A DNA stretch of 64,000 nt from Aplysia californica (lineage: Eukaryota): positions 500,718-564,717 of the forward strand of contig NW_004797443.1 in the NCBI RefSeq assembly GCF_000002075.1, written 5' to 3'. Shown piece after piece: positions 1-64,000 of this stretch. Position numbers and translations under genes: made by a program. The notes under the pieces are model-generated. The model had not been told where the DNA came from, did not search any database, and saw nothing but the letters and a program-made list of their open reading frames with translations. Each line of letters begins with the position of its first letter. The stretch's first letter is position 1.

Positions 1-509
1 ATACACGTTTTGCAACTTTTCTTGCAACTTTTGTTGATTTTTCTTGCAACTTTTGCTATTTTCAAATGCAACTTTCTCTGAGGACAGTAGTACAAAAGTA
101 CTGTGGACTCAATTTTTTTTCTATTCTCACCATTTAATATGAAGGGTTGCTTTTTTTCACTTCTTGAAAAATGTTCAAGAAACCGGTTACATCGTCAGAA
201 CATAAGACTGACCAATATATACACACAAGTCTAGAAGAGGAAAAAGTCTCTTATACTTGTCAAAGGCGTCTTCTTTTGGGATACAAAATAGTTTATTTTC
301 CATTGAAAGCATCCTTAGTCAAAGCCACTTCCAACATTTTTGGGGCTTTTTCTGTTCCTGCTAAGGTTGCATTCATGCTTTTCCTACAGCAGAGTTGACA
401 CGACAGCCAAAAGACAAGTAGAAGGTTAAAGTTCGAGTCTGCCTATGGCAGAGTGTATTCTTTTGCCTGCTGAAAGAGGGCTCAAAAGTCTACCTCTTAG
501 AAATGAAGT

Positions 510-637
510 GTTCTAACGACCACCTGTCCAAGACATTCAACTGAACAAAAAACCACTTTGCACTTTCCCAATGCATTCACTTAAAACAACCACTTTTCTC
601 CTCGGCAATGAATGGCTATCTAGGAGAATTTCAACTG
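510..637. mobile_element. Partial copy of the TA-flanked CAGTCGAA-type MITE at 4166-4344
   Basis: Shares ttctaacg.ccacctgtc, acaaccacttttctcctc..aatga and the ...aatttc.actg TA end with 4166-4344. Confidence 0.6.
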
Positions 638-700
638 TAACTGTTTCATTTAGAAAAGCTCACTATATAAACAATTTACATTTCATTCCCACGTTTTTAC

Positions 701-1401
701 CCTCTTCGCTGCCTCGCCTGTAGAATTTACTGGCCTGAACCGTGTAGCGCTGTGCCAGTGGCCCGTAGAATTTACGGGACAGTGACAATGGTTGTTTTTA
801 CACCAATTATAAGGGAAGTTACTGCTAAAATCTTGTGATTATTATTGGGGTACCTTCCTTTTATGTTTACCTCCATTTTCCTCCCATTTGAAAGCACCGA
901 ATTCAGATTTTAGCTCGAAGAGAAGATTAGATCTAGATCTAGATCTAACATATCTAGATCTACCACACAAAAATGATATACAGGCAGTAAACACAGATGG
1001 GCTTACATGTATGAATATATATGGATTGTACGAGTGTTGTATAAGGTAGAAAAAGCCTCTTGTCACTTCTTCTTTACCTGCACACACTCACACAACATGT
1101 ATTCCCTTTTTTTGGTCTCAGTTTATCATTACTCGAATGTGTGTTTATGTTGCTAGGTGAAGTTGTTTTCGGCATCATGTTACTAACTCCAACTTTCCTC
1201 CATCTATCTCTCAATGAAATTCCCCTAAAATTATATAAATAGAAATGTGGTTCAATGTAAAATGTACATGCAGAAATTCAAGAGGAAGTATTTATTTTAA
1301 AAAACAGTTATGCGATGTAGAGTGGGGTCACCACTGAGCAGCCTTGGTTCATGGGATTTTCCCTGGCTCAGGAGCCTAGTTTACCTGCGGCATTGAAGGG
1401 G
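701..1401. mobile_element. Non-autonomous TTAA-type (piggyBac-like) DNA element
   Basis: Imperfect 13-bp TIR: CCTCTTCGCTGCC at 701 versus GGCATTGAAGGGG ending at 1401 (10/13 match). Flanked by TTAC (697-700) and TTAA (1402-1405). No credible ORF. Confidence 0.5.
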
Positions 1402-2149
1402 TTAATTAATTATAACAACATAGATATAAATAAAACTTGCAGTAAAGTAAGATTTGCGATCAGGATAATAAAAGTGACACTAAAACTAAAAGTGTGCCTA
1501 AAGTCACCCTGTCTTTTAAATCATAGTCTTTTCCTTTCTTACTTACCTAAAGATTTCTTTATGTATGTGTAATTTCCTGTGTCAGTCTAGCATTAACTTT
1601 TTCTTGATTATGAATCCTTCTTTTTTAAAAATTTTTTTTATTTCTCTATATATTACTACCAGTATTTATGCATTGAATCTAAATTTGGTGGTGTGTAAAT
1701 ACTACTGTAATAAAATTTAGTTAACATGTTTCATGGCTTTTTGTTGATATTATCTTTTTTTTTAATCTCTGAAAAACACAATCAATCTTTAAACATGAGC
1801 AGAAGCAAAGGACAGCATCTTATGCAAAAGTGAGTTTAAAAAGTTATTGAAGCATATTTATTGTCCTCAGTATACACAGATGAAAAAACCTGGTTTGGAT
1901 TCCAGGAGCACAGATCATTATGCGGAAACAAAAAACTGACAACATGCACTAACTCACTGTACTGTCATACATCCACCAGGGGAAAGAAAAGACAAAACGG
2001 GATGTACTGACTAAGCACACGGTTTTATATTCCAGTTTTAAAAGCTGTCCTGAGGGATGGTTAGGTTTGCGTCGAGGAATGTTTGCACCTTGTATGAAGC
2101 AGGAAAGAGTTCTCAAGTAGTACAAGAGATGAAGAGAAACAGGCTGCAC

Positions 2150-2330
2150 ATACTAGGAGTCAGCGAAACACACTAGATACAGTCTGGAAGAATCACAGAA
2201 ATCGATGTACAGAAAAGTGGGAAGACATGGAATAACATCAAGAGGCTAGCCCATGATAGAGAAAGGTGGAAGGTGTTTGTCCATGGCCTATACCCTGGTG
2301 CAGGGTGAGAAAGGCAATGATGATGATGAG
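2150..2330 (+). mobile_element. 3' fragment of an RTE-clade LINE
   Basis: Translates to GKTWNNIKRLAHDRERWKVFVHGLYPGAG*, matching the W...A.DR..W...V C-terminus typical of RTE ORFs, followed by a (TGA)n tail. Confidence 0.7.
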
Positions 2331-2403
2331 GGATGGTTAGGCCAATATACAACAATGCAACATGACCTTCACTTCCTAACCAACAGAAGGGCAGAAAACT
2401 CAC

Positions 2404-2855
2404 CAATGATGCAACAGACAACCTTGTGCCAGGTCGTTCAAGTCGGATAAACTCAATATCATTTTCTTGAAGGAGATCAGGGTCTACAGATTTCGCATCT
2501 GAAAAGAGAAGTGAAAAAACACATACATTAGCAAATGCAGAAGTCTATTGTTCACTTGTTTTAGTACAGAGAAGCATATCAACATAATAACAGACATGTA
2601 GTGCTCGGAAAAATATTGATGCAAAACAGACAGATCACAGGAACAACACAGGGAAAGAAATGAAATAGGACCAACCAGTTGTGCCCTTCAAAAACCTACC
2701 ATGTGTGCCTTGCACACAAATTATGGACCAATAAATTTATATTAAGAAGCACATATAATATTTTAAAGGCTTACAAATTTCTGGAGGCATCATGCTATTC
2801 CACCAGCCTCCCAACGCACTTTTTCAAAATTCAATATGGGAGGGAGGGAGGGAGG

Positions 2856-2913
<58 letters not shown>

Positions 2914-5900
2914 TCTATGCATTCATGCCCATAATATATTCACTCACCAAAGACGTACAGATACATACATATCAACACAGAAACATATACATACACACAC
3001 ACACACTTTTAAACTTAAACACACATGCTTACAGGCACACACACACAAAAATATATCATGTGAAGCGTGCTGACAAAATGAGTTACTTCTCGGATTCAAG
3101 CCCTACGGAAATAAAAAGATCACGCACATAGGTAAAGTTTTTACAATTTATAAGTATGAAATAATAAAAAGGGATGCAATACTTAAAGAATATATGGCAA
3201 CAATAGAAAATCTACAAATTTGACTCTAGTGTCGTTTTTGGTCAAAATCTCCATTTGTGGATTGTGAGAAGTAACTCAAGTAACTCTCTCCCTTTCTCTC
3301 TCTTTCACACACATCCTCATGAATGAACAAACACACACACACACACACAAACAGACACACATGCACACACACACATGTACACCCACACACAGCAGACCCA
3401 TGCTCAAACGTCCACACATGCTCACACATACACAAGACAAGCCCACTCACCAAAGACAAAAATGAGCACTGTGTTCACAAGCTTGAGGTTTTGCAGACTG
3501 AGTCGACTCAGCACCTCACATGTCCGGCTGGATATGGCGTCAGCATTCTTGCTGGACACATCGACATGCATCAAACGATCCGACCCTTGGAAGTAGTCCA
3601 ACAGGGACCGGACACTGTTTTCAAACATCGACTGCCTCCTCTGGAGATGACAAAAGAAAAATAAATACAGTCAAAATCATTAAAGCTATTACTTATAGTG
3701 ACACTGCCATGTATTCCATGAGATAGAAGGCAAACTGTTATGCTATATACAACAATGGCAACTTTTATCACACTTTTGCAGAAGGTAACATAAGGCAATT
3801 TTAGTATAGAGCTACCTTAATTTCATAAGCCAAAGAACATACTGATAAGGAATGAGAAAAAGCTTTTCTAAACTTGATAAATGTCCATTGAATGGTATGC
3901 AACAGCAGAAAAGTTAGCAGTCAGCATCACCTTCGTCCTGGACAGGTCAACCTCATCTGACTGGAAGCCTGCTTTGTCCTCCTCCGTCTCCTCTTTCACT
4001 TCCTCTTCCACCTTCTTCTGTGTCTTACTCTTGGAGCCCATGTTCAGTGAGAAGTAAACAGCAAAGGAAATCGGGTACTGAGGACGTAAATTCAGTCAGC
4101 TGAGGGGTTTTGTTTTACAGATTAAAGATCTCTTCCATCTAGACACTGTCAAACACACACACAGACAGTCGAACCAGTTCTAACGGCCACCTGTCTGAGA
4201 CAATCACCTGTACAAACGACCATTTCCCACTTCCCTTCTAGCATTTTTTCTACCTTATAATGACACTGTCCCAAGACATCCACCTGTCTTACACAACCAC
4301 TTTTCTCCTCAATAATGAGTAGCCATCTCAGACAATTTCGACTGTACATACAATACATGCACACACATGTACGCACAAGCACACAGGGTTGGTGATTTTT
4401 TTGATTTTTTGGATAAAAATTTAAAAAATCGATTTTTAAAATTTAAATCAGATTTTTAAAAATTTAAATCGGATTTTTTAAATTTTTTTAATTTTTTAAA
4501 AAATGACACAGTTTGGGATTTTTGGTGGCTAAAAGTATGTTCTTTTAGTGCAAAATGCATTGTCTTTATTTTAAATAATGATTAATTTAAACAACTGCAA
4601 TTTTAGAAAGCCTTAATCTGCTATCAAAGAATTATGGCTACAGACAAAAAATGAAGAAAATGTCAGTCTAAAAGGAAGGGGGGGGGGGGGTAATTATGCA
4701 TAGATAAACTTGCATTTTATTTTTATTACAGTGTGTGTGTGAGCACGCGCTTGTGTTTGTCTAAAAAGAAAAAGAAAATGCTAATTTCAATTATGAAAAA
4801 AAAGTAAATTGAATACTGTATTATTTTACTACTTACAGTGACAGGGGGGGAAAGCAGACTTTTAAGCAATTTTAGTCTACTAAACCTTATATCTGTTTTA
4901 TAAAACCCAGGAAAGGAATTCTGAATGTTTAAAGATGTAAAAACAGAAGAAAAAAATTTTTAAGTGATTTAAATCACCGAGTTTTATTTTTTAAATCAAG
5001 TTGATTTAAAGTACAAAAAATCAACTGATTTAAATCAACCCAACCCTGGTTTTCAATTATGAAAAAAAAGTACATTGAGAACTGTATTATTTTACAGTGA
5101 CAGGGGGGAAAGCAGACTTTTAAGCATGATTATATTAAAATTAGTCTACTAAACCTTATATCCGTTTAAAATAAAACCAAGGAAAGGAATTCTGAAAGTA
5201 TAAATATGTAAAAACTGAATACATTTTTTTGAAAAGTGATTTAAATCACTGATTTTTATTTTTAAAATCAAACTGATTAAAAAAATTTTTAAATCAACAA
5301 CCCAGCTCTGGTTTCAATTATGGAAAAAAAAGTAAATTGAATACTGTATTATTTCACAGTGAAAGGGGGGAAATCAGACTTTTAAGCATGATTATATTAG
5401 TCTACTGAACATTATATCTGTTTTATGAAACCAAGGAAAGGAATTCTGAATGTTGAAATGTGCAAAAACCGAATAAAAATTATTTTTTTAAAAAGTGATT
5501 TAAATCACTGATTTTTATTTTAAAAATCAAGTTGATTTAAATAAAAAAAATCAACTGATTTAAATCAACCTGATTTAAATCAACCCAACCCTGCAAGCAC
5601 ACACATATGTACACACAAGGGATTGTGCATTAGACTGTAATTCACAGCAAGTTATTATGAAGAGCTACATCTTGAGTCTCTTCAGAGGTAAGAAAACAAC
5701 TGAATGTAAAAGAAATTAGAAAGCCATGGCCCACCTTCTGCTCAAACTGCTCCATGCTGCTGCTGCAGTCTTGCGAGAAGGTGGCGGTGCGGATAAGGTA
5801 CTTGAGGTTGGGCATCATGTCCACTAGGTAGCGCCCCTGTGGGTTCCTGTCCACCTGGGCCGTCACTTCATGAAGGATCCACGACAAGGAAATGGAGGTC

Positions 5901-8900
5901 GGGTCATCCTAAGCAAGATAATAACAATGTCGAACATATTTTATGGTATTATAATTTAACCATGCAACTGGTCTCTTGAAAGTTTTACTACAAGTACAAG
6001 CCAAAAAAACCCCCCTTCAGAATTAAATGATGAGAAAAGAAACAAAAGTTAGCCTACAACACTTTAAAGTGTTTATCTGTTTGTATATTTTCATTAGGGG
6101 TGTATAGATTGTTCCGGCAATGGTTCTAGAAATAATCAAGAACACTATAGGTATATATATTACTCTATATTAGAGTTGGGGCCAGCGGACGGACGGGTTT
6201 GTTACTTGCCGACTCAGTCAGAGCGAGCGGGTAACGGACTCCGTGCGAACGGACTGCGGACCTCAACACAGTTCGTTTTTTGGGTCCGCTCCACAATTTT
6301 ACTCTCTCAGCGAGCGGACTGCGGACCTTAAGCCTCAAGTCAGTTCGTTTTTTGGGTCTGCTTCACAATTTTATTCCCTGAGCGGGTGGGCAAACGGACA
6401 AACTCTAGCAGACAGCATACTCATCGCGAGGTTAGGCCCATCGTCTATTGTTTGTCAATTAGGCCTAATGTTCCAAGCTACTAACGGTGCCACAGGGAGT
6501 GAGAGAGGCTGGTAACGTAGTGCTATGTGTGTAACCTTTCACCTTGTGTGTGGGTCACACTGCGTACATTCCAATTATCGCAAAGGTCGGGGGGGGGGGG
6601 GGGTAGAGAAATTTCCGCCATGAACGCGTAGTCACAATGTGGGGAAGGAGGGGGATTTTTCAATTAATTTTCTTTGTTGTTTGGGGGGGGGGGGGGGGGG
6701 TTGTAAAATGTATGCAATGGAAGGAGTCCCTCCCCGTCCGTTCATCCGCCCGCTCGAATGCATGGAGTCTCTCCGTCCGCCCTTCCGCTCGCTCGCTAGA
6801 CGAACTGTTGTCTCTGTCCGATGTGTAGCAAGTAGCAAACTACTCTTCACAAGCGGACGGCTCGTTACCCGTCCACTCATTTGCGGGTAGTGCCAGTGAG
6901 CAGTTCGTTACTCGCGGATGCTAATTTTGTGAGCCCGACCCAACTCTACTCTATACCATAATGAGGTCTATTTGGTTGTTTAATTTGCAATCTGGCATGT
7001 TGATCAGTGGCAGGGGGTTAGGCCTAGCCTATTGTCCTATTGTATAGTTTGGCTGAAAGTGTGAGAGTGAGTTTACTCAGTGTGAGTCTCAGTTCAGTTG
7101 TATTGTTTGGTGCAAGTGTATAAAAGCAGTCTGGATTACTACAGGTGAGACTTTAGAGGGGAGAGCTGTAGCAAGGCAGAGGAGGCCTGCTGAGAGTTCT
7201 GGTGGAGAAAAGGCCAGTAAGAGCCTCGGTTTATTTCTGCGTTGCGTGTGACATTCCAACGAATTGGGGCCCCATCGCTGAGGAAAGGATCACCATCCGG
7301 AGAGAAACAAGTTTGGCTAACCCCTGTTGTAGGCGAAGGCAGACAGAAGGTTAGTCTTAAACATTGTTTTATGTTCAAGCAAAATCTAGCACACACACCT
7401 GTTAACATACTTGAAGAATTAGATTAGAATTGAATTGAGCTTAGCTGAGATAAGATTAATTGCGAGTTAGCACGGTAATGTCCAACATACCTCCAACATT
7501 TTCTTCAGCTCCTGAACAGACTCCTTTCTGTCATGATTTTCGTCCTTCTCCTCAATACTGTAGGCCTCCCCAGCCACCTTTTGCAGCATGATCTTTTCCA
7601 CATTAACAAATGTAAAATCAAAAACCTCCACCAGCTCAGAGACTAGACGACCCTTCTTTGAGCCAGGCCCACCTGAGGGGGGAGGAGGAGACAACATTTC
7701 CAATCAATCAATCTAAGAAAATTCTTTAAAAAATACTACTTACTAGTTTCTCTAACTTGAACTGAGAATTCAAATTACAATGAACTCTTTCCTGTACACA
7801 ACCTTTTCTAAGGAAAACAAACTGCTTTTTAAGGCAGTCAGGAAAATGGTGACACTTAAGAATAAATGCACTTTAAAATATTCTTATTTTACTATTTAAC
7901 TTCACGCCAGGCGCGGTTCGTCCATAGACCACGGTCGTGCAGTGCAGCCCAAAAATTTTTTATGTTCTATTGCGTAAAACACCCACAATAATAAAATAAA
8001 AGAAGCCAGAAACAAACACAAGCCAAATATTATATATCAAAACAAAGGTCCTTACTGGCGCCATAATTGTCATTTCTATGTCTATAGCGCCGTAAAACAT
8101 CTACTATGCCATGCCAAAGTCCACGCGCTTTAGCTAAACAGAAAAAGATATTCAACATTGTAACCTGACCTATAAATCGCTCTTGGGGATAACCCAAGCG
8201 ATGACAACACTCGTAGCGAGTTTGGCGGTACATTAATTATATTAATAAGCCGGCACATCGCAAATGTGCTCCTGCCGAATAGTGCCGAAACATAGCCCAC
8301 AGTAGGCAGTCTAAAAATAAACACAATAGACCCTTCGCGCTTCTTTGCCAGTATTATGTGAGCCCCGGAGCAATCCAGCGGAGTGCTCAAGTGAACTGTG
8401 ATTGGTTCATTCTTTGTCTTGCCACTATTTTAAGTGACTCTGTAGCCGTGAACCTGAGGGAGGTGAACGTGACCGTCATATGAGTTGTGCCTTTGAATGG
8501 TTTTGTAGGGGAGCAGTGAACGTTATTACTGCATGTACTTGAGTGTTCAGTTCCAATACAGGAAGAACACATTGATGTTTAGCTAACAAACAAATTCAGT
8601 ACTAGAAATCAAAACGACTAGTAAAAAGAATGAAAATAAAACCACGAGGCCCTCCCTCACCAACCCAAAGATCCTAAAATTATACACCGTCTCATTTATT
8701 TAAATGACCTTGGCCTTGACTATCTTCAGTATGCCATAGCTTCATTATTATTGTGCACGCCCACTTTTTAGCCCCATGAGCCGCCCCTGCTTCACGCCTA
8801 AATACACACATTTTTCTGAATAAGTATATATATGCGATCAAATCAATTACATTTGGGGAGGAGGGGTGGTGTCCCCCCAAAGGATGGGTAAGTAAGTGCA

Positions 8901-9309
8901 CACGGAGTCAAGTAAATGCTGTTGGTCTGTATAGTACTTCAGTTTACACTCTGGTTTCTTTTCTTGTGCTGTCAAATATATATATATATATATATATAAA
9001 ATCTGATATAGCCTCTATGCAACTCTCATTCGAATTAAAAAAACAAACATTTTAAGAAATTGTATTGTCTTGATCATTAAAAAAGCAGTTGCTAAAAACA
9101 GCTTGGTTCACACTTAATACAACATTGAACTTGACCTGACCTGACGTGTGATACAAACACTCACCATATACAAAAATAATTGTTGGTCCAGAGTCCAAGA
9201 CACGGACTTTTCTGCCCATCTCCACCAGTACCTCCTCCTTGGTGATCTTTCTGTACACAGCTCCATTTACGTCCGGCTTGTTGATCTTGCTGTAGCCACC
9301 ACATCCCAT
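2404..9309 (-). CDS. Adenylate-kinase-like protein (probable pseudokinase) with N-terminal MGC lipidation motif; 3' end not resolved
   Basis: Six in-phase GT-AG coding exons: 9309-9165, 7672-7491, 5908-5735, 4077-3931, 3640-3451, 2498-2404 (311 codons). Splicing joins IIFVY|GGPGSKKG (AK P-loop IIFVxGGPGSGKG). RYLVDMMPN corresponds to AK FLIDGYPR; RTKRRQSMFENSVRSLLDYF..LMHVDVS corresponds to the AK C-terminal helices and strand. A non-coding first exon probably ends at the donor at 10309. Confidence 0.8.
2838..2909. repeat. (GGGA)n/(GA)n microsatellite
   Basis: Directly visible. Confidence 0.95.
3057..3278 (+). mobile_element. Copy of the ~236-bp AWWT-TSD MITE family also at 36207-36442
   Basis: tgtgaagcgtgctgacaaaatgagttacttct...gagaagtaactc aligns along its length with the reverse complement of 36230-36445. 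Confidence 0.7.
4166..4344. mobile_element. Tc1/mariner(pogo)-like MITE
   Basis: Termini CAGTCGAA...TTCGACTG followed by TA; internal repeated ccacctg motifs; second partial copy at 510-637. Confidence 0.7.
4384..5593. mobile_element. Non-autonomous hAT element with triplicated right end
   Basis: TIR CAGGGTTGG...CCAACCCTG; perfect 8-bp TSD CAAGCACA (4376-4383 and 5594-5601); subterminal GATTTAAATC repeats; three ~260-280-bp tandem units (4785-5048, 5051-5310, 5312-5593). Confidence 0.9.
6171..6948. mobile_element. Non-autonomous hAT element (778 bp)
   Basis: 10-bp TIR TAGAGTTGGG...CCCAACTCTA; 8-bp TSD CTCTATAT/CTCTATAC (7/8); GC-rich subterminal GCGGAC/GTCCGC repeats. Confidence 0.85.
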
Positions 9310-9688
9310 TATCAATGAAGTCGCATTTCAGCTCAGACCATATTTGTGTTTTGCACTGGAGTTTGAAAAAAATAATGGGATAAAAAGACAGCTGTCTTCT
9401 TGTTGGTCTATATATTTTTTAAATGCCAGTCCATTGACTTGAACCCCCCCCCTCCCCAATTCAGTCCCACCCTTCTCTGCTGTAATCCCCCTCAATCTTG
9501 CTTCTCTGCACTTCGGATCACTACTAAATTCTAAATTAATTTTGTGACCACTGCGCAAAGTAGACCCCTATTCCACATCATATAAATAATCTGCTAGAGG
9601 TAAGATTTGGGGGTTTCACTGGGGCCAACATTGAGAAGTGAGAAGTCATGTTTAGTTTCAATTTAGGCTACCGGTTGAGCTGCATTAA

Positions 9689-9866
9689 CCCTATCCGTAC
9701 GCCCTGGGGTTATTTTGTACCCCCGGGGTTGTATTCTTCACATTTTAGAATGCTTCTAATATCTATATTTAGATCTAGTAAGTACGAAGATCTCTCTGAA
9801 ACTGAGTATTTCTCAAAAAATCATTTTGACAGACTGCTGCACTCTATGCAAAGCGTACGGATCATA
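9689..9866 (+). mobile_element. ~180-bp TTAA-flanked MITE, copy 1
   Basis: TTAA-CCCTATCCGTACGC...GCGTACGGATCATA-TTAA; homologous copy at 10985-11152. Confidence 0.75.
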
Positions 9867-10309
9867 TTAAACGAGTAAATTTCCTCTTTGGATAGTGGTG
9901 GCACAGTTCCCCACGTTGTATAGATACGATAATAAAACACGAATTACGAAGAGATCTAGGGTTAAAAGTTTTATTCTTCTTTTATTATATTTTTATCTCT
10001 CTTGTTTTATCAGAGGCTGCCTGTGGCTGTGGACTCAATTTTCTTTCTTTCACAAGAACGTAGCTTAGAATTCAGTGTGTGGGCTTAATGGACAACGAGC
10101 CAAATAGCAAAGATGATAGCATAATAAATTAACATTGTATAAAGAGGATTAACGTGCTATAGATCTAGAATCTAGTAAGGGGGGGGGGGGCACCCCACCT
10201 CGACAAACACTCATTTTTTAAACTGCTTGAAGAGCAGAGCAGCGAGACTCAACGCAGAAGACGACAGTGACAGTCGAAAATGCGTAAGAGGATAAAAACT
10301 CCAATTTAC

Positions 10310-10649
10310 CGTTTCTCGTCACTGTTTAGAACGCCTGTGGAAAATCATAAAAGTTCATGTGCACAAGAACGGAAGGCTGAAGATCTGCATATTAAATGAT
10401 AATCCTTTGCTTATTTCGATTTTTCACTGAAAAATAAATAATTTCTGTTGTCATAGATTCATCCGACTGTCGAAGGGTAGTAACTCTGTCAATCAAAAAC
10501 GAAAACTTCCGGTATCACGTGAACTCGACTGCTGCAAAATAAATTTTGTCTTGTTAGGCTAGTTTCTTCTGTTCCTCCTGGTAGAGGACAGCGATATTTG
10601 TCTTTCATTTGTACTTTCTTTGGTTGCAGAAACGAAGCTTTTCCTGGAG
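10310..10649. promoter_or_regulatory. Bidirectional promoter plus both non-coding first exons (AK-like gene and ATP6V1C)
   Basis: Divergent splice donors: minus-strand G|GTAAAT at 10309 and plus-strand GAG|GTAGGT at 10650. Between them are an ETS motif ACTTCCGG (10505-10512) and an E-box TCACGTGA (10515-10522). Locally CpG-richer than the flanks. Confidence 0.65.
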
Positions 10650-10984
10650 GTAGGTTGAATTAAGCTTTAGTGATTGAAACGTTGATGAGTTTATGCCTCT
10701 TTTCTTACTGTAGTAGTCAGTGTGTCTGTTAGTGTCAGTATGATGGTGTCTTCACACTTCACTTTTTAACAACTATGGCCTAGACAATACAAGCCTACTG
10801 ATAGCCTAATCGTGTACTTTGAAGTTGAGAACTTGAAATGCTCACTGGCGTTTATAATGCTGTTTTCGGGAAGCCATGGATCTGAATCTGGATGTCGTTC
10901 TATTTCGATCTAGAATCTAGGCCTAGATCTACATCCAGCAACAGACAGAACAGGACTGCTCTGGAGACCCTGTGCCTGTGTGTA

Positions 10985-11152
10985 CCCTGTTCATACGCCC
11001 TGGGGTCATTTTGTACCCTTCTGGGGTTGTAGGCAGGCCTATTCTTCACATTTTAGAATACTTCTAGTGCGAAGGTGTCTTTGAAACTTTCAGTATTTCT
11101 CTAAAAATCCTTTTAACAGACTGCTATGCGCTTGCAAAGCGTACGGATGGGA
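10985..11152 (+). mobile_element. ~170-bp TTAA-type MITE, copy 2
   Basis: Colinear with 9689-9866 (tacgccctgggg..attttgtaccc..attcttcacattttagaat..gcaaagcgtacggat..ttaa). Confidence 0.75.
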
Positions 11153-11409
11153 TTAACGAGTGAAGTCCATGTGCTCTGCACTACTGCTATTATTGCCATT
11201 GCTCCTTTTTGTTTAGGCTAGAGGAAGTGTGTGTTTTATGAATCAGACGTGTGTAAACTGGCTCCAGGCAAGAAAGTCGTTTATTAATCTTGCTTCATTA
11301 TAAGATCTAGATCTAGTTCAAGTTATGAGATGTGACTGATTGAGGTGTGTTGACTTTCTCCCAGCAAATCACATGATCCAGAGACCAAAGAGCTTGTTAT
11401 AGGTTCAGA

Positions 11410-11561
11410 AGGACTTGCGTAACGAGCGACCACCCCAGCAAACACAATATAAACGAACCCTAACCCTGGCCCAACCTCTACCCCTACCCCAAATCCTAAC
11501 CCTAACCCTAACCCTCTGTTCTACTTTGTTCGCCATAGTGGTCGCTCGTTACGGAATTCCT
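11410..11561. repeat. Small fold-back element with an interstitial (CCCTAA)n telomeric-type core
   Basis: Perfect 16-bp inverted repeat CGTAACGAGCGACCAC (11418-11433) / GTGGTCGCTCGTTACG (11538-11553) enclosing degenerate and perfect AACCCT repeats (11456-11514). Confidence 0.8.
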
Positions 11562-11901
11562 CCCTTAAGTTCAGAGTAAGTCTTCCTTGTCTTGTGCTTA
11601 GCTCTGACTCTCACTGAGTTTTAGCTATTCACTCTTTTTAAAAAATGAATACATAATGATCCTCCTAACATCTTTCTCTGCCCTTTTGACTTCAGGTCAG
11701 CAGTTAGAAGACAATGAATATGATATGTGTATATTTGAAAACATTTCCTTGACTTTTCTAGTCAGTCTAGGAACAGTGACTAGACTAGCTCTTTTATTTG
11801 TTTGTCATTGGGGGTGTTTTTAGCCTCGTTACTAAACCAGTGTTTTTAATTATAATTAATCGGAGTGCTTATTGGCCCACAGGGGCATATAAAATTGGCC
11901 A

Positions 11902-12027
11902 GCACTATTTCTCCAAACGTTCGGGAAAATAAAGCTGGGCACTATTATTCGGAACGTTCGGGAAAATAAAGCTAGGCACTATTTCTCCGAACGTTTCGGA
12001 AAATAAAGCTGGGCACTATTTCTCCGA
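11902..12027. repeat. 37-bp tandem repeat, ~3.4 copies
   Basis: Unit gcactatttctcc(g/a)aacgttcgggaaaataaagctgg; contains the palindrome CCGAACGTTCGG. Confidence 0.9.
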
Positions 12028-12483
12028 GCACTCTGAAATCACATCCTTTCCCGCAAATTTCGGATAGTATAGATCTGTTTATAGTACAGACCTACCAAAG
12101 ATTGTTCGTATACAATATAATATGGTTCAATCGGTCCAAAAAATGTCCGCAGTAAATATTTATATATAAAGAAATGCTACAGTTCCAAACAGTTTTTCGC
12201 TACAGGTATGACGTGTTGCCTATGAAGGGTGCTGCTCTTAAACTGAATGGCATTCCATCTCGCACACATTTCTACAGATTTGATTGTTTGTCAGCGTATA
12301 AGATTTTTTGTCAGGAAAAAACATACAATGTACTGCCTCTATATTGCTATTGTATAAAATTGTAAAGCACTCAGAGCCTGTGTTTTTTAATCAGGGTTGA
12401 GCACTTGCCTGTCTATTTTTATTCTGTTATGACTCAATGTCTTCAGCAGGTTTCACATCTAGAGAATAGCTCCTGGACTCAAG

Positions 12484-15400
12484 ATGGCTCAGATGTCAGA
12501 GTATTGGCTCATCTCTGCACCTGGAGAAAAAACGCCGCAGAATACATTTGAGAGATTGAATCAAGCTACCAGACCTGGCAATGACAAACTGTCAGAGAAT
12601 TACAAATTCAACATTCCTGATCTGAAGGTACTGTTGCCATTTTTAAAGAGTAATTGATTTTATCTTCCCACTTATCTTGTTTTAGTGTCTGAGACTGCAA
12701 AAATTTGATGTCTTTATCATAGATTGAGGACTGAACATAAACTACAGCAGTTAAAATTTGCCCTACTACTCAAATTATAAAATATAATTTTCACTTTCCT
12801 ACTTAGCAAAGCATAATAATTTAAAACTCGCACGTAGTTAGAATGTATATATAAATATAATGAATTTACAGTGTAGATGGGGTTTTTGTTGGGTTTTTTT
12901 CTCTTTTTTTCTGAGTTTTGATTTTGTTTTTTGGTCATGTTGTAAAAGTGAGTGATCCTATTTTTTTCCTTTCAGAAAATGTGGAAAGTCTTTTATGATA
13001 GACTGTGCCCACTATTTTGCATGTATTGCCTTGTACTTCATAAAATTTGTTTTCAACCTCTGTGGTGTCTCAATTAAAGCGTTGGATAAAATAAGCTTTT
13101 AGTAATCTGTTCAGTAAACAATAATGTATGGCACGAGAATGATCTTCTTCTGGTCTCCAGGTTGGCACACTTGATGTCCTTGTGGCTCTGTCTGATGACC
13201 TTGGTAAAATTGACATCTACACAGAGAGGTAAGGAATTGAGATGTGCAGGAATGTCTGTTCTTGTATGCTCAAGCTGATATTTAACAGGGGTTTGCAAAT
13301 GTTGGTAAATTCCATGTATTGCGGGGGTAAGTTTGATGACTCCAAATTTGTACTTAATTTCTCCCACTCGATTAAGTCTGTATAAGCTTTGATGAATTTT
13401 ACTCATTCTCAGTTCCTACAGTAAAGTATAAGATTGTCAACTCCTGGCAATAACAATGTTGGCAAGATCATAATGTTTCATTGGTCTCTCGCTGCCCTTC
13501 GCAGCTCAGTAGATATAAACTGCCAGTGGGTGGTTGGCAGGTGCCCTGGTGTGGTTTGCTTCTTCTTTCATATCAGACATCTATCGTCCTGATCTCTCCT
13601 CCTTCTTTTTCGTGTTTGTTTCTCTCTTGTAACACCTCTAATCTTCGCCACTTATGACCTTATTGTGTTGCAAGTGCCGTAAAACTATCGCTAAAACTAA
13701 ACATAAACTGCCAAACCAAGACGTAACTGTTATTTGTTTGTAATTATGTTTACTATATATATAGTCCATGAGCCATTTATGGTTATTGTGTTATAAATGA
13801 AGCATAAATTCAAATTGTTTGATAAAATGTAGTTGAAATATACAGTACTCTTCGCCAAAGATTGTCAAAACGCTTTGAGTCATGTGATGTTGTAAACTTT
13901 GGCACACACCAGAAGGAAATGTCTATTCAGAGAGTAACTTTATCGAAAGATTTCAGCCAGCTGTTGAGCTGTTTTGAACTCCTTTTGTTTTCAATAGGTT
14001 TGGAGTACTGTAACATAGCAGCTTCTGTTTAATTACATGTTCCCTGCAAGGTCATAATGAAAAGCATTGGGTTCTGCTGTTTTGTTTTAAATGGGTCATG
14101 TCTGTTTTGTTTTAAATGGGTTATGTCTGTTTAGTTATTTAGTGGGTCAAGTCTGGTAATTCCCCACTGTTGTGTTGATCTTACAGCATCGTACGGAAAG
14201 TTGCCTCTACCCTAGAAGATGTGCTGGAGTCCTCGGCCAAAGGCAACCTAACAGAGAACTTGAAAATTGGAGGAGAATGTAAGTGTGAAAGTTACTTCAG
14301 TTACACTTGTTAAAAAAAGTTCTAATTCTCTGAACACAGGCTCACAGAGAGAGTTAATGGGGTTTTTTTTTAGACCTTCTTTTAATTATTTTTTTGGGTG
14401 GGGGAGGGGGTATTTTTTGTTTTGTTTAGTTGAAGCTTTTTCCTTTTCATTCAGTGAAAGCTTTTTTTTTTGTCTTCGTGAACTTAAAGCTTATCAACTA
14501 AACAATGGTCAGTTATTGCTGAGAACAGGATTACAGTAGACAAAAAAAGGCTCCTTCTTTCCTTCCTTCCTCTGGCTGGCCACCGTTAGGAGGGTGGCAA
14601 TCTGCCGCAGGCAGACAGGTAAGAGGCAACCTCGTGTGGCCTCGTCCAGAGTATATCCAGGCCCCCCAAAAAGGCTCCTTCCAAACAACTGCCATTTTGT
14701 CAAAAGTTTTTGTTGGTAAGTTCTGTTTCTCAATGGCCTGTGTAAGGCAGAACATACAAATATTTCGTAGTGGTCGTTGTGGCATCTGTGATTAAGTTCT
14801 TTGCCTTGCATGCACATGGTATGAGTTTAATTACCGTGTTGGGATGAACTTTTAGAGAGTACTTTCATCTTACTGGAGCAAGAAATCCCGCTCTTCCCAG
14901 GCTGACCCAGACCAACGAGGTCAAAGCAACCCATTTGCTGAATAATCTAAACAATGTTGGTGTAGGTGAAAAACATGTGCCTCCCCTTTTACAACACAAT
15001 AAAATGGTCACATTAAAGAGTTTTACAGGGGCAGAGATAGTATTAAGTGATGTTATACCTTGAGTCATTTTGAGATACTGTGTTGTCCCCTCTTTCTGGA
15101 TCAGCAGCAACAGCTACAACCTGTGAATTGATCGTACATTCGTCTTGAATGCTTCTTATTTCACTTAAATGTATTGATGAAAATACCAACATCTTTGGTG
15201 TAGCAGTTAGGCGCTTTGCTGTTGTACACAGGAGATCTGAATTCAAATCCCAAGGAGTGAATGATTTTTACCAGGTATCTGTCTTTCTGCTGGCATGTTG
15301 TATCTCTCTCAGCCTGGTTTGGCCCTGACTGGCAAGTTTGGAAGCCCCCCTCCTAAATGATTTAAATGGTGTTGATGGCGGCATAAAAACTCCTACATTT

Positions 15401-18400
15401 CAAAACAAATAATTTTTGTCAATTAAATTCTTAGTTATTTCCTCATGAATGGATCAGAGGACAAACTACTTTGTAGGTGATGTTAGGTGTAATTGTTTGC
15501 TTTCCTCATTTTCTGTCATTCCATCCCCACAGTCACGCCTCAGGCTTATATGCAGAAGTTTTCCTGGGAATTAGCAAAGTACCCTGTGAAACAGTCATTA
15601 CGTTCCATCGCTGACATCATTTCCAAGGTGAGATTTTTTTGGGGGTGAGACTTGAGTCCAACACATGTTGATGAGACTTGTTATATAGTGTGTTATTGTA
15701 GATAAATCTCTTCATAGTTGTTGTGAATTAGTAGGTATAACTCACGATAGTCTATTATTATCTTTCGTGACGGAAAAATCTTGCCTTGTTTACGATGGAC
15801 CTGCTGACATGATGAGCTTCGATCTAAATTCAACACGAAGGGAGTCCTTGAGGGAGAAACCCTACAGGCATTGATCTACACGATCAATTCAGCTAATGGG
15901 AAGTGTCTCTGTGTTTTATGGTCTTTTTAGACTTTGACCCAAGGTACTCGCGGCAAAAGAATTTTTCCGATGTGTGGAACACAGTGAGAGCTGACTAGGA
16001 CTGACTGCAGGTAGAATCGATAACTCAGTTTCATCCCAAACTGGTTATACAGTCTTTTAAAATAAAACTCCAGCCGTGATGGTTAATGTTTGTTCCAAAT
16101 CAGACCCCTAAAGAAAAATAAGACATAGATATAGAAACATTTCTCAACTTGTTATTGTCATGTTTGAAACTAACTTCCAGTGAGAATCCCAGCCTTCAGT
16201 TCCTTCAGAAATTCTTCTAAGCATTGCGGCTGATCGACAAAGTTGACCCACTAGGCTTTTTAGTGTGCTCAGTCCATGTGGCTCGAATACAGTGCGTTTA
16301 GTGAGCCAATTTACTTCAGCAGGTTAAAAAACAGTTTTACTGCTGTCCCAATCTCAGTTTCATTGTAGTTTTGTTCAAAAATCCTGGATAGTCACTTTAG
16401 CATTGTTCTTTAGTAGTTATATCACATAGTGAAGGTTAAGTTTGAGCCTAATTTCCACTCTAAAGCGTGGATGTTAAAGGTCAAAATTTAACATATTAAT
16501 GTAACTGCTTTATGTTGTTGATAGTCCAACTGGCCCTTGCTTTAATAAAAATTTAACTGTTATGTTTGCTTGAACCTATTTCCTTTGAAAAATATTCTGT
16601 CTGTAAGATATGGTGCTGCCTCAAAAGTACTCACAATCATTAACCCTTTTTGGGCTGTCCAAGTTTGAAAGATTTGTATTATTTTAATTAAAGTGATTTA
16701 TACCTAAAAGATTGTGTGAGCCTTCCATAAGGGAAGTTCAAGTCCAAGAGATTGAACTTTTTGTGAAGAGCCCCATTTTTCCCATGTGCTTATTGTGCTT
16801 AGCTTGGATGAATGTGTGTTTGTTTTCCTCTATATTACCTATATAGATGGAAAGTTTAAAGTTGTCATTTTGCCTTGCACCTTTTTTTTTTTTTCTCTCG
16901 TGTAGGACGTGACCCACATAGAGTCTGAGCTGAAGACCCGCTACAACGCTTACAACAACCTTAAGGGTAATCTGCAGCAGCTGGCTCGCAAGACCACGTG
17001 AGTTGTTGACTTAAAGCACCATGACAGTCAAAATATTATTTCCTCACTCATTTTTTTACCAGGGTTCTTGTTATTCATGTGGTAAAAATGTCTGTTGTTA
17101 AAATGTTACTATGTCTGTTACTCTCTGTCTCCTCAATTTTGCTAGGTTTTATTTCGTGTATGAAAAATCCTATTTTTGACACCTTTTTTACTTTTGCAAA
17201 AGTGAAAAGGTTTACTTAGGTAGGTTTTTTAAAATAAAGTTTGCTCAGAATTTTAAAAAATGCTTTAGGCAGTCGTGTCATGACTGATGAGATGGTCACA
17301 AGGGGGCAGTGAGGGTTGAATCTTTTATCAAGTAGCATGATGCTTACCTTCCATGACAAGTGCCTAGCTTGCTTCTCGACTTGTGTAGAATGTGTTTAAA
17401 TTAGTTTTTACTTAATTTTTTTACTTCCTTGATCAGAGAGTAGATCTGAGTGAGGCCTTTTCTTTTTATTCAGTGTTTTTACGCCCTCATTGTCATAATT
17501 TAGGAGGTGGGATTTGACCCTGCATGTCAGGGCTAATCTAGGTTGAGAGGGATACTCTACATTCGAGCAGAAAAACTGAGATATTCTATAAAAAATTCTA
17601 CCCACCTGGAAATTGAACTCATCTTCTGTGGGGAGTTGCGAAGCGCCTAACCACAAAGCCAAGAATTTTAAGAACCTAACACCATCGTCTCGTATGTTCC
17701 ATTCCCAGTGGCAGTTTGATGACCCGTAATGTTGGCGATCTGGTGAAGAAAGAAGACTTTATCCTGGACTCAGAGTATCTGGTCACCTTGGTGGTCATTG
17801 TACCCAAGTGAGTGGCCTGGATGTTTGACTCTTTGATTTGTTTTGGTTTTGGTTTTACTGGACTGAGGTTAGGCATGTGCAGTGATGAATTTTCCTCTGT
17901 CCTTACAACAGAAGACTCACCCTGCTTCAAAAGAAGTCTCTTTCTCGGTCTAGATTTTTTTCCTATTTAGACATTTCCGTTCTTACATCTCGATACCTCC
18001 CGCACACACACCCACACTCACATATCTTTGAGAGGGAGAGGGGGGGGTCATGTTTTGGAGTAAGGAATGTATTGTAATTATTTGTAGTTTGCTTAGCTAA
18101 TTGTGTATTACTCATTGGGAGAGGGAAAACATTTTTAATAAGGGTCTTTGTTAGGAGTGCAAGTCCAACACAGTCTGTTCAGGTATCGATCCACAATCTT
18201 CTATGAATGAATGGCCGATAGGTCCTCCTTTGGAAGCTACCTCTCCTTCTTTTCCTTCTTCTTCTCCTCCTCCTCCTCCTCTTCCTCCTCCCATCTTTTT
18301 ATCTTCTTCCTCCCTTCTTCTCCTTCTCCTCCTTGTCCCTTCTTCTCTTTTCTCCTCCTCTTTTCTTTTCTCTTCGTCCTCCCTTAATCTGCTTCAAGTA

Positions 18401-21400
18401 AAACATCTGTCTTGCCCTTTCTGACATGCACACTAAATACAGTGATCTGTTGGAAGACCAAGTGCGGGTCTTTCAAAATAACCTTTCTGTGCTAAAATGA
18501 GGAATAAAGATTCCTTTATACTTAATCATTCTCCCCAGGACCATCACTGATGAGTGGCAGAAGAAGTATGAGAAATTGACAGACAAGGTGGTGCCACGAT
18601 CTTCAAGGTCAGTCCTTTTCCGCTCTCCCTTCCTCCCACCCTTCCTGATGGGTTAACTCACTTCAGACGGTTCACACAACAGTTGCGTGACCCCCGCGGC
18701 GACGGCTCCCACGAGTCCTGCGTGACCAACTTTGGATTTTTTTTTCGCTCTACAAATCACGCATGGATCGCGAGACCCGCCTCGTACCATTGTTTGGCCA
18801 AGCCTGAGCTACTTAGACTTCGTTTCGTATCTCTGGGGCCGGTAGTTTTTAAGTTATTGAAGGTGAAGGACAGTGACCCCAACTGGGGTTGAACAGACCG
18901 GAACTCGCGCTTTGTTTTTTTCTATACAGCTGATAGTAATCCGACAGTCGCGTCGTAGTAACGGTCGAAGAAGTCGCATGAACAAGAATCACATAATTTC
19001 GCCCATTTCTATACTTCTGTACGTTTTACTAGTTCTAGTGTCTCAGAATATGATGTGTCTAATAGTTAGGATCCTGGATATGTACCCGAACACGGCCCGA
19101 GTCGTAGTTCTAGGGCTAGATCTAGCACTAGTACCGGTGTTGTTTTTCGCGCAACGAAATCACGTCGTGCCGTACATCTGTCTCACGTAATTCAGTGTAT
19201 GGGTCTGAATCAATGCACAGACCAGCTTTTATATTTTCACCAAACACTCCCACATGTATACAAATCAAACCAGAACACTTTGAACTTTTATTTTTGTTGT
19301 TGTAGTGAATTTCATTCTACTTGTCACGTCTCTGGAAATTTTTCAGAAAATCAAATTCATGCCAATTTTTTTAAAATCATGCAAATTAAAGTATTAGACT
19401 TAGACAAATTTAGTTTTTTGTATTAGATTAAGCTTGAATGTTACTTTACTGTGTCAAAAAATAATTACAATAGGGTAATTCTGAGAGTTGTGGTGATTTA
19501 TTGAAATACCCCCAAAAACGCCAGTCTTCAACGCTTGTGACTGGTGAAAGGGCCCAGTCGCAAGTGACTTAAGAGGAGGGACACCTGAACAACACATTTT
19601 TCATTGCTAATGGAGCAATAGTGCTCAAACTAACATGGTATGTTGTATGGAAGATGCAGATTAAAATCAGATGAACAACATAAGTTTTTTTTTAACGGTT
19701 ACCATGGAAACGGCGGCCATATTGGATTTTGTTTACATTTTTCAATTCAATATAACTCCTGAACTACTTGTCCAAATGAGATGCCATTTTGTGTGGTTAC
19801 AAAGAATTGGTATAGAAACAAAGTAACAACGCCATTTTTTGTAAAGAAAGTCTCTGAAAGAAAAAAATACAAAGTGCATGAGGGTGACCTAATTTTACCA
19901 AAATTTACCAAAAAGGACTTTTCAAAAGGCTATAATTTCAAATGATTTCATTTATCATTAAAAAGGAGATTGTAATTTTGTGTGGTATACATCTGTGCAC
20001 ACTCATGCCAAACTAGAGAACAATATCTCAAACGGTTCAGGAGCTATAAGGATTTGAATGATGTTAATATTGTTAAAAACAAGAAACGGAGAAAAACAGC
20101 TCTAAAAGTGTTGGTTAGTACAAGCAGCTACAACACCTCACCTACCTCTCTAAAACTGCCCTGCACCATATGTTACTCCTTCCTGCTGCTGTAACTCAAG
20201 CTGTCTGCGAGCTTTGGCAGCTCTCCTCATTGCCAGTCTGTGTTTCACAGCTTTATCCTGCTTTGCCGCTGAATTCTGTAGGCGCTTGATTTGTCGACGC
20301 AGCCCAAGACGATTGCTGTGGTGACCCTGGCCAACTCCTATGCACTCCTTCAACCGAACTGAAGCATCATGGCCGAAGTTAAACTCAGCAGTTGATAGAA
20401 GAACAGAAAATTGCACCTTTTTCAGAGAAGCGAACTTATGCTTTGGGCAGCTGCTCCAGATTTTAGAGTGGAGTGACTCATTCGCATTCTGAGTGACACC
20501 GAGAAGGCAACGCTGAAGTATCTTGGGGTCAGAAAGGCGCTTGTACACTGGCTTTAGGTGTTTGCTGAGGAGATTATAATTAAGAGGTGTGTGTACAAGT
20601 GTTTTGTGTGGGCCAGGTTCCTCATTTCGAGCAACAGCAGCATTGTAGAAGCACCAAGATCCAGTGCCAGCGGGGCAAAGGTGGTGCATTGGGCGGTTGT
20701 CTGTAGAATAGCCGTGATACATCGAAGCAAGAATTCCTTTCCTCATGTCTTCCACATTCTTATTTTTTCGTATAGCTCTAGTGTAGTAGATTGAAAGCCT
20801 CCTGATAGTTTCTTGCTTCAAAGTACCATAGCCCCTCCCACCGAGAGTGATCTTACGTTTACTGCAGTCACTTACGAGGTTACGAAGAGCTGTTCCCATC
20901 CTCTTCCCCACATGGTTGACACACTCCTCCTTATTCACCTCAACATTCCTGCCATAGGGTTCCATCTCCACAATTCTGTTGTAGGCCTTTGAGTCCCCGT
21001 CTGAAACCATTGTGGTGTAGCGCAGCTTGAACTTCTCGACGGAGCGAGACCAAAGGATTTCCGCAGCACGGGTCTCCATCATCGCAGATGATCCTAGTAC
21101 AGTAAAAAAAATTCAAATAAAGAACAGAATTATAAATCATTGTGTCAAAAGGATGCCAATAGTAAGTCATGGTTTTAAATTAATGTGTATAAAGGTACAT
21201 TTTATTTTATTTATCCTAAATCTTGAGAAATTCAGGCCCAATCCTATGCTGTCATAGATTTCTTCATTCCTGATGAAGTTATTTCTACTTTGGTAGTTTT
21301 AGTTTGAGCTGCAACAGCAAGAACAGATTGATCTAGATATTCACATGAAAATAATATTGCCAGATCATAATAGCACAGGAGTATAAAACCTTTATAAAAA

Positions 21401-24400
21401 AATCAAGACCTCGTTCATGAAAGCAGACATGTAAAAAAAATTTATATATAAGAATTTTGAAAGCTAGATTTGCAAATTACAGAGTTTCTTACCTTTAAAG
21501 TTTATGTCGCAGTTGGGTTTGTGTTTCCGCTGCCATTCGTCATACACCGCAGCTGACTCTCGTTCCTTAATTTTCGCTCCAGTCTGGGAGCAGGTGTGGC
21601 AATACGTAGAGACTACGTGGAAATCAAGGACGTATCCTGTTAGCGCATCTATAACACAGCCTATGCCTATTGTTGAGGTGTGGCCTCTTGTCATCCATGT
21701 TCCATCGTAACTGACAGCTATGTCTAAAACATCGTCGTCTGCCACCTCCTGCCCATTCTCTTTCATCCGCTCTGACCTCACAAGTCGCACCGTCTTCTCC
21801 TCAGTGAGGCGCCTGAACTCTTCTGCCTTCTTGAAAACTTTGTTGGCTTTCACGTTGAACGTCTTCTTGTGCATCCCAGGAATATTCAAATGTTCACAAA
21901 ATTTGTTAAACGAGCACGGTCCTAGTCCACACATCAATGCAGACGAGACCGCAGAATCATTCACAGCAAACGATTTAGAATTTTCAGTCTTTGTCGACGT
22001 GAACGAAGCACTTGGTGTTTCCTTGCAACGGTCACACACAATCTGCAACTGAACAGCAAGTCCAGCTCGGCGTCCAACACTTTCTGAAATTGTTAGAGAG
22101 CTGTTGAAACAGAAGGGGCAAAGTAAGGGACTGATGAGTTCCTGCAAAGCAGAGATCTCCACCACTGTTCTCGATGTTGATTCAGACGTGTGGGACAGAG
22201 GCACAGGTGTTGGAAGAGCTCTAGAAGCTGCAGGAAAATCAATTATCTTCTTCAATGAACGACTTGATACAGCACCTGTCGAGGTAGGAGTCGTAGTCGT
22301 AGTTGCCGTCGTAGATAGATCTAGATCTAGATCTTTTTCACTGTCCTCTGTTCTAACACTCACATGATCGTCAACAGGCTTACCAGGGCCACCAGAAAGT
22401 TTCCTTTGCGCTCTCGCTGCAGAAAGTTGACAGCGCCTCTTAGAAGGCCTCGTCATTGTATAGCGATCAAACAGGCTTTACTAAATCTATAGGAGAATGC
22501 ACACTGCGAACAAGCAAGCACGTGTTGTAACAAAAGAAATACGCACAAACGTGACCAGTGACCAGCGTCCAGCAACTGTCCGCCAAAAGTAAATTTGAAA
22601 AACAAAGTGAGAAGTGATCCACACTTGGTGTGTTGTGAAAAAGTTATGTTTACAGCGGAAGTGTCAATGTTGCTAGTCGAAAATCCCGGATGTTGTAGAT
22701 CTAAGCCAATGAGATTGCTCGGTTTATTCAAGGGATGACCACGAAGCGGAAGTAGGTCGGTCTCGTGCTATTTATGGCAGAGCTTCCCCCAAATTTTATT
22801 CCGATAGTGTTTAGAAATTCCGATCTGGTTTATTTCTATGAAAGAATTGAGGGAAAGGGGGGTAACTGCGTAAAAGAGAAATTATAGACGCGCGTATCGA
22901 TACCAGTTTCACTACTGTGTTTTGTTCGTGTCGGACGTTATGGAGAGCGTTGTTAGGGGGATTTTTTTCGAGATTCCAGGAATCTTATGCTTCATTTTAT
23001 GTTGCCATGTGTTACAAAATGTTGAATTTCGAAGCAAATAGGCCGATTTTTTTAGTTTTGTTGATGTTATCATGAAGTATAATGATGAATCATACAAGAA
23101 ATACCAAAACCTACATATCGATACCTGAGGCCCAAAACTCGAGTTTCATGAGCCGTCCCTCCTCTTAAGACAAGATAAACTGTTTATCCACATGGGAAAT
23201 TGTGGGTGAATACAATCAATTTACAAGACTCTACATCAACACAGAAAGAAACGGACTCAGTACATTTATGTTCTATAATACACATACAGCGATGCACAAC
23301 TCACTTTTGGAAAGTAATTAAAGTCCGCTCTGCCCACAAGCTGGAGGTACAATATGTGTCATGTATAGAATAATACCCTAGAGTGTCTATTGTCAATGTG
23401 TAATATTTACTTTGATGCGTGCCTACTCTACTCTGGCATTGACCAGATGACAAGGATATGTAGTTACTTGAGGGAGGCATTGTGCTGCCAAGAGCGAAAA
23501 GCTCGCAGCTAAAGGGATTTGAAAACAACAACTTTGATGCGTTGTCTCCGTCTCCTTTCCTTCCTGCTGCCTTCTTTACTCTGCCCTCGAGGCCTTGAAA
23601 TGAACTGATGAAGCTGCAAGAGGCCAAAGAATTTATAAAATCACAGAAGCTATTGTTTTTTAAGCCTAAACACAAGAGATCTACTTCGGACGTTTGTAGC
23701 AGTGCCTCTTCTTCAAAGCACATCCACATGTGTGCTTATGTAGTGGCTTTTAGTTTTACAGAANNNNNNNNNNNNNNNNNNNNNNNNNNNNNNNNNNNNN
23801 NNNNNNNNNNNNNNNNNNNNNNNNNNNNNNNNNNNNNNNNNNNNNNNNNNNNNNNNNNNNNNNNNNNNNNNNNNNNNNNNNNNNNNNNNNNNNNNNNNNN
23901 NNNNNNNNNNNNNNNNNNNNNNNNNNNNNNNNNNNNNNNNNNNNNNNNNNNNNNNNNNNNNNNNNNNNNNNNNNNNNNNNNNNNNNNNNNNNNNNNNNNN
24001 NNNNNNCCCCCCACAGATGTGTGTATGAGGACAATGAGCACCAGGTAATGACTGTCACTTTGTTCCGCTTGGTACAAGACGAATTCAAGAACAAGTGCCG
24101 AGAGAACAAGTAAGTACTTTGCGCTCACACTGACACTTACATTGGTGTCTACATTGACACTCATATTGGTACTCACATTGAAATATTGGCACTTAGATTG
24201 GCACTTACATTGACACTCACATTGGCACTCACATTGACACTCACATTGACACTCACATTGGCACTCACATTGACACTTACATTGACACTCACATTGACAC
24301 TCACATTGGCACTCACATTGACACTCACATTGACACTTACATTGGCACTCACATTGACACTCACATTGACACTCACATTGGCACTCACATTGACAATCAC

Positions 24401-27400
24401 ATTGACACTCGCATTGACACTCACATTGGCACTCACATTGGCACTTACATTGGCACTCACATTGGCACTCACTTACATTGACACTTGCATTGGCACTTGC
24501 ATTGGCACTTGCATTGGCACTTGCATTGACACTTACATTGGCACTCGCCTTGACACTTACATTGACACTTACATTGACACTCACATTGACTCTCACATTG
24601 GCACTCACATTGGCACTCATATTGACACTCACATTGGTACTTACATTGGCACTCACATTGACACTCACATTGACACCCATATTGACACTTGCATTAGCAC
24701 TTACATTAACACCTATTTTGACACTTGCATTGGCACTTACCATCATTTGAAAGGGGGGGGGGGGGACTCAGGTGGTTGGATGTTCAGATAAAACTATTTT
24801 AAATTCAAGCCATCAAATATCTACATGACATTTTATTTGCCCCCCAGATTTATCGTGCGAGACTTCCAGTACAGTGATGAGGAAATCCAGGCTGGGAAGA
24901 TGGAATTGGACAAGCTGAACGCAGACAAAAAGAAGCAGTTTGTGAGTAAAGTGGCTCTTTGTTGTGGCATACTGTTTCTTTATGCATTTCATAACGTACC
25001 TGCTTCTTTCTTATTTGTCCCAGTCCTTTTGTAAATAACCCTCGGGGCGGTGCCACTGACTGAAGTGTCTTAAGGCCTTTCCCAAAGGGGAGACATTTCT
25101 CGTTTTAATGCACAGAAGAATTGTAAATGGACCGATCCAACAATGTAATGCTCATAACTGCCTGAACTACAACAGGGAACTGCTTCTTTTTCTTTCCTAA
25201 TCCTATCGCCATTTTCCTCTACTTCTTTTGTATGTTTGTCCCACTCTTGTGACCCGCTATTTCCGGGGTGCCTTGATAGTCGAAGTAGACTTTGTGCTGT
25301 TGGAGCTAGAGAGGTGAGCAGAGTACATCTGATTCCCTCTAAGGGTTTCTCTTTTGACATCCACCCCTTGGCGCTCATATGACATGCAGTTGCGAGCGCC
25401 GTAAAACATCTACTAAAACTAAACTAATACTTTTGTAAATATGGTGTTGATGCCTCTTTCAACATTGTTAGGTCGTTTAAGAGGCAGGAGCTTGGAAATT
25501 TTACACCCACCTCTGATTTGGCAGGATTGTTGTACAATGAATGGACCAGCGTGCACGAAGTGTGTCATTGTATGTGCTGTCAAAGTAATATTTTATTGTG
25601 AAGTGCTTAGAGCTACCAGGAAGTGGGTGCTAAAGAAGTGATCTTTATTTTAATTAGTACCGAGTCGGGGAGGTGGAGAATCTTTATTATCCTCCTCAAC
25701 AACCTAAGTTCAAGAGCACCCCTTTCAGGATTTGAACCAGGGTTACATATGCCAAAGCTAGGGTGCTGCCAACTGAGCTAACAAGAGGCCGGCAGCCCTT
25801 ATGGCCTTTATGTTGGTTCACTATTTGGCACTGCGGGGTGTGCACTTTGTATGTCAGTTGTGGCACTAACTTCTTATCAAGATGAGCAGTTTCTAATAAT
25901 GGATTTCAGAAATGGTGCCAATAATTTTTTTAATGAGTATTGGCAATTTTGTCTATTTCCTGATACATTATTAATTTTCTTAAGAAATCATTATTCAGAT
26001 TTTTTTGTTTTGTTTTGTTTTATATATATGATATTAGTATTAGTGGTATTATTATAAAATTATTATATTTTATTATATTTTATCAAGGTTTTGTAGCTTT
26101 CTGTTTGAATGTAGTGTCCCTGACAAGTTAGGGTGGAAGGAGCCTTCTAAGTGATTCATATTGTATAGAAGGGGACATAAAACATTTCTTCATCTTGTCT
26201 GTTCCAGGGTCCTCTGGTGAAGTGGCTGAAGATCAATTTTGGTGAGAGTTTTGTGGCGTGGATGCACATCAAGGCATTGAGAGTGTTTGTGGAGTCTGTA
26301 CTGAGGTACATTTTGGCGGGGAAAGAACTTCCCTGAGTTTAACCTGAGATAATGCTGCCTTTTTTTTTTTCCTTAAAACAACTGAGGAGAAATATTATCT
26401 AATTGGTTCTGAGGTGTTTAAGGACAGATTGTTTCAGCTTTTTTTTTAAAGACTAAAATTCTTTTGTCTTATGCGTCTATATCTTTTTATCAAATTCAAC
26501 GTGAATTCAGTGCTTATGACTGAAACACTTTTAAAATAGTGGGTCTGCTTTTTGCTAACTTTATAATTGGAATCAAAAACAATTTTTGTCATGAGAAGTT
26601 TTATAGATTGTTCTAATCCAAAATAAATGAACTTTTTCAATAAGTTGATAGAGTTGTAATCCAACAGAAATGTACTTTTTGCCTTTAAAAGTTTTATGGT
26701 TCCATTTTCCTTTCCACTGACAAAGCGTTTCTCTATCTGTGTGCCAGGTACGGACTGCCGGTCAACTTCCAGGGCATGCTGGTGCGACCAGTGAAGAAAA
26801 ACAGCAAACGTCTGCGAGACCTCCTTAACCAGCTGTACGGTCATCTTGACAGCACTGCCCTGTCTGGCCAGAAGGTGAGTCCGGATGCTCTGATCTGCAA
26901 GGGTCACTCTCCCACAAACTTCTTCATGATATTGTCACGGTCATAACACATTTGTCAAAGTCAGTTGTTTGGGGGTTGGTTTTTGGGGGTTTTTGTCTGA
27001 GAAAGCATAAAATGAAATGAAGTATACAGCAGTCAAGATTATGATGTGAGCGAAATAGAAAAACTGCAATAATTGGATGTTTACCACAAACGAACAAAAC
27101 CCTGCTATATTGAGAATACAAAACAAAAAGCAAGCATTTTTACCATGCCAATAAGTAGAAATCTGAAAAATGTTTTTAACAACTGTGGTCACAGTTCTAT
27201 AAAAAAAATTTTTTTAAAGATTCATTTTTTGTGCTATGCCAAATATTATCCTTAGTTGTGATCTAATCTTAGACAATACATGCTGGACAAAAGGTCAGGG
27301 CAGGACTACAGCCTCCAGGATCTTGGATCAATATCAAAGAGACACTCAAAGCAACATTTATTTCTTCGTTTCATTTGTGAAATATAACCTTTTAGTTAAA

Positions 27401-28195
27401 ATATTTTATGTGCTTATATCACTTTATCATGACCTTTTACACCTGTGGTTCATTGTTTGTAATTTTTTCCTTGTGTTTTTTCTTTCAATGAGACGGTAAT
27501 GTTTAGTTCCACTTTTAAAGAACAGAAATATTTGTATTATATGACTTACTGTGCAGTATGAACAAAGTCAAAGTGTGGAATATGTCAGTCTTTTTAACAA
27601 TACTCTATCGGGTGGACACGTCAGTGGTTCTTCTGCAGCATATAAAGATTTTGCTTGGGACTCATTCAAATGTACACATGTAGGGTACAATGATATGCCT
27701 GGCTTTGTCACAGACCCCACCACTGATCTTACAATTCATGAGTTCAGACATCCTTGTCACTCGAATAGAATGTTTCCTAACCGATTGTTTTTATAAAAAT
27801 AAGTAAAGGCCGACATGTATTAATCCCCACTTGAGGAAATTTTGGTTACATTTGCACAAATAATGAATACATAAAATAACACTTAAGTTACATCAACATC
27901 GAACCTGTCATTTGCTAGATGCCAGTGTGCAGCATCCTGTATTCAAACTAAGGTTAATGTGCCTTGTATCACCTATATCACTCGATGTTTCTTGTGAGTG
28001 TGAACTCACTAACAGTACCAATTGAACACTGTTTAAAAACTGTAGTTTGTCCTGGGCTACAAGTCACTGATCCCTGATATCTTTGTTCTTCAGGTGAACA
28101 GCATGGACATCCCAGGCTTGAACCTCTCGGCCTCCGACTACTACCCTTACGTCTTCTACAAGATTTCTCTCGATTTTCTAGAACCAACGAGATAA
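12484..28195 (+). CDS. ATP6V1C1: V-type proton ATPase subunit C
   Basis: 12 in-phase GT-AG exons: 12484-12627, 13161-13228, 14187-14278, 15533-15627, 16906-16997, 17709-17807, 18539-18607, 24017-24109, 24848-24941, 26208-26305, 26748-26874, 28094-28195 (1173 nt, 390 aa). Hallmark motifs [90 protein letters not shown]. Confidence 0.97.
13526..13702 (+). mobile_element. ~180-bp SINE-like interspersed repeat, family X
   Basis: gtgggtggttggc.ggtgc.ctggtgtggtttgcttcttcttt...ttgtaacacctctaatctt...gccgtaaaac..ctaaaactaaa; other copies at 31706-31817, 34022-34196, 47176-47337(-), 54606-54781(-). Confidence 0.8.
15195..15400 (+). mobile_element. Degenerate tRNA-derived SINE
   Basis: A-box-like TGGTGTAGCAGTTAG, B-box-like GAATTCAAATCCC, 3' end gatggcggcataaaaac. 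Confidence 0.55.
15780..16400 (+). mobile_element. Possible highly decayed BEL/Pao LTR-retrotransposon pol fragment
   Basis: Frameshifted ILLSIAA...VDPLGFLV near 16211-16265 resembles the Pao ILS.IA.IFDPLG.L motif; no intact ORF. Confidence 0.3.
18657..19568. mobile_element. Non-autonomous TTAA-flanked (piggyBac-like) element, 912 bp
   Basis: TTAA(18653-18656)-CTCACTTCAGACGG...CCAGTCGCAAGTGAC-TTAA(19569-19572); imperfect TIR; no ORF. Confidence 0.65.
19573..23164 (-). mobile_element. Apparently intact autonomous Kolobok-type DNA transposon (3592 bp) in an ATP6V1C intron
   Basis: Perfect 10-bp TIR GAGGAGGGAC/GTCCCTCCTC; TTAA on both sides (19569-19572, 23165-23168); encloses an uninterrupted two-exon transposase. 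Confidence 0.85.
20150..22456 (-). CDS. DDE transposase (Kolobok / 'Mutator-like' domain type), 635 aa
   Basis: Exons 22456-21493 and 21093-20150 joined by a GT-AG phase-1 intron, giving NFKG|SSAMME. Motifs: CPFC..CDRC zinc finger, [11 protein letters not shown] (D1), [18 protein letters not shown] (D2), [12 protein letters not shown] (CxxH), [19 protein letters not shown] (E), C-terminal YGAGQF. Confidence 0.92.
23764..24006. other. Assembly gap
   Basis: Run of N. Confidence 1.
24123..24740. repeat. 12-bp minisatellite (CACATTG[A/G]CACT)n, ~50 copies, intronic
   Basis: Directly visible; explains the spurious CQCE/LTLT/VSVN ORFs. Confidence 0.95.
25724..25790 (-). mobile_element. tRNA-derived SINE head
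   Basis: Reverse strand has A-box TAGCTCAGTTGG and B-box GGTTCAAATCC but no anticodon or acceptor stem pairing. Confidence 0.55.
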
Positions 28196-31100
28196 ACATT
28201 GTGCGCATCTTCATTAATTTTATATAGTGCTGATTTCCTCTGTGTTTTGCTTTACAGTGTTATAGGCTGTTCATTTTCTTTCTAATACTTCAATTTTACA
28301 ATGATTTTTAACATACGTGAGTGAAATATTATTTTGGTCTTTGGGTGGTCTTATTATAAAGGGTTAATTTTTGTTTTGCAGAAAACAAAGCTCCTATAAC
28401 TCCCAGTGGCTCACTATCTGAGACAAAGGTGTTACCATCAATTTGTATTTTTAAAATATAGATTCTATGAATAGTATTTATCATCTTGGCCTCATTTATT
28501 TGCTGTTAATTATCAGTAAAAATTTACTCTCAAAATTATTTGTCTGTCGATCAGAAGCAGGGTCTTCTTTTCACATCAGTTATTACTGGATTAGTATTGT
28601 TACAAGCCAACCGCAGTAACTTTAGTATCAGAGTTGTCATTTTCTCCCCTATTTTGAATTTGAATATAGCTATTGATATGTATTTTGATTCATTTGTTAA
28701 AAGAGTAAGCACAAATACACTAGCTCTAAAGAGAGGGGGAGAAGTCATCTGTGATTCTGTGATAAGAATCTGTGCTACAAATCTACTTACCCTGTGCCCT
28801 TCAGGCATGTGTATGTTAATAATCAAATCAGGAGAAGACTTTTGGTAGTCTAGGTAGTCTCCTGTGAGTGTACAATAATAATAGTTCGTCCATGAATGTC
28901 TGACGATGACCAGAGGAGAATATTTCTTTAAGACAAATAGAAGAAATTAAGATTAAGATGAGTTGTGGCGTCTGCTATGACCAATTAAATCTATTCTGTT
29001 AGAGAAGAGTTTGCCACATTTTGAGCGTTTAAAAGCTTCTTTTCCACTTGGGGATGTGCACAACCTGTAGGCTTCTCTCTCGGCCTCAACCTTTCATTTC
29101 TGTGAGTGTATGTAGTTCTACGATGGGTTCTGTAGCAACACCATGAAATCTCATACTCTTTTCTATTTTCTTTGCCTTTTTTTTATATTTCCCCCATTTA
29201 TTCACACACTCCGGCTGGTATAAGCTGTGATTTGTCAATAATCTATGGTCAGTTAATCAGTTTTGTCAGTTTCTACCATGGGTGTAGTTGTATTTGGTTT
29301 GTTCTGACTATGTGTCCTGTAATATTTTTTTTGTGTGGTATATCACAATATTGGAAGTCTGAGGACTTCTCTTGCATAACCAGAATGTTAATAGTGTAAA
29401 GCATTACTTAGATCTCTGCCTCCCCCTTGGCATTTGTCCCAGTTATGTCTGCCTGTTGCACAATAGAGGTGAAAGAGAGGGGCACAGCACAATTTTGTCT
29501 TCTGTCAACTTTGTTATAGGTTGTTTTGTTTTTTTATGGTGTGTTTGTGTTGATAAGACCATTGCTATGTTTTTGGGTTTTATTTCTGGAATTTGTAAAA
29601 GAGCTTGATTCTGAGTGAACTCTAATCAAACTTGAGTCAATAGCTCTTTGATGCTTTACAATGATTTTTGTGATAACTTTTTCAAGTCGCATTTTGTCGT
29701 ACAAATGAATATGTTTGGGTGTTTGCTCCCACTGTTGTGTGCGAGAGATGTATACATTGTCGATGTACTTCGGGATGAAATGTTTAATAAATTGGTGTGA
29801 GTGTGAAAGGGATGCCAATGGATTAAATCAGTGTTTGCCGGGATACCTGTGTAGTTGTAGAATTCCTGCACACAGGAAAAAATTGGGTACCGTGAGAAAT
29901 GTATTTCTCACATCTACACATAATTGACAATACTATTATGTCCATGCAACTGTTGTACAAAGTTCCCTAGTCAGAATTTGTATGTGACTTGTATAGCCTG
30001 TATGTTAAGCACAATAACCAGCAAGTGTAGCAATATTGTGCCTCGGTGTCATACTATCTCTGTAGATCAGATGTTTCTTCCTTCCAGCTGAGGTGTTTGT
30101 GTGTGGTGGTTCCGAGTTGTATGTTTCTTTTGTTTGTTTTGTTTTTACTCTATGCATTCCTATCACCGATAAATGAGTGCACTGCTCACCAAAGTTTGTA
30201 CAATGTGCTGTGTGGTTTATTTCCAAAAGGTGTACTGAATGACCTGATTCATTCAGGCAATTTCTTAGATTTTCTATGTTTACTTTGAAAAATAATTCTA
30301 ATTTTCAAAATTCTGTAAGTTTTTAAAATTTCTTCTCAAGTGCTGTAAAATGTGTTCTGAGACTGTTAATAATAATGGATTATTATTTGAGTAAGATGAT
30401 AGTTTGCTGAAATGCAGGATGGAGGAGCAGTACTGTTGAAATTCCTGGAGTTTTGTTTTTGCTGGTTTGGGGGTGCTCACTCTCCCTTTTGTTTTAGCTT
30501 TAATATCGTATGGTACAGAAAACTTGCTGCGAAGCGCAAAAACGTTAAAACTTTCCCATTCCTGAAGAGATGAATTCTGTTCTAAGAATCTTTTCTTGAT
30601 TAAGAATCTTTTCTTGATTGTGTCATCGACATTTGTCTGTGGATACTACTTGATGGGCTTGCCGTTTCTGTAATTGGGCAAAAACGACTTCTCTTGAGAC
30701 CATTGAATTGACTTTTGTCAGAAAGCAGTTTAAGTTCAGGCTGTTGCTATTGTTTTGTATAGAGGTTCCAGTACTTCTCTACAGCTCGTGTGGGGCGTAT
30801 GTTTGAGCATTGTAATACATGCTCAATATTGATGTAAAAGAACATATTGTCTTGCCCTTGTCTGTAGCTACATGGCTCATTAGTACAATACAGTACAGAT
30901 GATACCTGTATGTCAGTGTGTATGTGCAGACGTGAAAAGTGATTGTCAAAAATTGAGGGGAAAGATGCGCCTATAAATAACTTTTCAGCTGATAATTTCA
31001 TCATGACAGAGTGAAAGCCTGAAGGTTTGTGTGGTTTTCAATGTGCTGTGAGCTGGGCTGTGATATTGCCATGATCCTCTTCTCTCTCCAATTGGTAAAT

Positions 31101-31680
31101 GTGCAGAGGATATCTAGGCCGGTGCGAGTTGAAAAAAGCTATGAAATGTGTAGACAGAACTTGTTTATGGAACACATGTGAAGCATTCTTGTCAAGCTGT
31201 GTTTGCTTTCCATTTGAGGGCCACACGACTAGAAACTGTCTCTATTGTAACTTTGGTTGGGTTAGGTTTTGTTTTTGGCTATGGATTTTGTGCCGAAAGT
31301 TTAACTATCTCCCTCCAAAACTCTGTGCATTTGCTTGTTGCAGTTATAGTGGCACAAGACATTTCGTTGGAAAATGACTGACGATGGTTAAAGCAATACA
31401 GAGATATTTTGAAAAGGGCTTTGGTTTTGACTCTGCAAGATTTGACTGTGATTTAAGACTTCCCAGCTCACTAGCTGTTCATCTGAACATTTGGGTGTAT
31501 GTCTTTTGACATGTCTCAGAATGTTTGTCATCGTATATTAAAGTTATGAACAAGTATAGCAGAACCTTTGCTGTCTCTCTGATAGTGTGACTGTTGGCAT
31601 GAGGAAAGTATGTATCAAAATGCCATCTGTGTTTATATGTTATGTAGCAATAAAGTACTACCACGTCTAGATATCTGTCT
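28196..31680 (+). other. Putative long 3' UTR of ATP6V1C with candidate poly(A) signals
   Basis: T/G-rich, repeat-poor sequence after the stop; AATAAA at 29786-29791 and 31649-31654, the latter followed by a T/GT-rich tract. Confidence 0.5.
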
Positions 31681-31824
31681 TGTTTTCATTTTCTCACAAG
31701 AAAGTGTGAATGGTTGGTAGGTGCTCTGGTGTGGTTTGCTCCTTTCCTATCAAAATTCTATCGTCTTTTTCTCTCCTCTTTCTTTTCTTTGTATGTTACT
31801 CTCTAGTAATAGTAACACTTATAT

Positions 31825-32253
31825 GTGTCACGATGCAGTAGAATCAGGCGCTGATCAATTTTTGGGCATCTTGAGTTATTGGTATCATCTTAAAGCTTGT
31901 TCATTTGACCATCTTTTGATGAAAAAAAATATATGCCTATCTTGAACGGAAGTCGAGATATTTGCGATTGAAGGGTTGCTTGGCTTCAGACATAGAATAA
32001 GCGAGAAAATGGCTGCCAAAATTTGGTGATTTCCAAAGCTTGGGAGTCCTTGGAAACTGAAAATGTTCATTTGTTGTGCCTTTAATCAATGTCTTTCAGT
32101 AAAATCCACACAGAAATATGTTTTTAAATGGACCTAAGAGGTGTTGAGCCTAAAAAACAAAAATTAGAACAAAATTGTCAAACTGGAGATAAAATGGCAG
32201 CGTCTTCGACTTCATTATTTTGATGAATGCCTGATTTCATCACGACACCTCAC
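31825..32253 (+). mobile_element. ~430-bp non-autonomous DNA element with ATAT TSD (AWWT, Sola1-like)
   Basis: ATAT-GTGTCACG...CCTCAC-ATAT; homologous reverse-orientation copies at 43587-44013 and 59131-59549. Confidence 0.75.
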
Positions 32254-32508
32254 ATATGATCCATTTGTATCGCAATTTCTGTAAAATGCTTACTGCTAAT
32301 ACTGAAACTTAACTTTTATAAGAAGTAACTGCCACAATATTGTAGTTGATATTTGGCATGCATTCACTTTTGAGATCTTCTCGCTATAATACCTGTTTGC
32401 CCTTTTACTATTTATAAATCACTGAGAAATTGAGGATTTTTTTGTTACTCCAAAATTGTCAAGAAAATGGAACTGAAGGAAATTTATTAAGCACATTGTA
32501 TTCCAGAC

Positions 32509-33347
32509 GTGGCCATTGACTGGGTCATGAGGAAAACAACAGAGGATACATCAAGAGGCATAAGGTGGACCCTCTTCTCCACCCTCGGGGATCTTGACTT
32601 TGCCTACGAACGACCTTGCACTACTCTCCCATACCAACCAACACATGCAGGAAAAAACAAACCAACTCCACAAATACGGACGCCAGATTGAGTTAAGAAT
32701 AAGCCAGAAGAAGACAGAAATGATGACACTGATTGTATTTACCTATCTAGGCAGCATAATCAAAACTGACAGCGGCACAAAGGAAGACATCATGAACAGA
32801 CTCAGCAAGGCGAGAGATCTGTACACAGAAGCATGATCTACATCTGGAAGTCAGGACAATTTAGTATACAGACCAAGTTAAAGCTGTATAACAGCTGTGT
32901 ACTATCCACACTTCTACATGAAGCTGAATGCTGGAGGATGACTGATCATGACCGTGCCAAGCTATCTTCCTTTCATACAACCAGCTTACGCCAAATCCTC
33001 AGAATCTTCTGGCCCGACAAGATCTCCAACGCACATCTGTTACGTAAATGTAAGCAAGAGGGCATGACCACCATTATAAAAAGGAGAAGATGGAGATGGA
33101 TTGGACATGTTCTCAGAAGAGAACCAGACTCTATTGTGAAGACTGCCCTCCACTGGACACCCGAAGGACGTCGCAAAAGGGGCAGACCCAAAGTAACCTG
33201 GAGATGCACAGTAGTCTGAAATGAAGTCCTGGAATCATTCGTGGGGAACGCTGACCAAGATGGCCCAAAACAGACAGAGCTGGAGATCCTTTGTTGCTGA
33301 CCTAAACGCCAGATGGCGTAATGGGTAGTAAGTAAGTAAGTAAGTAA
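32509..33347 (+). mobile_element. 5'-truncated, frameshifted RTE-clade LINE
   Basis: AIDWVMRKT, DLDF.. / DLALLSHT (RT YADD region), FTYLGSII, TKLKLYNSCVLSTLL, RRRWRWIGHVLR, WTPEGRRKRGRPKVTW; (TAAG)n tail; 11-bp TSD GTATTCCAGAC at 32498-32508 and 33348-33358. Confidence 0.93.
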
Positions 33348-34021
33348 GTATTCCAGACTTGAATATTGTTGGAATTAAACAGTTTGTCTCCTTGAGGGTC
33401 CAAAGTTTGTTAGTTTTCACTGTGCTTCTTCTTGTTGGGTTACTAAAACTTTTTATTTAGTAAGAACCTTCTTCAGCACACACACCCCACCCCTCATCTT
33501 TTGCACATGACGTCTCAGCTACCCCCATGCTGACCCCACAGAGAGTAGATGGAAACCCTGGATGTGCATAGTAGGCCGAATACTGAGTGGTGGGCTGAAG
33601 ATGTAGTTTTCTACCGTTTGGTTTCACTTTCCTTTTTTTTCTCATCAGCTGCTTCCTTCTTTTCTGAATCGTCTTTGTCATAAACTACTCAAAGTTGGTG
33701 TGTTGGGGGCGCCATTGGTAGGTCCTATTTCTGTGGGGGGGTTTTCTGTTTGTACCGTTTGTTTTCTTTGCTTTTTCCTGGCACTAAATGGCCAATACTG
33801 AATTATGTCAATGGTCAACGTGCTTCTCTTTACTCTTCAAACTGAAACAGAGGTCCCCGCAGTTACCAGTTGGAACCTTCTTTTTTTTCTTTTCTTTTCT
33901 TTTTTTTATCATTACGTGGTTAGAAACTCTTCATGATAATAAATATCACCTTGTTTACTGTATGCATGCCATTTTTGAAAAATGTAAAATGTCCCCTGAC
34001 AGAAATTGTCAATTTTTTTAC

Positions 34022-34196
34022 GTGGGTCGTTGGCGGGTGCTTTGGTGTGGTTTGCTTCTTCTTTCCTATCAAACATGTATCGTCCTTATCTGCCCTTCTT
34101 TTATATGTTTGTTGCTCTCTTGTAACACCTCTAATCTTCTGGAGCTCATATGACCTTCTGCAGTTGCGAGTTCCGTAAAACCTCTACTAAAACAAA
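34022..34196 (+). mobile_element. SINE-like family X copy
   Basis: Colinear with 13526-13702. Confidence 0.8.
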
Positions 34197-34409
34197 AATT
34201 TCTTTACAATAGTTGGAAAGTAGGTTGTCACCCTGTGACTTGCTTGATTACAGCAGTTAATTCCTAGAAATATGGTTGTGAATGAGTACCATTATAGACC
34301 ACACAGTAGAAATTGGAGGTAAATTCTATGGGCTGTAATCTAGCAATGGTAAGACTTTAGCTGTTGCACGCAGAAGACATGAGTTTGATTCCCATATAAG
34401 GAAGTTATT

Positions 34410-34926
34410 GGTGGCTCTTGTGGCCTTGAGGTTAAGGTGTTCACCTCTCATTCAATAGGTCACAGGTTCGAATCCGGATAGCGACGGGGAAATTTTCTTC
34501 TCTAAGATTTTTTCCTTTCACATCCTTCCCTGCTCTCTACTCTGTCCTCTGCTTTTGTCTCCACTTTCTGCCTCCACCCCTCACCTCCTTTGTCCCCTCC
34601 TCTGGGCTCCTGACTCTTTCTGCAGACTTTCTACAGTTACTCCTTGGCTCTTTCTTACTGCTGTCTTTCAGCCAAACTCCTGATCTTATGGTAGGAAAGA
34701 TCTACACCTAGCCTTCTCAGACAAGGGCAAAAAATTTCTGAGGTCCCGAGTGTAAGTTGCATCTGTTAAAAATCCCTTGGCGGTCCAAAATCGAAAAGAG
34801 TAGGCTTTGGCCGCCACCTCGGCAAAAATCAAAATTTCCTACCAACTGAAAATGTTTAATGTGTCCCGCGCGCTCATATTACTATATATATGCAATTGCG
34901 AGCGCCGTAAAACACTTTAAAAAACA
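34410..34926 (+). mobile_element. Full-length tRNA-headed SINE with a Nin/Deu-like central domain
   Basis: A-box TGGCCTTGAGG, B-box GGTTCGAATCC; gaggtccc...gttaaaaatcccttggc...cgaaaagagtagg resembles the Deu/Nin domain as recalled; 12-bp TSD AAGGAAGTTATT (34398-34409, 34927-34938). Confidence 0.8.
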
Positions 34927-36206
34927 AAGGAAGTTATTTTTGTTGATTATCGCAGAGTGTCTGTTGGAATGTTGTTTCCCACTCGGCTTAGGTTGCTGAC
35001 GGGGATGCAAAGCATTTACAGTCAATCAAGCTCACAAGGAGAGGTTTAGGCAATGTATATTCTGATGCCCGTTTTTCCACATTTTTCAGGTGCAAAGGTC
35101 AGGGGTTACCTCAACTAGTTCGACTCCGATAGATAGATGTAAGTTAATTTCCTGGCTGTTTTGGACAGGATATTGAATTGTATCTATCTTCTTCTAGTCA
35201 TCTAGCTGTAGATGGACAGTGGTCTGTTGGTAGAGGTAGAATATGATGTGAATGATGGCAGTATATACACCACAGAGAGCACTGCTGTGTTATCCCAAAG
35301 GGACTGATTCGATGAATTGGAATGAAAGTGAAGATCTCAAATATTCCACCTGGAAATAAAAAATTTACCACTTGTGCAAGATTCACAAATCATCATAAGT
35401 TAAACGAATATGGTTCAAGAAATATGATTTCAATAGCTAATATCAGCACGCGCACCTTGTGATACTAATCAGATGGCGTCAGTTTAATAGGAATAGGCAA
35501 GTGGAAAACAGAAATTGGAATGAACAGACAGGCAGGCTAACAGAGAGTTATTGGGAAGTTACTTCAGTTACACAAGCCTATCATCAGAATTTTGACTTAG
35601 CACCGTATTGATCTGAATTGTATTTTGTCATCTTGTTTCACAGACGGACAAAAAGACGTCCACTGTTCGAAAATAGGTTGCCGCGTGTTTGGAAGGTTAC
35701 AATTACTGCACTCAAAATAAATTCCACTTTGTTATGACTTGTCTGGTGTTGTAACAGACATTTTGTTGTGGACGAGTCGCCTCCCTCAGCAATCTTGATC
35801 TTTTAACTCAAAGAAAATTGTCATGAAATCTGCAGAAAAAATGATTCTCAAAAGCCATATTCAAATATTAAACTTTATTTGTCTTCAGGTATCACAAAAT
35901 CCTAGATTTTTTTCTTTTTGTATCGACACACTCACACCACCATACACAATAAATACTGAACTATACAACATTGATCTAGATAAATCATTTCCTCACTCAA
36001 CGAAACACATGAACGTACCACACACATACATCATTGAGAAACACTTGCAAATAAATTTGTTCTAAATTGTAGTGGGTTTTCTACTTCCTTTGTCTGGTAA
36101 GACAATAATGTCACAATTATGGCCTAGCTCATTTATCATAATTTTGAATAAATCAAGAAAGACTTCCTTGTTTCTCGTCTTTTCCAAACTCGTGCAATAA
36201 TGAATT

Positions 36207-36442
36207 GCGAGGCGTGCTGACGAAAAGAGTTCCTTCTTGCAACTCACAAATGTAGATATCTGCCAAAAATCAACATAGAGTTGAATTTGTAGGTTTTCAA
36301 CTGGTGCTATTTTCTTCAAGTTTAATCATGTCTTTTATAATTTCATACCGATAAATTGTACAAACTCAACCTATGACTTTGACGTATCTATATCCACAGG
36401 ACTAAAACTTGAGAAGTAACTCATTTTGTCAGCAAGCCTCAC
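36207..36442. mobile_element. 236-bp MITE with ~30-bp imperfect TIR and AWWT flanks
   Basis: AATT-GCGAGGCGTGCTGACGAAAAGAGTTCCTTCT...AGAAGTAACTCATTTTGTCAGCAAGCCTCAC-ATTT; second copy at 3057-3278. Confidence 0.75.
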
Positions 36443-49406: not shown

Positions 49407-52400
49407 GGGGGGGAGGGGGTAAGGGAAGGGAGGGGGAGGGGAGAGAGAGTCTCACCTTTATAATGCAAGTAGAGAACATCATTCAACTCTGGGGTGAGAT
49501 ACAGTTTTAAATCCTTACAGTGCTGTCGAAGGAAGGCTTTGGTCAGAACACTGGGGTGGAAAAAAAGAGTAAAGTTAAGAAAGAATCAAACCACATCACA
49601 AAGAAAGATGATCTTTTGATGTTACATTTTTACGAGACAAAAAAAAACAACTTTTAATCTGTTAATTTTGGGAACAAGCAATACTTTCATAATTTTACAA
49701 TTCCATGCATTTTCACCAGAAGTTGATTATGTTTGTGAGAAAAAGAATAAGTATGAGTAATATAAATAGTCAGATGTACAAGTACTTATCAATTTTTTTT
49801 TCAATCCACAGTAGGGTCTTGACCTCCAATGAACAAGTACTATATTGACTTAAGCAAAACTGTAATTTGTAAATCTAGTTTCCATTACTTAACTTCAATC
49901 AAGTCAAAAAAACAAAGAACTCAAATTTGGGACAATTGCTTTCATATGCTTGATTATGCATGCATGTAGTGTGAACAGTCCACTGTTTAAGTTTTTCTAG
50001 TTTGCTGAAGCAGTATTCTTTGAAGAAAGGTTTAAGGATCCCTAACACTGTCTTCAAAAAAATCAGTGCTCATTTGAGGGTCCCATTTTTATCAACCTTC
50101 ATTGTGTTGCAAGGGAAGAATTTTCGTCACAAATCCAAAATTACTGTTAATATACTTCAAAGGATTATCAATTTTACAAAGCATATATGAATCATTAAAG
50201 ACAGCCTCTAAGAAACTGAACGAAGACTCAACCGGATGATTCAACAGCTTTCTTCCAAAAAGAGTATCATGCATTTTACTTCCCTCAAAATATACTTGTT
50301 CGGGAAAACCAGTTGGCCAAATAGGATGAATTTGATAAAGCATAGAGAAAGAAAAATTAACCTTTAATGATGGGGTGTGAGCCTTTAAGAAGAACTTCAG
50401 AAAAGAAAGGGCCATTCAACCAATTTTGATATTCATCCTAAGTGAGGTCAGCTCATTTTGTAATGCTGTAGTATAGTTACCAACCCCAAGGAGTCATTGT
50501 ATGACTTTACACTTTAATTTTCAGTTACTACGTTCTGAAACATTGTCAAAGGAACTTACCTTGGATATTTACTTTTATTTTCTTTGTCCTCTTCAGGCAC
50601 ATTTCCACCACTTTTCTTCAGTTCTGTGTTATTATTGTTTGTCTCTGAAAATGAAAAGAAGATTTTCTGACTTAAGAATAGTACGTCTCAATGTGATATG
50701 ACTCCATCAGCGAAACTTGACATTCACATTCACTGCTCTTTATTTTCTAAATTTCATCTATATTTTTTTTTTAATTACCAGTCTTTAAATTTTTTAAATC
50801 TGGGACAAGGTACATTACAGATATAGCATTTTATTCCAAATATTCAGACAACAGTTATACATTACCAAAATATGCCAAGCTAATACCAGCACAGAAATAA
50901 TACAGGCTTTAGAGAGCAGAGCCCTCTACGTACACAAGCAGCAAACAGTATTTTCCAGTATACATATATCTACATAAATGTTCTTTTCAAAATAAAAGAA
51001 AAAGCCTTTAACTCATTCGCTACATATTTTTTTCGGCTTGTGGACGAATTTTTTTAGGGAGGGCAAAATGAGATGACGACTAGAGCGCAGTTCAAAGGTC
51101 TTTGGGGCCACAAATTCAAATAAATACCAACATAAAATATTTATATACCAGAATTTTCAGTATGCTTTGTAGAATACATCAGTAATGTTTATTTGTGCAT
51201 TTTTCAACTTTGGCTCCTGCTGTAAGAGGCGATTAAGCAACACAATTTTGCTTGGATGCGGAAAAATTGTTTAAATAAAAAACTATAATAATCTTAGGTG
51301 AAACTCAAAAAATATGTTCCCACCTAGTCAAATTATATATCAAAATAACCATAAATAAATATAGAACAGGAATATATTGAAAAATTGGCAGTTATTTACA
51401 TATATTCCATAAAATTTGTACCTTTGGATCATAACATCCAATATTGAAAATGTAAAAAAAAAAATTTATAATCTCGGAAAAAAGGACAAGATGCATTCAC
51501 AAACAGAAAAAAAACACACGTATCTTATATGAAATTATTCAGAATTGCATTTGGAATGAACCTATATGTGTCTCGACAGGTACTTTTTGTGTAATTTCAC
51601 CAAAAAGAAGTGCATGATTTCGGGGAGAAAAAAATATTTTGACAATTTAGATCTAGACCTAATCTAGATCTTGCACTGAAAAATATTGATTTCTCAATAA
51701 CAGACCACTTAAAATTTCAATTTGAGTCCAATATAGTATTATTATTCTAAAAAAGAGTCCTACATTTCTTTAGTGAGCAAAATAATGATACATTTTGTTG
51801 TATAAAAGTACTAAGACTGTGGTGCCTGGGCATAATTTCGGCATCGCAATAAAACAGTCACAAAAACTTTGAAATCACGATTCAAAACTGAATCACAACT
51901 TTCGATTTTCGGTGATAATGCTTGACCCGTAATTAAGTCAATGTTATATTATAACCTTATTTTAACATGGATATGTGGATTGGACTAAAATCAAAGCAAG
52001 AATTATAGGTAGTTCTCGAGCCGTCGGAGGCGGCTTGGCGTACAGAAGAAACTTTCGCCGCGCCGCGCCGCTGCCCACGGCTCGGCGTAGCGAATGAGTT
52101 AAGTCATCAGCGTTAATTGAGAATCTTGTTCAACTTTTTGTTTCATCGTTTTAAAAGCTCAATATTTAAAATACAAAACGTACCCAAAGACAGGATATCA
52201 CAATCTCTATAATTTCAGTTTTAAAGAGAACAGATGTACTGTTATACTAAATTTCACCTACCTGTTTTGGTATTGTTGTTGGATGTGTCAGTACTGTTTC
52301 CTTCTGTCTGATCAGCTTTCTTTTCCTCACTGAATTTTGTGGTTTCAGGAGGGTCAGACACCTCAACAATTTTGGGTACTGTAACATTCTGTTGTTCAGA

Positions 52401-52439
52401 CAGAGGGTTACTGTCTTCTAATACTTCAATAGATGGCAT
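37626..52439 (-). CDS. DNAAF1: Dynein axonemal assembly factor 1 (LRRC50/ODA7 homologue), 652 aa
   Basis: 13 in-phase GT-AG exons: 52439-52262, 50644-50560, 49550-49456, 48514-48293, 47640-47474, 46608-46534, 45755-45691, 44556-44471, 43359-43102, 42365-42204, 41571-41540, 40059-39961, 38060-37626 (1959 nt). Signature [49 protein letters not shown]22-like LRRs, LRRcap [44 protein letters not shown], acidic tail with DLPDLED. Confidence 0.95.
38461..39696 (-). mobile_element. Decayed Tc1/mariner-superfamily element (1236 bp)
   Basis: TA-CAAGGTGATCAAAAAAAAACTGTACAACTTTTTT...AAAAAAGTTGTAGTTTTTTTTTTTGGATCACCCTG-TA. Minus-strand remnant [28 protein letters not shown] resembles the SGRPRTVRTPENVERVR..S.RR HTH region. 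Confidence 0.8.
43587..44013 (-). mobile_element. AWWT-TSD element, copy 2
   Basis: Reverse-complement homology to 31825-32253; ends gtgacac-AAAT. Confidence 0.7.
45012..45897 (-). repeat. Two direct ~120-bp copies (45012-45130, 45779-45897) of a retroelement-like 3' end bracketing DNAAF1 coding exon 7
   Basis: aagtttattc.gtgtttaaggcca.tg.cccaca.cacatca.ataaaacactcatttgttaaataa.gtttccataatgagaa.. occurs at both positions. Confidence 0.85.
46298..46422 (-). mobile_element. CORE/MIR-like tRNA-SINE fragment
   Basis: aaagt.cctttcccaaggacacaac motif plus a degenerate tRNA head; homologous copy at 61070-61204. Confidence 0.6.
47176..47337 (-). mobile_element. SINE-like family X copy
   Basis: Reverse complement colinear with 13526-13702. 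Confidence 0.8.
48960..49257. other. Assembly gap adjoining a GA-rich repeat
   Basis: Run of N. Confidence 1.
51012..52098. mobile_element. Non-autonomous TTAA (piggyBac-like) element, 1087 bp
   Basis: Perfect 12-bp TIR CTCATTCGCTAC/GTAGCGAATGAG with TTAA at 51008-51011 and 52099-52102; no ORF. Confidence 0.9.
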
Positions 52440-53316
52440 GTTTGTCTCTTGTTTGATTCACATTGAATACTGTGGAAAGATTATGAAATACATACAGTTT
52501 ATGTAAAATAATTGCATCTGAACTTGATTATTTAAATATATATCATAAATAAGTAGGCTACATCATATATGTAGTTAAAACAAATAACAAATTTCATAAG
52601 GTTTTAGTTTTACGAATCTGTGCGTCTTCTTTGGGTAGGCCTAATTTCTGCTTGTCCTCACACCAGAAATGTCATTATAGTTTTATCTCTCCCTTTGCCT
52701 ACTGATGCCTGTTGGATTTCATTTGAGTTGAAAATAAATTCTAATTCTTTTTTTACTAATCTGATTATAATGTATAGCCAAAACTGGGTAATGTTATGAA
52801 TTTTCTTCCACAAAATGGACATCATGTCAAACTCATCAAACTGTCAATTATTTGCTCATAATATCACACACATAGGACGCAAAGACCCTACCACAGAATC
52901 AGTTTTGCTCTAGAAAAAAAAACGTGTTGAAAATAAGAACTGCCGCGGTAGTGTGGATCTGCTGGTAGACCTGCTCTGACTCTGACTATCTAAGGCAGAC
53001 TTATTAGACTAAGGTGTTCCCAGATCATTCCAGATAAATCTCAATCTCGTAATAAGGCCAAACATAAAACCAGCGGAAGCACATGGTATGTACCCTTTGC
53101 CCTTTGGCAAATTGCCTGAAAATTGAAGCCCACATGTCTCCGCTAGTAGTTGACAATGATCTGTAACTGTAAATACTTATGCGTACGTCGGTTTGCTTTC
53201 CGGCGGCTGTAGCTCAAATTCAATGTACAAAATTAAAACTATCCAGGTTGTATTACTGAAAAAGGAACTCTTTAACATCAAAAACGCGATCATGTAATGC
53301 AGAATTTTTTCCTTAC

Positions 53317-53460
53317 TTGAATATATGCTGCGACAATCTCACTGAAGTACACTATCTAGAAATAAAGCGAGCTCAGTGTTTACAAACACCCGAACAGACT
53401 TGTTCTTCAACGAACCGACGCGTCGCCAAGAAACGGATAAACACTCTTCCGATTGTACCA
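53317..53460 (-). promoter_or_regulatory. DNAAF1 non-coding first exon and promoter with X-box and forkhead-like motifs
   Basis: Minus-strand donor GTAAGG at 53316; X-box-like GTCGCCAAGAAAC (53422-53434); TGTTTAC (53377-53383); CTTCCG near 53447. Confidence 0.55.
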
Positions 53461-53772
53461 GTTTTTTAAAAAGTTGTGAAAATGTAGCGAAACAAACCAA
53501 GGGAAATAACCATACGTTTGTGATTAATTTGGTTTTAGTTTTAGTTTAGTTTTAGCGCGACAGTATAAAAGACAGGTCCGTGCACCATTTATAGATTGTC
53601 TTTTCTCTTTATTTTATATTGTCTGGCATTTCCCAGCCAATAACTGTTAATATTAAGGGGTTGGGTTGTTGTTTTTTTCAATGTAGGAAGCCACAGGGCT
53701 TATCAAAACCACCGCAACATGACGTACGTTCCAGTAGGTACATGACGTAGTTAAATTTAATTATAGGGAAAT

Positions 53773-53775
<3 letters not shown>

Positions 53776-53850
<75 letters not shown>

Positions 53851-53885
53851 CTGTCTCTCTCGTTTTCCCTCTCTCTTTCACTCTC
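53776..53885. repeat. (CT)n microsatellite
   Basis: Directly visible. Confidence 0.95.
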
Positions 53886-54135
53886 TCGTACTCGATCTGT
53901 CTCGCTTTCTGTCTACATGTCGCTGTCTTTCTGTCTCTTTCTCCTCATCATCCTCTCAGGATATCTATCTTATAATTGTTACCTGGAGGATAGACAGATT
54001 GTCATCCTGTTAGGTGATAAAATGCCATTATGCACAATGTTCAGTTATCACTCAATGTATTGTACAGTAGCTTACGATACGAACTCATTTTCAGACACAA
54101 GCAAAAGAGAACGGGGAGGGAAAGAGAGAAAGAAG

Positions 54136-54316
54136 NNNNNNNNNNNNNNNNNNNNNNNNNNNNNNNNNNNNNNNNNNNNNNNNNNNNNNNNNNNNNNNNN
54201 NNNNNNNNNNNNNNNNNNNNNNNNNNNNNNNNNNNNNNNNNNNNNNNNNNNNNNNNNNNNNNNNNNNNNNNNNNNNNNNNNNNNNNNNNNNNNNNNNNNN
54301 NNNNNNNNNNNNNNNN
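54136..54316. other. Assembly gap
   Basis: Run of N. Confidence 1.
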
Positions 54317-54605
54317 AACTTGGGGGGGGGGGGGGAAGGGCGCCACTTGTACGTCGTATTTCTTTTCAGTCCTTCTGTTGTTTCCGTCTTGCTTTTACTC
54401 TGCACTAAATTATGGTTTGTTGTGTCGATGTTGTCTTTACTGCTTAGTGTTGGGGAAAAGTAAGACAGACAGACAGAAACAACAGAGGGAAAGTAAAGAA
54501 GTAGGACCTACCAGTGGCGGTGCCCTCCAACCATCCGCAGGATGTGCTTAGACATTGGGAAGTTGGGGGGGGGGGGTGGTGAGTGCTGTAGGCTTTTTAA
54601 AATTT

Positions 54606-54781
54606 GTTTCAGTAGATGTTTAACGGCGCTCGAAACTGCATAAGGTCATATGAGCGCCAGAAGGTTAGAGGTGTTACAAGAGAGTAAGAAAAATAAAACA
54701 AGAAAGAGGGGAGATAAGGACAATAGATGTTAGATTGGAAAAAAGAAGCAAATCACACCAGAGCACCCGCCAATCACCTAC
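54606..54781 (-). mobile_element. SINE-like family X copy
   Basis: Reverse complement colinear with 13526-13702 and 34022-34196. Confidence 0.8.
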
Positions 54782-56399
54782 TGTTATAGGCTTTACTTTA
54801 TTTTCTAGTCGTATATGTGTGTAACTGGGTGCATCTATAGCAAGCAAAGTCTGCTTAATACAAAAACTCATCCACCAATGTCAGGCGATTTCCAATGCAT
54901 CTATAGAGGAGAATAGTCTATACGAATAAATAGAAGAAATAAGCATTCAGAAGACTAGTCGCTTCCCTTGAATTATAAAGTTCTATCTGCTAGTACCTGA
55001 GAAATTTGACCTAAAAAAATTCGAGTTTCTAAACATGTCAAGCTTTTTCGAATGCAGTTCCTCGAATATCTTGACAACGAGCTGATAAAACATGTGGTTT
55101 CTGACCTTATCGTTATAGCTTTACAACTCAGAACGACTAAAAATGTCAAATAGAACTCTGTAATTTTAAGGTAGAGAAGTGGCATCTTCTAGGGCCAATG
55201 AGACCAAAACTGGCAGAGACCAGTTTAACACGTTTGGATTTTCAGCATTCAAAAACTTCATTTTTACTTGTGGATGTGCGTAGCTTCAGGACTTCTCTCT
55301 TGGCTTCAGCATTTCTAATACGTGAAGCCTCACATTATTTTCTTTGCTCTGTGATTACTGCTCTCCAACTGGGTCTGCCAGGAACTTAGCTCATCCATGT
55401 CAAGGGATTCATGTTGGAATGCGAACAAGACGAAGAACAAACACATCACACAACACATACCATTTTAGCCATCCTTTGACTTCGCGTAACAAGACACAAA
55501 TAATAAATATACCTGTATACAAATTAATGAAGTAAGTAAAACCAGGCTGATAGAAATAGAATATTATTCTTTTATTTACGTTCACTTGCATTGATACTTC
55601 TGACTTTCCTTCCTTCATTGGAAACAGATACAGTAACTAACACTATAAGGAACAAACTAAAGGCACACAGAAAAGACCGATAGGCCTATTGTGCGGGATA
55701 CATCACAGATTTCCTTTGTCTTCAATGACGATTAGTTGAACATTCAATTCATAAACAAATCAGGAAGCACTGTGTATTGGAACTCATTGAACGCACTGAA
55801 TGTCTGCATGTTATTGTAAATTATGAAAATAAAAGTAACTGAACATATGTATTTTTCGCAGTATCTCTTTTACTTTTAAAACTTTAAAGATCAAGGGACA
55901 CTGAGTGGGTTGAAGTACAGGAAGCGTAACTGCTCCATTGAATCGATGGACTGCTACAAAAACTGCACACCCTTTGTAACAGAGGTCAAGACTGTACTTC
56001 TCTGCATTATTATTTTTTCTCCTCTCTTTTCTATAGATGGGTCATTCCACAAAAAATGAAACTACAGCAAAACACGAATCGTGGAACTGATAATCTGCTG
56101 AAGAAAATTTGATGCGGTGATAGAGCCACTATTTTATTTTTTATCCTGGGTCCTGATTTTGGCGCCGATATTTGGAGGTTACAAAAAAATGAGTTGACAT
56201 GGTGCAAATTGTTGTTTCAAGAAAAACAAGATGATGGTGGTGATGATGACGGTGACAATAAAGATGCTGTAATGTTGGAAATAATGTGCATGTTAATCTT
56301 AGTGCTAAGTCATTTCTGTTTTTAAATGCATAAGATGAATATTTGGAGTGATTTTCTTTCAGTCAGAACACAACGTTTTATGTTACTGTGGTACATTGT

Positions 56400-56470
56400 A
56401 TTGTATTGTAAAGCGCTCAGAGCCTGTGTACTCTAATCGGGGTTGAGCGCTATATAAATGTCATATTAAG
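56400..56470 (+). mobile_element. L2-type retroelement 3' tail fragment
   Basis: TGTAAAGCGCTCAGAG...TTGAGCGCTATATAAAT stem-loop; related copy at 12359-12405. Confidence 0.55.
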
Positions 56471-58362
56471 TGTATTTTATTTTTTTGTTTGGCGCTTACT
56501 CTAGATCTGGGGGCAGGACACAATCCTCAGATAGAGCCATTATTAGTTTTTCTTTGTTACAAGCATCCTTCCCCTTACCAACCCCCCCCCCCCCCCCCCC
56601 CCCCCCCACAAAAAAACACCCTGGCTCTAGCACTGCAAGGATTTTTTTTTCAGCAGATCATCATCCCCATGTTACATGTGTCACTGCAGTTTCATTTTTC
56701 ATGGAGTGGCCCAGATGTTTTGCCCGAGGGTCTGGTGTAGGAAAAAATAGATGCTCAAAATCTCACAACATAAGATCCACTTTCATTGTGGTCTATATAA
56801 TGTGTCTAGCAGGGCAGTAAGCTTTTACTAATACAAAAGTACATTGCACTTATAATTAAGGGATATGTGAAAATATTTTGACGATATCAAAATGGTATTG
56901 AGACAAAAATTGGCAAACACAATCCAGACATAGCAAAAAGGACCAGCAATAAAGAGAACGATAAGGAGAGGTGGTGATGACTGTGGTCGAGCATGAAAAC
57001 ACTTTAATGATATGATATCACAATGGTAATGCGGCAAAAATTGGCAAAAAGAATCAGAAATATAAAGAAGGATGAGGAAGGATGGTACTGACAGTGGTGG
57101 AGGTGTGTGTAAGTCTTACACACACCTAGATCTAGTAAGTGTGAGTGTGTGGGGGCGGGGGGTTAAGGTATGGGGTAGGATGAGAATCCCACTGACAAAA
57201 CACAGCCTCACAGGTAAGCTCAGTTTTTAAAACAATCTTTAAGTATATGAGAGAAAAACATTCATAAAGGGAGAAAAGTAGATTATACCAAAAGCAAAGA
57301 AAAAAAAACAACAAACAAACAAACAAACAAAAACTTCCAGCCAAAGCTGCTGAACTTGGAATGCACAAAATATTTTATGACTCTGCATCAAAGCACCTTG
57401 CATATTCAGAGACACATAGATGTACCACACAAGAACAAAACATTATTCTACACTCCATGACAAAAGAATTACAAAAATATATATTCAGGGAAGTCATAGG
57501 AACAGTAGCACAATCAGACTGTCTCTTGAGTCAATCAAAATAAGGTTCCAGGCCATGACATTACATTATTCAGAAGCAGACACAGAAGAGACAAATAATG
57601 TCACACACACTGAAACTAGTCCTGTGCACCAATGAATACAAGAAACAAGAACATATATAACCTACTCTTTAACTCCTGAGTTATGGTAAGCTGTTATAAG
57701 CTATAAAAAGTGCGAAAAAAAACAAAACATGTGCTTTCCACCTTTTTTTCAATCTGGCAATGCAAGGGAAAAAAATAAAAATAACTCCACTGAAAACACT
57801 GAGCCTCATTCAACTCTTAAAAAACAAAATATATACACTGTATCTACAGTAATGTCAGTGTAAGATGAACATTTTCCATTTTTAAAAAACAAACAAAAAA
57901 CAAATCAACATAAAAACATAATGATCATGACAAGATTGTCAAACTATTTCTGTACCCAGGAAAGATAATAAAACACCTCCAAAAACTTCCACTCTTCACT
58001 GCTACCTCCCATAAGACCCTGTGTCAAGTGGGGCTTAAACTCTCAAACAAACAAAAAATCCCAAAACAAACTATCATAAACATAATATCAGCCTCTGTAA
58101 CCTGTAAATTCCTACAAAAATTGAAAGCAATCAAACTGGCATACTACAGAAAGACCTAGCACCAATGGCTATTAAATTTAATTTGAAAAACTACAAGGCC
58201 AAGGACAAAGCCACGCTATAGACAGAGGCAACAAAAGGATAGAAAAAAAGAAAGACCAGAAGCACCCTCCAACCCCCTGCATACAGTTTCTAACAACACA
58301 ATTTCTTTTTGACTTAAAAGGAAGCACATATACACAATAACGATCATTTAGAGAAGGAGAAA

Positions 58363-58393
<31 letters not shown>

Positions 58394-59130
58394 AACAACA
58401 GCAAGAAAGAGGAGTGGAACCTATTAGTGGTGACCACCACTTACTTGCACAATTTATTTATAGGGGAAAAAAACAAGAACAAACACAATTCCAAAGCCAA
58501 TATACACTTCTGCATTCCTCACTCCTTAAATGAGGCAATGCATTAACAGACATGTGATCGAGACAAAGAAGAATGAAGAGCTCAAGGAAGTACACACACA
58601 ACATGTGCCTGTGAGATCAAGAGAATTTTAAAAAACCCCAAATAGGTATAATACATAATAATATATTATTATACATACAAAGTACATATATCTGTATCGT
58701 GTGACCTCAAAACAAAAGTAAAACAAAACAAAGGGTATAAATATGAAACTCGTAACCAACACCAGGGTCTCATGCATATTACATAATTACATACGATGCA
58801 TTTTGTTAGCAAACACAGACACATGGACTAAATATGCGTACGGGTTCAAATTAATCACATAACAAAAATAATTATCTCTATAATATCAAAGCATTTTCCC
58901 CAACACAATATCAACTGAAAGCTCTGCGAGCAACAGAAACATACAGGGTCTTATCGTTGGGAATATGAGTTAACATCAGTCTATGTCCGTGTATCAAATA
59001 TCTGTCTGTCCGTCAGTTTGAATTTTACATAGGATTCTACTCATCTCTCTCAATTCCTGTCACCATTTTCCCTTCCATTTCTCCTTCTATATCAGTCTGG
59101 GAAAACACACATACACTCATACATACATAT

Positions 59131-59549
59131 ATGACGCATCGTGGTGAAATCAAACGCTCGTCAAAATAATGAAATAAAAAAAAAGCATTTTTCTGCCCGT
59201 AAGACAGTGTTTATCAATTTGTTGTGTTTTTTGGTTCAACAGCTTTTATGAGATTTTTACTGAAAAACAGCACAAAGGCACAAAAACATAAATTTGAGAT
59301 TTCCAAGGGCACTCAAGCTTTGGAAGTTATTGAAATCTGGCGGCCATTTTCTCTTTAATTTTACCTCTGACACCAAGTTCCCCCCAATCTCATTCAATCG
59401 TAAGTATCTCAACTTTCATTCAAGATAGATGTGTAATTTTTTTTCATTAAAAGCAAGGCAAATGAACAAGCTTTACTATAATTATAATATCAATCTATCT
59501 CAATATGCCCCAAAATTGACGAGTGCCTGATTCCACAGCGTTGTGACAC
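59131..59549 (-). mobile_element. AWWT-TSD element, copy 3
   Basis: Reverse-complement homology to 31825-32253; ATAT on both flanks. Confidence 0.75.
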
Positions 59550-60748
59550 ATATAATAATAAATTATAATATTCATAGACACAATAACACCTTGAGAGACA
59601 AGCGAACCAAAACAGGGGCATTTTTTAGATACGAGCTGGAGTTAGGCAGATTTTTTTGCCTTGGGATTCGAGCTGAATTTTGAGATGCGAGCGCACTTAG
59701 TGACGACTAGGTTCGACCGGATATATATATTTCCCTATCTCTTTTTATCTCTCTCTCTCTCTCACTTTCTCTCTTCCTCTCTCTTATCATTTTTTCATCT
59801 AAATGTCTTTTTTTTTAAAACAAATTTTATATAACCAACATATATCAACAAAAACGAAACAAAAAGCAATGGCATAATATCATATGGACTCTATATTCAA
59901 AGGAAGTAAGCAACATGTAAGCAGGGACGAATGAGGAATCGATTGCCATTCAAAACTTCTTGATAACAAGAAAACAACATAATTTATGGAACATTTAAAA
60001 TGCACAGAATAAAAACGGAAATCTGCAGGGGTATTAATAACTAGTAACCGAAAGGCTTTAAGGGCCCTTTTAACACATTTAAGAGGAAGGATCTCCGAGT
60101 GCAATATCCGTTTCCATCAAAAGACTATGGTAAGTAAGTGGAGAGCCTTGAAAACTTCCAAAACAACCAAAGCTCTAGTTCAAGAACGCCCTATTAATTA
60201 ATTAAGGATTCAAAACAAAGTCAACATCGCGCATTTAAAGGAAAAACAAAAATCATTTAAAAAAAACTGTACACTGATCACCCACAAGAATCATGAATAG
60301 CGAAGGAAAAAGCTAAACTTTGACTGGTACTGGTAGTGTTGTTATCATGTAGAACATAAAATAAGAGCTTTATTATGGTGCACTATTTATTTATAATTTA
60401 ATACAATCATATGCAGTGTGACATAAGAACTTTCTCCGCGACTGAATATTTCAAACAAAGTATGATAGGAAATGGATGAGCTTGAATGGAAGTATAATTG
60501 CACTTGCTGGGATATACATTTAGTCTTAGCATCTTCAACCACATAAAATATATAAATCTTGACAATCAAGAATATAAAAATACTGTTTACACGCACATGC
60601 AAAGAGCACATTACATAGAGATGAAGCACCAGTATCATAAATAGTGAGAGTCTCATAAAAAAAGAGTCCCTTTGCTTTGTCCCCCTCTTTGCTCGTGGCA
60701 GCTGTCTGTGGCACAACAGCATGGCAAAAGGACGCTACTCGGCACCAT

Positions 60749-60852
60749 TGACAAGTCTTCCAATGACAAGTCTTCCAATGACAAGTCTTCCAATGACAAG
60801 TCTTCCAATGACAAGTCTTCCAATGACAAGTCTTCCAATGACAAGTCTTCCA
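60749..60852. repeat. Perfect 15-bp minisatellite (TGACAAGTCTTCCAA) x ~7
   Basis: Six exact units plus a 14-nt seventh. Confidence 0.97.
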
Positions 60853-61069
60853 TTATGACTCCAAACAAGGTCTTTGATTTCAAGACAAAAAGAAAAGTCT
60901 AGAGACAACAAGAGGAAAGCAGCTCATATGTGTAAAATGGGGAAATGGTATAGGGTTAATGCCCCTATCAACACAATTCGGTTATTTAAGAAGCCATCTC
61001 CTGTTTTAGTTTTAGTAAGGTTTTTTACTGTGTTCGCAACTGCATAAGGTCATATGAGCGTGAAAAGAC

Positions 61070-61204
61070 AGAGCTAAATAGGAAATTTGTGTAAAGTGCC
61101 TTTTCCAAGGACACAACATCGGACTGATTGAGGCTCAAACCCCTGAACCATCAATCTCGCGATTATGAGTCCGGTAACCTAACCACTAGGCTGCCAACGC
61201 CACC
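61070..61204 (-). mobile_element. CORE/MIR-like tRNA-SINE fragment
   Basis: Homologous to 46298-46422. Confidence 0.6.

Positions 61205-64000: not shown

What the first reader, a model, noticed from the sequence alone, without database searches (positions are those of the whole stretch)
19573..23164. Intact, potentially active single-gene Kolobok-type transposon inside an essential V-ATPase gene
Seen: perfect TIR and TTAA duplication, plus a 635-aa transposase with no stops or frameshifts once one 399-nt intron is removed. The ORF track shows it as two separate ORFs. All D/D/E, CxxH and zinc-ligand motifs are present. An upstream region has CCAAT (~22705) and two GCGGAAGT motifs. It lies antisense in the intron after ATP6V1C coding exon 7. 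Established: Kolobok elements make TTAA TSDs, have RR..YY termini and often carry a second gene. No second ORF is evident here. GAG...CTC plus TTAA also matches Sola3 ends, but the protein and short TIR do not. Inference: a young minimal element, a candidate for seamless TTAA excision and for tool development.
Basis: partly seen in the sequence, partly recalled or inferred. Interest (0 to 1): 0.7.

Follow-up and report, generated by a model that had tools for sequence, protein, structure and literature searches.

The report
Young intact Kolobok transposon, sea hare
A 3.6-kb jumping gene of the already known Kolobok type sits in an intron of a sea hare proton-pump gene, has an unbroken enzyme gene if its one predicted intron is removed, and is likely a recent insertion missing from two other animals, so it is an ordinary but usable example whose proposed scar-free excision is untested and doubtful.

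Summary
In detail: TTAA on both sides, a perfect 10-bp inverted repeat, and a 635-aa DDE transposase once a 399-nt GT-AG intron is removed. It lies antisense in intron 7 of the single V-ATPase C gene of a sea hare genome. It is a Kolobok: 32% identical to this genome's copy of published Kolobok-3_Aplcal, with no match to 10 MULE loci. It is young: a second full-length copy (broken) differs by 2.1%, both exons show dN/dS of about 0.2, and contigs of 2 of 2 DNA-like runs indicate an empty site. Single-gene Koloboks are already published, and three other 4-kb single-transposase copies lie in this genome. This scan noted a similar one here before (e1-9534672). Splicing is inferred from conserved splice sites and intronless relatives. 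It was not seen: contigs of 6 of 6 RNA-like runs cross the donor unspliced, two of them as read-through from the other locus. Seamless excision is unsupported: the fold is closest to IS256/hAT/P enzymes, and published KolobokP excisions remove flanking bases. Verdict: new family of a known kind, and a fair substrate for a first Kolobok assay.

The parts
19573..23164 (-). Kolobok-superfamily DNA transposon, 3592 bp, GA...TC termini
   Evidence: a second full-length copy with the same ends at another TTAA site
19569..19572 (.). TTAA target-site copy at the element's 3' end, shared with the neighbouring 912-bp element
23165..23168 (.). TTAA target-site copy at the element's 5' end
23155..23164 (-). 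5' terminal inverted repeat, 10 bp perfect
19573..19582 (+). 3' terminal inverted repeat, 10 bp perfect
21493..22456 (-). Transposase exon 1 (aa 1-322): low-complexity N-terminus, C4 zinc cluster C113/116/141/144, first catalytic D251, CCHC finger C286/C289/H312/C316
21094..21492 (-). Predicted phase-1 GT-AG intron, 399 nt; if retained, the frame stops after 330 aa
   Evidence: spliced form not seen
20150..21093 (-). Transposase exon 2 (aa 322-635): D353, C379xxH382, zinc cluster H448/H458/C461/C469, E527
22655..22753 (-). Putative promoter region: two GCGGAAGT motifs and a reverse CCAAT; function untested
19682..19759 (-). Subterminal segment shared with 630-780-bp TTAA-flanked MITEs with GG termini; holds a CATGG(C/T)AAC motif that also occurs at 23001-23009
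   Evidence: 7 of 14 loci inspected lie in such MITEs
18657..19568 (.). Neighbouring high-copy non-autonomous TTAA element (CT...AG ends, likely piggyBac type) sharing the TTAA; its last base is C here, G in 11 of 11 paralogues
18539..18605 (+). V-ATPase subunit C coding exon 7 (host)
24015..24109 (+). V-ATPase subunit C coding exon 8 (host)

Best explanation
This is a low-copy, single-transposase Kolobok DNA transposon with an unbroken frame once its predicted intron is removed, which likely jumped recently into a TTAA in intron 7 of the V-ATPase C gene and is likely still absent from some animals. Shown: the ends, the TTAA duplication, the full catalytic and zinc motif set, a second copy 2.1% away at another TTAA, and purifying selection on both exons. 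Inferred: the gene is transcribed from the 5' end and spliced at 21493/21093, mainly in the germ line. The enzyme pairs the 10-bp TIRs, helped by subterminal sites, and inserts at TTAA. Excision most likely follows the C/DxxH clan (IS256/MULE, hAT, P) and leaves small footprints, not piggyBac's clean join. Most RNA seen is unspliced, and in two runs it is read-through from the broken second copy, so it is not transposase message.
For: Ends and frame. Kolobok: 32% over 568 aa (BLASTP E 6e-84, small database) to L069, whose core matches the printed Kolobok_3_Aplcal letter for letter in the stretches compared by eye; best E 0.39 to 10 of 37 MULE loci. CxxH and both lineage zinc fingers as defined in PMC9587614. 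Youth: the C29 copy has 74 substitutions in 3472 bp and TTAA on both sides. In 2 of 2 DNA-like runs the right-flank contig carries 30 (X8) and 21 (X16) letters before the TTAA that do not fit the element. Intron real: donor identical in 2 of 2 older copies that cover it, acceptor AG kept in 3 of 3; dN/dS 0.21, 0.25 and 0.16. The junction aligns without a gap to intronless homologues. A ~52% relative has a GT-AG intron at the same codon (read by eye). Fold of a 68%-identical relative: ISCth4 Z 12.3 (rmsd 5.0, 258 aligned), Hermes Z 9.6; Foldseek ranks ISCth4, P, Hermes.
Against: Contigs of 6 of 6 RNA-like runs cross the donor unspliced, and X19 spans the whole intron; no spliced joint was displayed (the list was complete, but 23 joints were hidden). 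The family has only 2 full-length copies among 40 scored matches, one broken by a stop at codon 35 and a frameshift. None of 26 further TTAA+TIR matches inspected (of 70) is an end of this family, so there is no sign of a current burst. The window lineage carries 21 changes since the split from C29 over 2153 sites; some may be private and harmful. One exon-1 fragment gives dN/dS 0.54. The letters at the presumed empty sites were not displayed.
Confidence: 0.85

Rival explanations
1. The copy is intact in sequence but dead in practice: silenced, or never spliced, with the family's last jumps in the past.
For: Only unspliced contigs in 6 RNA-like runs. The second copy is broken and sits in a pile of decayed transposases that RNA-like contigs read through. 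No young non-autonomous derivatives among 26 end matches inspected.
Against: Likely empty site in 2 of 2 DNA-like runs, and 99.3-100% identical pieces in other runs. Tissues are unknown and contigs drop minor forms. No change at strongly conserved residues except R420/K and I513/L.
Confidence: 0.45
2. The intron is a P-element-like switch: kept in the soma (giving a 330-aa truncated protein that lacks D353 and E527 and could act as a repressor) and removed only in the germ line, possibly under piRNA control from the read-through copy.
For: The unspliced product is 330 aa and keeps the N-terminal zinc clusters. Unspliced contigs in 6 of 6 RNA-like runs. Precedent in P element IVS3 (PMC7776569 passages). 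The C29 copy lies among same-strand transposase remnants and is read through.
Against: Strand and tissue of the RNA are unknown; antisense read-through explains unspliced contigs with no switch. The intron is not more conserved than the element's other non-coding parts (p 0.07-0.24). 23 of 26 related loci manage without an intron.
Confidence: 0.12
3. It is a MULE or Sola3 element rather than a Kolobok.
For: The only Pfam hit is named 'Mutator-like transposase' (PF20700). The best structural match is IS256-family ISCth4. GAG...CTC ends with TTAA are recalled for Sola3.
Against: PF20700 also hits the published Kolobok-3_Aplcal copy at E 3e-59. No similarity to 10 MULE loci and no PF10551 hit. 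A 4-bp TTAA duplication, a 10-bp TIR, and CxxH plus both Kolobok zinc fingers.
Confidence: 0.03
4. The gene is a domesticated transposase kept by the host.
For: dN/dS of about 0.2; Kolobok domestication is published for Xenopus (PMC6004289 passages).
Against: Intact TIRs and TSD, a dispersed 98% copy, and a likely empty site in two animals.
Confidence: 0.02

Closest known systems
Kolobok superfamily, transposase-only families with the CCHC finger (Repbase Kolobok-3_Aplcal, Kolobok-3_DeSi, Kolobok-1_LHu; Kojima & Bao 2022, PMC9587614: abstract, parts 1 and 3 of 6, section 14, passages, supplement 3 parts 104-105 and searches)
   Same: TTAA duplication, RR...YY termini, DDE with C/DxxH, zinc finger between C/DxxH and E, CCHC finger after the first D, no accessory gene; 39% core identity to this genome's Kolobok-3_Aplcal copy; motif-by-motif match to Kolobok_3_DeSi by eye.
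   Different: A distinct family: its own core is not in that supplement (search for DIAVSYDG found 0; Repbase itself could not be searched). It has one intron where 23 of 26 related loci in the genome have none. Nearest proteins are unannotated gastropod PF20700 proteins at 62-65% (Elysia, Biomphalaria).
Kol0/Kolobok0 (Kolobok-1_XT) and Xenopus XKol elements (PMC6004289, passages)
   Same: TTAA target, RR termini, short TIRs, candidates called 'currently active' from sequence alone.
   Different: No KolX gene and no THAP domain found here; XKol full-length copies are 6.8-13.9 kb.
piggyBac (PMC7351741, abstract and introduction)
   Same: TTAA target duplication; one ORF.
   Different: Termini RR...YY here; DDE with C/DxxH instead of DDD. 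piggyBac's clean excision depends on TTAA hairpins at the transposon ends, a step not shown for any Kolobok in what I read.
ISCth4 (IS256 family), Hermes (hAT) and Drosophila P transposases (solved structures)
   Same: Closest folds to the model of relative P0001; C/DxxH clan per PMC9587614.
   Different: About 10% identity, TM-score 0.31-0.45, rmsd 5 A or more; the shared fold does not fix the cutting pathway.

Membership tests
Kolobok superfamily | 4-bp TTAA target-site duplication | tested here: met
   TTAA on both sides here and at the C29 copy
Kolobok superfamily | 5'-RR and YY-3' termini with TIRs | tested here: met
   GA...TC, 10-bp perfect TIR; definition in PMC9587614
Kolobok superfamily | [quoted passage not shown] | tested here: met
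   D251, D353, C379xxH382, E527, conserved in 33-34 of 35 rows
Kolobok superfamily | Zinc finger downstream of C/DxxH (absent from MuDR, P, hAT) | tested here: met
   H448/H458/C461/C469 in 33-34 of 35 rows; definition
Kolobok superfamily | Sequence kinship with named Kolobok transposases | tested here: met
   32% over 568 aa to the genomic Kolobok-3_Aplcal copy, profile score 505 bits; identity of that copy judged by eye against the supplement
Kolobok superfamily | Placement in a tree of Repbase/Dfam reference transposases | not testable with these tools
   The tree (quick method) holds only homologues and one anchored Kolobok family, with no outside superfamily
Kolobok, late lineages (P, E, D, Kolobok5, solitary families) | CCHC zinc finger after the first catalytic D | tested here: met
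   C286, C289, H312, C316
Kol0 / KolobokP / E / D / H | Accessory protein (KolX, His-Me nuclease, lambda exonuclease, DEDDh, RecQ) or long terminal direct repeats | tested here: not met
   No other ORF with a family hit above cut-off; no long direct repeat
Kol0 / Xenopus XKol | N-terminal THAP domain | tested here: not met
   No THAP hit at E<=1 in exon 1 or in full-length relatives P0001, P0004
MULE / MuDR | MULE transposase domain (PF10551) or kinship with MULE proteins | tested here: not met
   No PF10551 hit; best BLASTP E 0.39 against 10 of 37 MULE loci, and three long MULE ORFs score below 0 bits with the family profile
MULE / MuDR | 8-11-bp variable TSD and long TIRs (recalled) | tested here: not met
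   TTAA and a 10-bp TIR at two sites
Sola3 | GAG...CTC ends with TTAA (recalled) | tested here: met
   the defining paper was not seen
Sola3 | Long TIRs of hundreds of bp (recalled) | tested here: not met
   10 bp
Sola3 | Sola-type transposase | not tested
   No Sola reference protein was at hand
piggyBac | piggyBac transposase family (PF13843) and YY...RR termini | tested here: not met
   No PF13843 hit, RR...YY termini
piggyBac | piggyBac-like fold | tested here: inconclusive
   Fold searches rank ISCth4, Hermes, Tn5 and P first; these searches cannot exclude a family
piggyBac | Footprint-free excision through transposon-end hairpins | not testable with these tools
   Needs an excision assay; published KolobokP footprints point the other way

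The most novel reading that the evidence does not exclude
The element is mobile today and would be the first Kolobok shown to jump: a eukaryotic TTAA-targeting enzyme of the IS256/hAT/P clan, perhaps using a circular copy-out/paste-in step like ISCth4. Its one intron would be a P-element-like switch, kept in the soma and removed in the germ line under small-RNA control from the read-through copy at C29.
Probability: 0.1. Interest if true: 0.65.

Novelty: new member of a known kind. Interest (0 to 1): 0.28.

Why it matters
As a finding it is ordinary: one more Kolobok family in a genome that holds many. Its value is practical. Kojima & Bao call the transposition pathway of KolobokP unknown, and my three paper searches listed no Kolobok transposition assay (listings only). 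A 3.6-kb, one-gene, likely polymorphic copy with all catalytic residues is a cheap substrate for asking how a non-piggyBac enzyme finds TTAA and whether it leaves a scar. Intronless candidates in the same genome (C26, C709) would serve equally well or better.

Tried and rejected
1) Empty site from paralogues of the left flank: failed. The flank is the end of a separate 912-bp TTAA element, and its 11 paralogues do not continue into the right flank. 2) Non-autonomous derivatives: the exact TTAA+TIR pattern gave 74 matches against 7 for the control. Of the 30 fetched, 4 are the ends of the two full copies and 26 are the inside of an unrelated old repeat; 44 were not inspected. 3) Intron as a separate mobile element: it matches only this family's copies, 4 of 4 hits. 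4) Special conservation of the intron: lower divergence than four-fold sites against C29 (p 0.0006), but no different from the element's other non-coding parts (p 0.07-0.24), so rejected. 5) No RNA holder listed: none of the 24 runs is on record as RNA; RNA status of X2, X4, X10, X17 rests on spliced host-gene joints, and of X12, X19 on lack of flank cover. Host intron bins free of repeats had depth 0-3 where the element had 3-20; this cannot rank expression. 6) No spliced transposase joint was displayed in 8 runs laid; contigs cannot show absence. 7) No solved structure by sequence; no piggyBac chain among the rows printed by either fold search, which does not exclude it. 8) TTAA-anchored ends were found for 3 of 9 more distant loci (C26, C70, C709) and not for C1390, C1, C246, C958, C321, C98 within 10 kb. 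9) The careful tree did not finish; the quick tree is quoted, and row L056 was a wrongly picked 146-aa ORF and should be ignored. 10) The Sola paper is not held, so Sola3 features are recalled. 11) The sequence look-up in earlier findings gave nothing. 12) The host joint 18605/24015 in 4 of 4 runs says nothing on carriers, because the genotype of those animals is unknown.
Full report
1. Observation. The element runs from 19573 to 23164 on the minus strand, between TTAA at 19569-72 and 23165-68, with a perfect 10-bp inverted repeat GAGGAGGGAC. Of 23,614 TTAA pairs in the window, 4 reach 10 inverted bases, and two of those are poly-T. The same ends bound a second full-length copy at G000:C29 with TTAA on both sides and different flanks. 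Removing a 399-nt GT-AG intron (21492-21094) gives 635 aa; the other 3 of 4 donor/acceptor pairs give 325-369 aa. Both exons hit Pfam PF20700. D251, D353, C379xxH382, E527 and three zinc clusters are conserved in 31-34 of 35 aligned proteins. The protein departs from strongly conserved columns only at R420 and I513, both conservative changes. No second gene was found.

2. Host. Ten of 11 PF03223 hits in the genome are exons of this one gene. Four runs join them with GT-AG joints, including 18605/24015 across the element, and eight joined exons read as open V-ATPase C. Two proteins named Aplysia californica match loci of this genome at 100% over 589 and 675 aa, so the host is the sea hare. The left TTAA is also the right end of a 912-bp high-copy element (40 scored matches at 96-100%, of 536 candidates). 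The site is TTAA-MITE-TTAA-Kolobok-TTAA; the order of arrival is not known.

3. Family. PMC9587614 defines Kolobok by TTAA duplication, RR...YY ends and C/DxxH. [quoted passage not shown] All of these fit. The printed core of Kolobok_3_Aplcal matches loci L069 and L072 of this genome in the stretches I compared by eye. The window protein is 32% identical to L069 over 568 aa, while 10 of 37 MULE loci give no match (best E 0.39). PF20700 hits L069 too, so its name 'Mutator-like' is no argument for MULE. In a quick tree the protein groups (support 100) with one Elysia and two Biomphalaria proteins of 62-65% identity. The genome search with exon 2 gave 129 matches. Single-transposase copies of 3.9-4.0 kb with TTAA and GG ends stand at C26, C70 and C709, of which C26 and C709 have open frames of 680 and 667 codons. 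One gene and small size are therefore the local norm.

4. Age and mobility. The C29 copy differs by 74 substitutions in 3472 bp and has a stop at codon 35 and a 1-nt deletion in exon 1. Older pieces are 76-97% identical. dN/dS is 0.21 (C29, 621 codons), 0.25 (C879, 442), 0.16 (C386 exon 2, 306) and 0.54 (a 99-codon C386 fragment). In the two DNA-like runs laid, the unique right flank lies on a contig that continues past the TTAA with 30 (X8) or 21 (X16) letters that do not fit the element. This shows an allele without the element's end at this site; the letters were not displayed. X8 also has a 597-nt contig in exon 1 with 4 differences and no gap, so it lacks C29's stop and frameshift there. 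X2 has a 649-nt 5' end with 3 differences that leaves the window sequence at 23169. Near-identical copies thus likely exist at other places in other animals, though contigs can be mosaics of copies.

5. The intron. For: the donor is identical in 2 of 2 older copies that cover it, and the acceptor AG is kept in 3 of 3. The junction FKG/SSAMME aligns without a gap to intronless homologues. Both exons are under selection, and the triad is split between them. Among 26 other related loci, 23 cross the site without an intron, 2 are uninformative, and 1 (L071, about 52% identical, broken) has a GT-AG intron at the same codon. Against present expression: contigs of X2, X4, X10, X17, X12 and X19 cross the donor unspliced, and X19 spans the whole intron. 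No spliced joint was displayed (list complete, 23 rows hidden). The contigs of X12 and X19 run out into the C29 flanks, so they are read-through of that locus, of unknown strand. That locus is a pile of broken same-strand transposases and resembles a piRNA cluster; this is inference.

6. Mechanism. An AlphaFold model of relative P0001 (68% core identity, mean pLDDT 92.5) is closest to ISCth4 (Foldseek E 1.6e-4; Z 12.3, rmsd 5.0, 258 aligned), then Hermes, Tn5 and P. These are distant matches and do not fix the pathway. piggyBac's clean excision comes from TTAA hairpins on the transposon ends (PMC7351741, abstract and introduction). KolobokP excisions were inferred to remove 1-5 flanking bp on one side, recalling IS256 copy-out/paste-in, and the pathway is called unknown. 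I put footprint-leaving excision at about 0.75 and seamless excision at about 0.2, and present-day competence of this copy at about 0.5. A P-element-like intron switch (PMC7776569, passages) is possible, since the unspliced product is a 330-aa protein without D353 and E527, but read-through explains the RNA more simply.

7. Earlier notes and print. This scan recorded another young single-transposase Kolobok in an intron of the same genome (e1-9534672) and many Koloboks elsewhere; these are unchecked leads. Searches for Kolobok with transposition assay/excision, with human cells/heterologous, with insertion polymorphism, and with Aplysia (listings only) showed no assay of a Kolobok and no description of this family. 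Repbase, Dfam, subscription papers, figure 4 and three of the four supplements of PMC9587614 were not seen.

8. Verdict. A real, well-formed, young Kolobok family of a known kind. Interest 0.28.

Noticed in passing
G000:C29:1159200-1176100 (L073-L075): A pile of broken DNA transposases on one strand (another Kolobok, the second copy of this family, piggyBac-type pieces); RNA-like contigs of X12 and X19 read out of the family copy into its flanks, unspliced. Looks like a piRNA cluster; strand and small RNAs untested.
   Followed up: partly
window 18653-19572: A 912-bp TTAA-flanked non-autonomous element, 96-98% alike in many copies, shares its right TTAA with the Kolobok; its terminal base is C here and G in 11 of 11 paralogues.
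   Followed up: partly
L071 (G000:C38:2019226-2022678): A ~52% identical, broken Kolobok has a phase-1 GT-AG intron at the same codon as the window's intron, although closer relatives are intronless: an old intron lost often, or gained twice at one site.
   Followed up: partly
G000:C26:442388-446394, C70:1815835-1819772, C709:364056-368094: TTAA-flanked single-transposase Koloboks of 3.9-4.0 kb with 6-7-bp TIRs; C26 and C709 have open intronless frames of 680 and 667 codons, and C26/C70/C1390 are 95-98% alike.
   Followed up: partly
window 19682-19759; L017-L030: A subterminal segment shared with 630-780-bp TTAA MITEs with 16-bp GG-ended TIRs (7 of 14 loci); very deep in DNA-like runs. A CATGG(C/T)AAC motif sits near both ends of the element.
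   Followed up: partly
window 51008-52102: Another TTAA-flanked element of about 1.09 kb with a perfect 12-bp inverted repeat and CT...AG ends.
   Followed up: no
window 21206-21211: Two overlapping AATAAA on the element's strand inside the intron, and none after the stop codon; early polyadenylation of unspliced RNA is possible.
   Followed up: no
window 24118-24700: A degenerate short-period tandem repeat in host intron 8 that yields a long low-complexity open frame on the minus strand.
   Followed up: no
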